Shown: piece after piece, positions 1 through 33,639 of the stretch | Layout of the letters: every line of letters starts with the position of its first letter | Position numbering within the stretch: position 1 is the first letter of the stretch | Source: Chiloscyllium plagiosum | Lineage: Eukaryota | Reading direction: 5' to 3' | DNA: 33,639 nucleotides | NCBI RefSeq assembly: GCF_004010195.1 | Contig: NW_025213497.1 | Coordinates: 1-33,639 of the forward strand | Translations under genes and position numbers: made by a program | The notes under the pieces: generated by a model | Told to the model about the DNA's origin: nothing | The model's database searches: none | What the model saw: the letters and a program-made list of their open reading frames with translations, nothing else

Positions 1-1030
1 TACATGTGGTGGTTGGCGATGATAAGTAAATTTCCAGATGAGGTAAATATTGACGTGTTTTACAGTGGGGAAACTCATCTTAGGTTACAGAGAGAAATAG
101 TCAGATTGATCAAATGGGCAGAGCAGTGGCATATGGAATTTAATCCTGATAACTGTGAGGTCATGACTTTGACAGAATTTACAAGACAAGGCAGAAATCA
201 ATGAATGATAGCATGCTGGGAACCACAAAAGAGGCAAACGTGAGGACTGCAGATGCTGGACATTAGAGTGGAGATTGAGGTGCTGAAAAAGCACAGCAGG
301 TCAAGCAGCATCTGAGGAGCAGGAGCATCGATGTTTCATTCAAAAGCCCTTCATCAGGACATGTACCTCAAAGGAACCAAACGATCTTGAGATGCTTGTC
401 AATAGATCCATGAAGGTAGCAGGATGGGTTAATAGAGGAGTTAAGAAGGCACATAGTGGAGGCATAGATTTTCAGAGCTGGGAGGTCCTGTTGGAGCTGT
501 ACATGATTTTGGTTCAGCCACAGTTGGAGTATGGTGTGTGGTTCTGGTCACTGTACCATAGGGAGGATGAGATGGCATTGCAGGGAGTGCAAAGGAGATT
601 CAGTAGAATATTCTTTGGACAGCAGCAATTTAGCAGCAAAGAGGGAGGCTGGAAAAGCTGGGATTGCATAACTTAGAACAGCGATTGGCGTATATAAAAC
701 GATGAGGAGAGTGGACAGGGGTGAACAAAAACAGTTGTTACCCTTAGTCAAAAGGCTAATAACGGGTTGTATAATTTTGAGATGAAAGGCAAGAGTTTAA
801 GGGGGGACATGAGGAAAAATCTTCTCACCCAGAGGATGTTAGGGGCCTGCAATGCACTGACCAAGAGGGTAGTTCAGGTGAGAAACCTCAACTTGCATCA
901 GTACTTGACATGTCACAACATTCAAGGATAAGGCCCCACCGCTGGAAAGTGGGAATAATGTAGATTTAACGTAGGGTTAGCATGATGGGTCAAAGGGCAT
1001 CTTCTGTTCTCTGGGATTCAATCATTCTGT
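1..1030 (+). mobile_element. Decayed CR1-type (HER1-like) LINE, 3' part of ORF2 and 3' UTR
   Basis: Translations ISKFPDE (SKFADD), WAEQWHMEFNPDNCEVM and EVLLELYMILVQPQLEYGVWFWS...GVQRRFSR match the CR1 ORF2 C-terminus. Multiple stops and frameshifts; interrupted at ~236-358. Confidence 0.85.
236..358 (-). mobile_element. Short Penelope-like terminal-repeat fragment with degenerate hammerhead motif
   Basis: Homologous to the 6468-6644 element. Minus strand reads CTGATGA-AGGGCTTTTGAAT-GAAACATC (357..330). Confidence 0.65.
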
Positions 1031-1567
1031 AATTCTGAAATGAAGTTTCGGAATCAATTCCTAGTTTGTTCCGGTCTTTTCAGAGGAAATATTTCCCAGT
1101 GTAAATTCCAACTGTTGATGTGGTCAGTATTGGCTTCAGGTTCTCTATTAGAGTGCTCATTCACAGATAGAATTTACCAAATGTGTTGGAAAACGGAATG
1201 AACGACAAGAGCAGTGGGATAACAGTGTGCAGTAGAACAGCTCTTAAGGAGCTCGACAGCATGAGGGATTGAATGACTGAATAACCTCATCAAAATGAAG
1301 GTCGTCAATGAAAAGAATATCAGGAGATATTTGGTTATTGATGGGACTGGTGGTGATTAAAATAATATTTCAAGTATTGTTGTTTGAAGACGAGTTGCAA
1401 GGAGCATTTAACAACGAATAGGATCAGATTAATTCCAGTCTTTGGGTGATTCAAATGCAGACTAAATCTCAATGTTATCATATCGCCAAAATAAACCTGT
1501 TGTCCTAATGACATTGTTCAAAATTATATTTAAAAAATCATAGATTCCCAGTGGAGATACTACACAA

Positions 1568-1574
1568 TATAAAA
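1568..1574 (+). promoter_or_regulatory. Possible TATA box of the GPCR gene
   Basis: TATAAAA about 105 nt upstream of the exon-1 ATG. The context is AT-rich, so this is weak. Confidence 0.3.
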
Positions 1575-1675
1575 TAAAGTCTCTGGAATTGTGTCAGCTC
1601 CAACTCCGAGAGAATTCTCCACTTTCGACAGATTGACAGCAGCAGGAAAACAGCGGGTGTTTCACAATCAACAAA

Positions 1676-1742
1676 ATGCATCTGCCAAGGCAAATGGTCG
1701 CTAAAGTATATTACACTGTCCTTGCTGTTGTTGGTGTTCCTG
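1676..1742 (+). pseudogene. GPR139/GPR142-like GPCR pseudogene, coding exon 1
   Basis: ATG...MHLPRQMVAKVYYTVLAVVGVP+G followed by a GTAAGT donor at 1743. The phase-1 junction joins exon 2 in frame and completes TM1 (GVP-V-S-IKAIVLLSR). Confidence 0.85.
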
Positions 1743-3774
1743 GTAAGTCTTGTAAGTATTTAAATTTCTATAAAACTCTACATTAAATCACTCATTTCGG
1801 CTCTATGACTGACGATTATTTTCTTTCTATTTATTAAGGCAAATCACGAAGCCAGATAATAGTGCTCTCGCTTACTGAGTTTAAAGCGATTCGTTTGTCA
1901 TTGCAAAGGCTCCTCAGTAATGTGCAGCACTATCTGTTTCTCTGTACTTTGCAGAATGGGTTTGCCCCCGAGGCCACATTGATGGGTTTTGGCTTAGCAC
2001 CAGCCCTGGCTGGTCTGGAAAGTATTAGCAACACCACTTGCTCTCAGTGGGAGTTCAAAGCCTGCTATTGGTCAGATGAATTTTGTAATAACCCACCACT
2101 TATTGATAGCTTGTGCTTCTCATTCCTTGATGTGAAGGGTTTGTGTTGGTTGGACTTGATCGGGTGGCTCAATATAAATGGGAGCGTAGATACACACAAT
2201 GGGTGGATCGGGTAAATTATTATGGAGTGATAAGCGAAGGGCAGATGACCTTGATGACTTTGTGTGCTTTTCTTCGTCAGTGGATGTGTGGAGGAATGAT
2301 TTTTTGAAGGCAGATAATCAGGTTAATATGACTTCCAAATGCTTGATAGAAATGCATATTGTTAACATTTCCAAACTAACTCCGTCGTGTAATTCTTCAG
2401 CTGAGAAAAGAAAATCTCTATCTCTAGTTCATAGACACTCTGCATTATTGTTTGATTGATTGGAATGTTGTGCACTGTTTTTCCAGATCTCCAGGAGTCA
2501 CTCTGAATGAAGGTGTTACTGATTGTGGAGTTGTACTGAATGGGGATAACCTCTTATTACTGTGGCCTCATGGTGCTGGGAAACTGTGTAATTGTAGAAT
2601 GTACTGAGTGTGGGGAACAGCTCAGATATGAACTTCGGACCCAGTGTTCTTGCTTTTCTCTGGTATCAGTAAATGCAGCATTGCGATAAGTGTCATGACC
2701 TCAATTGGAAATATTATTGGGAATATCTTTCACTGGAGAGCTGTGTTGAATTTGGGTCAATAATCTGAAGGCAACATCCGATTCCCGTGGCAATGTGAGG
2801 CAGTGAGCAGCTTTCTGTAAAAATCTAACTGTGTCTGGGTTCTTAGCCAACGGAGAACAATGAGTCCAGTGTCCACGTGTTACTGCGGAGCATCTGTCGA
2901 AATACAATTACACTGAGCATGAGTCACCAACAAGAGGGAAACAATAGTGGTCTGGCACAAGAAGGAGTATCTCTGAGGATAGAATTTAACTCGTGGGGAA
3001 CTGAATGAAAGGGAAGATTTGAATGCAGTTGTAACGAGGAATATAATTTGACTGAAACCATGCGATGCTTCTTTTACGTTACATTTCTCATTTCTGATCT
3101 GTTCACTGATAGGGCTGTGAATGAAATTTGGAAACACAATGGATTAAAAGTGGGAAAATCATTAGTTGAATATATTTGATACTAAGTTTTCAAAGTGAAG
3201 TGTTCTATTAGGGTTAAATAGATGCGACTTCTTGGGAAAAAATAAAATAATAGACAACGATGTGAATTCAAATAATGTTCCACAGTCATATAATGTTTTC
3301 TTAAATAATATTTTTGGGAGTGATTAATCTTCCAGCAATATTTGAACAAGCTGTGGGACATGATTACTCTCATTAAATATCTCAATGTCAATCAGGATGG
3401 CTATCGAACGAGACTGGCTGCCACTGTTTCACCTCTGAAAGGTTGGATGCCGGGTTCTGAGTTCTTGCTGAATTCACGGCGTCCATTATCCCAATAAATT
3501 GCTGAACTCTTGTGAGTATCAAAGCCAAGATACAGATCCTTTTGACTCAGTTGACTGTGCTGTGATCTGGTCTATGTGTGGGCATTCCCTACTGCAGAAA
3601 GTTGTCATGAGTCAAGTGAAGGATCTCTTATCTTCAAAAGTGGATTGGTTTTGGGAATTGCATATTTGTGACAATCAATTTAGAGTCGGAATATTCATTT
3701 CAATGGGATGCTGTAAGAATGGGAGGAGTTGACTATACTGGGGAGTTAGGTGTGTGTTAGGAGCTCCATTTTCT

Positions 3775-4594
3775 GTTATTCATTCAATGCAAGTGGGTGT
3801 GACTGCCTCGGCCAGTAATTACCATCCATCCACATCAGAGACACCAAGTTGTCGTGCATTTGGAGTCACTTGTAGGCCAGGCCATGGAAGGATGAAAGAT
3901 TATCTTCTTTAAGGAACATCTGTAAANNNNNNNNNNNNNNNNNNNNNNNNNNNNNNNNNNNNNNNNNNNNNNNNNNNNNNNNNNNNNNNNNNNNNNNNNN
4001 NNNNNNNNNNNNNNNNNNNNNNNNNNNNNNNNNNNNNNNNNNNNNNNNNNNNNNNNNNNNNNNNNNNNNNNNNNNNNNNNNNNNNNNNNNNNNNNNNNNN
4101 NNNNNNNNNNNNNNNNNNNNNNNNNNNNNNNNNNNNNNNNNNNNNNNNNNNNNNNNNNNNNNNNNNNNNNNNNNNNNNNNNNNNNNNNNNNNNNNNNNNN
4201 NNNNNNNNNNNNNNNNNNNNNNNNNNNNNNNNNNNNNNNNNNNNNNNNNNNNNNNNNNNNNNNNNNNNNNNNNNNNNNNNNNNNNNNNNNNNNNNNNNNN
4301 NNNNNNNNNNNNNNNNNNNNNNNNNNNNNNNNNNNNNNNNNNNNNNNNNNNNNNNNNNNNNNNNNNNNNNNNNNNNNNNNNNNNNNNNNNNNNNNNNNNN
4401 NNNNNNNNNNNNNNNNNNNNNNNNNNNNNNNNNNNNNNNNNNNNNNNNNNNNNNNNNNNNNNNNNNNNNNNNNNNNNNNNNNNNNNNNNNNNNNNNNNNN
4501 NNNNNNNNNNNNNNNNNNNNNNNNNNNNNNNNNNNNNNNNNNNNNNNGAATTAATAGTCTCATATGATAAGACCACTTGGCCATCACCTCTCCT
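3775..4594 (-). mobile_element. SacSINE1/Deu-domain-like SINE split by an assembly gap
   Basis: Left of the gap, ggagtcacttgtaggccaggcc...aaggaacatc is homologous to 25491-25560. Right of the gap, ttaatagtct...ccacttggccatcacctctcc resembles the reverse-complemented tRNA-derived head. Confidence 0.6.
3927..4547. other. Assembly gap (621 N)
   Basis: Run of N. Confidence 1.
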
Positions 4595-5591
4595 AATGCT
4601 TGGCATTGGATTGAATGCTCAGAAGCAGCCTCTGATACCAAGCAATGGTACAATGTATGGCTGTCCCAGAACAAGCTGGGGTACAATTCTGTTGACCTCC
4701 ATGGAGAGCGCTGCTTTAACTATGGCGATTCCTCACCCCAGGTTTTGCTCCGAATCTGGGAGGAGGATCTCTGTTCACAAGGAGAACTGCAGGAGCCTGG
4801 ACATCAGGCAGGAAGCTTTGTTTCATCTCGTAATTTCCAAACCGGAAATTTGCAATGACCAAAGCTACATAAATTCAGATATTATTTGAATGGGGGCTGT
4901 GATGTACAATCTTTAAGATTGTGTGGGGACTTCATATCAAATATTAACATTCTTCTGATTGCAACTTGGGAAATGGTGGTTGGATTCCCTGCTGAAAATT
5001 TCTATACTTCAGATTGTCATTATATCAAATCTTGTACAAGTGCGGGCGGGGGTTAGGGTGGTGGGGAGCTGGCAGGGGTAGCAGTTCAATGGATACTCAT
5101 TTCTTCATTGTCATTACAGAGGGCATCCATTCCTGAATACTGGAAGGATTCACTGCCCTCTTGCATAGTTACACAGTGTGGATGTGCCATTCTAGAAGTA
5201 ATCCGAGCTGTGGAGACTCCACAAATGAGTGCAGGAATTTTGTAATCAATGTCCGTGTTCTGTGTCTCTCATTCTTTATTGAACCCGAGTGGTTTTGTGT
5301 TGATGTTGTGGTCTTATGAGTAACTCCAGCCAATCAGAGTAACCTGTAAAGCAGAAGAAATTAATTACTGATTAATCCAAAAATACTGAGTACACATCAT
5401 GTTCCTGGGTGTTATTTGAACCTCATGTGATTCCCTACATTTTTGAAAAGGCAAAATATTTAATTTGACAGTGTTAACTATAATGGTTCGGCCGATATGA
5501 CATACAAACTTTTTTGTACTAAAACCGTCAGGTGCAGAGAATATTTGATCAGTAACTTCATGTCTTTTATCTTTCTTTCTTTCTCTTATAG

Positions 5592-6469
5592 TTAGTATCA
5601 AGGCGATTGTACTCTTGTCTAGGGACAAGTGCGGTCTTTCAAGATGCACCACTCACTATCTGGTTGCGATGGCTGTATCTGATCTCCTGTTCATTATTCC
5701 TGACGTCATACTTATTGAGTTTTCATCCTATTATTATCCCCGGTGTTTCCTGAACATTGCTCCTCTTTGTAGCATAAACGTGGCCCTTATCAACTTTGCA
5801 ATTGATTGGTCTGTCTGGTTCACTGTCGCTTTTTCTTTTGATCGCTTTGTCACCATTTGTTTTCATCAGATGAAACCTCAGTATTGCACAGAGTAAACTG
5901 TAAACAGAGTTCTGGCAACAATTTGTATTTTCTTTTCAATAAAGAACATTCCCAACTATTTTGACTTGAACCTGGAAGGATCATCAACAATGTTCCATGG
6001 TATTATTACACCAGTCACAGTTACTTTAATGAACCTTTGTGGGTGAGTTTTAAATATATTTCATCATTTTTAACACCACTGCTTCCATTCATTTTGATTC
6101 TTTTTCTCAATGTTCTAACGTCAGACACATCACCGAAGCCAATAAGGCACGTAAGGGACTGAGGGGTCAGAAAATAACAGAGAATGACCCAGAGATAGAG
6201 AGCAGAAAGAATGCTGCGACTATACTTTTCTCTATATCTGGCAGCTTCATACTTCTCTGGCTGGTGTATGTTCTATATATGTATGATACCGGTTATTATG
6301 TGGATGATTTTTATCTCTGTCAACAAGTTGTGGATATGCTGCGGAACCTCAGTTGCTGCACCAATTCACTAATTTATGTATAACACAGAAAAAAATTAAA
6401 GCCCAGTTAAATTATGCAGTAAAATATCCAGTAATAAAATTTATTCAATTGGTGAATAATTCCATGTAG
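5592..6469 (+). pseudogene. GPR139/GPR142-like GPCR pseudogene, coding exon 2 (end of TM1 to TM7 and C-tail)
   Basis: Polypyrimidine tract and AG acceptor at 5590-91. Motifs: LSRDKCGLSRCTTHYLVAMAVSDLL (TM2), SVWFTVAFSFDRFVTIC (TM3), KNIPNYF, LTPLLPFILILFLNVLT/VRHI (TM5), DPEIESRK, SISGSFILLW (TM6), LSCCTNSLIYV/TQ (TM7), AVKYP; stop TAG 6467-69. Lesions: TAA 5894-96 and -1 frameshifts at ~5967, ~6120 and ~6380. Confidence 0.92.
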
Positions 6470-6644
6470 CTGCAAATGTGTTGCTGGAAAAGCGCAGCAG
6501 GTCAGGCAGCATCCAAGGAGCAGGAGAATCGACGTTTCGGGCATGAGCATTCTCCTGCTCATTGCATGCTGCCTGACCTGCTGCGCTTTTCCAGCAACAC
6601 ATTTTCAGCTCTGATCTCCAGCATCTGCTGTCCTCACTTTCTCC
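6468..6644. mobile_element. Foldback (inverted-repeat) Penelope-like terminal element
   Basis: Arms 6468-6529 and 6549-6610 are near-perfect reverse complements. The 19-nt spacer reads GCTCATGCCC-GAAACGTCG on the minus strand (3' half of a hammerhead). Unpaired tail to 6644. Confidence 0.75.
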
Positions 6645-7399
6645 TAATAAATCAATATAACTGAGCACCAACATGGGAAGCAGCAGATAATGGAACAAAG
6701 AGTCCACGTGAGGAATGGACCGAAAAGAGAAGGGAGAGCAGCAACATGATAACACTCATGGGCAAGGACAGACCCCATCTGAGGAACAAAATGAAAGAGA
6801 CTGCAGGAGTAAAGCCAGTGCAGATTGCTGTTTGCAAGGACCAACAGTCAGGAGAAAGCTGAACAACACAAATATAACCAGAAGAGGGGTTAGGTATACT
6901 CAAACAAAAAAACAACTATCCGCAGCAATCAGTTCACAGCAAGTGACCCGGATACAATAAAAAGACCTGGAGGAAAGGATCATCGTTCACTGCAGGGTGA
7001 ACAGCAACATCAGGGCCCTGCCCCATATTCCTCATGGAATTCTCTGATCCACACAGCTGAATAAAAGTTTAAAAAAGAGAAGTTTCACCTCCATTTTTTG
7101 ATTACAAATGTACTTTCAGCAAAATTTGTCTGGATCCGTTCAGCTCCCCCGGCCTGATACTGATATTACTCCCTTTCTTTATCCATTATTTTCCACCAAT
7201 CAGCTGCGTGTTGATGGGAGTATCCAAGGCCCAATCAGAGGGCTCGGTAGTAGTTCGGATCTAAATCTCGGGAACGGGATGTGGGAGATGAACCGATGCC
7301 CTCAATACTTCCGTGAAAACGTTTTGTGGCTTTCACAAACACCACTGAGCTCAGTGGGAACGGACTCTGGATAAAACCTGTTTGCTTGTGGCTTGAAAA

Positions 7400-7760
7400 T
7401 GGAGCCAGAGATCAGTTCAATCCACATCATCACCAAGATGATTGTTTCCTTCAGTAAACCAGTTCCTAACCCCAATCCCCTGCCTCGCAGCTCATTATCA
7501 GGAAAACAGTCATTTATTCCATTGTTTCTATCTGTAAACCAGCTCATAAACCATCCCCCAGGCTCACGGCTCATCATCGGGGAAGCACAGTCATTCATTC
7601 TATTGTTACCTGTGGCCCTTGTTTTCCAGCACCATATCAGCCTGACACCATTATGCAAACTCCATGCATTTACTTTATCCAAATTTTATCCAATCTCTTG
7701 GATTGCTTTTTCAACAAAATCCATTTCCTGACCATCCGCCGACCACAGTGACCCACACAG
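7400..7760 (-). mobile_element. Highly decayed CR1-like LINE RT fragment
   Basis: Resembles the minus-strand CR1 RT region at 17100-17340 (WFTDRNNGINDCF-like and primer-grip-adjacent segments). Very diverged. Confidence 0.4.
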
Positions 7761-7949
7761 ACATGTTGTCCTCCAAATTGTCAAATTTACATTCTCACTC
7801 TTTACAAGATGTTTCAAAGTCACCCATTTATTTATTTATTTTTGACTGGTATAAATCATGTTTTGTAAAATCTCTATGAAGATGTTAAATGTTGTGTTGT
7901 AGTGGAATATTGCCAGATGGTGTGATAGTCAAAGACATGATAGATTTCA

Positions 7950-9440
7950 TAGAGTTAAGCCATGGAGCCATCGAGTCAAAGAGACATGCAGCACGGAAAC
8001 AAATCCTTCAGTCCAACCTGTCCCTGCCGACCAGTTTTCCAAACATATCTAGTCCCATTTGCTAGCACTTAGCCCATTTCCCTCTAAACACTTCCTATTC
8101 CTATACCCATTCAGGTGCCTTTTAATGTTGGAATTATATCAGTCTTCCTCAGGCAGCTCATTCCATACACACACCACACTCTGCGTGAAATTCTAACCCC
8201 CGAGGTCCCTTTCGAATGTTCCCCACTTACGCTAAACCTATGCCCTCCAATTATTCTCTCCCCAACCCCAGAGAAAATGCTTTATATATTCACCTTGTCT
8301 ATGCCCGTCATGATTTTATAAACATCTATATGATCTTCCCTCAGCATCTGACACTGCAGAGAAAACAGACCCAGCCTATTTAGCCCCGCCCTTTAGCTCA
8401 AATTCTCCAACCATGGCAACATCCCTGTAATTGTTTTCTGAACCCTTTCAAGTTTACCAACATTTTCCCTCTCACAGGGAGACCAGGACTGAACGCACTT
8501 CACATTTATCTGAAGTAATCATTGGTCTCTCCTAAGCCCATTGGCCCATCAGATCAAGGTCACATTGTAATCTGACATAAAATTCTTCACCGTACAGTCC
8601 TTTGATTCTTCACCCATGTTTGTAGATGATACAAGTATTTCAATTGGGGGCTCGCAATTTCCTCCCTACCGTCCTATAGTGTTCTGGGATACTCTTGTCT
8701 GGTCCTGGGGATTTATCTACATTTATGTTTTCTAAGACCTCTAGCACTTTCTCTTCCATCATGTAAACTGTTATCAAAACGTAAATCCTTATTTCCCTGA
8801 GAAGTCTAATACCCATTTCTTTCTCAACAGTTACAACTGAAGCAAAATATTTATATAATATCTGTCCCATCTCCACAACGTCAATGTAAAGGCAATTTGC
8901 ACTCAATTTGCTCTCTTGCTCTTAATGGATTTGTAGAATCATTTTTTTAAAAAAATATTCAAATCTTATCTGGCATTCCATCTCATCCCGTCTTTGCCTT
9001 CATGATTTTCTTCCTAAGAGTACCGCTTCACTCTTTAAACTCGTCATGAGAGTCAGTAGATCATAGTAAACTGTATTTATTATATGATTTTTTAAAAAAT
9101 TCTTGACAACAACTTAATTAACTATGTTCATCCATTGTTCCCTAATCTTATCCAGCGCTGCCTTTCACTCTAACAGGAACACTATGCTTCTGAACTCTTA
9201 TTATCACACGACTGAAGGCCTCCCATTTGCGAACAGTTTATTCCAATCAACTTTTCAAAGCTCATTTTTATACCCTTAAAATGTGCCTTACTCCAATTAA
9301 GATCTTTAACTTTTGTGGAAGGCTTATTCATTTCCATAACTATTTTGTAACTGATAGTATTATGATCATTAGTGCCAAAGTGTTCCCCGACTAACACTTC
9401 AGTCATTTGCCTTGCTTTATTTCCTAAAAGCTGCTGTATA
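7950..9440 (-). mobile_element. CR1 (HER1-like) LINE, internally deleted
   Basis: 3' UTR at ~7950-8070 is homologous to 25823-25930. ORF2 pieces EEKVLEVLENINVDKSPGPD, GQILYKYFASV and GEHFGTNDHNTISYKIVME. Confidence 0.85.
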
Positions 9441-9447
9441 GCCCCAT

Positions 9448-9588
9448 GCCTCAGTGGTTCACACTGTTGCCTCAAAGCAGGAGAGAACCGCATTCGATTC
9501 TCCCCTACAGCGATGGAGATTCTGCGGGGTTTGTGCATTCTCCCTGCGTCTGTGTGGGTTTCTGTTTTTCTTCCACATTCAAAAATGT
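9448..9588 (+). mobile_element. 3'-truncated HE1-like V-SINE
   Basis: A-box-like tcagtggtt, B-box-like gcattcgattc and V-domain tttgtgcattctccctgcgtctgtgtgggtttc. Homologous to 30198-30350. Confidence 0.8.
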
Positions 9589-9616
9589 TTTGAGGGATTC
9601 TACCTGGTTCATAACA
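9583..9616 (+). repeat. Remnant 3' end of the 5' LTR
   Basis: aaatgttttgagggattctacctggttcataaca aligns with aaatgtttggagggctctggcctgctcagcaca at the 3' LTR end. TTCATAACA is an 8/9 inverted match to the LTR start TGTGATGAA (14668). Confidence 0.75.
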
Positions 9617-9618
9617 GA

Positions 9619-9637
9619 TGGTGGGCTTATGTGGGAT
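9619..9637 (+). promoter_or_regulatory. Degenerate primer-binding site, probably tRNA-Pro
   Basis: TGGTGGGCTTATGTGGGAT lies 2 nt after the LTR-terminal CA. Against the canonical tRNA-Pro PBS TGGGGGCTCGTCCGGGAT it has 1 insertion and 4 mismatches. Confidence 0.6.
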
Positions 9638-9758
9638 TTGCTCTGTAGTTCTGAGTTTTGATTAGGGTTGTTGGACTCAGAGGCAGCAAGCGATAGCTGT
9701 TAGTTTCTTTCATTCCAGGTATTGAGCTTTGATGGTTTAAACAGTGCTTCGGATAGCA

Positions 9759-11000
9759 ATGGCTCTATCAGTCACCAAGACCTTTCTGGGAATGGAAGTC
9801 ATGACTTTGCGGTTTATACACAAAGTGATTAAGGCCAAGTTGCTTGAATTAGCAGACAGGCTGGAGTGAGAGCTGCCCCCTTCCGTGAAGAAAGGAGAGA
9901 TAATTACAGATGTAGCTCAGCATTTACCTTTGGTGGGAATGTCATCCGAATCTTTAGAGATTGCTAAAATTCAACTGAAAATGAAGCAGCTTGAGTTAGA
10001 GGCAAAAGACAAGGAATCATGATTAGAACAGAAGAAAGGGAAAAAAGAGAGAGTAGAAGAAGAGAAGAGAGAGAACGGGAAAGATAGAGAGAAAAAAGAG
10101 AAAATCAGTGAGGGAAAGGAAGAAAGAGAGACAGTTTGAACTTCAGAAATTGTCACTTAGATAGGACAATCAGTTTAAAAGGATGACGATGAAGGCTGAA
10201 AGTAAGCTTTGTGAGGAAGAGAGTGAGAATGAGTAAACCCATGGTACCTAAAGGCCTGGTGGGGATCTGTTTAATTGTATTCAAGCATTGTCTAAATTTG
10301 ATGAGAGGGATGTGGAAACCTTTTTTCATCTCATTTGAAAAAGTGTCTAAATAAATGCAGTGTCCAATCACCATGTGGGTTTTGTTGATCCAAACAAAAT
10401 GTGCAGGTAGACCTACTGTGGTATTGGCATCATTTTCAGGGGAGGTATCTGGGGCGTATGAGCAGGTGAATATAGCCATCTTAAGTGCATATGAGCTTGT
10501 GCCAGAAGCCTACAGACAACGTTTCAGGAACCTAAGGAGGGTCGCTAGTCAAAACTACATTGAGTTTGACAGGATTAAACAAAGTAATTTTGAGAAGTGA
10601 ATAAGAACATTAAAAATAGAGCAAGCCCATGATGCTCTTAGACATACAATTATTTTGGGGGAGTTCAAAAATTCATTTCCTGAAGTAATGAGAACTCATG
10701 TGGAAGCTTAGAAAATTAAAATTGCAAGATTAGCAGCTGAAATGGCTCATGAATTATGAGTTGTCCATAAAACAACGTTTCGCAAACAGAATCAATTTCA
10801 ACTCGTGAGGAATAGAAAGTGGGGAAAAGAGAAATTCTTTCGCGGAAAGGGGAAGGTACATCTCGATGAGGATCATAAGGATAACTAACCACATGGCAAA
10901 AAGGGAAAGCCTTGAAGGGGACAGAGAACTTAAAGAGCTCCAGTGTATTCACTGCAATATAGTACACCACATGAAATCATGGTGTCAGTGCGTTAGGAGA
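9759..11000 (+). pseudogene. gag: gag (coiled coil, SCAN-like capsid CTD, CCHC zinc knuckle), disrupted
   Basis: MALSVTKTFLG..., E/K/R-rich stretch, KFDERDVETFFISFEK, AILSAYELVPEAYRQRFRNL (SCAN-like), and CIHCNIVHHMKSWC = CX2CX4HX4C at 10944-10985. Confidence 0.85.
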
Positions 11001-11149
11001 AGCACTGGGAAGCCAGATGTGGAAAACAGGATAAACCAGTGAATCTTGTTGGAGTGGTAACAGAAAACACAGTGGAGGCTAGAAAGCTGTACAGAAAGTA
11101 CAAGCTAGTCGGAGGTTGGTTAAGGACGAAGTGCCAGATCTTCTGAAAC

Positions 11150-11460
11150 CTGGGAAGGTAAAGTTTATTTGCATAGGCCAGGAGCAACAAGTAAAGTGGT
11201 TACAATATTAGGAGACACAGGATTCTCTCAGTCTGTGAAGATGAGAAAATAAGTATTCCTGAAGGACTATTGCCAGAAAAGGTACTGGTAATAGGAATTC
11301 ACTGTGAGTCAAAAAGGCTTAATTATGCAATGTGAGGTGAGAGTGTCCAGAGAAGAGTGGAGAATTCATAGTAGCAGTACGAGACAAACTCCCAGCTCCA
11401 GGAATACAATTTTTCCTTGCCCATAATCTAGCTGATTCACTGGTAGAAATGCTGCCTCCT
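11150..11460 (+). pseudogene. Retropepsin-type aspartic protease, disrupted
   Basis: VVTILGDTGFSQS (DTG at 11214-22) and PGIQFFLAHNL (ILGND-like). Confidence 0.8.
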
Positions 11461-11859
11461 GTGGTTGAAAAGCCAGTGGAAATGCAGACAATATAACTAT
11501 TGCAGGACACATATCCTGGGACTTTGCCTGATTGCGTGGTAACGAGGTCACAAAGTCATCAGCTAAAACAGGAGAGATCAAATATACCGAGAAGATAGTT
11601 GAAGTGGATTTAACAGAGAACGTGTTTGATCAGATGGTTGACACAAACCAGGGGCAAATACACGAGACAGCAGACATCTTTAGCTCAGTTAAATTAACTG
11701 AGTTACAACAGAAAGATAAAAAGTTAATGCAATTATATCAAAAAGGCATACACAGAAAAAGAATCCAAATGCACCCCTGAATGTTACACTCTTAAAATAA
11801 TGGCTTAACGAGGAAATGGAGACTATCACATATTCAGGTGGATGTGAAATGAGCAGGAG

Positions 11860-12960
11860 TTCATCAAACCGTATTGCCAGTGGGTTACAGAAATGAAGCA
11901 TTACGAATGAGAACATCGAGTAGTTAAAATTGCCGAGAGTTGCATGAACTATCTGTCAGGGGTCATTTCAGAGTAAGAAAAACTCATGCTATAAAATAAA
12001 AACACTTTTATTGAACGGGACTGGACAAGGATGGAGTTGAATGTTGCCTGACATGTCATATATGTAAAGTAATTGGAAGCCTACAGGCAGCAATAAAACC
12101 TGCGGCCTTTAATACCCAATCCTGCATGAGAGGAAACTTTTATAAGAACCTTAGTTGATCGTATAGGTCTCTTACCTCAAACAAAAAGTGGGAATCAGTA
12201 TTTGTTAACAATAATGGATGTGTCAACTAGATTTCCAGAGGCCGTTCCATTACACAATATCACAGTTAAAAGGATTGCATAGGAATTACTCAAATTGTTT
12301 CACTAGATACGGACTACCCACAGAGATACAATCAGATCAACCTTCACAAAAAACTTACTCAAGGAAATAATGTGCAGCTGAGGAGTAAAACAATTCAACT
12401 CTTCTCTTTACCCATGCAGAATCGCAGGGAGTGTTAAAGCGGTGGTATCAGACACTAAATACTGTGTTGAGGGCTTGTAGTCAAGACTATCGAGATGATT
12501 GGGATAAGGGAATTCCGTTTGTGCTTTTTGCGATCAGAGATGCACCAAATGAATCGACCAAATTCAATCCATTTTAATTAATTATGGGGCCTGAAGTGAA
12601 AGGACCATTAAAATTCATTAAGGAGAAATTTGTAAGTCAGAATTCAGAGACCACATATTTGGACTACATGTCAAACTTTAGGAATGATTAAACACATTGG
12701 CTAGACAGCATTTAAAACTATCACCACATATAATGAAACAGGAAGCAGACACGAAATCAAAGACTTCAATTTTCAATTTTGCTACTGGGGATAAGGTGTA
12801 AGCGTTACTTCTAGTGATAGGTGAACCTTAAAAATCAAAGTTTAGTGAACCTTATCAAGTCGAAAGGAAATTGAGTGACGTGATCTACTTTATAGGGACT
12901 CCAGACAGAAGGACATATCAAAGTGTGTTTCATGTGAATGTGCTCAAAAGGTACCTTTGA
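11860..12960 (+). pseudogene. Integrase (HHCC, DDE core, GPY/F-like module), disrupted
   Basis: HELSVRGHFRVRKT...CLTCHIC; KSGNQYLLTIMDVSTRFPEAVPL; RYGLPTEIQSDQ; WDKGIPFVLFAIRD; FSEPYQV...VFHVNVLKRY. Confidence 0.9.
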
Positions 12961-13189
12961 CACGGAAGGGAAACTAAAGGAGAATGTGTTAATGATTACA
13001 ACACAGAGGGAAGAATCATGTTCAGAGGATTCTGAATTGGACATTTCTCAAATTAAATTGGACAAAGAGGAAGTAGTCAAAGATTGGGATAAATTATTGA
13101 GTCACCTTCCCGAGGAAATTCGAAATGACCTGAAAGATTTATTGCGTTCTCATGGGGAGACATGGGGGAATAAGCTGGGAAGTAGTAAC

Positions 13190-14490
13190 CAAATTGTGCA
13201 TGATGTAGATAAAGGAGATGTAGATATGTGCATGATGTAGATATGTAAATGGAGCTGCTCCATTTAATCAACATCCATAACCCATGAAAGTTGGCACAGG
13301 TTTAAAAGGACATTGAACGCATGCTCCAAGATGACATAATCAAAGCAAGTGTGACTGGAGCTCAGCCATAACAATGTTTCCAAAATCAAATGGCACCCAA
13401 TGGTTATGTATGGACTATTGCAAAATCAACGCAGTTACAAAGACTGATGCATATCCAATTCTGAAGTTTGAAGACTGTGTTGAGAAGGTGGTACAATCAT
13501 TTTTTTTTTCTATGTTGGACATGCTCAGAGAATATTGGCAGATATCTTTGCTAGAAAGAGCAAAGGCAGTTTTGGCTTTAGTAGCGCCGAATGGACTGTA
13601 TCAATTTAAAATCATGCCAATTGGCATGAAAAATGTGCCAGCCATGTTTCAGAGACTAACCAATAAGGTCATTGACGGATTACCATACAGTGTTGTTTAT
13701 ATAGAAGACCTGGTGAGTTTTACTCACACATGGAAGGAACATTTACAACATTTTTCAGACTTGTTCAATTGAGTTCAAAAGGCAGGCTTGGTGATAAACC
13801 TGGCTAAATGTAAATTTGCCAAATCCGAAGTCACTTTCCTGGGCCATCTTATTGGAAAAAATGTTCCACGGGAAGCAAAAGCAAAGGCAATTGGGAAGTT
13901 TCCCTTACCATCAATAAAAACAGCAGGACTACGGTTCCTGGGATTGAATGCATTTTATCAAAGGTTTTTGCCACATTTTAGCAGCATGGCTGTTCCACTC
14001 ACCGAATTGCTAAAGGAAGGCAAGAGGTTGCAATGGACAGCGGGCTGTCACAAGGCAGTCGACAGCCTGCAAGCTGTGTTAACCATTGCCCCAGCATTAA
14101 CCAGAGCTAATTATGCAAAGCTTTTCAAGGTGGCTATCGATGTAAGTCTTACGGTTGTCGGTGCTGTGTTCTTGCAGGAAAACAACGAGAAGATGGAAAG
14201 ACCTATCGGGTATTTCTCCAGGAGGTGGGGCATCATCCACAGGAATATTCGATGGTTGAGAAGGAGGCTTTCAGCTGGACATTGGCATTACAACATATCA
14301 GTGTTCATGTTACCGGTAACGGATCTGAGACAATCATATACACTGATCATAGCCCATTGAAGTTTGTGGAGAAAGTTAAGGACAAAAAATCCATACATTT
14401 AGATGGGGTTTGAAGATCAATTTGAAGATTATGCATGTGGCAGGATGAGAAAACGCGATTACCGACACATTGTCAAGACTCTAATAAGAA
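13190..14490 (+). pseudogene. pol: Gypsy-type reverse transcriptase and RNase H, disrupted
   Basis: LCMDYCKINAVTKTDAYPI, MPIGMKNVPAMFQR, VYIEDL (decayed YIDD), NLAKCKF...VTFLGH, FKVAIDVS..VGAVFLQ, YSMVEKEA, IIYTDHSPL. Confidence 0.92.
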
Positions 14491-14652
14491 ACAAAAGCAT
14501 TCGGTGGAAGAAATACAACAGATTCAAATGGAATGCAGTTGTGCATGTTTGCACATTTATAGTCAATGTGATTTATATGTGCGTTTTATTGTAATATCCA
14601 TTTAGATTAAGGGCTTATTAAATGAAGCCATCTTTACATAATGATGGTTCTC

Positions 14653-14667
14653 TTTTTAACGGGGAGG
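14653..14667 (+). promoter_or_regulatory. T-tract plus polypurine tract
   Basis: tttttaacGGGGAGG directly before the LTR start TGTGATG. Confidence 0.7.
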
Positions 14668-15290
14668 TGTGATGAAGCAACTCCTTTTACAAGGTTATGC
14701 TGTCCTTGGCTTTTTTCGATAGAATTTGTAAATGACACAGACTCCAAAAAGTCTGGGTTTGAAGGGATTTAGAGCTAATTTGATAATAGCAGACAGATAC
14801 TGCCTCAGTCAGAAGGCGTTTAAGATTTTTTTAAAAACCCTTGTACAATGAAAGCCCGTTCTCCCACCTCAGTTTCTCTCTGGTTTGGTTTGGGTTTTAG
14901 CAGTCGAGTTCTGAAGCTTCTGGACCCACAGAAACAGGTCCAGACTGGTCCTCTCTCTTTGATTTCTCTCCTGTAAGACCCTGGGTTTGATTTTCCCTTT
15001 TGTACCAAGCGGTATTTATGGGGATTGTTGCAAGTATTTGGAACACCGTCATTACGTTGGGGTGATCTATTGAGTTTTCAGAGAAGTTAAGTTATTCTAT
15101 ATTCGGTTTTCTCTTGCTGTGTTTCCTTCCTTAATCTTGTAAATAAATTCTGTTTAGTTTATAACTGAGTGGTTAGACCAGCTGCATCTCTCCTGGAATA
15201 TTCACATTACACCTGCTTAAAGGAACTCACAACGTTTGGGTATGGGCTACCGTCTTGAAATGTTTGGAGGGCTCTGGCCTGCTCAGCACA
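14668..15290 (+). repeat. 3' LTR (~620 bp)
   Basis: Begins TG after the PPT, has AATAAA at 15142, and its end matches the 5' LTR stub. Exact end uncertain (15284-15290). Confidence 0.75.
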
Positions 15291-15970
15291 TTACCAAAAT
15301 GATGTGGATGCTTTGGAGAGGGTGCAGAGGATGTTGCCTGGTATGAAGGGCAGATCTTATGAGGAAAGGCTGAGGGTCTTGAGGCTGTTTTCATTCGAGA
15401 GAAGCTTGAGAGGTGACTTAATTGAGACATATAAGATAATCAGAGGGTTAGATAGGGTGGGCAGTGAGAGCCTTGCCTGCTCAGCACATTACCAAAATGA
15501 TGTGGATGCTTTGGAGAGGGTGCAGAGGATGTTGCCTGGTATGAAGGGCGCTAGCTATGCAGAGAGATTGAGTAAATGAGGATTATTTTCATTAGAAAGA
15601 TGGAGTTGGGGGAGGTACTGATAGAGGTCTACAAAATCATGAGAGTTAGCGACAGGGTGGATAGCAAGAAGTTTGTTCCCAAAGCGGGGTCTCAACTACA
15701 AGGGCTAACAGATTCAAGATGAGAGGGGAAATGTTGAAGGGAGATAAGCTTGGAAAATTCTTTATGTCGAGGGTGACGGGTGCCTGGAATGTGTTGCCAG
15801 TGCAGATGGTAGAGATGGTATTGAGACCGATACATGAATGGACAGGGAGCAGAGGTATACAGATCCTGAGAAAGTAGGCGACAAATTTAGATAGAGGATC
15901 TGGATCAGCGCAGGCTTGAATGGCTGAAGCGCATGTTTCTGTGCATTAATTTTCTTCGTTCTATGTTGAT
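15285..15970 (+). mobile_element. CR1 LINE 3' fragment with an internal 75-bp direct duplication
   Basis: HYQNDVDALERVQRMLPGMKG occurs twice; LRGDLIETYKIIRGLDRV; 3' UTR ends near 15965. Confidence 0.85.
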
Positions 15971-16149
15971 AACACTATGAATTGTCCATAGTGAGAGGAT
16001 GTATGTATACTCGCCAGGATCAATCTTGGAAGCTCTCTGGACAGAGCTGACAGCCCATAAACGAATCATATTTTATTAGCGAGACAGCGAGGTGCAACAG
16101 CAGTATATTTGAATTCAGACCTTTACGAAGCCGTTTTCAATGTATTGGT

Positions 16150-16385
16150 ACTGCAATGTGTTGTGAACATCAATCAGGTGTTTACTGCGGTTATTGAACT
16201 GAGCAATAATCAGCTGGTTGCTATAGTTTCTAAACTGAGCAGTAATTAAGTCTGTGCTCTGATTACTGAAGTGAATAATAATTAAATGATCTTTAACTGA
16301 AAATAAATGGTTTGCCTTGCTTTTCAGCTTCAAAGAAATAAAGAGGTGTGAGCTCTTTATTTTATGAAACTTAAAACTGATGCCG
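16150..16385 (-). repeat. Unclassified AT-rich repeat with 36-bp subunits (copy 1)
   Basis: Its reverse complement aligns with 19310-19525. Confidence 0.7.
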
Positions 16386-16419
16386 ATAGAACAGTATAAC
16401 TTTGAGGAAGAGCACAATA

Positions 16420-16520
16420 ACAGTGCTTCATCGGAGGCTACACAGCACTGAAGATGTCACTCAGGAGGGCGCTGAAACATTTGCAAGAAAACCAACCAGC
16501 TCAGCAAACTCATCAACAAG
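16420..16520 (+). mobile_element. Penelope-like terminal fragment with degenerate hammerhead
   Basis: GCA-CTGAAGA-TGTCAC...-GAAACATT-TGC at 16445-16484. Confidence 0.55.
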
Positions 16521-16724
16521 TTGTTCAGATTGCGATGTGTGGATGGTGTGGATGAGTTGAATAAAAAAGTCTGTTTCTGTGCTGTATGGCTCTCTGACTC
16601 GATATGTCCCATTCAACCATTACTATCAAGCCAGGGATTCAACCCTAGTGCAATGAAGAGTACAAAGGGCATGCAAATAGCAGCATTGAATACCAGTATA
16701 TGAGGTGATGACCTAGTGAAACTA

Positions 16725-17350
16725 TTAAACAGAACTTATATAGCTGTAACATAATGTCCCATCTCCTATACTCTTCTCTTTGACTGACGGAGGCCAGCAT
16801 GCTAAATGCCTTCTTCACCACCCTGTCTACCTGTGGCACCATTTTCCAAGGACTATATACTTGTAGTCCTAGGCCCTCTATTCCACAGCTCTCCTCAGGA
16901 CCTTAGAATTTACGGTATAAGTTCCATCTTGGTTTGACTTTCCAAAGTGCAACACCTCACATATATCTGTATTGAACTGCATTTGCCAATCCTCAGCCCA
17001 CTTCCCTGTAATTTTTGCTAACCTTCCTCGCTATCAACGATGCATCTTAATTTTGCATCATCCGCAAACTTACTCATCATGACTTGCACATTTACATCCA
17101 GATCATTTATGTCAATAACAAATACCGAAGGTCCCAGCACTGACCCCTATGGCTCACCACTAGCCACAGGCCACAAGTACAAGAAACGACCTTCAACAAT
17201 TACACTCTGCTTGCCACCATTGAGTCAATTTTGAATCCAGTGAGCTAACTCTCCCTATGTGCCGTCACCGAGCATTCATTAATCGCCTGCCATACAGGAC
17301 CTTGTCAAAGGCCTTACTAAACTCTATATGGACAGCATCTCCAACCTCAT
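16725..17350 (-). mobile_element. CR1 LINE RT fragment
   Basis: GSVLGPSVFVIDINDLDVNVQVMMSKFADDAKL and QVDRVVKKAFSMLASVSQREEYRRWDIMLQLYK. Confidence 0.9.
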
Positions 17351-17389
17351 CTGTCCTCTCGGTGGTCAATTTAAAATGGGAACCTTGCA

Positions 17390-19290
17390 ATGGTCCGGAA
17401 TCAAACCCGAATCAAACGCTTGGAAAGCAACTATGCTCAAACTTCTATAGTAACATTGCTCATTGATGGACCTTTGAGTGTCCATTGGTGAAGCAGGTAA
17501 AGATAGTTAGATCGATGATGTTTCCTGAGGTGTTCTTGCAGAGGTGTCCTGAAGGTGAATTTGCTGACATGAACAATAATAACTGCCTTCCTTCTTGCTT
17601 GTTATTGATGCCACCAGCGCAGAGCTTTCTCTGGAGTCTCATTACAACACTTTGGCTCAGCAGGTAACAAGTTTTCGATATTTACGTTCTCGGACCACAA
17701 ACTTTTCAGTATCCAGTGCCTCCTGTAATTCCGTAATATCAGGGAGAATGAGTTGAAATGGCTGGAGATTGGGATCTGTGAACATGGGAACCTCAGGAGG
17801 AGGCTGAAATGGATCAACTTCTTAGTATTTTTGGTTGAAGATGATTGCAAATGTTTCAGCTTTATCTTTTGAACCAGTGTTCTGGACTCCCCCATAACTG
17901 AGGTTATGGTCCTTGAAGAGCAGCCGTCTCACCCAGTGGTTTAATTGTCCACCATCTCTTATGACTAAATGTGTCTAAGCGGATATCAGCCAAACTTAGA
18001 TGTGATGTAAAATCAGCAATTGCTGGTGGAACACAGCAGGTCTGGCAGCACCAGTGGGGAGAAAGCTGAGTCTCTTTGGTTATGTTGATCGCTTGTCCAT
18101 CATGTGTTCCATGCAAAAGTCGTACTGTTTTGTAGCTTCACTGGGTTGGAACCACATATGTTGGGTTTTCAGTTCTGCTGATGGTATGTCCTGTTGCACT
18201 CTTCATTGAACTCGTCTGAAGGCATTCTACTCATCTACTCACCGAGATGACTTTTCAATGTTGTAATTGTACCAGCTTCCACCATAAAGCCATAGGGTCA
18301 TACAACATGGAAACAGACACTTCGATGCATCCAGTCCAAGCTGAACATATTCCCAAACTAAAATGGTCCCACTGCCAGATCCTGACCCATATTTCTTCAA
18401 ACTCTTCCTATTCATGTATCCATTAAAATGTCCTTGTTCCATGCATGCATCATCTCTTGCTTGAAGGAATTGCCCACCAGGTCCTTTGAAATCTATGCCC
18501 TCTCACTTTAAACCAATGCCACCTCGTTTTGGACTCTTTTACCCTTTGGGACGACCTTGGCTGTTTACCCTATCCATGTCCCTCATACGTTACCAACATC
18601 TATAAATACTTTTTTCAGTCTCAGACCCTCCAGAGTAAAAAAAAAGCCCCAGGCTATTGAACGCCTCCCTGTATCTCAAATCCTCCAGTTAGGTATGTCG
18701 GGAAGATAGTCTATGATTGTCTCTGCAAGGTATAATTCTGATGCAGTAGATGGCCCACTGAACGTCCTGGACACCTCGTCATAAGTTGGTCGATCTGTTC
18801 GAAGTCTGCCCCATTTCACAAAGAGACAGTGCCACACTGCATGATGCAGTGTCGATAAAATGTGGGGTAGGCAGATTGGTGACAATGCCTTTGGAATGTC
18901 CCATCTCAGTCAGCAGGTGGTGCTGCTGAGCCTGCCTTGGTGATGGACGCTGAAGCCTCCCACAGAGTCCATTCTCTCTCCTTTCCACCTTCAATGTAGA
19001 GTTCAAATAAGGAAATTTGAGTAATGCGTTAATTGATAATCAGCAGAATGTTTTTGTGCCCACGTTTAACCTGAGGCTTCATGGGTACAGGAATCAATGC
19101 TGAGCACTTCCATTGTACAATCACCCCCCCTCCCCACTTTGATTGTATCCCACGTGGCTGCTATATCTGCTGACTTTGTCCTGACAGTGCGACAGGACCT
19201 GCACTGAGATGATCATAGTCTTGTCTGGGACATTGTCTGGAAAGTGGGATTCTGGGAGTGTGACTACGTACGATTATTATTGGATTTGCC
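17390..19290 (-). mobile_element. Old CR1/L2-group LINE (second family), endonuclease-to-RT pieces with nested inserts
   Basis: 17800-17960 is homologous to 21830-21990. 19140-19270 resembles an APE endonuclease N-terminus. Nested pieces at ~18010-18070 (Penelope-like) and ~18245-18690 (CR1). Confidence 0.6.
18245..18690 (-). mobile_element. Rearranged CR1 (HER1-like) 3' end
   Basis: HFNGYMNRKSLKKYGSGSG and a 3' UTR matching 28500-28640. Confidence 0.8.
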
Positions 19291-19309
19291 TGTGAGAAAT
19301 ATAATGCAG

Positions 19310-19525
19310 GTCAGTTTTAAGCTTTGTCCAATAAAGAGTTAACCCCTTTTTATTTCTTTGAACCTTAAAATCAAACCAAGATTTTTTCAGTTGAAGATTA
19401 TTCACTTCAATAATCAGAATCCACACCTAATTAAACCTAAAGTTAGTACCTGTAGTAACCAGCTGATTAATGGTCAGTTCAAGAACCGCAGTAAACAGCT
19501 GGTTCATGCTCAGTTGAATAAACAC
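19310..19525 (+). repeat. Unclassified AT-rich repeat with 36-bp subunits (copy 2, inverted relative to copy 1)
   Basis: Shares cagttttaag...aataaagag...tttatttctttgaa...aaccagctgatta...cagttcaa.aaccgcagtaaaca with the reverse complement of 16150-16385. Confidence 0.7.
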
Positions 19526-20119
19526 ATGTTCTTTGCACTATCATATATAGCAAAAATACAATTGCAAATGCCGGAATCTAAATATAGTCTTGCTGGATCA
19601 CACTGGCACCTCCAGTAAAGAGTGACCAGCTCCTAAATATCTCCTGTCAGATCCCAAACTGTATCTGGTCAGTTTCCCAAATATTTCCGCACATTGACAA
19701 TTTAACCTCATCATTGAACAAGAGGGATGAGTCTGGTTATCGCACCCAGCATCAGATTATTATTTAGCTCAAGTACTTTGAAAATATCCAATTATTCTTT
19801 CCCTTGAATGCAAATATTCCACACCTAATTGTTTTCATAAGAATAATTTAACTATGTTTCCAAATATTCCAGATACGAAGACATATTAAATTGGTTCTAT
19901 CTATCTCACAACTGAGTAATTTAGGATATGAATCTCAGTGTCTGTGTGATGCTATGGATGGAGGCCGTTCCTCTGAAAAACTGACAGATTGTTCCAAACA
20001 GCATATCACTTCAGCTCTTCACAACAGGCTTACCCACACCCACCCAGCTTACACTCATAAAACCTGAAACCCAATGACCACCAAGAGTCATGAATGGGCA
20101 ACATTTTTAATGAATTCTA

Positions 20120-22090
20120 ATTCATTCATGGGCATTGCTGGCTGGGCTAGCATTTATTGCTTATCTCTAGTGGCTGCTGAGAATGTGTTGGTGAGCTGCT
20201 TTCTTGAACTGTAGTTGTCTGTGTGCTGTACATAGACTTACAATAGCGTTATGAAGCGCTGTGAAGCAGAAATACTTACAGAACAGGGATATATTACCAA
20301 ATCAGGATAACGATTGACGTGGAAGGGAATTTGTAGTACGTGATGATCCCATGTATCTGCTGCCAATGTCCTTCAAGATGATTGTGAGTTTAGAAGGTGT
20401 TTTTTGAGGAACTTTGGTGAATTTCTGTAATGCATCTCGTAGTTGGTACATATTGTTGCGACTGAGAGTCAATGGTTGGAATAAGTTGGTTGTGGTGGCC
20501 ATCAAGTGAACTGTTTTATTACGGATAGTGTGAAGCTTCTTGAGTGTTGTTGCAGCCTCACTCATCTTGGCAAATGGGGAGTGTTCCACCACACTCCAGA
20601 CTTGAACCTTGCAATGGTGAACAGATGGAATTCAGGAAGTTAGCTATTCCCTGCAGTATTCCCAGCTTCTGCCCTGCCTTGTCACCCCTGTATTTAAATG
20701 GGCAGTCCAGTTCAGTTTCTGGACAATGCTAATCTCAAGATGTTGATTTTTGAGGAATCATCAACGGCAATCTCAATGAATATCAAAGGATGACTTCTGA
20801 TTTCAGCAGGTCTGGCAGCATTTGTAAGGAGAAAAGAGCGCTGACGTTTCGAGTCTAACTGACCCTTTGTCAAAGTTTTGACAAACGGTCAGTTAAACTC
20901 GAAACGTCAGCTCTTTTCTCTCCTTACAGATGCTGCCAGACCTGCTGAGATTTTCCAGCATTTTCTCTTTTGGTTTCAGATTCCAGCATCCGCATTAGTT
21001 TGCTTTTATCAAAGGAAGATTGTTTGATTCGCTGTTGTTAGAGTTGATCATTGTTTGGCATTTATGTGCCATATATTTAATTTGCCACTTTTCATTCCAA
21101 GCCTGGATATCGTCTAGGTCTCACTGCATTTGGATAAGGAGTATTTGTGTAATTACATATGCTGCTAAACATATGTAATGATTCGCTAATATCCCCATGT
21201 CTGAACCTATGATGGAGGGAAGTCCATTGATGAAATCACTGAAGATGGTCAGGCCTAAGACTCTCCTTTGAGGAACTCCTGCAGAGATGTCCTGCTTCCG
21301 TGACGACTGAGCTAACGGACCACAACTTTCTTCTTTTCTGCCAATGATGACTCCACCCAGTGGAGAGTTTCCCCTGATTTCCATTGCCTCCAGTTTTCCG
21401 CAGGCTGCTTGAAGCCATACCACGCCAAACACAGTCTTGATGTTAAGTACAGTCAGACTCACCCCACGTCTGTATTTCAGCTGTTTTTGGCCATGTTTAG
21501 ACGAAGGCTGGAGTGACGTCAGGAGCTGTGTGGCGTCACTGAGCAGGTTGTTTGTGTGTAGGTGCTGGTTCGTAGCATTTTGATGAAGCTTTTATTCACA
21601 TATTCATGATCGATATCATATTGATGGGGTGGGAATTCACTGGGTTTGCTTTGTCCTGTTATTTATGCACAGCACATACCTGGGCTCATTTCCACCCTCT
21701 CAGGTAAATATCAGTGCTGTAACTCAGCAGAAACTGCTTGTGCAAGGGTGCAACATGTTCTGGAGCAGATGTCATCTGTCCCATTGCTGGGATATTGTCA
21801 CGACCCCAGTCTTTATCCACTAGAATAGGCCAAGATGGATCCACCAGCAGCATTTCTGTCTGAAGAGTATAGTGAATGGGTTTAGCCTTATCTTTGCATT
21901 GATTTAATGGGCTCACCCATTGTTGATTATTGCAGATATATGTAAAGCCTCCTCCTCCAGCAATGAGATGTTTACTTGTTCACTATTATTCATGACTGGA
22001 AGTGACAGGACTGCAGGGCTTAGATCTAATATGTTGATTGCAGAATTCCTTAGTTGTGTCTGTTACATCGTGATCATGCATATGTTGAAT
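20120..22090 (-). mobile_element. CR1/L2-group LINE (second family), 3' ~2 kb
   Basis: RT motif AGVPQRRVLGLTIFSDFINGLPSII and AATTLKKLHTIRNKTVHLM. Its 3' tail (ttcattcatggg...gctagcatttattgc) resembles the SINE tail at 3775-3830. Confidence 0.8.
20800..21006. mobile_element. Palindromic Penelope-like terminal element with a hammerhead motif in each arm
   Basis: Arms ~20800-20875 and 20876-20951 have no spacer. Flanked by TATCAAAGGA at 20781-90 and 21007-16. Confidence 0.8.
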
Positions 22091-23215
22091 GTGTTGATGA
22101 AGACCACAGCCTGGAAGTCTTTGTGAAGCAGGCGGAGAATGGTGACAGAATTCTGCAGGTTTCCACAATGGAGGAAGGTATCCCATAACCCCTCACGGTT
22201 CACAGAGTCAAAGTCTCGAAGATCGAATAAGGCCATGTACAGACGCTGCTGCTGTTTCCTGCACTCTGCTTGGATTTGTCACACACTGACAATCCTGGCC
22301 ATTCTATCTCTTGATGGGCGGAATCTGCACTGAGACTCGGGAGGGGCTCTTCAGCCACTGGGAGGAAAGACTTAGGAGGACTCCCGTGATGACCTTTCCC
22401 ATGGCAGACAGTGGGGAAATCACTCTGTACTGTCGGACCTGTCTCCCTTCTTGAAGATGGGAACAGTAATGGCGTCTCTTAGATCTCATCACACGCTCCC
22501 TTCATTCCAGACAATGACTGTGAAGTGGTTCGTGTCAAGAATGACGCTTCACCATATTTTTGACCTTTACCAGTTATTTCATCTGTGCCAGAGGCCTTGT
22601 TGCTGTTCTGTTGTTGGAGGTGTTTTTGCCCTCAGGGTGGATTGTAGGTTTGCTGAGGTGGCTGTGGGTACTGTGTTGTGGGATGGTGTCAGGAACACTT
22701 GTCATGAAGTTTGTGAATTGGTGGAGAAGGCCCTCAAAATATTCTCTCCAGCGAGTGCTGACTCCCTCTCGTGCTTTGATGAGGGATTCTCTGTGTTTGA
22801 TTCTCAGTGTAGTCACTCCCTTGGTACTCAGACTGTAGATGGCTTTGTTTGACCTTAAGAAACCGCACACATTGTGGCTGTCACTGAGTCACTGACCCTC
22901 CCGCTCACTCTCTCCACCCACCATCTATTCTTTTGGTCACAGCTTTTTTGATACACTTCGACCTTCAGTTGTGTCTCTGCTGGTTTCCTTTTAACTGGAG
23001 TTATGGTGGAGCTGCCGGTTCAGGAATACCTCACGTTTGCCCTCTGGGACATTCTGTATCTCCTGCTTATTCTCACTGAGCCAGTCCTAGAGTTTCCCGG
23101 TGGGGATACCGAGGGTCTCCACACTGCTGCTGACTGGGAAGAGGTTTAGGTTGGACCAGATGCGGTCGGCACTCTGCGGCTCATTTATCTTGGTCATCAA
23201 GAACACTTCCTTCAG
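22090..23215 (-). mobile_element. RTE (BovB-like) LINE fragment
   Basis: RWREYFEGLL...DTIPQ, YRVISPLSAMGKVITGVLL, PESQCRFRPSR, LYMALFDL, FDSVNREGLW. Confidence 0.85.
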
Positions 23216-23229
23216 CGGAATAGCGATAG

Positions 23230-23890
23230 TTAGAGGCTAGTGTTGAATGCGTCTTTTGTCTCCTCCATTGTGGCTAGATAGGCCATTGACTGGTACTCAT
23301 GAGACACGAACATTACTTGCTAGTTACCTGGATATTGCATCATTAAATGAGATCTTACATCATTTGGAAATGGAGTGCTTCAGAATTGAGGAGCTTCGAC
23401 TGATGCTGTACGTTTTGCAATCATTAGTGAGCATCCTACACCTACCTTATGATGGAACAAAGGTGATTCGTGAAGCTACTGAAGGTGGTTGGACCAAAGA
23501 CACTCTCCTGAGAAAAGTTAGGACTCCTTGATGTAATATTCAGTCAAATGTAACATTTGAGTCAAAAGTAGTCAGTCTCATTTCACCTCTGGAGTTCCAC
23601 TCTTTTCCTTTCCATTTCTGTAACAATGTTTTAATGAGATCAGGAGGCAACTGGTCCTGGCTGAAACTATACTGACCGCCTTTGTGCATTTCATTACTTT
23701 CCAATTGTTGTTTAATAGTGATCTTTTCCATCACTTTGGGAATCACGGAGAGTAGATGTTGAGGTAATGGCTTGTTAGAGGTTTTCCTGCTATTGAGACA
23801 TGAGGTCACTCTGGGGAAATTTACCCCATTGTCAGATTAATCCCAGTGTTGTAGCTCTCCTGAAACAGTTTGGCTAAGGTCAACATTGCG
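23230..23890 (-). mobile_element. Additional decayed copy of the second CR1/L2-group LINE RT region
   Basis: 23420-23530 is paralogous to 21180-21280; LLSVIPKVMEK...QYSFSQD...FDSNVTFD. Confidence 0.7.
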
Positions 23891-23999
23891 GAATAGAGTT
23901 GGGAAAGATTATCCCAGGGAATATTTAACATTTATCCTTTGCCCCAATACAGGTTTCCTGTACCAGGACAAACACGGGCAAGGGTTGTTGTTGTGTTGT

Positions 24000-24150
24000 C
24001 ATAGTCAAACCTCTCATTAGAGAGAAGTGACTGGTGCTGATTTAACCTGAGGACCACCAGACCTCAGGTGAGGGAAGAGAGGATGAGAAGGAGAGTCCTT
24101 CATTGTAACCTGAAACCGGAGATGGGAATTGAACCCACCCTGTTTGCAGG
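24000..24150 (-). mobile_element. tRNA-derived SINE-like fragment (related piece at ~25240-25360)
   Basis: Minus-strand B-box GGTTCAATTCC at ~24124-24135; shares the tctc...gagaga...actggtg...tttaac segment with 25260-25300. Confidence 0.5.
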
Positions 24151-24574
24151 ACACGGGTAGCTCCTGTTGATTCCCAATGACTTTCAGCTTCAACATGCAT
24201 CATTGCCAACACATCTCTTTTCCATGCTCAGAACTACTTAGAGAGTGCACTGAGGGATAAACGACCCAGTCTATGCATTGTTGTCCCTCTCTCTTTCTCT
24301 CCATCACTCCTGCTGTCTCTCTCTCTCACACACACACTTTCTCACTCTCTCTTTCTCCCTCTCTCAGAGAAGTCCTGTTCTGGCTGTTTTATTGAGAAAA
24401 TATCAGACAAATTGAAGAACAATTTCATCCTCAGTCCGACTGTAAAAATAATCTTTCTGTGTCCTCTTAACGTCTGCTACGATTCTCTTCCCTGTTCACT
24501 GCATTGTCAAATTGTGTTGCATCTGCAAAATTGGAAGTTATACCCTTAGCATCCAAGTCTAGCAATTACAATAA

Positions 24575-24745
24575 TGTCAACCAGGTAGGCTGGACAGGAT
24601 ATGCGTTCCCTGGTTGCACTAGATTAATAACCCCAGATGAAAAGAAAGAGTGCCGGACATCCTGACACTCTGAGAGGAAGGCCTTTCCCTGTGTATACAA
24701 AGAGGCACTTGATAATGGGATACCAGCCTGTGTGGAGTTATTTCA
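24575..24745 (+). mobile_element. Possible degenerate solo-LTR fragment
   Basis: Begins near TGTC and ends ...gtggagttatttCA. Resembles, from recall only, a shark LTR 3' end. Confidence 0.3.
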
Positions 24746-25479
24746 CCAAGTCCAGTAATGTTCTGAATACGAGCTGCCATCAGTGAATTTCAGTTGCCTG
24801 GAGCACATGGGTCTACAATGATTGTGATTCTTAGTCTGTTATTATTAAAGGATAAACACTGTGATGCCAGTGGCACTGAATTGCAGCGTAATTTATCACA
24901 GCATTCGGCAAGAGTAAGCTATTGAATATCAAAGAACTTTCAAATTTAAAGTGTCTGAAATTACAATGGATGAGCCTGTCTTATATAATGTCTATAAATA
25001 CATTCTTATGACACAACAGGAGCACTGCTTTCTTTTCCCTGTTCAGATCAGACAATTTTCCACATCTAGATGTGGAATGATGTGGACCATATAATCCAAA
25101 CTGCTTCCAATTCCTGTGTTATTGAATTTATTTTATTGCTGGTATTACTTTGGAATTTCATTCAACATCAAACATCAATTGAAGCATATTCGGGTGATTA
25201 TTTCCTGGATTGGGACATAAAGACACCGTGATGGAATCGCCATAGTTCCACAAGGCTGTTCTCTCACAGTGAGAGACAACTGGTGGGGACTTTAACGAAG
25301 GATAACCTCATCTCTCTACATCTCACACCAGCTTTCCAGCCAACTGTGCTAACTGAGACTGACTTATGATATTATTACTGAAGGTGTGACAGTTATATAG
25401 TTAAAAAAGATAGTTAGGCCAAGGACACAATCTTGAGGAACTCCTGGAGCTTAGATGAGCTCCAACAACCACACTAATT

Positions 25480-25700
25480 TCTATGGGACTGGAGTCACTT
25501 GCAGCCCAAACCAGGTAAGGACAGCAGGTTTCTATCCCTAAACGACATTAGTGAACCAGATGGGATTTTACGAGAATGGACATTGTTTCATTGTTAACAT
25601 TACTTTAATAATTGCATATATTTATGAAATTAAACTTCTAACATCTGCTATAATAGGAATAAATCCAGGTCCATGATAATAGATCTGAAGTAACTGGATA
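25480..25700 (-). mobile_element. SacSINE1/Deu-domain-like SINE
   Basis: ggagtcacttgcagcccaaaccaggtaaggacagcaggtttctatccctaaacgacattagtgaaccagatggg is homologous to 3860-3926. Confidence 0.7.
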
Positions 25701-25822
25701 TGAGCCAATTCGAAGGCTGATTTTCTGGTTAATTTAGAACCCAACTTGATTGTTCTAATTACAAAATAATGGTTTAACTTTTATTGTTTATAATTTAATG
25801 TTAATTTGTCCCGAATTGGCTT

Positions 25823-26900
25823 AGAGTCATAGACATGTACTGCACGGAAACAGACCCTTCGGTCCAACCCGTCCATGCGACCAGATATCCCAACCCACTC
25901 TAGTCCCACCTGTCAGCACCCGGCCCATATACCTCCACACATTCCCGATTCATATAGACATCCAAATGCTTTTTCAAATATTGCAATTGGACTAGCCTCC
26001 ACCACTTCCTCTGCCAGCTCATTCCATATATGTACCACACTCTGCGTGAACAAGTTGCTCCTTAGGCTTCTTTGATATCGTTCCCCTCTCACCCTAAGCC
26101 TATGCCATCCAGTTCTGGACTCCCCGACCCCAGAGAAATGACCTTGTCTACTTACCATATCCATGCCCCTCATAATTTTGAAAACCGCTATAAATCACCC
26201 CTCAGCCTGTGATGCTCCAGGGAAAACAGCGCCAGCCTGTCCAGTCTCTCCCTATAGCTTAAACGCTCCAACCCTGGCAACATCCTTGTAAATCTTTCCT
26301 GAACCCTTTCAAGTTTCACAACACGTTTCTGATAGGAAACAGACCAGAATTGCACATAATATAACAACAGTTGTCTAACCATTGTCCTATACAGCCGCAA
26401 AATGACCTCCCAACTCCTGTACTCAGTACTCTGACCGATAAAGGAAAGCATACGAAACGCCTTCTTCACTGTCCTACATGTGACTCCACTTGCAAGGAGC
26501 TATGAACCTGCACTCCAAGGTTTCTTTGTTCAGAAACACTGCCGAGGACTTGAACATTAATTGTGTAAGTTCTGCTAAGATTTGCTTTCTCAAAGTATAG
26601 CACCTCTCATTTATCTGAATTAATCTCCATCTACCACTTCTCAGCCCATCGGCCCATCTGAACAAGATCCTGCTGTAATATGAGATAACCTTCTTCGCTG
26701 TCCACTACACCTCCAAAATTGGGGTCGTCTGCAAACTTACTAACCATACTTCCTATATTAACATCCAAATCATTTACATAAATGAGGAAAAATAGTGGAC
26801 CCATAAACGATCCTTGTTGTACACCACTAGCGACAGGCCTCCAGTCTGATAAATAACCCTCCACCACCACCCTCTGTCTTCTACATTTGAACCAATTCTG
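25823..26900 (-). mobile_element. CR1 (HER1-like) LINE, 5'-truncated
   Basis: RRQRVVVEGYLSDWRPVASGVQQGSFMGPLFFLIYVNDLD..SKFADD through the ORF2 end, 3' UTR and ctatgact tail. Confidence 0.95.
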
Positions 26901-27096
26901 AAGTGGGGACTGTCTATAACAATCGCTTGAATTCATTGGGCAATATTGTGAGACTATGCAGTCTGTGTCTGGTCGAGATGGATTAGTGCATTTGCTCAGT
27001 AGGAAGTTTGAAGGACCTGTCGATAAACAGCATAAATTATTTTCACAAAGGCTGGCATTAAGTACGAATGTGGAAGAATAATCTATATGTGAGTGA

Positions 27097-27097
27097 G

Positions 27098-27166
<69 letters not shown>

Positions 27167-27177
27167 TGTGTGTGGGT
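27097..27177. repeat. (GT)n microsatellite
   Basis: Direct inspection; runs into the gap. Confidence 0.98.
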
Positions 27178-28155
27178 NNNNNNNNNNNNNNNNNNNNNNN
27201 NNNNNNNNNNNNNNNNNNNNNNNNNNNNNNNNNNNNNNNNNNNNNNNNNNNNNNNNNNNNNNNNNNNNNNNNNNNNNNNNNNNNNNNNNNNNNNNNNNNN
27301 NNNNNNNNNNNNNNNNNNNNNNNNNNNNNNNNNNNNNNNNNNNNNNNNNNNNNNNNNNNNNNNNNNNNNNNNNNNNNNNNNNNNNNNNNNNNNNNNNNNN
27401 NNNNNNNNNNNNNNNNNNNNNNNNNNNNNNNNNNNNNNNNNNNNNNNNNNNNNNNNNNNNNNNNNNNNNNNNNNNNNNNNNNNNNNNNNNNNNNNNNNNN
27501 NNNNNNNNNNNNNNNNNNNNNNNNNNNNNNNNNNNNNNNNNNNNNNNNNNNNNNNNNNNNNNNNNNNNNNNNNNNNNNNNNNNNNNNNNNNNNNNNNNNN
27601 NNNNNNNNNNNNNNNNNNNNNNNNNNNNNNNNNNNNNNNNNNNNNNNNNNNNNNNNNNNNNNNNNNNNNNNNNNNNNNNNNNNNNNNNNNNNNNNNNNNN
27701 NNNNNNNNNNNNNNNNNNNNNNNNNNNNNNNNNNNNNNNNNNNNNNNNNNNNNNNNNNNNNNNNNNNNNNNNNNNNNNNNNNNNNNNNNNNNNNNNNNNN
27801 NNNNNNNNNNNNNNNNNNNNNNNNNNNNNNNNNNNNNNNNNNNNNNNNNNNNNNNNNNNNNNNNNNNNNNNNNNNNNNNNNNNNNNNNNNNNNNNNNNNN
27901 NNNNNNNNNNNNNNNNNNNNNNNNNNNNNNNNNNNNNNNNNNNNNNNNNNNNNNNNNNNNNNNNNNNNNNNNNNNNNNNNNNNNNNNNNNNNNNNNNNNN
28001 NNNNNNNNNNNNNNNNNNNNNNNNNNNNNNNNNNNNNNNNNNNNNNNNNNNNNNNNNNNNNNNNNNNNNNNNNNNNNNNNNNNNNNNNNNNNNNNNNNNN
28101 NNNNNNNNNNNNNNNNNNNNNNNNNNNNNNNNNNNNNNNNNNNNNNNNNNNNNNN
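27178..28155. other. Assembly gap (978 N)
   Basis: Run of N. Confidence 1.
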
Positions 28156-28648
28156 AAAGAGTTCAGAAAAGATTTACAAGGATGTTGCCAGGGTTGGAGG
28201 ATTTGAGCTACAGGGATAGGTTGAACAGGCTGGGGATGTTTTCTCTGGAGCGTCGGAGGCTGAGGGGTGACTTTATAGAGGTTTACAAAATTATGAGGGG
28301 CATAGATAGGGTAAATAGGCAAAGTCTTTTCCCTGGGGTCGGGGAGACCAGAACTAGAGGGCATTCATTTAGGGTGAGAGGGGAAAGATATGAAAGAGAC
28401 CTCAGGGATAAGTTTTTCACACAGAGGGTGGTACGTGAATGGAATGAGCTGCCAGAGGATATGATGGAGGCTGGTACAATTGCAACATTTAAGAGGCATT
28501 TGGATGGGTATATGAATAGGAAGGGGTTGGAGGGATATGGGCCGGGTGCTGGCAGGTGGGACTAGATTGGGTTGGGATATCTGGTCGGCATGGGCAGGTT
28601 GGACCGAAGGGTCTGTTTCCATGCTGTACATCTCTATGACTCTATGAC
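28156..28648 (+). mobile_element. Young CR1 (HER1-like) LINE 3' end
   Basis: Uninterrupted RVQKRFTRMLPGLEDLSY...GAGRWD* (stop 28563-65), 3' UTR and (ctctatga)2 tail. Confidence 0.95.
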
Positions 28649-29217
28649 ATGGTTTGTGGTGGCCATCTTGACTGGGCATGCATGCCCAGTTTTTTTCAGT
28701 ATTGATTGCTAATGATAACAAATGCCCGCGCATGGCCAAGGTTTGGGCTGGTTAGCTTCCTCTGCCAGCCCGGTGAGAGTCTGGAGCAGGCAGATACCCA
28801 CCTCCCAGGGGAGGTGGCGCATGGGCACAACCCCTCATTGCTGCTCTCCCTGAAACACACACTGACCCAGAGGGAAACCAGCTCGGATCCCGTGTCTGAA
28901 TCAATGACCTTTGGCGTGAACAGTCCGCTCGCTTCTGATCGGGAAGGATTTGGGAATGTTTTCCTCTGGAAGCTGAGCTGACTGTCATGTGACAGAGGCT
29001 GTAATAAGAGCAGCTCATTGTTCGGCATGAGGCACTGGGAGCTGTTTCCTGTTTACTGCCCTTGAGGCGACCATATCCCTTCACAACGTGGACAAATTCA
29101 AAGGGTTCCCGAGTTTCTATGCTCTGTGCTGTCCTTGCGAATCACCCTTTGACAGGACCTAAATCAGCTCTTGTTCTGTGACATCTACAGGACAGCTGAC
29201 TCAGCCATCTGGCTCCC

Positions 29218-29517
29218 TCACACGCACACACACACTCACATGCACACACACTTATACACACACTCACACTCATACTGATACATACATACACTGTCACACG
29301 CACACACACTCTCACATACACACTCACTCACATGCACACACACACTCACATACTGGCACATACATACACTCTCACACGCACATGCACACACTCACATGCA
29401 CACACACTCATACACATGCTCACACTCATACTGACACATACACTCTCACGCACACATGCACACACTCTCACGCACACACACACTCACATGCACACACACT
29501 CACAAACACACACACAC
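29218..29517. repeat. Degenerate (CA)n-rich tract
   Basis: Direct inspection. Confidence 0.95.
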
Positions 29518-29779
29518 GGGCTTATATGGGGACAATGAGCATCTTGTGTTAGTGTCGCTCCCACTGGGTTAGAAGGCTCAAGTCCCAGCAGCCAGCCAGG
29601 TTGAGAAGGAGATTGGCCCCTTCCAGCATGTCCTTCAGCAGCTGTCTGTCTGCATTGGAACAGCGAGCTGAGGAAACGTGTGACGCTGTGATGTGATTTA
29701 CTTTGGTCAGAGAGACAATATCAAAGTCAGGGTCCCATTCGATAGGGGCCTGAAGTACAGGAGAGGAAACGGGCAGTAA

Positions 29780-30010
29780 TTACAAAATTATGAGGGGCAT
29801 GGATAGGATAAACAGACAAAGTCTATGCTGAAGGGGCAGTATAGGTTGACAGATGGTTAATAAAGCAGATAGCAACCTGGGCTTTGAGTACAACACAGAG
29901 GAAGCTTACACGAACGTCCGAAATAGGAGAAGGCCCTTTGGCCCCTCAAACCTGCTCCGTCATTCGCTAAAATCATGGTTGACCTGCCTCGGGCCTCAAC
30001 TCCTTGTTTG
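29780..30010. mobile_element. Small CR1 scraps (+ strand 29780-29824; - strand 3' UTR ~29920-30005)
   Basis: tacaaaattatgaggggcatggatagg matches 28284-28327. Confidence 0.55.
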
Positions 30011-30061
30011 TGCTCTACCTTTATAAAGCACGGGTTCAGGGTCAGCTAAAGGGCGCTCATT

Positions 30062-30190
30062 TCAAGCATCCTATCCGAGTGCATCACGGCTTGGTACAGT
30101 AACTGCTCTGCCCAGGACTGTAACAAACTACAGGGAGTAGTGAACCCAGCTCAGTCCCTCACACAGACCAACCTTCCATCCACTGATTCC
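30062..30190 (+). mobile_element. Rex1/Babar-like LINE fragment
   Basis: SILSECITAWYSNCSAQDCNKLQGVVNPAQSLTQTNLPS. Confidence 0.7.
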
Positions 30191-30197
30191 AGATAAA

Positions 30198-30582
30198 ATG
30201 GTGGCTCAGTGTTTAGCACTGCTGCCTCCCAGTGCCGGGGACCCGGGTTCAATGCCAGCCTCGGGTGACTGTCTGTGTGGAGTTTGTACATTCTCCCTGT
30301 GTCTGCGCGGGTTTCCTCCGGGTGCTCCGGTTTCCTCCCACAGTCGACAGATGTACAGGTTAGAGTGGATTGGCCATGCTAAATTGTCCCATGGTGCCCA
30401 GTGATGTGCAGGTTAGGGTGGATTGGCCATGCTAAATTGTCCCATAGTGCCCAGGGATGTGCAGGTTAGGGTGGATTGGCCGTGGGAAATGCAGGGATAG
30501 GGTGGGTCTGGGTGGGGTGCTGTTTGGAGGGTCAGCACACACGCAATGGGACAACTGGCCTGTGTCCACACTGCTGGGATTC
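30198..30582 (+). mobile_element. HE1-like V-SINE with internal tandem amplification
   Basis: A box tggctcagtg, B box ggttcaatgcc, V-domain, three copies of gatgt.caggttag.gtggattggcc (30350, 30403, 30456) and a CR1-like tail. Confidence 0.9.
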
Positions 30583-31275
30583 GATGTCAACACCTCCTGC
30601 TGCCTGAGGGGACGTACCCCACTCTCACACACATGCACACTGCATCCTGTCCAACCCCCTCCCCGTCCAGTCATGTGGTCACCCAGGCGTCCCTCCTTAT
30701 GCACACATTCAGACGCTATGGCAACAGGGATGGAATGGGATGTACCTGAGGAGACTAAAGCCAGGAAGCATAGAATGGACAGAATCTCCATTCCGTCTTG
30801 TTACTCTCCGTCAGTGTGCAGTTCGGGCCCTGAGAGTGTTTGGGGGTGAAGGCCCAGGACAGGATGGACTGAACCCAAAGCAAACCTCCTTCCCAGGGAT
30901 CAGGAGCAGCGAGCCATTGCCTGTCTCTTGGGCAGTCAGACTGTTGCTCGCCATTTGTCAGGCCCAGCCTGAATCGAGGCCGGTACTCGCTCCACAGCAA
31001 CACCTCCACAGCACCTACCCCTACGCCACGTCAGCCTCAGGCTGGGAGAGGGTAATGGAGGCTTGGAGTCCAAGGCCGAAGCCAATAAATCTTCAGTAAG
31101 TGGGATTCTGCTCAGGAAAGCCTTGTTGCCAAGGGGACTCACTCAGAGCATCCTCATTTCGCTGGTGATTGAGAAGGAGCACATGGGAAGGTCACATAGT
31201 CTCCTGGGAGTTCCAGTCAATATTCACTCACTGTCTCCAGGTTTGATGCTCTCTCTGTCTCTCTGTATCTAGATC

Positions 31276-31687
31276 CAGAGTAAAGTTCTCTCTACACTGT
31301 CCCACGTCAAACACTCCCAGGATAGGGGCAGCACGGGGTCACATACAGAGTAAAGCTCCCTCTACATTGTCCGCATCAAACCCGGTATCTCGCCCCTGCT
31401 GTCCCTGAACTGGGAAGGTTTGATGGGGATGGTGTAGAGAGAGCTTTACTCTGTATCTAACCCTGTGCTGTCCCTGTCCCTGGGAGTGTTTGATGGGGGA
31501 TGGTGTAGAGAGAGCTTTACTCTGTATCGAACCCCGTGCTGTCCCTGTCCTGGGAGTGTTTGATGGGGGGACAGTGTAGAGGGAGCTTTACTCTGTATCG
31601 AACCCCGTGCTGTCCCTGTCCTGGGAGTGTTTGATGTGGGGACAGTGTAGAGGGAGCTTTACTCTGTATCTAACCCCGTGCTGTCCC
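31276..31687. repeat. ~70-bp minisatellite, left block, with orientation switch at ~31385
   Basis: Unit ggagtgtttgatggggacagtgtagagggagctttactctgtatctaaccccgtgctgtccctgtcctg; reverse-complement units at 31276-31381. Confidence 0.95.
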
Positions 31688-32631
31688 NNNNNNNNNNNNN
31701 NNNNNNNNNNNNNNNNNNNNNNNNNNNNNNNNNNNNNNNNNNNNNNNNNNNNNNNNNNNNNNNNNNNNNNNNNNNNNNNNNNNNNNNNNNNNNNNNNNNN
31801 NNNNNNNNNNNNNNNNNNNNNNNNNNNNNNNNNNNNNNNNNNNNNNNNNNNNNNNNNNNNNNNNNNNNNNNNNNNNNNNNNNNNNNNNNNNNNNNNNNNN
31901 NNNNNNNNNNNNNNNNNNNNNNNNNNNNNNNNNNNNNNNNNNNNNNNNNNNNNNNNNNNNNNNNNNNNNNNNNNNNNNNNNNNNNNNNNNNNNNNNNNNN
32001 NNNNNNNNNNNNNNNNNNNNNNNNNNNNNNNNNNNNNNNNNNNNNNNNNNNNNNNNNNNNNNNNNNNNNNNNNNNNNNNNNNNNNNNNNNNNNNNNNNNN
32101 NNNNNNNNNNNNNNNNNNNNNNNNNNNNNNNNNNNNNNNNNNNNNNNNNNNNNNNNNNNNNNNNNNNNNNNNNNNNNNNNNNNNNNNNNNNNNNNNNNNN
32201 NNNNNNNNNNNNNNNNNNNNNNNNNNNNNNNNNNNNNNNNNNNNNNNNNNNNNNNNNNNNNNNNNNNNNNNNNNNNNNNNNNNNNNNNNNNNNNNNNNNN
32301 NNNNNNNNNNNNNNNNNNNNNNNNNNNNNNNNNNNNNNNNNNNNNNNNNNNNNNNNNNNNNNNNNNNNNNNNNNNNNNNNNNNNNNNNNNNNNNNNNNNN
32401 NNNNNNNNNNNNNNNNNNNNNNNNNNNNNNNNNNNNNNNNNNNNNNNNNNNNNNNNNNNNNNNNNNNNNNNNNNNNNNNNNNNNNNNNNNNNNNNNNNNN
32501 NNNNNNNNNNNNNNNNNNNNNNNNNNNNNNNNNNNNNNNNNNNNNNNNNNNNNNNNNNNNNNNNNNNNNNNNNNNNNNNNNNNNNNNNNNNNNNNNNNNN
32601 NNNNNNNNNNNNNNNNNNNNNNNNNNNNNNN
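31688..32631. other. Assembly gap (944 N)
   Basis: Run of N. Confidence 1.
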
Positions 32632-32839
32632 TACGGCGGAGGCGGAGGAATTGGGGATACGGGATGGCATTTTTGCAAGAGATAGGGTTGGAAGAGGTGT
32701 AATCCAGGTAGCTGTGGGAGTCGGTGGGTTTGTAAAAAATGTCAGTGTCAAGTCGGTCGTCATTAATGGAGATGGAGAGGTCCAGGAAGGGGAGGGAGGT
32801 GTCAGAGATGGTCCAGGTAAATTTAAGGTCAGGGTGGAA
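32632..32839 (-). mobile_element. Penelope-like element RT C-terminal fragment
   Basis: Open frame FHPDLKFTWTISDTSLPFLDLSISINDDRLDTDIFYKPTDSHSYLDYTSSNPISCKNAIPYPQFLRLRR. Confidence 0.9.
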
Positions 32840-33568
32840 GTGTTTGATGGGGACAGTGTAGAGAGAGCTTTACTCTGTATCTAACCCCGTGCTGTCCCTG
32901 TCCTGGGAGTGTTTGATGGGGGGACAGTGTAAAGGGAACTTTACTCTGTATCTAACCCCGTGTTGTGTGTGTCCTGGGAGTGTTTGATGGGGGGACAGTG
33001 TAGAGTTGCTTTACTCTGTATCTAACCCCGTGTTATGTGTGTCCTCGGAGTGTTTGATGGGGGGACAGTGTAGAGGGAGCTTTACTCTGTATCTAACCCC
33101 ATGCTGTCCCTGTCCTGGGAGTGTTTGAAGGGGACAGTGTAAAGGGAACTTTACTCTGTATCTAACCCCGTGCTGTCCTGGTCCTGGGAGTGTTTGATGG
33201 GGGGACAGTGTAGAGGGAGCTTTACTCTGTATCTAACCCCGTGTTGTGTGTGTCCTGGGAGTGTTTGATGGGGGGACAGTGTAGAGGGAGCTTTACTCTG
33301 TATCTAACCCCGTGCTGTCCCTGTCCTGGGAGTGTTTGATGGGGGCACAGTGTAGAGGAAGCTTTACTCTGTATCGAACCCCGTGTTGTGTGTGTCCTGG
33401 GAGTGTTTGATGGGGGGGCGGACTGTGTAGAGGAAGCTTTACTCTGCATCTAACCCCGTGCTGTCCCTGTCCTGGGAGTGTTTGATGGGGACAGTGTAGA
33501 GGGAGCTTTACTCTGTATCTAACCCCGTGTTGTGTGTGTCCTGGGAGTGTTTGATGGGGGGACAGTGA
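32839..33568. repeat. ~70-bp minisatellite, right block (about 10.5 units)
   Basis: Same unit as the left block. Confidence 0.97.
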
Positions 33569-33639
33569 CGTGAGTGCTTTATTTTCAGTTCAAAAGAGTC
33601 GAGGGAGATTTCATCTGTTTAAAGGAGTAGAGTAAGCTT

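Follow-up and report, generated by a model that had tools for sequence, protein, structure and literature searches.

What kind of gene lies at positions 1676 to 6469 of the window (the whole stretch of DNA analysed, 33,639 nucleotides), and what does it say about the receptors around it in evolution? A preliminary description made from the sequence had proposed a two-exon receptor pseudogene, and this is confirmed: the locus is a broken two-exon class A GPCR pseudogene of 315 codons, spread over exons 1676-1742 and 5592-6469 of the forward strand, on which all features of the gene given below lie. Exon 1 (67 nt, 22 codons plus 1 base) starts with the ATG at 1676, encodes about 8 N-terminal residues and most of TM1, and ends in phase 1 at a GTAAGT donor at 1743; its length, donor and phase are as first described. 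It was the best of 39 open ATG-to-phase-1-GT candidates in positions 1-5500, with a mean score of 52.8 against family N-termini; the runner-up, shorter and using the same donor, scored 51.2, and the next donor 1.5. Over its 22 amino acids it is 77% identical to the N-terminus of P0001, a zebra-shark protein that is intact and shares its start and exon junction with the window copy. The intron (1743..5591) ends in a pyrimidine tract and TATAG acceptor at 5591. Its span of 3,849 bases agrees with the 3.85 kb claimed earlier, but this size is approximate because 621 of the bases are N. The assembly gap that they fill, at 3927-4547, separates exon 1 from exon 2. The coding part of exon 2 (5592..6469, 878 nt as claimed) carries the end of TM1 through helix 8 and the stop codon in three frames; the 93-aa open reading frame noted at the outset fits a TTG start at 5615 through to TAA. 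A motif scan placed a candidate TATA-like box at 1568..1574, 108 bases 5' of the start codon.

Reading through the four breaks with X gives 315 aa, the length anticipated, with 217/315 residues identical to P0001 (69%). Pfam 7tm_1 matched the first piece of the window copy (E 7e-8), and together with D2.50, (D/E)R3.50, W6.48 and Y7.53 this match places the protein in class A. The count of seven helices is based on alignment and on the AlphaFold model of P0001, which shows seven long helices and a helix 8 (pLDDT 72.5); simple hydropathy of the read-through gave 6 peaks at the threshold used. A six-frame search of the 33.6-kb window with the family profile matched this locus alone, in 4 pieces (best iE 1.6e-59), and found no second family copy. 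Neither a tandem array in 1-1675 nor a 26-base periodicity was found within the window; such an array may lie 5' of its start. The pseudogene is unprocessed and is embedded among retroelements.

Sequence comparison confirmed that the window copy belongs to a large family of class A GPCRs in chondrichthyans, automatically labelled 'probable GPR139'. All of the best 120 profile matches (120/120) bear chondrichthyan names, and 72 of these 120 are distinct horn-shark paralogues. This count is a lower bound of at least 72 clusters at 90% clustering (median pairwise identity 76%), drawn from automatic gene models chosen by profile score, some of which are possibly dead or mis-joined. Three contig sizes hold 24, 12 and 7 of the 72 clusters, which we take as gene clustering. 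Intact members are about 325 aa long and almost lack an N-terminus; they have a disulfide between C3.25 and ECL2, their intracellular face hardly varies, and the pocket of each is nearly unique. The motifs LSRxKCGLS, FSFDRF, DPExExR and SCCTNxxIY are each present in 143-160 of 189 family sequences; among 18 amphibian orthologues three of the four were found in 0/18, and an FxFDR motif in 13/18. The expectation of a chondrichthyan family that has expanded within its lineage and contains dead copies was thus upheld by the at least 72 clusters counted for a single species. In place of the contrary outcomes named beforehand (one or two homologues, a 1:1 GPR139 orthologue, another GPCR family), we found these clusters and a profile ranking headed by GPR139.

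This family of sharks, rays and chimaeras is apparently undescribed. We found no description of it in the literature searched, which had most subscription papers outside its reach; papers pairing GPR139 with shark included none on sharks by title or abstract, and there were none pairing it with catshark. One single-cell RNA run of unnamed tissue, of which 2% was covered, yielded 13 partial reads, none at 99% identity or above. As these reads are paralogous and partial, we make no claim of expression. In all three contig runs, the depth summed over a conserved part of TM3 greatly exceeded that of near-identical pieces, a comparison that gives no copy number.

In a careful tree of 71 rows, built without true GPR139/GPR142 sequences, the window copy groups with P0001 (100/100). 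Bearing the family motifs, it is nested in a 22-row chondrichthyan clade (100/100), and the family as a whole is recovered at 97/91. Its sister group (100/99) is a gene of amphibians and sturgeon, apparently single-copy and also automatically named 'probable GPR139' (Pleurodeles XP_069092602.1, Acipenser RXM35349.1), and two bony-vertebrate lineages come next (98/92 together with the family). Profile-profile comparison of the shark family with the amphibian/sturgeon gene gave E 1.5e-48. Because this sister gene occurs in amphibians and sturgeon, the lineage is not restricted to sharks. A search with the sister gene returned 25 matches (20 amphibian, 1 sturgeon, 4 chondrichthyan), and the amphibian clusters are each named from a different species; single-copy status in amphibians is read from this word-seeded search with 90% clustering. 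The two groups share ICL1-TM2, TM3-ICL2 and ICL3-TM6 motifs. Unlike the shark family, the amphibian/sturgeon gene has one cluster per named species, an invariant basic pocket and a variable intracellular face. Through the apparently single-copy Xenopus/axolotl gene, the ancestral ligand and tissue would become accessible in the laboratory. The preliminary description had missed this sister gene.

The two groups differ in where their variation falls. Entropy in the pocket, the other TM positions and the intracellular face is 1.41, 0.49 and 0.35 bits among the 72 horn-shark sequences, and 0.09, 0.41 and 0.71 bits among the 18 amphibian ones. Mean identity is similar in the two sets (75% vs 78%), and the pattern holds when the horn-shark set is subsampled to 18 (1.24, 0.41 and 0.29 bits). 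At 12 core positions, picked after the profile had been seen, the 72 paralogues have 71 distinct signatures and the 18 orthologues 1. The ligand pocket is therefore hypervariable and the intracellular face conserved in the shark family, with the reverse in amphibians. Within the extracellular half, pocket positions exceed non-pocket positions modestly (1.41 vs 0.88, p 0.03), so part of the pocket signal is general extracellular variability. The horn-shark pocket is acidic (D/E at 3.37 in 98%, D5.39 in 89%, D5.42 in 74%, D/E at 2.57 in 90%), whereas the amphibian pocket is instead basic, with R2.61, K6.51, K6.55 and R7.35 in 18/18. An acidic deep pocket (3.37, 5.39, 5.42, 2.57) beneath hypervariable upper positions suggests that the ligands are cationic, for instance amines or basic peptides.

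We propose, with a probability of about 0.62, that the window copy is a dead gene from a panel of sensors that undergoes birth and death and in which many ligands feed one output. A GPR139/142-related gene, distinct from GPR139, would have been present in the jawed-vertebrate ancestor; amphibians and sturgeon would have kept it apparently as a single copy, its pocket frozen, and in cartilaginous fishes it would have multiplied, partly in clusters. Intact members would then read different ligands, possibly of external or microbial origin, into one shared G-protein output, for which Gq would be a guess by analogy with GPR139. Odorant receptors, TAARs, formyl-peptide receptors and MRGPRs are expanded sensor GPCR repertoires. 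The shark family resembles them in its birth-and-death history, clusters, pseudogenes, variable pocket and conserved signalling face, its members differing, as odorant receptors do, mostly in the signal-binding part; it is unlike them in its independent origin from the GPR139/142 branch and in having a coding intron. The 'chemosensory' role suggested earlier is plausible given the hypervariability of the pocket. Cartilaginous fishes have been described as GPCR-poor (PMC8455134), and a single shark with 72 or more divergent members, the pocket near-unique to each copy, contradicts that picture. The window pseudogene itself is ordinary; it is valuable because it attests turnover.

Two refinements of the sensor panel concern where it would act. 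The first, which we put forward tentatively, is that cartilaginous fishes possess a fifth independent external chemoreceptor repertoire, sparsely expressed in olfactory, taste or skin sensory cells, larger than the known OR, TAAR and ORA sets combined and hidden under the name 'probable GPR139'. A peptide-type orphan, still single-copy and basic in its pocket in amphibians and sturgeon, would have acquired an acidic pocket floor and diversified into many specificities, with cationic odorants or peptides as ligands. The anatomy is like that of odorant receptors (very short N-terminus, clusters, pseudogenes, hypervariable pocket), and there is room for such a set, as olfactory receptors are few in cartilaginous fishes, with 5-8 each of OR, ORA and TAAR in catshark (PMC6368271). 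If true, this repertoire could explain keen shark chemosensation with few known receptors. Among the feature neighbours in the ESM Atlas are expanded invertebrate clusters of the FMRFamide-receptor/Srw-like kind, which we treat as a lead only. However, the shark chemoreceptor papers found lack the term GPR139, and immune GPCR families have the same sequence pattern. A catshark olfactory top-50 list contains no GPCRs (PMC11979771), which hardly helps or hurts. The family can be put to a direct test in RNA data from nose, skin, gut and immune tissue.

The second refinement, that the members are innate-immune or gut/barrier sensors for microbial or damage peptides and amines in a formyl-peptide/MRGPR role, we consider somewhat unlikely. 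Cationic peptides would fit the acidic pocket floor, and sharks are reported to be without MAS1 and its relatives (PMC8455134). One catshark gene model, a family member fused with an integrin alpha-X-like gene, suggests adjacency, weakly. In fold searches the matches listed for the P0001 model, which is of moderate quality, are class A peptide receptors (Z 15.3-16.6); this is a generic class A similarity, and the ranking, which spans many receptors within about 1 Z unit, did not single out GPR139, absent from the 50 matches listed.

Improbable in our judgement is a mostly non-adaptive expansion, in which repeat-driven segmental duplication produced copies that mostly decay and relaxed constraint accounts for the variability of the pocket. 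The window copy is indeed dead and surrounded by retroelements. Relaxed constraint, however, would not hold the intracellular loops near constant (0.35 bits) amid pocket divergence, and exactly 325 aa are found in 22/72 horn-shark models; the window also showed no 26-bp array upstream of exon 1.

The family is also distinct from GPR139 itself. The preliminary description places the intron of GPR139 in TM1. Like human GPR139/GPR142, the family is class A with a short N-terminus and W6.48, and GPR139 likewise has two exons (PMC7318219); unlike GPR139, the family has an extended ICL3 that bears a DPExE motif, and its copies in a genome are many. C3.25 is invariant in the family, which also has an ECL2 Cys, whereas the aligned GPR139 stretch is without a Cys at 3.25. 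Among solved structures, human GPR139 (PDB 7vug, 9m42) matches the family profile best (E 7e-20, 74.3 bits vs 58.1 for the next), as it does the amphibian profile (E 7.5e-17), and it also ranks first by profile for a coelacanth relative and the Xenopus gene. As a single sequence, P0001 scored galanin receptor 1 slightly higher, at 37.7 vs GPR139 at 34.5 bits. Between human and zebrafish, true orthologues of GPR139 share 70% identity (PMC7318219), a benchmark of which P0001, with its remote similarity of 34.5 bits, falls short. By these comparisons the window copy is related to GPR139/142 and is not a GPR139 orthologue, as the preliminary description had held. GPR139/142 are related to the MIP/sex-peptide/FMRFamide-receptor branch (PMC8514136, PMC12208981). 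The orphans GPR210A/B, which adjoin GPR139/142 in coelacanth, gar and fishes and include ENSLACP00000014196, ...15589 and ...19189 (Rinne 2019, PMC6504862), resemble the family as non-mammalian neighbours of GPR139/142, as do the two bony-vertebrate lineages that come next in the tree. The main text of that paper contains neither 'shark' nor 'cartilaginous', and mentions no amphibian member and no expansion; it was alone among relevant papers on GPR210 in the literature searched.

Activation of GPR139 by Trp/Phe involves F3.33, H5.42 (5x43), W6.48 and N7.39 (7x38) (PMC5430874). We mapped these residues through the family-GPR139 alignment and generic numbering. The amphibian/sturgeon gene keeps 3/4 and the window copy 1/4; across the family none of 189 members keeps all four, 6/189 keep three and 147/189 one alone, and R6.51 is present in 4/189. 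The 'amino-acid sensor' label proposed at first is unsupported because this pocket is not kept. Trp/Phe sensing of the GPR139 type would be compatible with the lead of GPR139 in the profile ranking and with W6.48 in 186/189, yet in view of these residue counts we regard it as very improbable.

The death of the window copy is written in four lesions, in kind and number those first claimed (one stop, three 1-base deletions). Lesion 1 is a premature TAA in ICL2 (5894..5896), where P0001 has Lys. A single base is deleted at the TM4/ECL2 boundary beside a T run (lesion 2, 5958..5964), at the end of TM5 (lesion 3, 6118..6119) and after the TM7 NxxIY (lesion 4, 6381..6382). At each frameshift site, contigs from the public runs searched for relatives of the window copy (X1, X2, X9) have one extra base: contigs of X1, X2 and X9 at lesion 2, one X1 contig at lesion 3 and an X9 contig at lesion 4. 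A near-identical close-relative contig (X2) covers 6301-6466 with 4 differences and 0 gaps, and hence carries lesion 4; among the matches listed, no near-identical contig bridged lesions 1-3. In addition, the ECL2 cysteine that partners C3.25, conserved in at least 90% of the family, is Tyr (6004..6006), and the helix-8 FR pair is lost. That the lesions are assembly errors in an intact gene, conceivable for a draft assembly with gaps and a T run adjoining lesion 2, is already largely refuted by the recurrence of lesion 4 in a 2.4%-divergent contig of an independent run and by the nonsense codon, the lost cysteine and the lost FR pair besides.

At 68 conserved columns the window copy departs 10 times (one being X at a break), compared with 5 for P0001 and a median of 1 and maximum of 5 for horn-shark copies. 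Its end branch (0.27 vs 0.17 in the tree) is a further sign of decay. Divergence from the close relative is 33/1013 in the exon vs 25/822 in the intron, and the copy probably died before the split from that relative and has drifted since. Beginning inside the stop codon, an inverted pair of repeat fragments (6468..6610) forms a near-perfect 143-nt hairpin (z -15.8). A miRNA was rejected here, as Rfam gave sub-threshold miRNA-like matches alone, of the generic hairpin kind. A copy related to this hairpin lies at 237-337.

The receptor pseudogene comprises two exons on the forward strand, which are the same exons as in the preliminary description. Exon 1 (1676–1742) is directly followed by GTAAGT, and exon 2 (5592–6469, 878 bases) is preceded by a pyrimidine tract and ends with TAG at 6467–6469. 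Among 39 open candidates upstream running from an ATG to a phase-1 GT, exon 1 was the top match to the N-termini of the family by a wide margin, indicating that this choice is not due to chance. The intact zebra-shark protein P0001 shares both the start and the junction, identical in place, with 77% identity over 22 residues. The intron holds a 621-N gap and its length is therefore approximate. Placing X at each of the four breaks gives a read-through product of 315 aa, which matches P0001 at 217/315 residues (69%). A search with the family profile detected a single family copy in the whole window.

This copy is dead, an ordinary pseudogene. The four lesions described for it were recovered: a premature TAA at 5894 in exon 2 (forward strand) and three single-base deletions, with an extra base at each of the three deletion sites in related contigs from public runs. 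The last frameshift is spanned without a gap by a close-relative contig that differs at only 4/166 bases; because this near-identical contig crosses it, the frameshift is real and common to the close relative. Near-identical pieces from two runs differed from the window at an equal rate in exon (33/1013) and intron (25/822), a rough sign of neutral drift that is based on nine hand-picked pieces of 24 shown, some overlapping and possibly including recent paralogues. Also missing from the copy are the cysteine of ECL2 and the FR pair of helix 8. At 68 conserved columns it shows 10 departures (one of them a break), compared with 5 in its sister P0001, which looks intact, and a median of 1 (maximum 5) in horn-shark copies.

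Database searches support the proposal that the pseudogene belongs to a lineage-expanded chondrichthyan family. All 14 matches of an initial search were chondrichthyan. The family profile scored 8,000 candidates, 2,323 of them at E 1e-10 or better, a count that may take in more distant GPCRs. The best 120 matches all bore shark or ray names, and these 120 alone contained at least 72 separate 90%-identity clusters from horn shark (median pairwise identity 76%). Three contigs appear to be shared by 24, 12 and 7 of the 72, suggesting gene clusters on several chromosomes. An unindexed search yielded 138 representatives (50% clustering, E 1e-30 or better); among those with names, the high scorers were sharks, rays and a chimaera, and the low-scoring tail contained proteins from salamander, coelacanth, teleost and amphioxus. 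The nearest relative belongs to the carpet sharks, the group from which the window probably comes. The family is real, large and mislabelled in databases. Several 490–600-aa models in the set P0015–P0019, P0070, P0084 and P0110 have unusually high profile scores or odd labels, including 'mu-type opioid receptor-like' and 'CCR3-like'. Annotation has likely fused neighbouring family genes in these cases, and databases may therefore count too few members and give them wrong names. Two other models fuse a family member to an integrin alpha-X-like gene (P0205, catshark) or a sodium-channel-like gene (P0198, smooth-hound); they are probably mis-joined neighbours and could anchor synteny.

Among receptors of solved structure, human GPR139 was closest to the family profile, although the similarity is remote. 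True GPR139 orthologues of human and zebrafish are 70% identical (accessible part of PMC7318219), whereas P0001 alone reached GPR139 with only 34.5 bits, slightly below galanin receptor 1, consistent with the earlier view that this is not a true GPR139 orthologue. A careful tree of 71 rows and 324 columns, with four distant matches as its root, contained neither true GPR139 nor GPR142, whose positions lie outside its scope. In it the 50 family rows, 6 of them representatives without a name, formed one group (97/91), with an amphibian/sturgeon gene as sister (100/99) and two further bony-vertebrate lineages next outside. Restriction to sharks, rays and chimaeras thus applies to the expansion but not to the gene lineage as a whole. 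The two bony-vertebrate lineages probably overlap the orphans named GPR210A/B by Rinne et al., in the accessible text of which sharks do not appear (PMC6504862). One of these two GPR139-related orphan lineages comprises P0241, P0247, P0272 and P0274 (including coelacanth, a teleost and a crocodile), the other P0262, P0285 and P0286 (bichirs and anchovy). A search with the salamander match retrieved 25 proteins out of 1,675 candidates. Twenty were amphibian clusters, every one bearing the name of a different species, four were chondrichthyan and one was from sturgeon; no amniote or teleost match to the amphibian/sturgeon gene was among these 25. This conserved, apparently single-copy orphan GPCR (P0233 and P0291–P0310) is auto-named 'probable GPR139'. 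Its sequences come from frogs, salamanders, a caecilian and sturgeon and share a basic pocket that does not vary; in amphibians it is a tractable sister gene of the chondrichthyan family.

Thirty pocket positions, taken from generic class A numbering, were fixed before variability was calculated; 29 had enough occupancy in horn shark. Across the 72 horn-shark paralogues the pocket was most variable (1.41 bits; other TM 0.49, intracellular face 0.35), a pattern that persisted after subsampling to 18. The order was reversed in 18 full-length amphibian orthologues (0.09, 0.41 and 0.71 bits, respectively; 2 partial proteins excluded), a set of similar overall divergence. Within the extracellular half, the horn-shark excess was smaller (pocket 1.41 versus non-pocket 0.88, p 0.03). 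The horn-shark pattern looks like that of a panel of receptors that bind many ligands but share one signalling output, and the amphibian pattern like that of one receptor whose ligand is fixed. GPR139 itself reportedly couples to Gq in one study. Acidic residues are retained at 3.37, 5.39, 5.42 and 2.57 in the shark pocket, whereas four basic residues are invariant in that of amphibians, a difference suggesting a shift to cationic ligands in the shark family. The amino-acid sensing initially envisaged found no support: Trp/Phe activation of GPR139 needs four residues (accessible part of PMC5430874), and in 189 family sequences one was present in 147/189, three in 6/189 and all four in 0/189; three of the four were present in 18/18 amphibian proteins. 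An AlphaFold model of P0001 has seven helices, helix 8 and short ECL2 strands, and its fold matches were class A peptide receptors, none of which stood out.

Judged from its sequences, the family bears the signature of a sensor repertoire. External chemosensation may be its role, with a probability of roughly one in three; a catshark survey lists 5–8 genes each for OR, ORA and TAAR (accessible part of PMC6368271). Immune or barrier sensing would be a candidate role of only slightly lower probability. In 2% of one close-relative single-cell RNA run there were 13 partial paralogue reads and none of the window copy. A largely non-adaptive expansion is improbable, less likely than both sensing roles. 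According to the accessible text of a whale-shark paper, cartilaginous fishes are relatively poor in GPCRs (PMC8455134). No description of the family was found in the literature searched, which covered few subscription papers and included PMC8514136, PMC7677710 and PMC12208981, and the string '139' is absent from the accessible main text of a catshark paper (PMC11979771); the family is apparently undescribed.

The window also contains several repeats. An inverted pair of common-repeat fragments at 6468–6610 folds into an almost perfect hairpin of 143 nt (-111 kcal/mol, z -15.8), whose start lies within the receptor stop codon; a related copy is at 237–337. Degraded remnants of reverse transcriptase and RNase H (Pfam RVT_1, RT_RNaseH_2) at 13335–14360 mark an LTR retrotransposon, which we take to be Ty3/Gypsy-like. 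Self-BLAST identified related repeat copies at 7969–8462, 16737–17235, 18227–18687, 25822–26902, 28156–28646 and about 400–960 that resemble CR1-type LINE 3' ends; the two pieces scanned gave no Pfam match. Finally, a 71-bp tandem satellite (31270–31687 and 32835–33581) flanks an N gap on both sides, with an inverted copy at 31270–31381.

Follow-up and report, generated by a model that had tools for sequence, protein, structure and literature searches.

The window, by which we mean the whole stretch of 33,639 nt of Chiloscyllium plagiosum DNA analysed here, contains a decayed LINE whose reverse-transcriptase region is split by a short palindromic insertion. Coordinates are given in Table 1. 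The LINE is recognized by its reading frame and by flanks present in many copies: its translation has SNNLPLI at the right target-site duplication and RSHPLI at the left one, and it continues across one copy of the duplication. Pfam has no match in this region at E ≤ 0.01; by its motifs, it is presumably of the CR1/L2 type. Elsewhere in the window there is a broken single-exon receptor gene of the rhodopsin family (GPCR) at 5549–6383 on the plus strand, with Pfam 7tm_1 matches, which we take to be GPR139-like, and a decayed Gypsy-type pol fragment at 12938–14413, also on the plus strand, with RVT_1 and RT_RNaseH matches. An array of 71-bp tandem repeats is found at 31301–31690 and 32778–33607, with an inverted unit at 31301–31381. 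It holds an open frame on the minus strand (32632–32868), next to an assembly gap, which presumably resembles the C-terminal RT region of a Penelope-like element (PLE) of the Neptune type. This frame has no Pfam or Atlas match and shows no link to the element.

Public sequence data were placed on a 451-bp stretch which includes the flanks, using 4 of the 24 runs listed. The contigs placed there, flanks included, number 28,293 in organism A, 23,386 in organism B and 2,787 in organism C, three related organisms; 595 of 12,955,460 raw RNA records were also placed. The insertion has 204 bases and is delimited by a target-site duplication, the two copies of which are identical in 19 of 23 columns: as high a score was reached by 1 of 5000 pairs drawn at random from the window. 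Further copies of the host LINE match the left flank as far as 20793 and the right flank from 21007 onwards, and in a contig free of the insert 20782 is joined directly to 21018. Since the LINE copies, the insert-free contig and the duplication set its edges, we treat 20803–21006 as a single event. A preliminary description of this DNA had placed the element at 20800–21006: its right edge stands, while the left edge is moved to 20803 by the duplication. In all four runs the depth of the family drops to flank level past about 21010. In organism B, one contig passes from the left flank into the left arm, with 7 differences and 3 gaps; as it spans the joint between flank and arm, the insertion is probably older than the divergence of organisms A and B.

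The palindrome is spacerless, as had been described. Its arms (20800–20874 and 20877–20951) have 75 nt each, are 91% complementary and are separated by 2 nt. The corresponding RNA hairpin has a predicted energy of −117.9 kcal/mol (z = −21), and none of 200 shuffled sequences was as stable. Within the limits set by the duplication, the insertion begins with an inverted arm of 72 nt, followed by a direct arm and, on the right side alone, by an extension of 58 nt, which is homologous to the tails of the window copies at 233–360 and 6549–6643.

Table 1. Features of the insertion, of its host LINE and of related copies in the window
Feature	Position	Strand	Remarks
Sister-subfamily copy	233–360	−	Canonical CUGAUGA core 357–351; decayed stem II; CpG-decayed cleavage region
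Second head-to-head palindrome, sister subfamily	6477–6645		125-nt self-inverted part and 44-nt tail
Family relative	18010–18074		Profile comparison within the window
Possible family relative	19559–19634		Perhaps
Decayed host LINE reverse-transcriptase region, split by the insertion	20300–21600	−	Reading and multi-copy flanks
Target-site duplication, left copy	20781–20802	.	22 bp, ends GATT
Left arm: element end, inverted and shorter	20803–20874	−	Mirror of 20877–20948
Minimal type I hammerhead motif, minus	20839–20877	−	Core 20873–20867; predicted cut after C 20843
Palindrome centre	20874–20877	.	AGTT in this copy; family AGCT, self-complementary
Minimal type I hammerhead motif, plus	20874–20912	+	Core 20878–20884; GAAA 20901–20904; predicted cut 20908/20909
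Right arm: element end in direct orientation	20877–20948	+	Inverted-repeat analysis
58-nt PLE-type tail, right side only	20949–21006	+	One-sided extension
Target-site duplication, right copy	21007–21029	.	23 bp

Each strand carries a minimal hammerhead motif, and the readings of both arms in the preliminary description are exact to the letter. On either strand we find the core UUGACAA, an unpaired A, a stem II region of 5 bp, GAAA and CGUC. The core departs from CUGANGA at positions 3 and 8 only. The Watson-Crick pair 3-8, GAAA and the UH cleavage triplet (GUC) are present on both arms, and so is the palindromic ACGU at 15.2-16.2, without loop III. The central AG(C/U)U was thought to be the 5' strand of stem I, which is borne out for both motifs: it pairs 4/4 in the plus arm and would be AGCU/AGCU in the family. 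The copied unit appears to have its 5' boundary at this central tetramer. The two motifs are damaged in different places. In the minus arm stem II has all five pairs and stem I just two of four; in the plus arm stem I has four of four pairs (one of them G-U) and stem II three of five, with loss of the loop-closing pair and of G10.1-C11.1. The latter pair, together with the unpaired base after A9, is kept in both the minus arm and the family state and broken in the plus arm. A descriptor for minimal hammerheads with C3-G8 or U3-A8 and at least four stem II pairs has one match in the window, the minus arm; the plus arm fails. Any match at all appeared in 1 of 100 shuffled windows, by an approximate shuffle of dinucleotide tiles. 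An Rfam scan of the window gave no hammerhead family at E ≤ 1 and some miRNA-hairpin matches below threshold; such a miss is expected if the hammerhead models need stem III. One of these matches, mir-3202, was dismissed as a generic hairpin (38 bits, with a gathering score of 90). Two sites which resemble splice acceptors lie on the plus strand downstream of the cleavage site (20909–20935 and 20959–20979), with an 83% pyrimidine tract and CAG; an ATG follows directly after the first one. PLE terminal repeats are known to hold introns.

The family to which the insertion belongs is very abundant in the three related organisms. At its centre the summed depth is some 2,000-fold that of the locus-specific contigs, a depth which is no copy number. 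The most frequent letters allow us to describe a family state. At 20876, where this copy has T, the family has C (15 of 16 RNA reads, and 96% of the summed contig depth in both DNA runs). At 20886 and 20896 it has G (33 of 36 and 39 of 41 reads, respectively), and at 20839 A, where this copy has C. The family state has a perfect AGCT centre, AGCU/AGCU in stem I and five pairs in stem II. The CpG of stem III (15.2-16.2) is changed by C>T or G>A in 12–47% of the contig depth, as is expected under neutral decay. The motif in its family state has all four traits published for minimal hammerheads: the unpaired base after A9, G10.1-C11.1, a short stem I and the palindromic 15.2-16.2.

Other members of the family are found in the same window. 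The copy at 233–360, judged by its core, is a natural C3-G8 counterpart next to the U3-A8 insertion. The palindrome at 6477–6645 has arm and tail lengths of its own; its centre is gone, both hammerhead cores included, as if the tip of a hairpin had been deleted. A significant target-site duplication was sought at 6477–6645 and at 232–358 and was absent from both (82 of 5000 null pairs each). Scans by pattern for copies of the family gave nothing in viral contigs, metagenome contigs or GTDB genomes. A shorter pattern gave matches at 15 metagenome loci, which we attribute to chance in all 15 cases, as they have no family context. A search of spurious ORFs for core positions 3 and 8 gave three matches: one is a family copy (P0003), while the other two are unrelated repetitive proteins and were set aside. 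A follow-up search returned only P0003 itself.

The preliminary description saw twin hammerhead ribozymes, with a stem III typical of those which cleave as dimers. In its strong form the locus would yield two working ribozymes, from convergent or bidirectional transcripts, which cleave as a dimer, and we consider this very improbable. Both cores are intact, the ACGU of stem III is palindromic and the minus arm has its full stem II, all of which would suit a dimer; however, the motifs lie on opposite strands. The usual dimer is impossible in cis because one RNA holds one sense motif plus its antisense. Both motifs carry private damage, which affects G10.1 in the plus arm and stem I in the minus arm. 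In a read-through RNA the hammerhead fold is predicted to cost 50 kcal/mol (plus strand) or 45 kcal/mol (minus strand) with respect to the long hairpin. Even isolated arms should favour an inactive fold, in which the core is paired with GUCAG: the predicted energies are −5.6 vs +1.3 and −9.0 vs −4.5 kcal/mol. Among the 595 RNA reads, one is at least 99% alike to the locus, and none of them contributes to a pile-up of read ends, although they come from a fragmented polyA single-cell library and are weak evidence. In one run (X21) the reads over the core, at 20872–20903, lean about 3:1 towards one strand (depth 22–32 vs 7–12), and those downstream are even. The locus is most likely inert and neither motif is likely to cut. 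The twin ribozymes are probably a by-product of insertion and no dimer device.

A different possibility is that the palindrome itself is the mobile unit: a MITE-like non-autonomous derivative of a PLE, transcribed from either strand, amplified as a whole and forming a hammerhead both ways. In its favour, organisms A and B have several distinct contigs across one and the same centre, and the RNA reads of the family are nearly even by strand at their peak (277 vs 279). Nevertheless we find it improbable. A full-length RNA would hide both motifs, given the 45–50 kcal/mol predicted above. The truncation points of the right arm differ among copies, and the left end is about 20 nt shorter here than the equivalent end in the copy at 6477–6645. 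The joints found in other copies are informative in this respect: 9 of the 23 distinct joints listed leave the inverted arm at 20874–20876 (AGCT), and they rejoin the direct arm at varied points, from 20926 to 20974. This set of 23, from tables with 132 and 42 further rows, is biased by the reference, since its left arm itself ends at 20875. In the five such joints with known spacer letters all spacers start with C, with nothing in common beyond CT. At least five contigs, 88–93% alike, span the identical centre, as would also fit the spread of a palindrome already formed. The joints suggest that the 5' boundary is fixed, at the strand of stem I rather than at the cleavage site, and that junctions would be made anew in each insertion. 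The term non-autonomous, which had been applied to the element, is not supported: an autonomous element may just as well have left this piece, truncated at the 5' end.

We conclude, with a probability of about 80%, that the insertion is an old, worn Penelope-like footprint which consists of two head-to-head copies of a ribozyme-bearing end: a single product, dead on arrival, of an endonuclease-bearing PLE from an abundant U3-A8 subfamily. The Penelope-type origin put forward in the preliminary description is in agreement with the layout in PMC8557442 and PMC3846280, as far as the accessible parts of these papers go. By layout and motif, the subfamily would belong to the PLEs, whose parent elements carry an ORF with a telomerase-like RT and GIY-YIG; no such ORF is linked to the subfamily, which counts against this reading. 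Starting from the observed boundaries, duplication, one-sided tail, abundance and private decay, we infer the following copying steps. The PLE endonuclease would cut the two target strands at points some 22 bp from each other. Extension of both 3' ends, or of a single cDNA which folds back, would follow on the same short template, and two start points 58 nt apart would give the tail. Copying would halt at the hammerhead's front edge; the self-complementary AGCT would then join the antisense strands head to head, leaving a spacerless palindrome. A hammerhead motif on each strand would be a by-product of this joining. Twin priming and the fold-back of a single cDNA give the same product and are indistinguishable here. 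In the parent RNA the motif is probably weak, like other minimal hammerheads of PLEs, and would need a second sense copy or the protein of the element.

The U3-A8 pair was also presented as a covariation which argues for selection on catalysis. U3-A8 is tolerated biochemically in the hammerhead core. It is seen in both arms and in P0003, an independent copy (F-D-K in the diagnostic frame), and C3-G8 in the copy at 233–360; mixed states of positions 3 and 8 are absent among these few copies. The two arms count once, because both were copied from one template. On these copies the covariation is one difference between subfamilies, half of which is a CpG transition, and the argument for selection is not supported. 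U3-A8 looks fixed in the subfamily: among the variant rows listed (40 of 129) none is at position 3 or 8, and neighbouring private changes are present. U3 and A8 also complete a 5-bp inverted repeat around A6 (CTTTG-A-CAAAG), which is 5/5 in the minus arm.

The change might have appeared without any catalytic selection: G8A by deamination of C7pG8 and C3U by drift or by correction toward the inverted repeat, the pair being spread afterwards to high copy number by a source which does not depend on the ribozyme. With C at N7, positions 7-8 of an ancestor with G8 are a CpG, and the family shows strong CpG decay; the inverted repeat around A6 would be the product of the correction. Work on other PLEs, in the parts accessible, is also compatible with this: hammerhead mutants left insertion in vitro unaffected and RNA-seq of Anolis had no reads ending at the cut site (PMC11167929), while Naiad PLEs have spread without canonical hammerheads (PMC8557442). 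Several points weigh against it. The same double change is present in PLEs of Schistosoma, with about 1,300 matches (PMC4209133, accessible part), probably by an independent origin. In the family state the rest of the core and the two stems are undamaged, and positions 3 and 8 are missing from the variant rows mentioned above. From the sequence, one template switch should give U3 with C4 or A8 with G9, never U3 with A8. We regard an origin without selection as rather unlikely, and hold it somewhat more likely than not that the hammerhead of the parent element was under selection for catalysis. Matches for G8A and C3U in PMC7151607 were rejected: they are substrings of the core consensus and carry no mutant data.

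A more tentative idea is that the AGCU strand of stem I does double duty: it would close the ribozyme and also mark the template's 5' end at which two target-primed cDNAs anneal, in a subfamily selected for catalysis and with thousands of copies. If this were true, the architecture of the ribozyme would dictate exact, spacerless palindromes in these genomes. This copy is of little import in itself; the family is a large natural data set on PLE biology. It bears on whether minimal hammerheads face catalytic selection, with C3-G8 sisters next to a U3-A8 subfamily within a single genome, and on the formation of head-to-head copies, with a sharp junction at a self-complementary tetramer just before the ribozyme.

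We may now compare the insertion with known systems, on the basis of the accessible portions of the works cited. Minimal type I hammerheads were described in the PLE repeats of metazoans by Cervera and de la Pena (2014, PMC4209133), who include the U3-A8 variant in the Cercyon family of Schistosoma mansoni, the one with about 1,300 matches; the pair is a known natural variant, in line with the tolerated covariant of the preliminary description. The motifs studied here share with them the type I topology, the lack of a real stem III, the unpaired base after A9, G10.1-C11.1, the U3-A8 core and a short stem I, which has 4–5 bp there. They differ in stem II, with 5 bp here and 7–8 there. Most of the published motifs are likewise solo ones from truncated PLEs, and pairs on opposite strands occur there too, 100–700 bp apart; here the two motifs share one central tetramer. 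The host is a vertebrate here, of which there is no mention in the accessible text of that paper or in two searched supplements. Our literature search gave no report of a U3-A8 PLE hammerhead in chondrichthyans, although the motif lists in supplements may include such cases.

The animal non-LTR retrozymes (bioRxiv 10.64898/2026.07.22.740005) are also non-coding, related to PLEs and provided with type I hammerheads, and they are reported in the one chondrichthyan sampled. However, they are head-to-tail tandems in which one strand bears two or more motifs, and the insertion is one head-to-head pair. No same-strand tandem of the unit was found among the 20 largest of the 32 direct-repeat families listed, nor in a profile scan of the window. 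With one motif per strand, the insertion falls outside the retrozymes.

The closest likeness is with insertions of endonuclease-bearing PLEs, which have an inverted, truncated copy, a one-sided tail, a target-site duplication and junction palindromes, the latter read as self-priming (Arkhipova et al. 2013, PMC3846280; Craig et al. 2021, PMC8557442). Here, too, a head-to-head inverted copy is shorter than its direct partner, with a tail on one side, a palindrome at the junction and a target-site duplication. It differs from the published insertions by having no ORF between the repeats. The 58-nt tail and the 22/23-bp duplication also exceed the published 30–40 nt and the 8–10 bp of rotifer PLEs, which counts against our reading of the insertion. 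Poseidon of Anolis carolinensis (Frangieh et al. 2024, PMC11167929) has a terminal repeat with a hammerhead too. Its purified protein cuts and extends both target strands, and two internal starts define the tail; it prefers ATT, and the left duplication here ends in GATT. Poseidon has features of its own, namely a canonical C3-G8 core, cleavage assisted by protein and a known ORF, whereas the element described here is known from its sequence. The ribozyme type, the U3-A8 core and the mirror layout of the insertion are all already described for PLEs.
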